A DNA stretch of 24,000 bases from an uncultured Prolixibacteraceae bacterium. Lineage in GTDB: Bacteria > Bacteroidota > Bacteroidia > Bacteroidales > Prolixibacteraceae. Every line of letters starts with the position of its first letter. Positions within the stretch are counted from its first letter, which is position 1. Shown one piece after another: positions 1 to 24,000 of the stretch. The stretch spans positions 1,742-25,741 of the forward strand of contig CAJXZG010000080.1 in assembly GCA_913063265.1 (NCBI GenBank), read 5' to 3'. The position numbers and the translations under genes were made by a program. The notes under the pieces are model-generated. The model made no database searches. It was given only the letters and a program-made list of their open reading frames with translations, and was not told the origin of the DNA.

Positions 1-61
1 CAGGATTAAAAGCGCTTAAGAATTGGATTAAGATAATTTGGAAAACGGTTGGGATAGGTTT

Positions 62-1177
62 TTATCTTTCCCCTCCATACCAACTTTGCGGAGCATGAGG
101 ATTTTTTCCCGGCTTGCCAGTATTTACTTTCAGCTCAGTATGGATATCCGAAAGCCTGCCGCAATCGGAGATTTGGTTTCCAAAAACAAAATTTTCCAAA
201 CCCGGATTTTCATAATTATTCCCATAAATTCCACGGTTTTTGCATGCTGAAATTGTATTGTTCAGGATATAAACACCCGTCCCAAAAAACATAATCCCGT
301 TGTTCCAGTCGGAGTAACCTCCAGAAACATTTTTTATGGTGTTGTTTTCCACCCAAACATCTCGTTTTTCATTTACACGGTATTTATGTCGGATTGAACT
401 TCCTGTTCCTTCCACCGTAATTGCTGCCTGGTTATATTGCTCACTGGTTCCCGGGTGAATATCATGAATAGTATTGTTTTTTACCGTTACATGAAAACAT
501 TCTCCTTTTACATTGATTCCCTCAGCCTTGCCGGTTTCGTATATATGGTTATCTTCAATCCATATATATTCGCAATTATCAGGGAAAGTGTTACGTCCGC
601 TATAGGAACCGCTGCCAATATAAACTCCTTCAGCCCATTTGGGATTGAATAAACCGGTGTTGTGTATTTCATTCCCGATTACATCAACATATTTTGACGA
701 TCTGCCTACATGACATCCCTCCTGCCCGGTATAAAAAATGTGATTGCTTTTTAAAATGATGTGATCAGAATTTTTTACATAAATACCCCACATGCTATTG
801 GTAAGCGTAAATCCTTCGAGGGCCACATAACTGCATTCCAATATTTCCAGTGAACTGCCCGAAGAAACTGTATCTCCTTTGATTATCACTTCTCCACTAT
901 CAGATGCTTTGATAACCAAGGGGTGTTTTTTTGTGAATTTTTTACCTTTTAAATATATTTTGGAATAAATACCGGGTTTTACCCAAACTGTATCGCCCAA
1001 AACCGTATTGTTTAATACGCTGTTTAAATCGTCTCCGGAATTTACAGTAATAACCCGTGAATGTGCATTAAAATTCAAAATTGAAAATACAAAAATCAGA
1101 AGTACGAGCTTAATTATTTTTCCAGGGATACATTTCATTCTTTTTCCTGCTATTATTGGCTTCAGCATTTTGTTCAT
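62..1177 (-). CDS. Secreted right-handed parallel beta-helix repeat protein (pectate-lyase fold; possibly polysaccharide-active)
   Basis: The ORF track gives 62..1183 with a GTG start. The first in-frame ATG is at 1177, and another at 1138 sits just before a hydrophobic signal-like segment (KIIKLVLLIFVFSILNFNAHS). The body is made of recurring short turns with N-x-[IV] and G-[IV]-x-[IV] signatures (GNEIHN, EDNHIY, KNNTIHD, ENNTIKN, LNNTIS, GNQIS), typical of beta-helix proteins. The exact activity cannot be judged by eye. Confidence 0.7.
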   Translation of the reverse strand: MNKMLKPIIAGKRMKCIPGKIIKLVLLIFVFSILNFNAHSRVITVNSGDDLNSVLNNTVLGDTVWVKPGIYSKIYLKGKKFTKKHPLVIKASDSGEVIIKGDTVSSGSSLEILECSYVALEGFTLTNSMWGIYVKNSDHIILKSNHIFYTGQEGCHVGRSSKYVDVIGNEIHNTGLFNPKWAEGVYIGSGSYSGRNTFPDNCEYIWIEDNHIYETGKAEGINVKGECFHVTVKNNTIHDIHPGTSEQYNQAAITVEGTGSSIRHKYRVNEKRDVWVENNTIKNVSGGYSDWNNGIMFFGTGVYILNNTISACKNRGIYGNNYENPGLENFVFGNQISDCGRLSDIHTELKVNTGKPGKNPHAPQSWYGGER

Positions 1178-1275
1178 ATTCACAGAATTAATTAGTTTAG
1201 AATTATAGAAATTGAAACTAGTTTTTGGTTTCTTTCAAATTTATCATTTTGTAATAAAAGAAAACCATATCAACA

Positions 1276-2136
1276 ATGCAAAAACTATTTATTCTTTTGA
1301 TTCTGTTTTTGGGTTCGGCAAAAATATTCGGTCAGGAACCCGGGGTGATTGAAAAAACAGTTGTTTATAAAAATTTAGCCGGACAGGAACTAAATGCAAC
1401 TATTTTTTATACTGAGGCAAGTCAGCAAAAAACAGGAAATACTGCTTTGGCATTGTTTCACGGCGGGGGCTGGGTGTTTGGCGATCCCTCGGAGTTTTTC
1501 GAAGCTTGTCGCTGGTTTGCCCGCAAAGGGTATGTTGCTGTTTCTTTTCAGTACAGGCTTTCCAGAAATTCTGATGGCACTTATCCCCATCCCGATATTA
1601 CTCCGGTGGAATGTGTAAAAGATGCCAGGTCGGCGCTTCGCTGGTTACGCAGCAATGCTGATGATTATAATATAAATCCGGAAAAAATAGTGGCCGGGGG
1701 ACAATCGGCCGGGGGACAACTGGCATTGTCCACAGCTTTGGTGGATGGAGTAAACGAAATTACTGATAACCTCGAAATCAGTCCGGAACCTAATGCCTTG
1801 TTATTGTATTCGAGTAATGTAAATACACTTGAACCATGGATCGACAATCTTTTGGGTGAAAGGCGAAATGAAATATGGGAAATCTCGCCCTATCATAACC
1901 TTAAAAAAAACATGCCTCCGGCCATAGCTTTTCATGGTGATGAAGACAACCAGGTATTGCCCTATATCGTTCAAATGTTTAAAGCCAAAACTTTAGAACT
2001 GGGAAATGAATATGAATTACATACCTACCCGGGTTTTAAACATTATCTTGGTGAAGGCAATGACAAATATTCACGTTATTTTGATGAGGAAATCCTGGAC
2101 CTCAGTGTTGCTTTTCTTAAAAAGAGGGGATTCTGA
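1276..2136 (+). CDS. Alpha/beta hydrolase, hormone-sensitive-lipase-like (family IV) esterase, probably exported
   Basis: 286-aa ORF with an ATG start. It has an N-terminal signal-like segment (MQKLFILLILFLGSAKIFG), the HGGGW oxyanion-hole motif, a GQSAGG nucleophile elbow (GxSxG), and late D and H residues (HGDEDN, FKHYL) that fit a catalytic triad. Confidence 0.85.
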   Translation: MQKLFILLILFLGSAKIFGQEPGVIEKTVVYKNLAGQELNATIFYTEASQQKTGNTALALFHGGGWVFGDPSEFFEACRWFARKGYVAVSFQYRLSRNSDGTYPHPDITPVECVKDARSALRWLRSNADDYNINPEKIVAGGQSAGGQLALSTALVDGVNEITDNLEISPEPNALLLYSSNVNTLEPWIDNLLGERRNEIWEISPYHNLKKNMPPAIAFHGDEDNQVLPYIVQMFKAKTLELGNEYELHTYPGFKHYLGEGNDKYSRYFDEEILDLSVAFLKKRGF

Positions 2137-2160
2137 GAGGTTTTAGAATTTTACTAATCT

Positions 2161-2325
2161 GATTGGAAATACAACACAGGTTGTGACTTGTGAAAATTCT
2201 CCTCCTGTCAGGAGGAGAAATGAAAAAGTGCACTTATTAAATATGGAATACAACATCAAATTTGACCTACGAACAATTCTCCTCCTGACAGGAGGAGGGA
2301 ACCGCGTTTACAGCGGTGAGGTGGT
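2161..2325. repeat. Nested palindromic MITE-like element, variant copy lacking the left terminal arm
   Basis: It contains the palindrome ttctcctcctgTcaggaggagaa (2196-2219). This is followed by linker variant b (aaatgaaaaagtgcacttattaaatatggaatacaacatcaaatttgacctacgaac, seen again at 3315-3371). Then come a second palindrome ctcctcctgAcaggaggag, the hairpin accgc/gcggt and the tail GGTGAGGTGGT ending at 2325. Confidence 0.7.
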
Positions 2326-2378
2326 CAATTCATTATTCACTTTTCATGAACCTTTATAATCAAGTATATCCGGGAAAA

Positions 2379-2564
2379 ACCACCACCCCGTCATCGAAGT
2401 AAATCAACCAAATCCATGGATTAAACTCTGTCGATGCCACCCCTCCTGCCAGGAGGGGAAATTGGTGTAACTTAAATTTATTTGGAATACAAAACAGGTT
2501 GTGAACTACGAACAATTCTCCTCCTGCGAGGAGGAGGGAACCGCATTTATAGCGGTGAGGTGGT
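2379..2564. repeat. Nested palindromic MITE-like element, full copy (~186 bp)
   Basis: The left end is ACCACCACCCCG. Next are the hairpin catcga/tcgatg, the palindrome cccctcctgCcaggagggg, linker a (aaattggtgtaacttaaatttatttggaatacaaaacaggttgtgaac), the palindrome ctcctcctgCGaggaggag and the hairpin accgc/gcggt. The right end is CGGTGAGGTGGT. The two ends are inverted repeats of each other (ACCACCACCCCG versus ACCACCTCACCG, 10/12 matches). Confidence 0.75.
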
Positions 2565-2568
2565 CAAT

Positions 2569-2934
2569 TTACTTGCTTTTATTCTTTCCAATATCCAATA
2601 TATCCTGAATAATAACCTCCGGGTATTCAAAAACCCATCTGTTTTCGTACCTCAACACTGTTATTCCTTCTTTTTCTAATTGCTCATCTCTTTCTATATC
2701 TCCGGCAATGTTTTGTAAATCAGCATGTATTTCTCCGTCCAGTTCAATGGCCAACATTAATTCATAACAAAAGAAATCCACAATAAAATTTCCTATGGAA
2801 TGCTGTCGACGAAATTTGTACCCACCAACCTGACTTTTCTTTAAAAGCTTCCACAAAGTGGCTTCGGCAGAGGTTGAATTGTTTCTGAGATATTTTCGGA
2901 CAGGTTTTAAATATTCGCGGTTATGAAGGTTCAT
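2569..2934 (-). CDS. DUF559 (Vsr-fold) endonuclease domain-containing protein
   Basis: 121-aa ORF with an ATG start. The translation has the characteristic DUF559 pattern LRNNSTSAEATLWKLL...GYKFRRQHSIGNFIVDFFC...LAIELDGEIH...ERDEQLEKEGITVLRYEN. Its stop codon abuts the end of the repeat at 2564. Confidence 0.85.
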   Translation of the reverse strand: MNLHNREYLKPVRKYLRNNSTSAEATLWKLLKKSQVGGYKFRRQHSIGNFIVDFFCYELMLAIELDGEIHADLQNIAGDIERDEQLEKEGITVLRYENRWVFEYPEVIIQDILDIGKNKSK

Positions 2935-2970
2935 TTTTTTGTTTAAAGGTAGCGGATTTGTGTAAATTTT

Positions 2971-3182
2971 ACCACCACCCCGTCATCGAAAAAACCAAAA
3001 AATTCCAATACATGTGCACAGTCGATGCCACCTCTCCTGCCAGGAGGGGAAATTGGTGTAACTTAAATTTATTTCGAATACAAAAAAGGTTATGAACCAC
3101 GAAAAATTCTTCTCCTGTCAGGAAAGCTCGTCCCGTACTATCAGATCGGGAAGGGGACTCCGAGTACTCGGGGTGAGGTTGT
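2971..3182. repeat. Nested palindromic MITE-like element, full copy with a substituted right-arm hairpin module (~212 bp)
   Basis: The left arm and linker a match the 2379 copy. The right arm replaces the ggaggag/accgc module with two other hairpins (tcccg...cggga and ccgagtactcgg) but keeps the tail GGGTGAGGTTGT. Confidence 0.7.
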
Positions 3183-3235
3183 CAATCCATTTTTCTCTTT
3201 TCATGAACCTTTATAATCAAGTATATCCGGGAAAA

Positions 3236-3423
3236 ACCACCACCCCGTCATCGAAAAAGATAAATGAAATTCATGGCACAAACCGTGTCGATGCCACCCC
3301 TCCTGCCAGGAGGGGAAATGAAAAAATGCACTTATTAAATATGGAATACAACATCAAATTTGACCTACGAATGATTCTCCTCCTGTCAGGAGGAGGGGAC
3401 CGCATTTATAGCGGTGAGGTGGT
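3236..3423. repeat. Nested palindromic MITE-like element, full copy with linker variant b (~188 bp)
   Basis: It runs from ACCACCACCCCG through cccctcctgccaggagggg, linker b, ctcctcctgtcaggaggag and accgcatttatagcggt to GAGGTGGT. Confidence 0.75.
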
Positions 3424-3467
3424 CAATCTTCTTCTTTTAATAAGAGCTATCAAAATCCAAAATCCAC

Positions 3468-3610
3468 AACCACCCCGTCATCGAAAAAAACCAAAAATTC
3501 CAATTCATTTGCACGGTCGATGCCACCCCTCCTGCCAGGAGGGGAAATTGGTGTAACTTAAATTCATTTGGAATACAAAACAGGTGATGAACCACGAAAA
3601 ATTCTCCTCC
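3468..3610. repeat. Nested palindromic MITE-like element, right-truncated copy
   Basis: It has AACCACCCCG, the hairpin, cccctcctgccaggagggg and linker a. It then stops inside the second palindrome (attctcctcc), 35 bp from the stop codon of the esterase gene at 3646. Confidence 0.65.
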
Positions 3611-3645
3611 TTTTTTACAATACGGGCCTTATATCCTTTCGCTAA

Positions 3646-4563
3646 TTAATCAGTTACAATGTTCTTCGGTGGTGCCTTCAAATAACCCAGCGAAACAAAA
3701 AAGGCATCCATCTTATTCACGGTATCGGTAAATGAGCCGTTTGATTTGTTGCCATAATTAAAAAAACCGTGAGCTTCTCCCTCATAGCCAACCAATACAC
3801 AACGATTACCTTCCTTTCTCATTTTTTTTGCAAACATTTCAGCTGTCAGGTAAGGTACGGTTGTATCATTGGTACCATGAAAAATAATGGTCGGAGGCAA
3901 TCCTTTTACCACATTATGATAGGGTGACATGGATTCCGTTGCTGCGCCTAATCTTTTTTCCAGATTCTTAAAACGCTCGTATTGTTCTTTTGTCATTCCA
4001 TCCAATGGAGATAATATCAAAACCGGATTAAAAAGTGCCAGTGCATTGGGTTTAGAACTTACTATAGCATCTTCCTTCTCCTCATCAAACATGGGTAAGG
4101 TAGCTGTAGCCGCTGCCAGGTGGCCCCCAGCAGAACCACCGCCTGCAGCAATACGATTGGGATCTACCCCCAACTCTTCAGCATTTTGCCGTACCCAGCG
4201 AATGGCAGATTTTGCATCCGAAACACATTTGTTTGCCCGAACCTGATGTCTGCTAAATACCCTGTAATCTGCCACCATACTTACCATTCCCCGTGCTGCC
4301 AGGTATTCACACTGAGGCACAAACTGCGTAGGTGAACCACCATTCCAGCCTCCTCCAAAGAAAAAGATTATAGCCGGTTTTTTGTCTCCGGCATTGTGTT
4401 TTGCAGGATTAAAAATCCATAGTTTTAAAGTAACTCCATCAATTTCTTTGTAGATAAATTCTTTGGCATCTTCAATTGTGGGAGGATAGTTTCTCTGCGC
4501 ATAAGATTGAAATTGTGGTCCTGAAAACAAAAGTAAGGCGGTAATTAGGAAAAGGTATTTCAT
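3646..4563 (-). CDS. Alpha/beta hydrolase, hormone-sensitive-lipase-like esterase, probably exported
   Basis: 305-aa ORF with an ATG start. It has a signal-like N-terminus (MKYLFLITALLLFSGPQFQSYA), an FGGGW oxyanion motif, a GGSAGG nucleophile elbow and late HGTNDT / EAHGF motifs. It is a distant paralogue of the ORF at 1276..2136. Confidence 0.85.
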   Translation of the reverse strand: MKYLFLITALLLFSGPQFQSYAQRNYPPTIEDAKEFIYKEIDGVTLKLWIFNPAKHNAGDKKPAIIFFFGGGWNGGSPTQFVPQCEYLAARGMVSMVADYRVFSRHQVRANKCVSDAKSAIRWVRQNAEELGVDPNRIAAGGGSAGGHLAAATATLPMFDEEKEDAIVSSKPNALALFNPVLILSPLDGMTKEQYERFKNLEKRLGAATESMSPYHNVVKGLPPTIIFHGTNDTTVPYLTAEMFAKKMRKEGNRCVLVGYEGEAHGFFNYGNKSNGSFTDTVNKMDAFFVSLGYLKAPPKNIVTD

Positions 4564-4701
4564 GGGTAAGATTTTAATTAGAATACAATGGTATAAATCT
4601 ACTTATAAAATCTTAGTATTTTAAATCTGTCGGATTAATCAACCGGTAACCTGAATCCTCGTTTCAAAGGAGAGGCAGACGGAAAGAATTACAAACCATC
4701 G

Positions 4702-6033
4702 TTAAGCTACAAAACCCCTGTTCATTTGCGGAAGATAAGTATCGATACGAATATTATCGGCTTTTAACATGTGCATTAAATTGTACAAACCAAAAAAAGT
4801 ACGGTTGACATAGATAAAATGTCTCGACCCGCGATTGCCGTTCATATTTCTTAATTCAGTATTTTTTGAATACTGTGCTCCCAACTCGCTAATCCGACTA
4901 AAAAAAGTGCTATTTGAAAAATCAAAAGTTTCCTGTTGAAAGGGTTGTGTAAATAAACTCAACAATTGAAAAAACATTGTGGTAAAAAACTCTATTTCCT
5001 CACGACTATCATCACTCCGAAAAATTTCCAGTTCGTATAATTTAGCCTTAAAAAGCCTTGGGTTATTGATGTTTTCCTTTAACGCTAGTTCAAAATATGG
5101 CGTATAAAAATCATCAGGTATACTTTTTACACAGCCAAAATCCAGTACAATTAGTTCATTATTTTTAGAGACCAAAAAATTTCCGGGATGAGGATCGGCA
5201 TGAAACTTTTTTAAGCCATGAATCTGGTACATATAAAAATCCCACAACGCCTGTCCCAGTTTATTGGCAAGCTGCTTGTCGTTGTTGTTTGCCGCAAAAA
5301 CCGACAAATGTGTACCTTCCATCCAATCCATGGTAATTATCCTTTCTGATGACAGTTCTCTGTAATAGTCCGGAAAGCGCAGATTTTCAATATCCTTGCA
5401 GGCTTCTATCATTTTTAAACTTTCCTCTACTTCAAGAAGGTAATTGGTTTCATCGAGCAATTTTTCTTTCACCTCTTTAAAATAAACATCCGATCCTTTC
5501 CCTTTTATGTTAAACATTTTCATTGCCAGGGGTTTTACCATCGCCAAATCGCTGCTTATACTTTCCGACACCCCGGGATATTGCAATTTTACGGCCAACG
5601 TTTTACCGTCTTTTTTTGCCTGATGCACCTGGCCGATACTTGCTCCGTGTTTGGCTTTTAAATCAAACGAATCAAAAATTTCGCCCGGTGTTTTTCCAAA
5701 ATATTTCTGAAAGGATTTTATTACAAGTGGCGCCGACAGTGGAGGTACCGAAAACTGGGATAAAGAAAACTTATCTATATAAGCCTCAGGCATAATGTTT
5801 TTTTCCATACTCAACATTTGCGCTACTTTTAAAGCACTTCCCTTTAAATTTTTTAAGCCATCGTAAATATCGCTGGCATTCGCCTTGTCCAGTTTTTCCC
5901 TGGCTTCATATTCTGTTGTACTTAGCTTATGGCCGTAATATTTCAGATAATTGACACCTACTTTTGCGCCGGTCTGAAGAATTTTCGAAGCACGCTGAAT
6001 TTTCGTAATCGGAATGTTATCAATGGTTTCCAT
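4702..6033 (-). CDS. ABC1/UbiB/AarF-family atypical protein kinase
   Basis: 443-aa ORF. It shows the ABC1 signature region ...FSVPPLSAPLV...ASIGQVHQAKKDGKTLAVKLQYPGV... and the kinase-like catalytic segment FHADPHPGNFLV...LIVLDFG. Its start ATG overlaps the stop of the upstream TetR gene by 1 nt. Confidence 0.85.
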   Translation of the reverse strand: METIDNIPITKIQRASKILQTGAKVGVNYLKYYGHKLSTTEYEAREKLDKANASDIYDGLKNLKGSALKVAQMLSMEKNIMPEAYIDKFSLSQFSVPPLSAPLVIKSFQKYFGKTPGEIFDSFDLKAKHGASIGQVHQAKKDGKTLAVKLQYPGVSESISSDLAMVKPLAMKMFNIKGKGSDVYFKEVKEKLLDETNYLLEVEESLKMIEACKDIENLRFPDYYRELSSERIITMDWMEGTHLSVFAANNNDKQLANKLGQALWDFYMYQIHGLKKFHADPHPGNFLVSKNNELIVLDFGCVKSIPDDFYTPYFELALKENINNPRLFKAKLYELEIFRSDDSREEIEFFTTMFFQLLSLFTQPFQQETFDFSNSTFFSRISELGAQYSKNTELRNMNGNRGSRHFIYVNRTFFGLYNLMHMLKADNIRIDTYLPQMNRGFVA

Positions 6034-6689
6034 CAGTTGCTCATTACCTTTTCTTTAAACAAAAATTTCCCCAAATCGAATACACTGTTTAATGTGGCCG
6101 TGTCCAGCAGGGCAAATCCTGTGGTAATCGATTTTTCTATTAATACATCGGTTTTTTCAAAATTTGCCGAACCATCTTCCAACCAGAATTTCAGTATAAA
6201 AAGTAACTGGGCCCAACTCCATTCCAAAAGGCCTTTGTTTTTTGCTTTCTCCAGTTTCTCCTGTTTTAAATCAATGGTTTCAATTCCCAAATCCTGAACA
6301 AAAGCGGTAAAGGATTTTTTCAGTTCGCTCAGAGTATTTAATACATTCAACCTGTGCTTCCCTTTGTTCAGCGCAAAAACCACATAACTACGATTAGCTT
6401 TTAGCAGTTCAAAAAATGTATAATAAAAACTTATGAGTTTACTTTTTGCATCAAAATCCTTGTATGCCTCATTTTTGTTTAACAACTCAATGGTGTTATC
6501 AAAAAATGCTTTAAAAATTGATCGCTCTACTTTTTCAAACGAGCCAAAAAAGTTATAAAATTCACTTTCTGTTATGCTTATGTGTTTTGCAAACGCAAAT
6601 ACACTATCTGGTTGTTTACCGTTTTCCAACGTAAACTGCATATACGCTGAAATGATATCGATTCGTGTAATTTCTTTTTTCTTTGCCAT
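6033..6689 (-). CDS. TetR/AcrR-family transcriptional regulator
   Basis: The ORF track gives 6033..6710. I prefer the ATG at 6689 (MAKKKEITRIDIISAYMQFTLENGKQPDSVFAFAKHISITESEFYNFF), which reads as a TetR-type N-terminal HTH followed by a helical C-terminal domain. The start choice is uncertain. Confidence 0.7.
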   Translation of the reverse strand: MAKKKEITRIDIISAYMQFTLENGKQPDSVFAFAKHISITESEFYNFFGSFEKVERSIFKAFFDNTIELLNKNEAYKDFDAKSKLISFYYTFFELLKANRSYVVFALNKGKHRLNVLNTLSELKKSFTAFVQDLGIETIDLKQEKLEKAKNKGLLEWSWAQLLFILKFWLEDGSANFEKTDVLIEKSITTGFALLDTATLNSVFDLGKFLFKEKVMSN

Positions 6690-6887
6690 ATCATTAAAAC
6701 CATGACACATTCTTTTTGTTCAAACATTTAAAAGTATTGATAAACAAATTTGATAGAATATGCCTGATTGCTCAATCTTCGTACTCCTGTAAAACGGGTA
6801 ATAAAAGTGGGTTTTAGAAAATTAAGTTATCTGCTCGTCAAGATTGCTTTAAGCAAAATCGTTCAAATTATTTTGCATGTATTACTC

Positions 6888-6907
6888 CAAAAGTTGGTGA
6901 ACTTTTG
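6888..6907. promoter_or_regulatory. Inverted repeat in the TetR / SOUL divergent intergenic region (candidate operator)
   Basis: caaaagtt-ggtg-aacttttg has perfect 8-bp arms and a 4-bp spacer. It lies about 45 bp upstream of the SOUL-family ATG at 6951. The function is inferred from position only. Confidence 0.25.
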
Positions 6908-6950
6908 CATAACAAAACTGTTTAATTTTTGAACATAAATATTGAACATT

Positions 6951-7574
6951 ATGAAATTTTTATATATATCTTTTGTTTTGACCTTTGTCGTAATCGCTAT
7001 AAGCGGATTGATTTTAAAGGTCAAAGCAGAAACGGAAACACAGAAATATGAAACAATATATCGTGAAGGTAATTTTGAAATTCGGTATTATCCGGTAGCC
7101 ATTATGGCCACTGTAAATATGAATGGTTCCTATGATGATTCAAGAAATTCAGGATTTAGAATACTGGCAGGTTACATATTCGGAGGAAACAAGGAAAATG
7201 AGAAAATTGCCATGACATCACCAGTGCGAATGGGTACCGAAGATTCCGGGAACAGTATGAGTTTCGTTTTACCGTCAAACATGGAGTTTGATAATTTACC
7301 TACTCCAGAGAATGAAAAAATTATCCTGCATCAATCGCAACCGGTTTATGCTGCAGCTGTGCGATATGGTGGATATACCAATGAACGTGAGATTGAAAAG
7401 AAGAAAGCTGAGCTTGTTGAGGTTTTGAAAGGTTTAAATTTAGAGTACGATAGGAATTTTGAGTATCTGGGCTATAATGCACCGTACGACATGATAAACA
7501 GAAGAAATGAGGTTTTGGTAGAGTTGCCCGGATTTAACCCGGAGTTATTTAAGAACTCTATTGCAGTACGGTAA
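6951..7574 (+). CDS. SOUL/HBP heme-binding-family protein with an N-terminal signal or anchor
   Basis: The ORF track starts at a TTG (6942); the first ATG is at 6951 (MKFLYISFVLTFVVIAISGLILKVKA). The family pattern is YETIYREGNFEIRYYP...GFRILAGYIFGGN...IAMTSPV...YAAAVRYGGY. Confidence 0.8.
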   Translation: MKFLYISFVLTFVVIAISGLILKVKAETETQKYETIYREGNFEIRYYPVAIMATVNMNGSYDDSRNSGFRILAGYIFGGNKENEKIAMTSPVRMGTEDSGNSMSFVLPSNMEFDNLPTPENEKIILHQSQPVYAAAVRYGGYTNEREIEKKKAELVEVLKGLNLEYDRNFEYLGYNAPYDMINRRNEVLVELPGFNPELFKNSIAVR

Positions 7575-7590
7575 TCAAAAATTTAAAGTC

Positions 7591-7761
7591 ATGAAGGAAA
7601 ATTTTGTACACACGGATTTAACAAGGCTATCCAAAGAATTAATGAAGTTAATGAAGGAAGCCAATTTACTGGGAATTATAAATAAAAAGTTGGCCAAACA
7701 ACGTTTGGAGCGAGCACATTGTGTGGCTTTACAAATCACTGCTTTGAGGTTTATGAATTAG
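7591..7761 (+). CDS. Small hypothetical protein (56 aa), doubtful
   Basis: The ATG at 7591 lies 16 nt after the SOUL-family stop codon. The lysine/leucine-rich helical-looking peptide has no recognisable motif. Coding status is unsupported beyond ORF length. Confidence 0.2.
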   Translation: MKENFVHTDLTRLSKELMKLMKEANLLGIINKKLAKQRLERAHCVALQITALRFMN

Positions 7762-7910
7762 TATGTGAAACTCAGATCAGGATTTTGATTATCCGTTAGG
7801 TTGGAGATATTCCGTTTAAAATATTTGCAAACAGGTTTAAATACTGGATTTTCAAGGTGGCAAGGATTTAACCACCTTAGCCAGGCTAAATGATTAAAAG
7901 CTAAAACACA

Positions 7911-8065
7911 ACCACCCCGCCTCGTGTAAACTGAGGCACCCCTCCTGACAGGAGGGGAAATTTGTGCTACTCCACCAATATTTGAGATAAAAAAATAAAA
8001 TTCATTCCTCGAACAATTCTCCTCCTTACAGGAGGAGGGGACCGCATTTATAGCGGTGTGGTGGT
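7911..8065. repeat. Nested palindromic MITE-like element, isolated copy (~155 bp)
   Basis: It contains ACCACCCCGC, the hairpin gcctc/gaggc (a different sequence from the other copies in the same position), cccctcctgAcaggagggg, a divergent linker, ctcctccttacaggaggag and accgcatttatagcggt, ending in GTGGTGGT. Confidence 0.7.
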
Positions 8066-8139
8066 ATTCTAATTCAACAAAACAATATCACACTTGCTCC
8101 AACTATGAGCCTGTCCAGATTGAAGCATCAGGAGAGGAA

Positions 8140-8182
8140 CCCCCGCTGTCGCCTCCCGACAGCTATCGGGATGTAATTGGTG
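8140..8182 (-). repeat. Short repeat family D, inverted copy
   Basis: The reverse complement reads caccaattacatcccgatagctgtcgggaggcgacagcggggg. This matches 11326-11368 and 11641-11683 and contains the hairpin cccga/tcggg. Confidence 0.6.
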
Positions 8183-8234
8183 CTTTTGTTGCAAACAATA
8201 ATTCTCTGCTAACTTCTCGCATTATTACTGCAGT

Positions 8235-8315
8235 ATTAAATACTTCTTGTTTTTGCAAAACAAAACACGGATTGCAAATCCGCGCTAGCAAGGGGATTCG
8301 GGGTGAGGTGGTCAT
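8235..8315 (+). repeat. Short repeat family E, copy a
   Basis: ttaaatacttcttgtttttgcaaaacaaaacacggattgcaaatccgcgctagcaagggg matches 11414-11479. It includes the hairpin cggatt-gca-aatccg (8268-8282) and ends in GGGGTGAGGTGGTCAT. Confidence 0.65.
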
Positions 8316-8331
8316 TCCTACAATTGCCCTT

Positions 8332-8480
8332 TTCTACCCCTCGTTTGCAATGAGCGGTCAGCGGTTCCTGAGTTTGTAACTCCTCATTACATAAAAATTA
8401 TGGCAACCTGACCTTTACCATATTAATTCTCCTTGGAGGAGCTCATGTTAATTGTTTTGTTTACTAATTTTCGTCGATAC
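8332..8480 (+). repeat. Repeat family F (~150 bp), copy a, upstream of cotH
   Basis: ttctacccctcgtttgcaatgagcgg...ttcctgagtttgtaactcctcattacataaaaatta...ccttggaggagctcatgttaattgttttgttt...tcgtcgatac is roughly 85 percent identical by eye to 11095-11243. Confidence 0.7.
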
Positions 8481-8758
8481 AATCGACCTAACATTTGATC
8501 CTCGTTGCAAACGAGGGCAGTGTGAGAAGCGGATTTTTTTTAAGCCCCTTTTTCTCTCTTGCTGAAAGAGGATTCACCGTGGAATTGTCGTTCGGCGACA
8601 GGGAATTATAGAGATTCCATTTTGAATAACTTCAATTCCGTAAAGAGAAATTCCAAAACTTAAAAACAAACTGCCTTTCTATACATGGATTATCGAGATA
8701 AATACCCAACTTTATGGCAATTTGTATATACACAAAAAAGTATGTACAATTGCTTACA

Positions 8759-10930
8759 ATGAGGCCTATTTTTGTAAATATACTTTTCATATTTCTTGTA
8801 GTTGCCACTATAAAAACTTCAGGTCAAACTTCAGTTCATCACTGGGAAACTATTTTGGTTCCTTTTAAAGTCTGGAACTATTTACCCGGTTCTGCTGAGA
8901 TTCCTGCTAACTGGAAAGATCCTGGTTATGAAGTTGGTAGCTGGTATACTGGAAGAGGTGGCATTGGTTATGGCGATGATGATGACCTGACAAAAATTGA
9001 TCCCACTATATCGGTTTTTATGAGGACGAATTTTAACGTTAAGGATATATCAGTTATTCAAGGCGCAATATTAAATGCCGATTACGATGATGCTTTCGTG
9101 GCCTATCTGAATGGAACAGAAATCGCACGTTCGAATATTGGAACACCGGGAATTCAACCCGCCTGGAACGAAGAAGCCCAAAGCAACCATGAAGCAGTGA
9201 TGTACGACGGAGTCAGCCCGGAAATCTTTCAAATAGAACCGGAAATGCTGGATAGTCTTTTGCAGGATGGCACAAATACGATAGCTTTTCAGGTTCACAA
9301 TCGGTCTGTTTCTTCTTCTGACCTTTCATCAAATTTTTATTTAACAGTCGGAATAACGGTCCCCGAAAAATATTACATCGATCCTATGGAATGGTTTTTT
9401 ATTCCTTTTGAATCGTCAAATCTTCCTCTGATGATGATAGAGACCAACGGTCAGACAATTACTACAAATGATCGGATTATCGCAGAAATGGGCTTGCTTG
9501 ACTATACCAATATTAGAGACAAAAATTATATATCGGATACTTTTAACATTTACGAAGGAAGAATATCCATTCGAATTCGCGGCTCATCTTCCCTCATGTT
9601 TCCAAAAAAGAATTACATTTTTGAAACTCAGGATGAAACAGGAGAAAACCGTAATGTGGAATTGTTGGGTTTACCTGATGAAAATGACTGGGTATTACAT
9701 GGTCCATATAGCGATAAATCCTTAATTCGCAATGTACTTTCTTATCATATTGCTGCAACCACCGGAAGATATGCACCACGTACCCGGTGGATAGAACTGT
9801 TTATAAACGGACAATATTTGGGGCTTTACGTTTTAACCGAAAAGATTAAACAGGATGACAACCGTGTGGATATTGCCAAGCTAAATCCGCAGGATACGAC
9901 TGGGGATCAACTCACCGGAGGGTATATACTGCAAATCGACAGAAACGACGATGACCAGCAAGATGAAGGTTGGTATTCAAAACACAAATCAAACGTTTTT
10001 TATACGTACTATGATCCCGGTTATGATGAGTTGGTTCCAAAACAGAAAGATTATATCCGTGGATTTATAAACGATTTTGAAGATATGGTAAAGTATGCCC
10101 AAAACAAATCGGAATATATTCACCTGGTTGATATACCTGCTTTTGTCGATTACTGGATACCAACTGAAATTTTTAACGATGTTGATGGTTATAAATTAAG
10201 TTTCCATATGTTTAAAGATTTGAATAGTAAAGGGGGTAAACTGCAACTCGGGCCGGTCTGGGATTTGAACCTTGCCTACGGAAATTTTGATTTTGCTGCT
10301 GATCCTCCTCTGCCAACCGGATGGACCTGGACCAAATGTGAAACACATAATATGCGCCCTTTCTGGGTTTATAACATCGTACAAACAGATACAGTGCAAA
10401 ATACTATTGCCTGCAGATGGCTGGAACTTAGAGCCGGGCCGCTTCACACCGATTCTTTACTGCAATTTATTGATGTAAATCTAAAACTTATTAAAGAAGC
10501 CAGAATAAGAAATTTCCAGCGCTGGCCTGTACTCGGGGTTTACGTTTGGCCAAATTATTATGTAGGTGCCGATTACGACGATGATGTAAATTATTTGATC
10601 AACTGGCTTGATACAAGATTAAACTGGATGGATGAAAATATGCTCGGTAATTGTAATGCGGTAAGTTCGAAACAGCTTGTATATCATTCTGAAAATGTAA
10701 AGGTGTTTCCTAATCCTTTCTCAGAAAGCATAACTTTCAGTTTTAGTGCTAATCTAAACGATGCCCAAATTGAAATATACAGCTCATCAGGAATGTTGCT
10801 AAAGCTGGAAAAAGTACAAAATAAACCTGTACACCACATGGTTTTGGACGACTTTAAACCGGGAATTTATATTTACAGAATTATTTCAAATGAAAGTGTA
10901 TTTAGCTTTGGAAAAATGGTAAAAAAGTAA
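8759..10930 (+). CDS. CotH-family protein (CotH kinase-like domain) with an N-terminal beta-sandwich region and a T9SS C-terminal sorting domain
   Basis: The ORF track gives 8714..10930. The ATG at 8759 gives a clean signal peptide (MRPIFVNILFIFLVVATIKTSGQ). The CotH-like core is LPLMMIETNGQ...GRISIRIRGSSS...KKNYIFE...LHGPYSDKSLIRN...LFINGQYLGLYVLTEKIK...GGYILQID. The C-terminus is a Por/T9SS tail. Confidence 0.85.
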   Translation: MRPIFVNILFIFLVVATIKTSGQTSVHHWETILVPFKVWNYLPGSAEIPANWKDPGYEVGSWYTGRGGIGYGDDDDLTKIDPTISVFMRTNFNVKDISVIQGAILNADYDDAFVAYLNGTEIARSNIGTPGIQPAWNEEAQSNHEAVMYDGVSPEIFQIEPEMLDSLLQDGTNTIAFQVHNRSVSSSDLSSNFYLTVGITVPEKYYIDPMEWFFIPFESSNLPLMMIETNGQTITTNDRIIAEMGLLDYTNIRDKNYISDTFNIYEGRISIRIRGSSSLMFPKKNYIFETQDETGENRNVELLGLPDENDWVLHGPYSDKSLIRNVLSYHIAATTGRYAPRTRWIELFINGQYLGLYVLTEKIKQDDNRVDIAKLNPQDTTGDQLTGGYILQIDRNDDDQQDEGWYSKHKSNVFYTYYDPGYDELVPKQKDYIRGFINDFEDMVKYAQNKSEYIHLVDIPAFVDYWIPTEIFNDVDGYKLSFHMFKDLNSKGGKLQLGPVWDLNLAYGNFDFAADPPLPTGWTWTKCETHNMRPFWVYNIVQTDTVQNTIACRWLELRAGPLHTDSLLQFIDVNLKLIKEARIRNFQRWPVLGVYVWPNYYVGADYDDDVNYLINWLDTRLNWMDENMLGNCNAVSSKQLVYHSENVKVFPNPFSESITFSFSANLNDAQIEIYSSSGMLLKLEKVQNKPVHHMVLDDFKPGIYIYRIISNESVFSFGKMVKK
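10697..10927 (+). other. T9SS (Por) C-terminal sorting domain of the CotH-family protein
   Basis: The last 77 aa read VKVFPNPFSESITFSF...IEIYSSSGMLL...PGIYIYRI...GKMVKK, which is the typical Por_Secre_tail pattern. Confidence 0.8.
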
Positions 10931-10994
10931 AATGCAAGTCATGAAAGCAAAGTATCTTTTTTTGCATGTAATTTTATTGATCTCTTCCCTACTA

Positions 10995-11093
10995 TTCTAC
11001 CCCTCTTTTGCAAAGAGGGGTCAGCTGTTCCTGAGTTTGTAACTCATCAATACATAAAAATTATATCAACCTGACTTTTTCATGTGAATTATC
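10995..11093 (+). repeat. Repeat family F, copy b (5' two-thirds only)
   Basis: ttctacccctcttttgcaaagaggggtcagctgttcctgagtttgtaactcatcaatacataaaaattatatcaacctgac... It contains the hairpin cccctctt/aagagggg and runs straight into copy c. Confidence 0.7.
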
Positions 11094-11094
11094 T

Positions 11095-11243
11095 TTTCTA
11101 ACCCTCTTTTGCAACGAGGGGTTAGCTGTTCCTGAGTTTGCAACTCCTCATTACATAAAAATTATATCAACCTGACCTTTTCTATGTAAATTATCCTTGG
11201 AGGAGCTCATGTTAATTGTTTTGTTTGCTGGATTTTGTCGATC
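11095..11243 (+). repeat. Repeat family F, copy c (full length), downstream of cotH
   Basis: It is collinear with 8332-8480, including the ccttggaggagctcatgttaattgttttgttt block. Confidence 0.7.
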
Positions 11244-11325
11244 CCCATCGCTGGCGCAAATTTGCAATTTGTGCCTCTGCCTCTGGCAGACATATTCAAA
11301 CATTTTTAAATTCTATCAAATAGCA

Positions 11326-11368
11326 CACCGATTGCATCCCGATAATTATCGTGAGGCGCGAGCGGGGG
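11326..11368 (+). repeat. Short repeat family D, copy 2
   Basis: caccgattgcatcccgataattatcgtgaggcgcgagcggggg. Confidence 0.6.
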
Positions 11369-11413
11369 ATGTCAATCAAAAATGCCTTTGAGCTTCCTGT
11401 TTATGTTGCAACA

Positions 11414-11479
11414 TTTAATACTTTTTGTTTTTGCAAAACAAAACACGGATCACAGATCCGCGCTAGCGGGGGAATTGGG
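11414..11479 (+). repeat. Short repeat family E, copy b
   Basis: tttaatactttttgtttttgcaaaacaaaacacggatcacagatccgcgctagcggggg. The hairpin cggatc-aca-gatccg (11446-11460) carries a compensatory T:A to C:G change relative to copy a. Confidence 0.65.
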
Positions 11480-11640
11480 CTTTGGAGACGTGGAATTGAT
11501 ATAATTTCCTGTTTCTGAAAAACGCTGAAATGAGCATTAATAAATGGGTTTGGGGAGTTTACCCTGCATCAATGCTGTAAAATCAATCTACCAAAAGGCA
11601 TAGGTTTTGGGGTGTTTTCTTAATTCTTGCGAAAACCATA

Positions 11641-11683
11641 CCGATTACATCCCGATAGTTAATGGAACTGCGCGAGCTGGGGG
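11641..11683 (+). repeat. Short repeat family D, copy 3 (more diverged)
   Basis: ccgattacatcccgatagttaatggaactgcgcgagctggggg. Confidence 0.5.
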
Positions 11684-11735
11684 ATACTTTACAATTATGT
11701 TGATGAATTCAAATTGGGCTTAATTGAAAAAGAGG

Positions 11736-13994
11736 TTAAACTTTAACTTTCATTAATTCAGTTAATGACACTGCAAAAGGGAAACCCGATCCCCTGTCGC
11801 TTTTATAACCTTCCAACTTTGAAATATCCCATTTTTTGCCAAATAATTCTATTCGCTTTACCGGTTCAGTTTTATAAACCAAGTAATAATAATTATCATT
11901 GGATTTTGAAGGATATCCTTTGCTTATTAAGGTTTCCTTTGACCAAACCTGAGGACCGGAAACGGTAATTTCAAGAATTTTATCCGTGATTAGTTCACCT
12001 TCTGAATGAAGCAATATAAATTTTGCCCCTGCAACCTTGGGACTTACATTAATCGAACCTCTTCTTGACCCGGCTCTTGCATTGTACCAGCCCTTTTCAT
12101 AAATCCATTTCCATTTTTCTTTGTCGTAATATCCAATCAGGATATATGTTTCGTCTGGAATTAAAGATCTATCCGAATTTATCGTTTCAGGCAAACTCTG
12201 ATTAACAATATCAAACGGTTTATCTTTAAATGTCTCGTATGTTTTATATGCAATTTTTTCTTTCTGCGATGCCCTATTCAGCAGTTGCTGAACCACGTCC
12301 TTAATAAAAACTGTTAATGCTTCACTCCCTGTATTTGTTTTCGATGGTCTCACGGAAAAAGCACCTAATCCTGGGATCAGTTCGTGAAATCCATTCTTTT
12401 TGTAAGGATTTTCCGTTCCCGGATATAAAATATACGAACCTGCCGTTCTTCTGATTGCATCTTTGTAAGCATGCATTTTAAGCAGATCGATTCTTTTAAA
12501 AGTACCTTTCCGCTGATCCTCCTTCTCTTTTATAAAATCCTCATCTGTCCCTATAATTCCAGTAATGTTTTCAACTTTATATTTTGCATCGAAATGGATA
12601 TGTGTAATCAATTCTTCATTTTCTGCCACAGCCTGAGTGATGCCAAATGGCCAGATACTTAAAGTATAGTCGGGTCTCATTTTTTTTGTCCAGCTGCCAC
12701 CGTAAGGGTAGTTCATTTCCCCCTGAAATGTTTTATTATAGCTGAACTTTACATTTAATTTTCGAGTGCCTGCATCGAAAATTCCTTTAACCGCGGTATG
12801 TTTACCCTGTTTAAGCTGTAATCCTAAACCATCTGTTGTTTTCTTTATCAAATCCTTAACACTTCCTTGCTCAATGCTGAAGATTTCCGAAACAATATCA
12901 AGCAGTTTAAAAAACAGCCAGTATTCATACAAAACGGCAACATCCCGTTTATTTCCGCTGTAAACATCTTCTCCGCCATGCCAAACTAGTTTTGCAGCAA
13001 GGTCAAACATCAGCCACACCCTCAAAACCTCCCTGTAACCCTCTTTTCGTTGCAGAACAGGACTGTTCAGTGGCAAAGTTTTTGGTTTTGATATTTCTTT
13101 AAAAACCGAATGATTCAAATATTCCTGAATTTTATTTTCAAGTATGCCGGCTTCAGCGAAAATTCTGCCGTTGTTTTTTGTTTTCTCCTTTAAATCGCTG
13201 AAAAAGGATTGAAACGAAATCAATACAAATTTTATAAACCGGTTTTCGGGGGTATCAACCGTTTCTGTTTTGTTGTTAATACGAATTTTTTCAGGTACCG
13301 ATTTCATCCTTTTAAATAGTTGATGATTTTTCGTCAATTCAATTCGGTTGGTTGCACCAGCAAGTTGTCTGATGGAAGAATTGGTAAATTTTCTTACATT
13401 CCTGATATCTTTTTTTTCTTCATTATCTTTCCATCTTGTAACTGGAGCGGAAATAATTTTATGCAACGAATCGTTAAATTCATCAGACTCCAGAATTGAT
13501 TTTACAAACGCAAAACGTTGATAAAGTGTCTGAGCATCAAAATTAAAATTGACCTCAAAATACTGTGATACTGGGGAACTATGCTGCAATAGTAAATCCG
13601 TACATTTTTCCGTAATTTCTTCGAGCATTAGGCGGTAATCTTCCCTGTAGGTGATTTTCTTTGACTGCACTTCGAGTTTTAACTCTCCGCATTTATTTTG
13701 TTCTGAGTCCAGAACATTGATAACAAGGGTGCCTACATATATGTTAGGAGTGATCCTCCCTGAAAATTTATGCACCTTCGATTGGCTGATTATATCTTTG
13801 TATCCATGAAGGCTATATCCTTTAGGTAATTTATATTCATAAGAACAACCCTCGATTATTTGAAAAGGTGATTCACCATTTTCTTCAGCATCATTTAAAT
13901 TTAACAAGATCTCATCGTTACTCTCCCCAAAAAGTATAAGGAAAATAGTACCATTTGATAATTTGATTGGTATGGATAATTTGTTTTCAGCCAT
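11736..13994 (-). CDS. McrC-like PD-(D/E)xK nuclease subunit (DUF2357/DUF524-type; LlaJI.R2-like) with an extra C-terminal domain
   Basis: 752-aa ORF with an ATG start, beginning 5 nt after the stop of the McrB-like gene. The nuclease core reads KMRPDYTL (about aa 440) ... HIHFDAKYK (D469-A-K471) ... LLKMHAYKDAIRR. The family assignment is from memory of McrC-like partners of McrB-type GTPases, not from a search. About 140 C-terminal residues (aa 612-752) lie beyond the nuclease core. Confidence 0.75.
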   Translation of the reverse strand: MAENKLSIPIKLSNGTIFLILFGESNDEILLNLNDAEENGESPFQIIEGCSYEYKLPKGYSLHGYKDIISQSKVHKFSGRITPNIYVGTLVINVLDSEQNKCGELKLEVQSKKITYREDYRLMLEEITEKCTDLLLQHSSPVSQYFEVNFNFDAQTLYQRFAFVKSILESDEFNDSLHKIISAPVTRWKDNEEKKDIRNVRKFTNSSIRQLAGATNRIELTKNHQLFKRMKSVPEKIRINNKTETVDTPENRFIKFVLISFQSFFSDLKEKTKNNGRIFAEAGILENKIQEYLNHSVFKEISKPKTLPLNSPVLQRKEGYREVLRVWLMFDLAAKLVWHGGEDVYSGNKRDVAVLYEYWLFFKLLDIVSEIFSIEQGSVKDLIKKTTDGLGLQLKQGKHTAVKGIFDAGTRKLNVKFSYNKTFQGEMNYPYGGSWTKKMRPDYTLSIWPFGITQAVAENEELITHIHFDAKYKVENITGIIGTDEDFIKEKEDQRKGTFKRIDLLKMHAYKDAIRRTAGSYILYPGTENPYKKNGFHELIPGLGAFSVRPSKTNTGSEALTVFIKDVVQQLLNRASQKEKIAYKTYETFKDKPFDIVNQSLPETINSDRSLIPDETYILIGYYDKEKWKWIYEKGWYNARAGSRRGSINVSPKVAGAKFILLHSEGELITDKILEITVSGPQVWSKETLISKGYPSKSNDNYYYLVYKTEPVKRIELFGKKWDISKLEGYKSDRGSGFPFAVSLTELMKVKV

Positions 13995-13999
13995 TTCAA

Positions 14000-16318
14000 T
14001 TATGCTTCAGCATAACTTGTAAAACCATTGGATAACATGTTGTTATACATACGAAGAATTTTCTCCAGAGAAACTGGGTATTTTATTTTAGGATTGCCTT
14101 CGAAATCTATCTCATTTTTTGAAGTTAAAAATTCATCAAATTTCTGATCATTCTGCAAGCAAAGACTTCCCAGTGTTTTTAACACAGATTCCAACTTTCT
14201 TTTTGAACCATGCACTTTTGGCAATAATTTTTGCATAATAGCCCAGTCAATTATTTTGTTAATATCTCTGTTTGTTTCAAGATGTTTTACGATCGCAGTA
14301 AAACGATGAATTTCGGTTGCACTTCGATATCCAAACTCAGCCCCTGTCTTTTTGAGTTCCACAAAAAATTCATTAAGAGTATCGTTAATTATTTTTAAAT
14401 CAGCTACATTATCAAGTTTTATTTCACTATTTTTTGCAAGCAGAACAAACGAATCTGCCAAATTTTTCCCTTGACCAACAATACCATTTATATCTAGATG
14501 TTTTGTATTACTGAGGAAATCCTTCATTTCATCTTTTGTTACTCGGAACTCAATTACATTGGCACGATCAAGCACCTTTGGGCTGAACATATAAGTTGTT
14601 TCATCGATGTTAACGGTTCCAATAATAAACAAATTTGGTGGCAACTTAATTTTTTCAGGAACATCATCCTGCCAATCTTCCATTTCAGCATGAAGTGGTA
14701 TGTCCTCTCCTGATTCCATAGCACTGAGGAAGTCGGCGAAATAACGTTCCACATGACTTAAATTCATTTCATCAAGAATAAGAAAATATGGTTTGTTTTG
14801 ATTTTCAGGTTTTCCTGCCTCTAGTATTATTTGCAATACTCCATTTTCTGGCTTAACATATTTGCCTTTCTCCAAAGCATTGGGGTAACCCAACAAAGGC
14901 TCTCTATTTGTCCAATCTGCGCCAACAGGAACAATACAAATTTGAGTATTTTTAAAATTAGGCGATTTTGTCTCTTTTTTAATAAGATGAAAAGCACTTG
15001 CTTTTAAATGAGACTCAAAAGAATTTAACTGAGGAGAGTATTTTGTTATTTCACCCACCACTTGTCTGATTTCACGTGGAGATATTTCTGTGCTGAATTT
15101 TTTATCAACTATAACATTAATCCATTCATATATTAATTCGTAAGGCAAATTTACTTTTGTTCCAGTCTCTAATTGTGTTAAAGTTACGGAAAGGGAATCA
15201 AGTGAAGTAATTTTATATTTAGCTCTATCCGCTTCGATTACTTCATTTAAGTCAAAAGTTTTTTGAGTGGATTTGATTTGGGCTGGTTCAGAAATCCATT
15301 TTGCGAAGATCTGAGCTAACTTTGTTTTACCACTCCCACTCAAACCGGTAAAAATTATAAATCTTTTTGTACATAAAGAAGATATTAATCTAATTGGCAG
15401 TTCTGGTTGTCCTTTAAATCCCGCAGATTCAATATCTTTAAGAAAATTATTGCTAATAAATGAAAGTTCTCTTGTATTTTTATTATAACTTTTGAAGTTC
15501 CCTAAATAATAATTTGTCCACTCTGAAATATCTTCAGTTTTCAGAAAGGAATAAGGTTTATTGATTTTATTTTTCAACAAATCGATATTAATTGATATTA
15601 ATTCTCTAAAACCAGATTTATTAGCTTGCTGCCCTATTATTAGGCCCCCCCAACCCACAAAAGAAAACCAAGGGGCAATTCTGGCAGAAACTTGTTCACT
15701 ATGAACTGGTTTTCCAAGCAGAAAATCAAGATTGTTGTTATTTGCAGAATAGTCAGAATTGATTTTATTTCTTGTATCTTTTATTTTGTTAATTGCAGAA
15801 TCAAGTTCATCCATTTTCATTATTCGAAGAACAACCCGATTCATTTCCTCATAATGTAGTTTAAAATCACATTCCAACATTATTCTCCAAATACATATAC
15901 TTGGTAAAACATCACAATCTACAGGCAATTCTGATAATTGATCTTCCGTCGGATTATATAACTGATATCTTGATAAAATATCTATTGCAATCTCACATGC
16001 TTCTTTTAGTCTTTTCTCTTTCTCTTTTTCAATGGAATTAGGCAACTCAGAAAAAAACTGACCAAGTCGTGATAATGCAATTTGATCCCCATCTTTATAT
16101 ATAAGGCCATAGTTTTGATAAAGTTTTCTGTATGTTCTGTAACGCTGGTCTTTTATTCCGAGGTGAGCAATATTTTCTTGTGACTCATAATCACTCCAAC
16201 CTATTTTCTCCAATTTTAAAAAAGCCTCAAGATGTTTTCGATATTCAGGTGTGATTTCAATACTTAATTCAGGGAATTGGGTAGTATCCCTAATTCCGCT
16301 TGGCCAATGGTCTAACAT
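14000..16318 (-). CDS. McrB-like AAA+ GTPase/ATPase restriction subunit (AAA_5 type; LlaJI.R1-like) with a large N-terminal extension
   Basis: 772-aa ORF. Walker A is GLSGSGKT (aa 325-332). The Walker B region is YFLILDEMNLSHVERYFADFLSAMES (D516/E517). The downstream segment FIIGTVNIDETTYMFSPKVLDRANVIEF matches the McrB-family pattern. About 320 aa precede the P-loop. Confidence 0.85.
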   Translation of the reverse strand: MLDHWPSGIRDTTQFPELSIEITPEYRKHLEAFLKLEKIGWSDYESQENIAHLGIKDQRYRTYRKLYQNYGLIYKDGDQIALSRLGQFFSELPNSIEKEKEKRLKEACEIAIDILSRYQLYNPTEDQLSELPVDCDVLPSICIWRIMLECDFKLHYEEMNRVVLRIMKMDELDSAINKIKDTRNKINSDYSANNNNLDFLLGKPVHSEQVSARIAPWFSFVGWGGLIIGQQANKSGFRELISINIDLLKNKINKPYSFLKTEDISEWTNYYLGNFKSYNKNTRELSFISNNFLKDIESAGFKGQPELPIRLISSLCTKRFIIFTGLSGSGKTKLAQIFAKWISEPAQIKSTQKTFDLNEVIEADRAKYKITSLDSLSVTLTQLETGTKVNLPYELIYEWINVIVDKKFSTEISPREIRQVVGEITKYSPQLNSFESHLKASAFHLIKKETKSPNFKNTQICIVPVGADWTNREPLLGYPNALEKGKYVKPENGVLQIILEAGKPENQNKPYFLILDEMNLSHVERYFADFLSAMESGEDIPLHAEMEDWQDDVPEKIKLPPNLFIIGTVNIDETTYMFSPKVLDRANVIEFRVTKDEMKDFLSNTKHLDINGIVGQGKNLADSFVLLAKNSEIKLDNVADLKIINDTLNEFFVELKKTGAEFGYRSATEIHRFTAIVKHLETNRDINKIIDWAIMQKLLPKVHGSKRKLESVLKTLGSLCLQNDQKFDEFLTSKNEIDFEGNPKIKYPVSLEKILRMYNNMLSNGFTSYAEA

Positions 16319-16338
16319 AATCCTTTTCTGTTAAAATA

Positions 16339-17370
16339 TTATAAATATTTTTTTAAATTTTCAGCAACTGATTTGGCTAAAAGAGGAGGTACTGCATTGC
16401 CAATTTGTTTAGCTATTTGCACTTTAGAACCATAAAAAACAAATGTGTCTGGAAAACTTTGCAATCGTGCTCCTTCCCTTAAAGTAATTGTTCTGTTTAA
16501 TTCCGGATGTCCAAATCTTCCTCTGGAAAAACTATCAAATCTAGCAGTAATTGTAGGACTCGGTGAATGCCAGGCCATTCTTCCATATACATCTAAATGT
16601 CGATGATTATTATTTTTATTGTGACATGTTAATTGTAAATGTTCAGGCAGACTCTCTCTTCCTTGTCCTTCTTTAATTGAACTTATTCGATCAATATTAA
16701 TTTTTGATAGTTTGTCTGCAATATGATTAGGGATACTTCCTATTTCAACATGCTGCAAATCTTTTATTGCCTCAAATACTGTCTTAAAGCCAAGGTTTGT
16801 TTCTTTAATCTTTGAAAAGTCCACTTCACAATTTGGTTGTCCTTTTATTATTTTTTGTCCAATGATGAATACTCTTTTCCTATTTTGTGGAACACCAAAA
16901 CTTATCGCGTTAAGTTTCTCAATTCTAATTCGGTAATTATTTTTTTCACAATTAGTGATTATTTCTTCAATGTAAGGTTTTCCTCTTTTAGAAAGCAATC
17001 CTCCAACATTCTCCATAATAAAGAATTTAGGTTTTATTTCTAAAACAAGCCTTATAAAATCTAAAACTAATGTATTCCTATCATCATGATCACTACCTCT
17101 CCTTTGCACACTAAATCCCTGGCACGGCGGACCTCCTGCAATTACCGTAATGTCATCTAAATTTATGGAAGTCAAATTTTCTATTAATTTCCTATTAACT
17201 TTTTTTGCATCTAATACATGACCATGAGAACCAATATTATTATTATATGTTTCGATACATGCAGGATCATTATCAAATGCAAATACAGGAGTAAATCCAG
17301 CCATAGAAAAACCATGAGATAATCCTCCGGCACCACAAAAACAATCAATTAGTTTATAATCTTTAACCAT
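16339..17370 (-). CDS. dcm: DNA (cytosine-5)-methyltransferase
   Basis: 343 aa. It has motif I LIDCFCGAGGLSHGF, motif IV GGPPCQGFS, motif VI FIMENVGGL, motif VIII QNRKRVFIIG, motif IX TLREGARLQSFPD and motif X GNAVPPLL. Confidence 0.95.
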   Translation of the reverse strand: MVKDYKLIDCFCGAGGLSHGFSMAGFTPVFAFDNDPACIETYNNNIGSHGHVLDAKKVNRKLIENLTSINLDDITVIAGGPPCQGFSVQRRGSDHDDRNTLVLDFIRLVLEIKPKFFIMENVGGLLSKRGKPYIEEIITNCEKNNYRIRIEKLNAISFGVPQNRKRVFIIGQKIIKGQPNCEVDFSKIKETNLGFKTVFEAIKDLQHVEIGSIPNHIADKLSKINIDRISSIKEGQGRESLPEHLQLTCHNKNNNHRHLDVYGRMAWHSPSPTITARFDSFSRGRFGHPELNRTITLREGARLQSFPDTFVFYGSKVQIAKQIGNAVPPLLAKSVAENLKKYL

Positions 17371-17423
17371 TTACCTCATTATCATTTATAAATAATTTTT
17401 CAAACTTAATATATATATTATTA

Positions 17424-18596
17424 TTATTTGGTCATTTTATTATTGTTTTCCGCAATTAACGCTAGTACATGCACTGCCAAACTTAAAGAAAAGATTGGAG
17501 GGACTGCATTGCCAATTTGTTTAAATTTATCATCAAATGGACCTTCAAATATGAAATTTTCGGGAAATCCTTGCAAAAGAGCTGCCTCTCTAACAGATAA
17601 TCCCCTGTTTAATTCAGGATGAGTAAATCTTCCACAAGAGGGTGTTCTGCACCTTGCAGTAATTGTGACAGAAGGTTTATCCCAAAAAAGTCTGCCATAA
17701 ACATCAGAAAAGCCATTTACATTGTCTAAACATTTTGGTCCAACTCCTTTTGGTCGAAATCCCCCATCCTTTGGCACTTTTGCCAATATTTCAATTGTAT
17801 TTTTTTTATGTTTCGAAGTCTGATGCATTGAATCTGTTTCTGATATTTCTCCTGATTCTATAATATCCAAGTGTCCTATTGCATCTCTAACTGTCCTAAA
17901 ATCTTTACTTTCAGCTATAATATTTGGAGGTATTGATGGTTTAAATTTTTTAGAAGCTAAAACAACGGTTCGGAATCGCTTTTGTGGTACCCCATAATGT
18001 GCCATGTTTACCACTTCTGTATTAATTACATAATTTTCTTCCTCCAAAATTTCTTTAAATTCATCAAAATGTGAGATATGTTTTTTTGATAATAAATCTG
18101 GAACATTTTCCATTATTACGAATTCCGGTTTTAAATGTGCCACAATTCTACCGAAAGCTCCCACTAAAGAGTTTCTTGTATCTTCTTTTTTTTGACGGTC
18201 CTTCTTTCGATGTGCGGAAAAACCTTGACATGGAGCACAACCAATAAGAATTAATGGATTTTGTCTGCCAGCTCTTCTTTCTTCTATAATTTTATCCAAA
18301 ATTTTGTTAGAAATATTACCCAAATCATAGTCTATTGGATGACTACCAAAATTTGAATAAAATGTATCGTTAGCATGCTTATCAATATCAAAAGCTGCAA
18401 TATGTCTATAAACCTTTTTCTTTTCACCTAATTTATAAAAACCGTATGACATTCCTCCACAGCCAGAAAAAAAATCGATTACATCATATTGTTTTGAAGG
18501 TAATTTAACTTTAATCTGTTCCCATTCTCTTTGTTTTAATAATTTTTCCAATAAATCATTACCAGCTTTTAAAAAAGCATCATTATCAAATTTCAT
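17424..18596 (-). CDS. dcm: DNA (cytosine-5)-methyltransferase
   Basis: 390 aa. It has motif I VIDFFSGCGGMSYGF, motif IV GCAPCQGFS, motif VI VIMENVPDL, motif VIII PQKRFRTVV, motif IX SVREAALLQGFPE and motif X GNAVPPIF. Confidence 0.95.
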   Translation of the reverse strand: MKFDNDAFLKAGNDLLEKLLKQREWEQIKVKLPSKQYDVIDFFSGCGGMSYGFYKLGEKKKVYRHIAAFDIDKHANDTFYSNFGSHPIDYDLGNISNKILDKIIEERRAGRQNPLILIGCAPCQGFSAHRKKDRQKKEDTRNSLVGAFGRIVAHLKPEFVIMENVPDLLSKKHISHFDEFKEILEEENYVINTEVVNMAHYGVPQKRFRTVVLASKKFKPSIPPNIIAESKDFRTVRDAIGHLDIIESGEISETDSMHQTSKHKKNTIEILAKVPKDGGFRPKGVGPKCLDNVNGFSDVYGRLFWDKPSVTITARCRTPSCGRFTHPELNRGLSVREAALLQGFPENFIFEGPFDDKFKQIGNAVPPIFSLSLAVHVLALIAENNNKMTK

Positions 18597-18828
18597 CTTT
18601 TAAATATTACAGAATTACGCAATTAATTTGGAGATTTAATCCACCCCTAATATTAACAAGAAACTATTTAATAAAATTTTTCCACTCAAATATTTTATTA
18701 AAAAATTTTAAACATGCAATCAATTTGATATAATATTGGTTATTTGAAAACGCCTGAATTTTGATTGAATATTTAACTCGTTAAATGTATGTGTATACAA
18801 CGGGATGAATTTGCATAATATCTTTTTT

Positions 18829-19239
18829 TTAATTCTGTATTAATAATAATTCCTTCCATATTCGCTCTTTTTCTTGTTTTAATTCACAAGTCCAGATTTT
18901 TATCACTTTCCAGCCCAAAACATTTAATTCCACTTCATTTTCGCGGTCGCGTTTTTGGGTGTCCTTAATTTTATTAAGCCACCATTCAGTCCGGGTTTTG
19001 GGTACTACAAAATATTTGCATCCTTTATGTCCGTGCCAGAAACAGCCGTTTACAAAAATTACGGTTTTGTATTTGGGTAAAACAATATCGGGTTTTCCGG
19101 GAAGGGTTTTTACATTTAAACGATAGCGGAATCCATGGGCAAATAAAAACTTTCGCACCAGCATTTCGGGTTGTGTATCTTTCCCCTTAATGCGGCTCAT
19201 ATTATACGAGCGTGTTATTTTGTTATGTACATCGGCCAT
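18829..19239 (-). CDS. vsr: Very short patch repair endonuclease (T:G mismatch-specific)
   Basis: Homology starts at the ATG at 19239: MADVHNKITRSYNMSRIKGKDTQPEMLVRKFLFAHGFRYRLN...PGKPDIVLPKYKTVIFVNGCFWHGH...TRTEWWLNKI..NQKRD. The E. coli Vsr N-terminus is MADVHDKATRSKNMRAI. The longer track ORF (to 19368) adds 43 codons that read through repeat and hairpin DNA. Confidence 0.9.
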   Translation of the reverse strand: MADVHNKITRSYNMSRIKGKDTQPEMLVRKFLFAHGFRYRLNVKTLPGKPDIVLPKYKTVIFVNGCFWHGHKGCKYFVVPKTRTEWWLNKIKDTQKRDRENEVELNVLGWKVIKIWTCELKQEKERIWKELLLIQN

Positions 19240-19341
19240 AGGATTAAAGGTAAAAGTAAAAAGGCAAAAGGCAAAAGATGGCAGTTCACCCTTTTCTGCC
19301 CATCGGCAGACAGGGACTACGCCCGGGATGACCTCGCTGGT

Positions 19342-19381
19342 GCGCGATTGTATCCAAATAAACCACACGATACAATCGTGC
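19342..19381. terminator. Stem-loop between the 167-aa ORF and vsr (possible terminator or repeat-element hairpin)
   Basis: gcgcgattgtatc (19342-19354) pairs with gatacaatcgtgc (19369-19381), giving 12/13 matches and a 14-nt loop. It lies 27 nt downstream of the stop at 19408 on the minus strand. There is no adjacent U-tract, so a terminator role is uncertain. Confidence 0.3.
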
Positions 19382-19407
19382 AGGAACGGTGATTTCTAAT
19401 GGTAGTT

Positions 19408-19911
19408 CTACCAGTCGTAGTTATACTCGTCAATCCACTTTTTAAAACCACTCCCATCTGCTGTTTTGTAAGTTTTCAGTCTTTGCTCAAACCAATCTTT
19501 GTCTTTGCAAACTTGTTTTATCTTTTCGAATTGCGTAGTAGTAATAAACTCATTTTGGCATATAAATTCAAAAAAATCGAAAAGTGCTGAAAGAATTTCT
19601 TTCATTTCTTTAAAATTGGGAGACCAGCTTTTTCGTATATACCAATTCCCAAGAAATGTTCTTATGGTAATATCATTTGATGCTAAAACCGACAGTTCAT
19701 CATTGTAAACAAAAAAATAATTCATCATAAAATACGAACTATATCCAAGTTGCCTTTCAACCAATTCATTTTTATAGTTTTTACTGCTTAAGTATTTTTT
19801 GAACTCATCGAAAACAATTTTAGATTTCTCCCATTGCCTGTTATTTTCTTCTTCAGAATTATCTTCTTTAATACATTCGAAGTGTTTACTTGTCAATTTC
19901 ATCTTAACCAT
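19408..19911 (-). CDS. Hypothetical cytoplasmic protein (167 aa), no recognisable motif
   Basis: The start is ATG at 19911, with an alternative ATG at 19902. The ORF has no better-supported competing ORF; antisense track ORFs (19399..19590, 19499..19708, 19799..19981) read as non-coding. There is no signal peptide or TM segment. The protein is rich in aromatic residues, K and E. It begins 66 nt downstream of the 535-aa gene on the same strand. Confidence 0.6.
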   Translation of the reverse strand: MVKMKLTSKHFECIKEDNSEEENNRQWEKSKIVFDEFKKYLSSKNYKNELVERQLGYSSYFMMNYFFVYNDELSVLASNDITIRTFLGNWYIRKSWSPNFKEMKEILSALFDFFEFICQNEFITTTQFEKIKQVCKDKDWFEQRLKTYKTADGSGFKKWIDEYNYDW

Positions 19912-19977
19912 ATTTTATATTTGCCTGCTAATCGGCATTATTTTACAGATTCGGGATTATTGTATACATCCACGGCA

Positions 19978-21585
19978 TTAATCTTTCCCTGTAAGTGTAA
20001 TTGAAGGTTTCGTAAAATAACTGTTTCGTTTCCAAAACCGAAGTAAAAAATCGATATCTTTTAAAAACAGTTTCCCGGAGGTACTTTTAAAAAATGGCAA
20101 TTTGTTTTTACAGTGTTTAATACAATATTCCGCAAGCTCTCTGGAAGTTTCTTCCGAAATAAATAAATCGAGTATTTCTCTTCCATCAACTTCAGGATTG
20201 TACCAGCTGTTATTTTTAAACGGCAGTGTTTCGTTAAAATTTAACGCAATTTCAACACCGCTATTCTGATTAAAAAATACGAGTCCGGTTTCGCTTTTTT
20301 CAGTAAAATCTATAGTGGAATTGTTTTCGGTATTTAACAAACCATCATTACGCGTTCTCCTTCTTGCATCTTCAATTTCGGTCTGGCTAAGGTTTAACGA
20401 TGCATTAAAATATTCGGTATAATTTTTAACGAATTGTTCTATTTCGTCAGACGGCATAAATGCTATTTGAGACCCCTTGTTATAGGAGAGAAAAGCATTG
20501 AGCTGTTGGTTTAGGGTTTCTTTTACATCCTTGCTTTCGTGGTCGAGAAAGTTTACCTGCCTGCGGCTTTCCAACGAGTTCTTTTCGTTTAAAACCAAAT
20601 CGGCATTAAATTCGTTTTGGAAATATACTCCCGAAAACCACCACTCGTTTTGCCACTTTACAATTCCGATATACATGATTGTATCAACAGCAGTTAAGAG
20701 ATGAGCATGATCGAACGACTTTTTGCTTAAATTAAATTTTTTCCCCGAAGCAATGTGTTCTATAAAAATATCTTCATCATTTTGTCCTTTATACAAAAAG
20801 AATCCTTTTATTCTTTGCGACATGTTTAACAAATCGTTAGCGAGCGGATGATTTTCTCCAAGAATCTGCGCAGCCCACTCTTTACCCTTTAGGCTTAACA
20901 ACCTGGTATTATAGGTATGCAACAACGAGTCTCTGGTTTCCTGTAAATAGTGCATCAGGTTTTCGTCGTCGTCTTCCTCCATTATTTCAAGTTCCAGTTC
21001 GGCAAGCTCCAAAGCCGAATCGGGATAAAAAAGCCATGTTTTAAAAAGAATGGTATCGATACCGGTACGCACTTTGTAAAAATCGGATTCGCCTTCGGGT
21101 ATCGAATAAAACGATTTAAGCTGTTCGTTTTCGGGTGCAAATTCATATTCATCATCGAGAACCGATATTACCCTGTCGGCAATTTTAGCGATAAAAACGT
21201 TGTGAGGGTCGATGTACTTTTCTTCTTGAATAACATTTAAAAAATACCAGATTAAAAATGCCACATCCTGCACATTTATTTCCTTGTCGAAATATTCTTT
21301 GGTATTGTAAAAGGGTAGTTTTTTGTTGTAAAGTTTTTGATGAATTGAGCTAAAAGAATTCCAAATGTTGGTTCCGGAAATAATATCTTCGAAATACGAT
21401 GCTAAAAAACAGGCTAATAATTCAATTTCTTTTTTATCGATATATGTTAACAAAATAAATGAATCGGGAGAATACAGAATCTTGAAAATTTTGTTGGAAA
21501 TGGTAAGGTAGTAGTTGTCGGTTGGAGTTTGTTTATCGTAAGGTTTTAAATCCAGCCACTGTTGAATATATATTCTGTTTTTCAT
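19978..21585 (-). CDS. Hypothetical cytoplasmic protein (535 aa); the N-terminus resembles Bacteroidota DUF3843-type proteins (tentative, from memory)
   Basis: Long clean ORF with an ATG start. The N-terminus is MKNRIYIQQWLDLKPYDKQTPTDNYYLTISNKI. There is an acidic block EEDDDENL. I saw no P-loop, no clear nuclease motif and no TM segment. Confidence 0.7.
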   Translation of the reverse strand: MKNRIYIQQWLDLKPYDKQTPTDNYYLTISNKIFKILYSPDSFILLTYIDKKEIELLACFLASYFEDIISGTNIWNSFSSIHQKLYNKKLPFYNTKEYFDKEINVQDVAFLIWYFLNVIQEEKYIDPHNVFIAKIADRVISVLDDEYEFAPENEQLKSFYSIPEGESDFYKVRTGIDTILFKTWLFYPDSALELAELELEIMEEDDDENLMHYLQETRDSLLHTYNTRLLSLKGKEWAAQILGENHPLANDLLNMSQRIKGFFLYKGQNDEDIFIEHIASGKKFNLSKKSFDHAHLLTAVDTIMYIGIVKWQNEWWFSGVYFQNEFNADLVLNEKNSLESRRQVNFLDHESKDVKETLNQQLNAFLSYNKGSQIAFMPSDEIEQFVKNYTEYFNASLNLSQTEIEDARRRTRNDGLLNTENNSTIDFTEKSETGLVFFNQNSGVEIALNFNETLPFKNNSWYNPEVDGREILDLFISEETSRELAEYCIKHCKNKLPFFKSTSGKLFLKDIDFLLRFWKRNSYFTKPSITLTGKD

Positions 21586-21681
21586 TAAAAGTGAACTATT
21601 ATTTTGTTCTTAGTATGAGTGTGGATGTAAATATATACAATTCAACTACTGGAAATATATTCAAGATGAATAAAACCATTT

Positions 21682-21795
21682 TTAACCAAAACTTCCGCGC
21701 CAATATTTAGTTGCAAGGATTTCTAATTTGGGCCTGGTGTTTTTCCCTTCAATTTGGATCATATTGTACGGGCGGGTTGCTTTGTTATGTACATT
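21682..21795 (-). pseudogene. vsr: Degraded N-terminal remnant of a second vsr gene
   Basis: The minus-strand frame reads NVHNKATRPYNMIQIEGKNTRPKLEILATKYWRGSFG*. The intact Vsr reads DVHNKITRSYNMSRIKGKDTQPEMLVRKFLFAHGF. About 49 of the first 66 aligned nucleotides are identical by hand count. There is no in-frame start codon (AAG AAT GTA where ATG GCC GAT GTA is expected), and a stop follows after about 38 codons. Confidence 0.6.
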
Positions 21796-21960
21796 CTTAA
21801 TATTAGAACAAATAGAATTAAACAAATCAGTTTAACATTACAAAAATTGTAATCCTGTATTTTGAATAACAATTGGGTTAACTTTGTACATTAAGATTAA
21901 TGATTCTATGAAATTATACTACATGAGGTTATTAGTATTTAATACGAACTCTCCCTCATT

Positions 21961-22018
21961 CCCTCTCTTCGCGAAGAGAGGGACGATTGTTTCGCAGACA
22001 CAATCAGGGTGAGTTAAT
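21961..22018 (+). repeat. Palindrome + hairpin + GGTGAG-tail element (same architecture as one arm of the MITE-like family, different sequence)
   Basis: It has a perfect 22-bp palindrome ccctctcttcgcgaagagaggg (21961-21982), the hairpin gattgt-ttcgcagac-acaatc (21985-22005) and the tail agggtgagttaat. Confidence 0.6.
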
Positions 22019-22118
22019 ATATTAAGTCTGCTATTTCACCAACTAACAATTATATTTACCTGTATTACATTGCAAGTGGTATATTATAGGATACTCAAAT
22101 AAGGTTTAACTTTTTATA

Positions 22119-22856
22119 ATGGTTGATTATCGGCAACAAATTCTTCCGGATGTGCTGCACTGGCAAACGCTAATGCTTAAAAAGCCAACGCTGGTGAACA
22201 GGTGGTCGAAGGGTGTGCAAGTAAAAATTAATTCGTGGATACCCGAAAAAGTACACCGGGCCATTACGGTTACCCTTAAACAAATGATTCGCGGGGTTTT
22301 GTTCGGGGCCAATTATACTGCTGCCAAACCTTTAAACGGCCTGTCGTTGGAAGCACAGGAAGCCGCCATTAACGAACGGATTAAATTTTACAAATCTACG
22401 GCTGCCGTAGAAGGAGGAATAACAGGGGCAGGAGGTATATTGCTGGGCTTTGCCGACTTCCCGATTTTACTGGCGCTTAAATTAAAAATGCTGTTTGATA
22501 TGGCTTCGATGTATGGTTTTAACATTAAAGATTATAAGGAAAGGGTGTACATCCTTCATATTTTCGAACTGGCATTTTCAAGTCATGTCCACCGGCGAAA
22601 AGTCTACCTCAATATGGTTGACTGGGAACAAAAAAGTAAAGATCTTCCGGAAGATATCCACCAGTTCGACTGGCGAAATTTTCAGCAGGAATACCGCGAC
22701 TACCTCGACCTGGCAAAAATGGCGCAAATGATACCCCTTGTAGGCGCACCTGTTGGTTTTGTGGTCAACTCGCGCCTGGTAAAAAAACTTGGAAAAACGG
22801 CAATGAATGCGTATCGGATGAGGATTTTGGAGAAGGAGAAGGAGGATGAGAGTTGA
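22119..22856 (+). CDS. EcsC-family protein
   Basis: 245 aa with an ATG start. The pattern is ...KINSWIPEKVHRAITVTLKQMIRGVLFG... followed by a glycine-rich segment AAVEGGITGAGGILLGFADFPILLALKLKMLFDMASMYGF, as remembered for EcsC (PF12787-type) proteins. Confidence 0.7.
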   Translation: MVDYRQQILPDVLHWQTLMLKKPTLVNRWSKGVQVKINSWIPEKVHRAITVTLKQMIRGVLFGANYTAAKPLNGLSLEAQEAAINERIKFYKSTAAVEGGITGAGGILLGFADFPILLALKLKMLFDMASMYGFNIKDYKERVYILHIFELAFSSHVHRRKVYLNMVDWEQKSKDLPEDIHQFDWRNFQQEYRDYLDLAKMAQMIPLVGAPVGFVVNSRLVKKLGKTAMNAYRMRILEKEKEDES

Positions 22857-22962
22857 GAGTTTAAAGTTTAAGGTTGAAAGTTTAAAGTTTAAAGTTCAAG
22901 GTTTAAAGTTGAAAGTTTAAGGTTCAAGGTTTAAAGTTGAAAGTTTAAGGTTGAAAGTTTAA
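22851..22962 (+). repeat. Tandem heptanucleotide array, 16 copies of RGTTNAA
   Basis: agttgag agtttaa agtttaa ggttgaa agtttaa agtttaa agttcaa ggtttaa agttgaa agtttaa ggttcaa ggtttaa agttgaa agtttaa ggttgaa agtttaa. The first unit contains the ecsC-family stop codon (22854-22856). Confidence 0.9.
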
Positions 22963-23316
22963 AGGAGATGAGATAGGTTTCAGAAACTACTCCGGAATTT
23001 CACATTAGGGTTGTAAAATCCTTTCACTTTAGAACTATTATTACACTTGTCTTTTGTGTCAGATGTTTTAGTATAATTATTTTTATTTCGTCCGGGATAA
23101 CAAGCATGCGTTGAACAACTTTCGACGCCGGACGAGTTCTTCCTCTATCATTTACCCGGCGTTACACACCGGGTTATTAATGTTTAATCCTTTCAGGATT
23201 ATTGAGATAGACACTGAAGGTGTCAAATAAAAACATAAGTACATAAACGGCAAAGAATGTGGCTTATCGGGAGCAATTTTTGTAAGTTTGAAATTGAATC
23301 TTCTAAATCAAATCGT

Positions 23317-24000
23317 ATGAACAGAATTCTGCTTCCGGTTTTGCTTTTGGTACTGGTTGTTGCCGGCTGTACAAAAAAGGACATGCTTGTTGAGTTTAAT
23401 TCCGGGATTTTTAAAATTGGCATCAATAAACAGGGATTTGTAAATCAACTTACCGATTTAAGAAGCAATACAAATTACTGTTCAGGTGATACCATAGCTC
23501 CACTTCTTTCCTATCGCTTAAATGGGAAATTTTATTATCCTGTCCTCACTTCATTGGAAGAAAATTATCTTGTTTTTCATTTTGAAGGGAATAAAAATGC
23601 CAAAGTAAAAGTGGAAGAAAAACCAACACACATTTCTTTTGAACTGGTGGAGTTTAATTCGGCTGAAACGTTAGACTTGATTGCCTGGGGCCCGATACCC
23701 ACTACAATTAAAAAAAGTATAGGCGAAACAGTTGGTGTGGTGCGCGGAGAAAATTTTGCTATCGGAATACAGGCACTAAATATAAAAACGTTGGGTGGAT
23801 TCCCGTGGACAGACAACGATTGTATGCCACAATTCGATATTTTTGAACAGGAAGATTATTCCGATTTAAGCGAAGAAAACAAACGAGAAGTGTTATACCG
23901 TGTGGAAGCTGCCAAACCGGAAAAATTTGGAAGTACCTTGCAGGCCTACTGCCGAAACCGATTTGAGGAAAGAGTAATTGAAAACCTTAATCACAAAAAC
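23317..24000 (+). CDS. Lipoprotein of unknown function, 3'-truncated by the window edge
   Basis: This ORF is not in the track because it has no stop. From the ATG at 23317 I hand-translated 228 codons to the window end without a stop. The N-terminus MNRILLPVLLLVLVVAGCTKKD has a lipobox (VAGC). Confidence 0.7.
   Translation, partial: MNRILLPVLLLVLVVAGCTKKDMLVEFNSGIFKIGINKQGFVNQLTDLRSNTNYCSGDTIAPLLSYRLNGKFYYPVLTSLEENYLVFHFEGNKNAKVKVEEKPTHISFELVEFNSAETLDLIAWGPIPTTIKKSIGETVGVVRGENFAIGIQALNIKTLGGFPWTDNDCMPQFDIFEQEDYSDLSEENKREVLYRVEAAKPEKFGSTLQAYCRNRFEERVIENLNHKN

Follow-up and report, generated by a model that had tools for sequence, protein, structure and literature searches.

The 535-aa and 167-aa ORFs that lie next to each other in this 24,000-nucleotide stretch of Prolixibacteraceae DNA (hereafter the window) are unrelated and independently distributed genes, and do not represent a conserved pair or cassette. 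We consider it fairly probable that the segment carrying them is a composite of two independent passenger genes of restriction-modification (R-M) operons, located in a variable hotspot next to an EcsC-family gene. The first gene would be an extra, horizontally acquired copy of a DUF3843 gene, encoding a soluble multidomain protein with an OB/cold-shock-like barrel. The second would encode a stand-alone four-helix SAM-like or core-binding domain, the kind of domain with which tyrosine recombinases hold DNA. Both products may thus be non-enzymatic R-M passengers that bind nucleic acids or partner molecules, like Bro-N, KilA-N, ORF6N and RhuM.

The locus and its two cargo genes

Both genes begin with ATG and are encoded on the minus strand. 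The DUF3843-family gene (535 aa; Pfam PF12954) occupies positions 19978–21585, and the small gene, which encodes 167 aa as its longest ORF and has no Pfam, NCBIfam or PADLOC match, occupies positions 19408–19911. These coordinates confirm the first-pass annotation, which had placed the two ORFs on the same strand, 66 nt apart (19912–19977). Homologues and an independent gene call favour the second Met of the small gene, at position 19902, as its start, and the protein is therefore probably 164 aa long. Given that each ORF has hundreds of homologues, both are real genes rather than chance ORFs.

As previously described, the pair lies directly upstream of vsr and a four-gene R-M operon, which were recognised by Pfam and TIGR matches on the same strand. 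The intact vsr gene (18829–19239, minus strand; Pfam Vsr 8e-34, TIGR00632 8e-41) encodes a very-short-patch-repair endonuclease of 136 aa, a length also given by an independent gene call. The operon (11736–18596, minus strand), considered here only as context outside the cassette, is predicted to be of the LlaJI type (Pfam; PADLOC PDC-M26A). It consists of two m5C (C5) MTases (17424–18596 and 16339–17370; Pfam DNA_methylase), a McrB-like GTPase subunit (14000–16318; weak matches to McrB GTPases among PDB sequences) and a subunit with DUF2357 and PD-(D/E)XK (PDDEXK_7) domains (11736–13994; Pfam), all on the minus strand. The published LlaJI architecture (PMC1459862) has the same four-gene arrangement. 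Judged by sequence, the two m5C MTases, the McrB-like GTPase subunit and the PD-(D/E)XK subunit, all co-oriented, are common to both systems, while the window operon differs in being linked to vsr and two cargo genes. The GC content of the operon is 0.29–0.36, as compared with 0.37–0.43 in its flanks.

On the opposite side, the EcsC-family gene (22119–22856, plus strand; Pfam EcsC 4.7e-85) forms the conserved flank of a variable region, which extends on its 5′ side. Its orthologue at locus L142 (78% aa and 79% nt identity) borders different defence-like genes, namely NERD, HNH_2 and HATPase_c_3. Together with the two diverged copies of the vsr 5′ end on either side of the cargo, this agrees well with the earlier proposal that the segment landed in a defence hotspot.

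A terminator-like hairpin followed by a T-run lies right after the stop codon of the small gene (19341–19383, minus strand; hairpin 19383–19363; terminator scan and inverted repeat I15). Its predicted RNA fold has an energy of −22.5 kcal/mol (z −2.1), and it separates the DUF3843–small gene unit from vsr. Since the terminator scan predicted no terminator between the DUF3843 gene and the small gene, and one after the latter, the two may constitute one transcription unit in the window; such co-transcription would stem only from their chance adjacency. Upstream of either gene, the Bacteroidota −7 motif TAnnTTTG had no exact match. A sigma-70 scan did not exceed shuffled sequences, and the tRNA and Rfam scans of the whole window found nothing. 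A second hairpin, with a perfect stem, is located at 21960–21983.

The 535-aa protein matches the DUF3843 model over residues 5–517 (model positions 2–407 of 410, E 1.6e-59), with a score of 202.5 bits against a gathering cut-off of 25 and near-complete coverage of the model. The caveat of the first-pass annotation concerning this family was therefore right, but the likeness is not limited to the N-terminus, where it had been perceived. Pfam and NCBIfam searches revealed nothing beyond DUF3843 in this protein, with no recognisable NTPase or nuclease motif, and the family profile had no meaningful match among PDB chains. As already remarked, a catalytic motif is recognisable in neither protein, and neither contains a TM segment (maximum Kyte-Doolittle 19-residue scores of 1.16 and 1.07 for the large and small proteins, respectively). 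A search of a literature library for DUF3843, DUF6930, DUF7309 and DUF7108 retrieved no papers.

The DUF3843 protein is acidic (pI 4.9) and soluble. Its AF2 model (pLDDT 86) predicts an N-terminal helical domain, a central OB/cold-shock-like β-barrel (residues ~259–324) and an α/β C-terminal part, and a Foldseek search with this model returned only local OB-fold matches. PF12954 is an uncharacterised Bacteroidota family with 55–60% conservation across orders; the window carries an additional, xenologous member within an R-M island. The N-domain is the only part common to the 535-aa protein and the canonical 423-aa member from P. distasonis (hhalign probability 99.8%), and the motifs WLxLxPY, YFEDxISxxxIWxxFxxxHxxLYxKxLPFY and APEN occur in both N-domains. 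[quoted passage not shown] We considered and rejected two enzymatic identities. The R218-x4-H223 pair, which would suit a HEPN RNase, is conserved in the 535-aa subfamily but replaced by S and A in the canonical member, and the Foldseek results contain no HEPN fold. A PrrC/RloC anticodon nuclease is likewise rejected, by the lack of an NTPase domain and by the same unconserved pair.

The family of the small protein (~165 aa) is undescribed and unnamed. On the basis of profile links and the predicted fold, the protein is probably a stand-alone, divergent version of the N-terminal SAM-like (core-binding) helical domain of tyrosine recombinases, without the catalytic domain. Its AF2 model (pLDDT 89) is all helical, and carries two to three extra C-terminal helices beyond a core-binding-type domain. 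Foldseek matched it to 3nrw (TM 0.68, rmsd 3.0), IntI (2a3v; probability 0.94) and lambda Int (1z1b), with probabilities of 0.82–0.94, E-values of about 1 and an overall rmsd of 2.6–3.0 over 86–104 columns. The family profile found 457 representative clusters, and the remote relatives linked by it match Phage_int_SAM_1, _4 or _5 precisely in the profile-matched region, several of them above the gathering score. Examples are P0257 (profile 76–227; SAM_1 94–178, 25.7 bits versus a cut-off of 22.3), P0271 (profile 392–532; SAM_1 398–483, 26.2 bits) and P0355 (profile 9–117; SAM_4 14–100, 34.4 bits versus a cut-off of 27). The small protein itself matched no family in Pfam (E ≤ 0.01) or NCBIfam, including the Phage_int_SAM models, and the family profile had no meaningful match among PDB sequences or chains.

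The predicted helical-bundle fold and the transitive sequence homology are the features that the small protein appears to share with the recombinase core-binding domains (Phage_int_SAM_1/_4/_5; 3nrw, 2a3v and 1z1b). It differs from them by its extra C-terminal helices, its conserved tails (acidic at the N-terminus, aromatic at the C-terminus), and its near-neutral charge (pI 6.0), which is atypical for a DNA-binding protein. The conserved features of the family (alignment A1) are the motif FECIKEDNSEEE in the N-terminal region, FLGNWYIRK in the centre and the tail WIxEYNYDW at the C-terminus. The Phage_integrase catalytic domain was found neither in the small protein nor in 20 multidomain relatives, and relatives carry SEC-C, TPR/HEAT, DUF6930 or DUF7309 domains in place of the recombinase domain. 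One homologue is annotated as XerD by one source. With its 164–167 aa and no C-terminal R-K-H-R-H/W-Y catalytic domain, the small protein is not a tyrosine recombinase enzyme.

Members of the small family from different bacterial and archaeal phyla still share ~50% identity. The gene has spread between these phyla as an ORF-only unit, and its similarity at the nucleotide level does not extend beyond the start and stop codons. For this reason, we discarded an integron attC-like or other conserved terminal element around the gene, and the hairpin following it, as read from the sequence, lacks the GTTRRRY ends of an attC-like site. In L138 and L139, an ORF of 33 codons overlaps the small gene; it was also considered as a vsr fragment, and is not one.

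Restriction-modification neighbours of each family

Most copies of the DUF3843 gene stand alone in varied contexts, with about 80% of the loci having no R-M system nearby, and the canonical gut-Bacteroidales gene (P. distasonis, gltB locus) sits among housekeeping genes. Because most loci of both families lack an R-M or defence neighbour (for example, L127, L128, L130, L134, L138 and the P. distasonis gltB locus), a passenger role rests on a minority of contexts. This minority is larger than a rough estimate of chance would give. A Type I gene lies within 2 kb of DUF3843 in 7 of the 70 non-redundant loci and within 5 kb in 10, and the association rises to 14 of the 70 when passenger genes are counted. 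The Type I adjacency of 10–14% is more than ten times the chance expectation of about 1%, which is a rough background from general knowledge and not a matched control. Taken alone, each family adjoins R-M genes far above rough chance. Given this excess, either gene by itself may have a role in conflict.

In the 10–20% of non-redundant loci where DUF3843 adjoins or forms part of a Type I R-M operon, its typical position is the hsdS–hsdR interval. In L093, L107 and L077, the gene has hsdS on one side and a bona fide hsdR on the other; in L087 and L095, it lies directly downstream of HsdM–HsdS, and in L092, L097 and L078 it is flanked by Hsd remnants. The R-M-linked copies fall into at least three clades, their same-strand spacing in the Type I loci is tight (10–81 nt), and the gene has been kept within one Type I operon lineage, with HsdM proteins that are 74–83% identical. 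Genes for Bro-N, KilA-N, ORF6N and RhuM share Type I operons with DUF3843. The family also occurs in IS/TA-rich and NERD/HNH islands. In L131 and L132, which belong to unrelated bacteria, the small gene separates hsdM from hsdS, beside Fic and HEPN/MNT genes, and it lies directly upstream of vsr and C5-MTase systems in the window and L004.

Some members of both families therefore occupy the genomic position of the known Type I passenger genes (PrrC, RhuM, KilA-N, Bro-N, ORF6N, Fic and HEPN/MNT). PrrC and the others have no sequence or structural relation to DUF3843 or the small protein, which are devoid of NTPase and nuclease motifs. Embedding between hsd genes is observed at the family level, for a minority of both families. 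The copies in the window are not embedded in this way; their neighbours are vsr and a Type II LlaJI-like system.

Neither protein matched a defence model in PADLOC-DB v2 (E ≤ 0.01) or a PHROG, and the IMG/VR contigs contained no relatives of either. In the plasmid collection, the small gene had no match, and DUF3843 matched three large, non-mobilizable replicons, with a match covering most of its length in just one case. We thus found no phage or plasmid carriage of either gene, and the lack of meaningful phage, plasmid and defence matches argues against anti-defence cargo of mobile elements of the Ocr/ArdA type.

The absence of both genes from the phage and plasmid collections would also suit an explanation devoid of any defence link, in which DUF3843 is an ordinary Bacteroidota protein and the small protein serves as a minor regulator that binds DNA, the two having been gathered by a flexible, repeat-rich region. 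Most contexts are indeed non-defence with no conserved neighbour, and the conservation of DUF3843 across orders is as expected of a cellular function. However, the closely spaced Type I adjacency of DUF3843 recurs in several clades, the small gene resides inside the Type I operons of unrelated bacteria, and its transfer between domains at such high identity is unusual for a housekeeping regulator. We therefore regard this explanation as unlikely.

In the EcoprrI locus, prrC occupies the hsdS–hsdR slot. The presence of DUF3843 in the same slot at at least five independent loci raises the question of whether it is a PrrC-like sensor or effector that the R-M complex keeps latent until phage anti-restriction sets it free, with the small gene being unrelated. 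Its conservation in one Type I operon lineage, its occurrence in the IS/TA-rich and NERD/HNH islands, and the predicted OB-like nucleic-acid-binding barrel would be consistent with such a role, which we nonetheless consider improbable: DUF3843 has no NTPase or nuclease motif, the R-x4-H pair is not kept in the canonical protein, the large majority of loci have no R-M system nearby, the canonical gene resides among housekeeping genes, and the window copy adjoins a Type II-like rather than a Type I system. Doubtful as well is a joint interpretation, in which DUF3843 represents an unrecognised class of R-M-coupled proteins (PrrC-like, in the hsdS–hsdR slot) that would act as a reserve sensor or effector once restriction has been neutralised, and the small protein is a horizontally mobile DNA-recognition factor associated with R-M/vsr loci, possibly marking landing pads at the vsr 5′ end.

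Independent distribution of the two genes

Our preferred interpretation, two passengers that met by chance, is supported by the distributions of the genes. The first-pass annotation had combined them into one two-gene defence or anti-defence module, and had named co-occurrence and adjacency across genomes as the check, with a lack of co-occurrence counting against the module. The pair fails this check. The small gene is present in 0 of 82 DUF3843 loci, 63 of which have at least 700 nt of sequence downstream, and DUF3843 is present in only 3 of 46 small-gene loci, namely the window, L002 and L004. In L002 and L004, the DUF3843 gene is a decaying fragment, while the small gene is intact at 78–79% identity. 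The nearest relative of the DUF3843 gene, in L047 (82%), has another gene downstream, and the nearest relatives of the small gene, in L001 (83%) and L003 (79%), are not accompanied by DUF3843. In L002 and L004, the slot upstream of the small gene is occupied by a UvrD-like helicase; this cluster-8 protein had been considered as a divergent DUF3843. The two proteins are not akin to each other either, as their profiles are unrelated (hhalign probability 0.1%).

A self-contained two-gene defence or counter-defence system is thus very improbable, since the R-M island setting, the same-strand arrangement at 66–75 nt with a terminator after the pair and none between, and the presence of both genes within a few kb in the window, L002 and L004 are outweighed by the lack of co-occurrence in 82 + 43 other loci, the pseudogene state of DUF3843 beside an intact small gene, the different neighbours of the closest homologue of each gene, and the lack of PADLOC, PHROG, IMG/VR or plasmid support and of a recognisable effector domain.

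The vsr 5′ modules and the arrival of the segment

The degraded vsr remnant, which had been proposed to bound the pair, is real and lies upstream of the DUF3843 gene (21795–21682, minus strand). It corresponds to Vsr codons ~3–37 with a 6-codon insertion and ends in a stop codon, according to the sequence reading and tblastn (Vsr aa 3–31 at 55%). The remnant is the upstream copy of a bracketing repeat, which extends over ~110 nt at the protein level, and the intact vsr is the downstream copy. At the nucleotide level, direct repeat D1 (21737–21794 versus 19175–19232) is 79% identical over 58 nt, with a spacing of 2562 nt. The insertion mechanism is not readable from the repeats, because they are only 79% identical.

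The intact vsr is preceded by a T-rich leader with the heptamer repeat TGCCTTT ×4.6 (19240–19285, minus strand; TRF 19246–19277; alignment A4). This leader and the first ~37 codons of vsr make up a "leader plus vsr 5′" module of ~150 nt, which is repeated in related genomes. The vsr remnant was aligned with fragments from L001–L004, L008 and L047, and L047 has the same junction between the remnant and DUF3843. L008 contains five copies of the module with genes between them, and L026 mirrors the window layout with another gene. The breakpoints of the vsr fragments cluster at vsr codons ~28–44. The window lacks the REP-like hairpin repeat by which cassettes are set apart in L002, L004 and L007. 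A search for a genome with the empty site found none, and L142 shares only EcsC with the window.

The segment may have arrived via recombination at the vsr 5′ module, by either a Campbell-type integration or an insertion with long target duplication. The latter has been described at R-M loci (Furuta, Abe and Kobayashi 2010; PMC2853133). The window shares with the published insertions the R-M site, the absence of a transposase or integrase, and direct repeats of more than 30 bp in which part of the target is duplicated, in this case the 5′ end of vsr. In the published cases, however, the repeats are near-identical (e.g. 44/46 and 417/423) and the insert contains R and M genes, whereas the window repeats have diverged to 79%, the cargo consists of two non-R-M genes, and the module itself is amplified in L008.

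In the Prolixibacteraceae-type loci (the window, L001–L004 and L008), vsr 5′ modules occur less than 4 kb from the small gene; outside this lineage, the small-gene loci have neither vsr modules nor a common repeat. It is most unlikely that the small protein is a DNA-recognition factor and the modules are cassette landing pads, with a host recombinase as the catalyst: the five modules of L008 with genes between them, the clustered breakpoints and a predicted fold of the type that recombinases use for core-site binding would fit, but the association may simply mean that these loci descend from a single ancestral one, there is no linked recombinase gene, and no conserved site flanks the small gene.

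For the composite of two independent R-M passengers that we favour, the consequences are as follows. As the proposed two-gene defence system is not a unit, a misdirected cloning experiment is spared. A DUF that is widespread in Bacteroidota now has a reproducible association, with the hsdS–hsdR slot of one Type I operon lineage, and its function thereby becomes testable in the PrrC framework. An unnamed family with a predicted core-binding fold and no catalytic domain has crossed between the bacterial and archaeal domains, unusually conserved and sometimes inside R-M operons. Finally, the amplified vsr 5′ modules suggest how cargo builds up before m5C-type R-M systems.

The two-gene segment and its setting

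Two minus-strand ORFs, at 19978-21585 (535 aa, DUF3843) and 19408-19911 (167 aa as the longest ORF), lie 66 nt apart, as described by the first-pass annotation, which proposed that they form a defence or anti-defence cassette. Homologue alignments and an independent gene call of the same sequence start the small gene at 19902 instead, three codons downstream, for a protein of 164 aa. A terminator scan predicted no terminator between the two genes, and a terminator-like hairpin with a T-run (19383-19363, minus strand) follows the small gene on its 3' side. Hydrophobic segments compatible with a transmembrane helix or a signal peptide are absent from both proteins, in agreement with the initial description, and tRNA and Rfam scans of the window returned no feature.

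The two genes, referred to here as the cargo, do lie directly upstream of vsr (18829-19239, minus strand; Pfam Vsr, TIGR00632) and an R-M operon on the same strand, as first noticed. Downstream of vsr are two C5 DNA methyltransferase genes, followed by genes for a 772-aa protein with weak McrB-GTPase similarity and a 752-aa protein combining DUF2357 with PD-(D/E)XK. This operon has the architecture published for LlaJI (PMC1459862). The GC content of the region is 0.29-0.36, versus 0.37-0.43 in the flanks. The R-M island is adjoined by a gene (8714-10930), unrelated to the cargo, for a CotH-kinase-family protein that carries a C-terminal T9SS sorting domain.

Beyond the cargo lies the ecsC gene (22119-22856), whose orthologue in L142, a homologous locus from another genome (8586-9398), is 78% identical at the amino acid and 79% at the nucleotide level. 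On the side corresponding to the window's vsr/R-M island, L142 carries NERD, HNH_2 and HATPase_c_3 genes, and its DUF3843 gene (58% identical to that of the window) is on the opposite side of EcsC. The 5' flank of EcsC is therefore a variable hotspot, and the comparison indicates that the window DUF3843 gene is an imported extra copy. The window EcsC protein has a PADLOC match (candidate family PDC-S29, E 3e-10), and EcsC itself may be part of, or a marker for, a defence hotspot. A heptad-based tandem repeat of eight 14-nt units (AGTTGAAAGTTTAA; 22851-22964) starts just before the EcsC stop codon and extends ~110 nt past it; the vsr leaders of two related loci, L002 and L004, contain similar AACTTTn heptads. 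The divergent intergenic region between EcsC and a truncated vsr copy contains a perfect 10-bp stem with a 4-nt loop (TCCCTCTCTTCGCGAAGAGAGGGA; 21960-21983; folding z ~ -3.4 on either strand).

Family placement of the two proteins

The large protein is a full-length member of DUF3843 (PF12954; E 1.6e-59), with residues 5-517 aligned to positions 2-407 of the 410-position model. The suspected DUF3843 likeness thus holds, while its restriction to the N-terminus does not. The homologues number in the hundreds (55-82% identity; Bacteroidota and Ignavibacteria), and the canonical 423-aa member from Parabacteroides distasonis shares only the N-terminal domain (aa 3-256) with the large protein. In the AlphaFold model (pLDDT 86), the N-terminal domain is helical, the centre is a beta-barrel and the C-terminal part is alpha/beta; Foldseek searches of PDB and BFVD matched the barrel alone, and only locally, to OB-fold or cold-shock-like structures. 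The family profile found nothing among PDB sequences, and DUF3843 is unmentioned in the literature searched.

The small protein has no match in Pfam, NCBIfam, PADLOC or PHROG, and belongs to no named family. Its 133 close homologues measure 164-165 aa, and its model is all helical (pLDDT 89). The only consistent low-rmsd Foldseek matches are to tyrosine recombinases, in their N-terminal core-binding (SAM-like) domains (3nrw, IntI 2a3v and lambda Int 1z1b; probability 0.82-0.94, E ~1). An exhaustive profile search retrieved 457 representative clusters. Many of the remote relatives are multidomain, being fused to SEC-C motifs, TPR/HEAT repeats, DUF6930 or DUF7309, and a recombinase catalytic domain is absent among these partners. 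In the multidomain relatives, Phage_int_SAM_1/4/5 (Pfam) match the identical region as the small-family profile, several above the gathering score. Because of these hits and the structural matches, the small protein can be placed, by transitive homology and predicted fold, in the SAM-like/core-binding superfamily, as a member other than a recombinase. By profile comparison, the large and small proteins are unrelated.

Genomic contexts of the two families

DUF3843 genes are mostly solitary, in contexts as varied as NQR and SusC/D genes, gltB, a PKS cluster and an IS/toxin-antitoxin island. A clear subset sits inside a single lineage of Type I operons, with HsdM proteins 74-83% identical. The gene order is hsdM, ORF6N/KilA-N/RhuM, hsdS, Bro-N, DUF3843, hsdR in two loci (L093 and L107), DUF3843-hsdR in L077, and hsdM-hsdS-DUF3843 in L087 and L095; Hsd remnants adjoin DUF3843 in L092, L097, L095 and L078. 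Over 70 non-redundant loci, a Type I gene or remnant lies within 2 kb of DUF3843 in 7 (10%) and within 5 kb in 10 (14%), and the R-M association including typical passenger genes reaches 14/70 (20%). For a random gene, Type I adjacency of ~1% is expected, a rough figure from general R-M density and not a matched control. The embedded copies occupy at least three places in the family tree. Both families are absent from IMG/VR contigs, and their plasmid matches are negligible. The Bacteroidota operons of L093 (1354-11993) and L107 (702-10359) contain up to four embedded passenger genes on one strand: ORF6N, KilA-N or RhuM in the hsdM-hsdS gap, and Bro-N and DUF3843 in the hsdS-hsdR gap.

At ~50% identity, copies of the small gene are spread over Bacteroidota, Ignavibacteriae, Actinomycetota, Acidobacteriota, Bacillota, Cloacimonadota and Atribacteria, and over the archaeal groups Methanosarcinales, Methanophagales, Thermoplasmata and Thermococci; those of Asgard archaea are more distant. 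Nucleotide similarity between its loci spans the ATG to the stop codon only, and the neighbourhoods are heterogeneous. Housekeeping genes adjoin it in a Thermoplasmata archaeon and at Draconibacterium-type loci, and Cas6 genes at others; in two unrelated bacteria it lies between hsdM and hsdS inside Type I R-M operons, adjoined by Fic and HEPN/MNT genes. With a limited R-M query set, an R-M-type gene was found within 5 kb at 6/46 loci. PADLOC matches among the neighbours are MADS, Cas6, GajB-like and DISARM components.

Such mixed surroundings leave room for ordinary genes in a flexible region, a reasonable reading that we consider unlikely; beside them stands, in each family, an R-M embedding that is recurrent and confined to a minority of loci. 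The most attractive specific model for DUF3843, a PrrC-like guard, is more doubtful still and has no motif to support it.

A module of the two genes, as first proposed, was not borne out. Among small-gene loci (one genome per species, n = 46; DUF3843 sought within the fetched flanks), DUF3843 sequence was found at only three, L002, L004 and L007, which all come from the bacterial family of the window. At L002 and L004 it is a fragment, internally deleted or frameshifted, while the small gene is preserved in full (78-79% identity) and has a UvrD-like helicase gene directly upstream. The small gene is present in 0/82 DUF3843 loci, 63 of which extend 700 nt or more downstream. At the locus of the closest DUF3843 relative (L047, 82%), the gene that comes next is an unrelated 329-aa ORF. 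The closest relatives of the small gene (L001, 83%; L003, 79%) lack DUF3843, and in them a vsr fragment is joined directly to the small gene. Clustering of neighbours found no conserved partner for either family. A two-gene module is very improbable, and the pair as such is not a feature. In L001 (3874-4512; P0001), a public 212-aa 'hypothetical protein' with a Vsr Pfam match is in fact a chimera, in which vsr codons 1-~44 are joined in frame to the small gene.

The vsr 5' module and the origin of the segment

Two diverged copies of one module, a T-rich heptad leader plus vsr codons 1-~37, bracket the cargo. The upstream copy contains the degraded vsr remnant of the first-pass annotation, which is real (21795-21682, minus strand; Vsr residues ~3-37, then a stop) and pairs as a direct repeat with the intact vsr start (58 nt, 79% identity, spacing 2562 nt). 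L047 has the same remnant/DUF3843 junction, including the intergenic sequence, and the junction is therefore older than the window. Fragments of the vsr 5' end, with breakpoints at codons ~28-44, were found in L001-L004, L008 and L047 only, among 140 loci. L008 (13797-17303), from an uncultured Prolixibacteraceae MAG, carries a ~330-nt version of the module in five direct copies (67-93% identical; units ~180-336 nt, T-rich heptad leader plus vsr codons 1-~37), arranged as three tandem copies, a 2.3-kb two-gene insert (a Metallophos gene and a 191-aa ORF) and two more copies, with no intact vsr within 20 kb. This array looks like an amplified landing pad or a repeat family. The fragment-cargo-intact layout of the window is shared, with another gene than vsr, by L026 (5221-8554; Aerophobetes MAG), in which a 250-aa gene is present twice, with an internal deletion on the upstream side and intact on the downstream side of a cargo made up of three small ORFs plus the small gene.

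The window segment resembles insertion with long target duplication at R-M loci (PMC2853133), and Campbell-type integration of a circle carrying a partial vsr is also consistent with it. We make no firm choice of mechanism, because the repeats are just 79% identical and no empty site was found.

Immediately 5' of the vsr start codon, the heptamer TGCCTTT (minus strand) is tandemly repeated in 4.6 copies (19246-19277). Its copy number varies among related loci; the repeat may be a promoter or leader element, or else a tract prone to slippage. A REP-like palindromic repeat (GCATCCCTTTTCCC...AGGGATGC), absent from the window, lies between gene cassettes in three related genomes (L002, 3346-3451 and 5751-5884; L004, 6413-6465, 7998-8062 and 10583-10646; L007, 5591-5633 and 10584-10665).

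Both genes are best read as passengers of R-M operons and defence islands, uncharacterised genes of a kind already known. With moderate to low confidence, we infer that their products would be non-enzymatic binding proteins carried by R-M loci: the small protein may bind DNA or a partner protein via its core-binding-type bundle and conserved tails, and DUF3843 may bind nucleic acid via its barrel. The analysis brings no surprising mechanism; its yield is two associations that can be tested and an amplified vsr 5' module, which is unusual.

Follow-up and report, generated by a model that had tools for sequence, protein, structure and literature searches.

A heptanucleotide tandem array at the stop codon of an ecsC-family gene is probably an expanded microsatellite

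The ecsC-family gene of a Prolixibacteraceae-type Bacteroidota genome ends inside an array of sixteen tandem heptamers. We consider this array to be, most probably, a heptanucleotide microsatellite that arose from (A/T)GTTTAA at the ecsC stop by slipped-strand mispairing or unequal exchange. A graded series of unit numbers at orthologous ecsC stops, a higher-order repeat of 28 nt within the array and a genome-wide excess of arrays with a period of seven together point to an expansion seeded on the context of the stop codon. From these sequence comparisons slippage would be the generating process, and we infer that the array has no function specific to this locus, being at most a weakly structured 3'-UTR or spacer.

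Results and Discussion

The array and the ecsC stop codon

In the window (the whole stretch of 24,000 nt that was analysed) the array consists of 16 head-to-tail heptamers of the form RGTTNAA on the plus strand, at positions 22851-22962, with no interruption. Unit 1 is AGTTGAG. The other units are AGTTTAA (seven), AGTTGAA (two), AGTTCAA (one), GGTTTAA (two), GGTTGAA (two) and GGTTCAA (one). Apart from the final G of unit 1, no unit departs from GTT in positions 2-4 or from AA in positions 6-7. The original prediction had described 16 uninterrupted units that vary at positions 1 and 5, and this description is correct; its placing of the array start 3 nt before the ecsC TGA is also borne out, the TGA (22854-22856) forming positions 4-6 of unit 1. 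A list of the features discussed here is given in Table 1.

TRF extends the array to 22964 by a partial 17th unit (AG), which gives a total of 114 nt, and the plus strand of the array contains 28 G and 2 C. The best TRF period is 28 (4.1 copies, 90% matches, score 172), while periods of 14 and 21 give 82% and 84% matches; the array is therefore organised as a four-unit higher-order repeat. Eight of the nine differences among the four 28-nt blocks are found at heptamer positions 1 and 5, for which our own binomial estimate gives a probability of about 3e-4 under uniform mutation. A pattern of three RGTTNAA units has 13 overlapping matches in the window, against none in each of 100 dinucleotide-preserving shuffles.

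The overlap between array and gene is not confined to the stop codon. Immediately before unit 1 there is a degenerate heptamer, GGATGAG (22844-22850), which is identical to unit 1 at five of seven positions and sits in codons of the EcsC C-terminal tail (..EDES). On our reading of the sequence, loss of unit 1 would add 20 array-encoded codons to EcsC. The coding region is thus not fully insulated from changes in the array, given both the degenerate unit within the last ecsC codons and the longer protein that loss of unit 1 would produce. For the tail itself (..EKEKEDES, window 22829-22850) the coding sequence is a run of purine-rich GGAGAA hexamers and then the degenerate heptamer. The tail is lineage-specific, as alignments with orthologues stop at residues 235-240, and it may itself be repeat-derived.

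Table 1. Positions of the repeat arrays and genes discussed in the text. Positions are those of the window unless a contig of the draft genome (G000) is named.
Feature	Location	Strand	Basis
Second heptamer array, AAAGGCA/AAAGGTA, about 4.6 units	19246..19277 (G000:C80:20987-21018)	+	TRF
ecsC-family gene, 245 aa, PF12787 (E=4.7e-85); 3' end abuts array	22119..22856	+	ORF, profile match
Degenerate heptamer GGATGAG, in phase with array	22844..22850	+	Sequence reading; TRF row 22847-22861, period 7
Heptanucleotide tandem array, 16 full units and partial 17th	22851..22964	+	TRF, pattern match, base counts
TGA stop of ecsC, positions 4-6 of unit 1 (N=G variant, AGT TGA)	22854..22856	+	Sequence reading
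S23p gene	G000:C12:79714-80031		PF05635; among loci L101-L110
S23p gene	G000:C9:33323-33637		PF05635; among loci L101-L110
S23p gene	G000:C186:1941-2255		PF05635; among loci L101-L110
S23p gene	G000:C44:20311-20625		PF05635; among loci L101-L110
S23p gene	G000:C18:14427-14750		PF05635; among loci L101-L110
S23p gene	G000:C3:58243-58557		PF05635; among loci L101-L110
S23p gene	G000:C3:60242-60547		PF05635; among loci L101-L110
S23p gene	G000:C103:14919-15206		PF05635; among loci L101-L110
S23p gene	G000:C109:8478-8759		PF05635; among loci L101-L110

The gene downstream of ecsC most likely starts at the ATG at 23318 (MNRILLPVLLLVLVVAGC, which encodes a lipoprotein-type signal) rather than at 23257, and this start lies 353 nt past the end of the array. 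The sequence TAAGTTTG at 23283-23290 matches the -7 promoter motif of the Bacteroidota, which we take to be TAnnTTTG. Between the array and the downstream gene there is a dispersed element of about 180 nt (window 23050-23229, plus strand). It has two copies of 88% identity on the minus strand of one contig (G000:C15:71427-71606 and C15:71747-71926) and one of 81% on the minus strand of another (C7:99165-99343), with weaker matches in genomes of the same genus. Three conserved hairpins, TCGTCCGG..CCGGACGA, ACCCGG..CCGGGT and AATCCT..AGGATT, and in addition a GACAC-TGAA-GGTGTC hairpin are common to all four copies. The element has no Rfam match, and its four copies vary too little for covariation to be assessed. 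A small RNA, a leader and a MITE are all candidates for its identity.

Orthologous ecsC genes in related genomes

The closest orthologues of EcsC, in other genomes and in metagenomes, have about 80% amino-acid identity. In metagenome contigs, a protein-guided scan detected no relative that exceeds 80% identity and a search with the exact flanks had no match; no strain-level relative was present among the genome and metagenome collections searched. A look-up of the exact protein gave a single further record with an identical EcsC, which has the same 16 units; it is a JGI metagenome contig, which may come from the same population.

The orthologous loci form a graded series. In L001/L084 and in L009 ecsC ends in one (A/T)GTTTAA unit that holds the TAA stop. 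About 2 units are found past the ecsC stop in L083/L006, and 4.4 and 5.6 units are found at the stop in L007 and L012 respectively, both of which are MAGs labelled Draconibacterium. The numbers of units at orthologous ecsC stops, compared between species, are therefore 1, 2, 4.4, 5.6 and 16. In L007 (3720-3750) and L012 (773-811) the AGTTNAA units encode the last 5-8 codons of EcsC together with the TAA stop, so that in some relatives the microsatellite donates the end of the protein. The resulting tails, ..VESLKFKV and ..SLKLKV, each ending at the stop, are made of the residues that the EcsC of the window would gain if unit 1 lost its TGA. According to the original prediction, a change in copy number could not shift the frame of ecsC, as only the stop codon lies inside the array. 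The frame indeed cannot shift, but ecsC may still be affected, since the ORFs of these relatives read 5-8 codons into the array.

Other words occur at the 3' end of ecsC in further relatives. A Mariniphaga MAG (L008) has ATAGGGC/AAAGGGC repeated 15 times, L020 has 12 copies of CGGAAGA, and GTCATCG and GTTACGA are found in L013 and L004. No heptamer array like these was found at ecsC orthologues of the Chitinophagaceae. A period-7 array is present at the stop in 7 of 48 distinct orthologous loci with at least 70% identity, a count that does not include the array of the window, which TRF reports only at periods 14-28, and in 2 of 100 orthologous loci with 60-70% identity, mostly from Chitinophagaceae. 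In L007 an AAAGGCA array, similar to the second heptamer array of the window, is located upstream of ecsC (2114-2142).

Heptamer arrays across the genome

The genome searched is a draft of 5.49 Mb with 35.8% GC, in which the array is on contig C80. Genome-wide TRF, with a threshold of at least 4 copies, identified 116 arrays of period 7, compared with 24 of period 6, 16 of period 8 and 13 or fewer of any other period. Period 7 thus exceeds every other period about fivefold. On a crude map of ORFs of at least 100 aa, 99 of the 116 period-7 arrays are intergenic, despite 88% of the genome being coding. Merging and a filter for true lag-7 periodicity left 109 arrays, which cover 4.3 kb altogether; among these the ecsC array is the longest, and the runner-up has 96 nt. 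Heptamer periodicity is present at only one of 380 contig ends; assembly has therefore not cut the catalogue short to any great extent, and few longer arrays should be hidden.

The arrays use dozens of heptamer words, including AAGTCGG/AAGACCG, TTGGTTA/CTGGATA and AAAGGCA. The word NGTTNAA is used by 18 arrays, one of them at ecsC. In the 17 others the frequency of the major base is 0.79 at position 1 and 0.57 at position 5, and 0.92-0.96 elsewhere. A search of the genome for further RGTTNAA arrays, which the original prediction had proposed, therefore returned several, and the array is not unique. Together with the orthologous arrays, this genome-wide family clearly sets aside the case of an isolated array that is absent from relatives. 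A second heptamer array is located within the window itself (AAAGGCA, 19246-19277); 6 nt to its left a minus-strand ORF has its start codon. Elsewhere in the genome (G000:C119:8334-8877) there is a module of about 160 nt in three copies, in which 21-nt repeats of the AGATTGATGGA type alternate with CCTTTTG heptamers.

Expansion by slippage

These data suggest how the array may have formed. The seed would be an (A/T)GTTTAA with the ecsC stop codon inside it, expanded by slipped-strand mispairing or unequal exchange. Growth would have been directed away from the gene, and the ORF would for that reason have retained a stop, which here is the TGA of an N=G unit and in relatives the TAA a few units inside the array. 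The lineage would both produce and tolerate 7-nt arrays in its intergenic DNA. Slippage was one of three readings in the original prediction, the others being bent DNA and an array of binding sites, and it is the best supported of the three; the support is indirect, and consists of the contrast between 1-5.6 and 16 units, the 28-nt repeat and the roughly fivefold excess of period 7.

Two observations do not fit a plain, neutrally decaying microsatellite. Variation is limited to positions 1 and 5 both within the array and in its 17 sister arrays, and the word has persisted at ecsC across genomes with EcsC proteins of only about 78% identity, which would be a long time for a neutral microsatellite.

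Orientation of arrays at gene boundaries

The arrays of this genome obey a rule of polarity. Where an array abuts an ORF, its G-rich strand points away from that boundary in the 5' to 3' direction, at starts and stops alike. The test set was the 89 intergenic arrays that are flanked by an ORF on each side and differ in their counts of G and C. In 55 of them an ORF boundary is found no more than 10 nt from the 5' end of the G-rich strand (28 stops and 27 starts), and in 13 it is found at that distance from the 3' end. The median distance to the boundary is 7 nt for the 5' end versus 70 nt for the 3' end, and the 5' end is the nearer one in 67 arrays against 22 (p=1.9e-6). Arrays at the loci of other genomes show the same tendency (24:9, p=0.014); ecsC flanks are over-represented in that set, which is only partly independent. 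In terms of the RNA sense strand, arrays are G-rich just after stops, and C exceeds G in arrays 1-9 nt before start codons. Both arrays of the window, the G-rich one at the ecsC stop and the AAAGGCA array, follow the rule.

We considered three causes of this polarity and rejected each. Background composition does not account for it, as array-free intergenic DNA has approximately zero skew at stops, and a skew of +0.11 to +0.13, reading outward, only in the first 20 nt beyond the start. Replication strand, judged from local GC skew, does not predict the orientation of arrays (35:47, p=0.22), nor does the strand of the majority of genes (33:49). The polarity therefore holds in this genome without an explanation in replication strand or background composition, and it suggests some constraint, mechanistic or selective, beyond simple slippage.

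Possible functions of the array

One form that such a constraint could take is a functional element with many sites, in which a protein with a 7-nt register would bind the DNA or the RNA of the ecsC 3'-UTR and would thereby determine where the transcript ends, how stable it is, or whether it continues into the next gene. Candidates are cold-shock-type OB-fold proteins, ribosomal protein S1, Rho and the four-helix-bundle proteins of the S23p family. The fixed GTT..AA with free positions 1 and 5, seen here and in the 17 other arrays, speaks for such an element, and its variants recur across the phylum. The strict polarity at ORF boundaries fits a strand-specific role at the level of RNA. At least three species retain the word at the ecsC stop, heptamer arms show a strong association with S23p genes, and a binder of TAACTGA arrays has been argued for (MacGregor 2015, PMC4679880).

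Against this, the number of units ranges from 1 to 16 among orthologues, and other orthologues have unrelated words or none. The dozens of array words within one genome cannot be explained by one sequence-specific binder. In a sample of 401 Bacteroidota genomes from 180 genera, four-unit arrays of RGTTNAA occur in 28 genomes and 25 genera, and four-unit arrays of AANTTGR, a control made by reversing the word, in about 19 genomes; since the control is nearly as common, RGTTNAA itself is not special. No candidate gene adjoins the ecsC array. We therefore regard an element of this kind as rather unlikely, though more likely than the alternatives below.

No Rfam 15 family matched the window at its gathering score, and none reached E<=1 in 22700-23400. 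A scan for terminators and promoters found no terminator-like site, and one weak promoter-like match (9/12) within the array. The predicted RNA fold is a weak, AU-rich self-pairing (-19.9 kcal/mol over 136 nt, z=-3.4), which arises from the TTTAAA and TTGAA/TTCAA quasi-palindromes and is not a convincing structure.

A more specific proposal is that the polarity is functional and that the arrays are directional insulators, the one at ecsC shielding its gene from antisense read-in. RNA running toward a gene would cross a G-poor version of the array, with C exceeding G, in the sense direction at a start and in the antisense direction at a stop, and RNA leaving the gene would carry the G-rich version. 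The arrays might then act as loading sites for Rho or for a reader of single strands in a 7-nt register, for which the S23p proteins would be obvious candidates, their genes being bracketed by such arrays. We think it improbable that the arrays work in this way. If the polarity did prove functional, it would imply a widespread and unrecognised layer of gene-boundary signals in Bacteroidota.

The association with S23p genes suggests a further origin for the array, as the surviving G-rich left arm of an S23p (23S-IVS) hairpin cassette that has lost its cargo and right arm. In cassettes of this type a small gene sits between a G-rich arm and a C-rich arm complementary to it. The genome contains ten PF05635 genes, and 5 of the 10 have a flagged array within 120 nt, compared with 3.2% of all ORFs (odds ratio 31, p=7e-6). 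By eye, short heptamer arms bracket 9 of the 10, and whichever strand the gene is on, the left arm is G-rich and the right arm C-rich; the gene at C7:84953-85222 has no arms, and the two arms at the C18 gene are in direct rather than inverted orientation. A search of the accessible literature found no published link between S23p and heptamer repeats. The ecsC array is in the orientation of a left arm, and its word forms both arms of the S23p gene on C186 (AGTTTAA at 1844-1876 and ACTTTAA at 2277-2307) and part of the right flank at C9:33708. However, no inverted partner is present within 500 nt (the best score, 19, equals background), the spacer 22965-23317 has no S23p-like ORF, and the orthologues indicate graded growth from a single stop-codon unit rather than a decaying cassette. 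Most arrays in the genome are solo, with an inverted partner within 500 nt in only 5-8 of 89, and as the ecsC array has neither partner arm nor adjoining S23p gene we treat it as solo too; descent from a cassette would be a surprise.

Finally, intrinsically curved DNA, in which phased A-tracts would act on nucleoid structure or promoter geometry, is very unlikely. The single argument for it is the arithmetic by which 21 bp approximate two helical turns, and the curvature prediction that the original note had called for gives straight DNA. In a wedge model, for which a phased A6 control behaves as expected (125 degrees), the predicted net bend over 112 bp is 6 degrees and the ratio of end-to-end distance to contour is 0.998; random genomic 112-mers bend by 34 +/- 18 degrees, and the array is straighter than 97% of them. 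With a period of 7 bp the units lie 240 degrees apart on the helix, so the bends of three successive units cancel. In addition, TTTAAA, which contains the flexible TpA step, does not count as an A-tract, as is known from Hagerman-type comparisons of T4A4 with A4T4.

Comparison with known repeat systems

The ecsC array is best seen as a new case in the known class of heptanucleotide LSSR or STRR-like repeats, and not as a new device. It has the features of this class, namely tandem 7-nt units, a genome-wide excess of period 7 and variation in copy number between species.

The STRR heptamers of heterocystous cyanobacteria were reportedly described by Mazel and colleagues in 1990. STRR repeats comprise several words per genome in dispersed intergenic arrays, and their function has remained unexplained for decades. 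The arrays described here likewise use multiple words per genome and are dispersed between genes. They occur in another phylum, and the STRR words (CCCCAGT, TTGGTCA, CAACAGT) differ from the AT-rich ecsC array. With a host from the Prolixibacteraceae-type Bacteroidota and the word RGTTNAA, the ecsC array therefore lies outside the STRR family proper.

Phase-variable contingency loci, as in Haemophilus and Neisseria, have repeats within the ORF or between promoter elements, with units mostly of 1-5 nt. They too are slippage-prone tandem repeats adjoining a gene. In contingency loci a change in copy number switches expression, in contrast to the ecsC array, which follows the stop and lies about 350 nt before the next start. 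We rejected this class, as the array extends from 3 nt before the stop to 353 nt before 23318 and only the C-terminal tail of EcsC could change.

The S23p cassettes of this genome resemble the array in that their arms are short heptamer arrays, with the G-rich arm first, and in two cases use the same AGTTTAA word. They differ in having a partner arm and an S23p gene; the ecsC array has no inverted partner and none of the ten PF05635 matches is on C80, and it was not assigned to this class. Curved A-tract DNA, in which tracts phased at about 10.5 bp add up to net planar curvature, was rejected on the predicted bend given above.

The LSSR survey of Mrazek, Guo and Shah (2007), as it is summarised in PMC4679880, describes heptanucleotide LSSRs as the commonest class of long SSR in prokaryotes. 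In that summary the LSSRs share with our arrays the tandem 7-nt units and a period-7 excess that is specific to particular genomes, are mostly non-coding, and have slippage as their proposed generator. The rich genomes named there are those of Burkholderia, cyanobacteria, actinobacteria and Xanthomonas, and the summary contains no Prolixibacteraceae, no RGTTNAA and no polarity of arrays abutting gene boundaries.

Taken alone, the ecsC array is an ordinary example of a class of repeats that has been described since 1990 and is still unexplained. The locus has a modest value in its orthologous series, from one (A/T)GTTTAA stop unit to 16 units, which illustrates how such arrays arise and how they remodel the C-termini of proteins.

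A close parallel is provided by the TAACTGA arrays found in marine Beggiatoaceae, in cyanobacteria and in five Bacteroidetes (MacGregor 2015, PMC4679880). These arrays are also intergenic, lie a few nt from start codons and keep one orientation, and they are missing from relatives at the same loci. Long arrays and other heptamer direct repeats were noted in Gramella, Aequorivita and Elizabethkingia in the same study. It differs from the present analysis in treating a single other word, for which translational regulation was proposed, and it gives no general rule of polarity and no link to stop-codon context. In Flexibacter litoralis the TAACTGA arrays are forward before starts and reversed just after one stop (PMC4679880), which is the same flip as that seen here.
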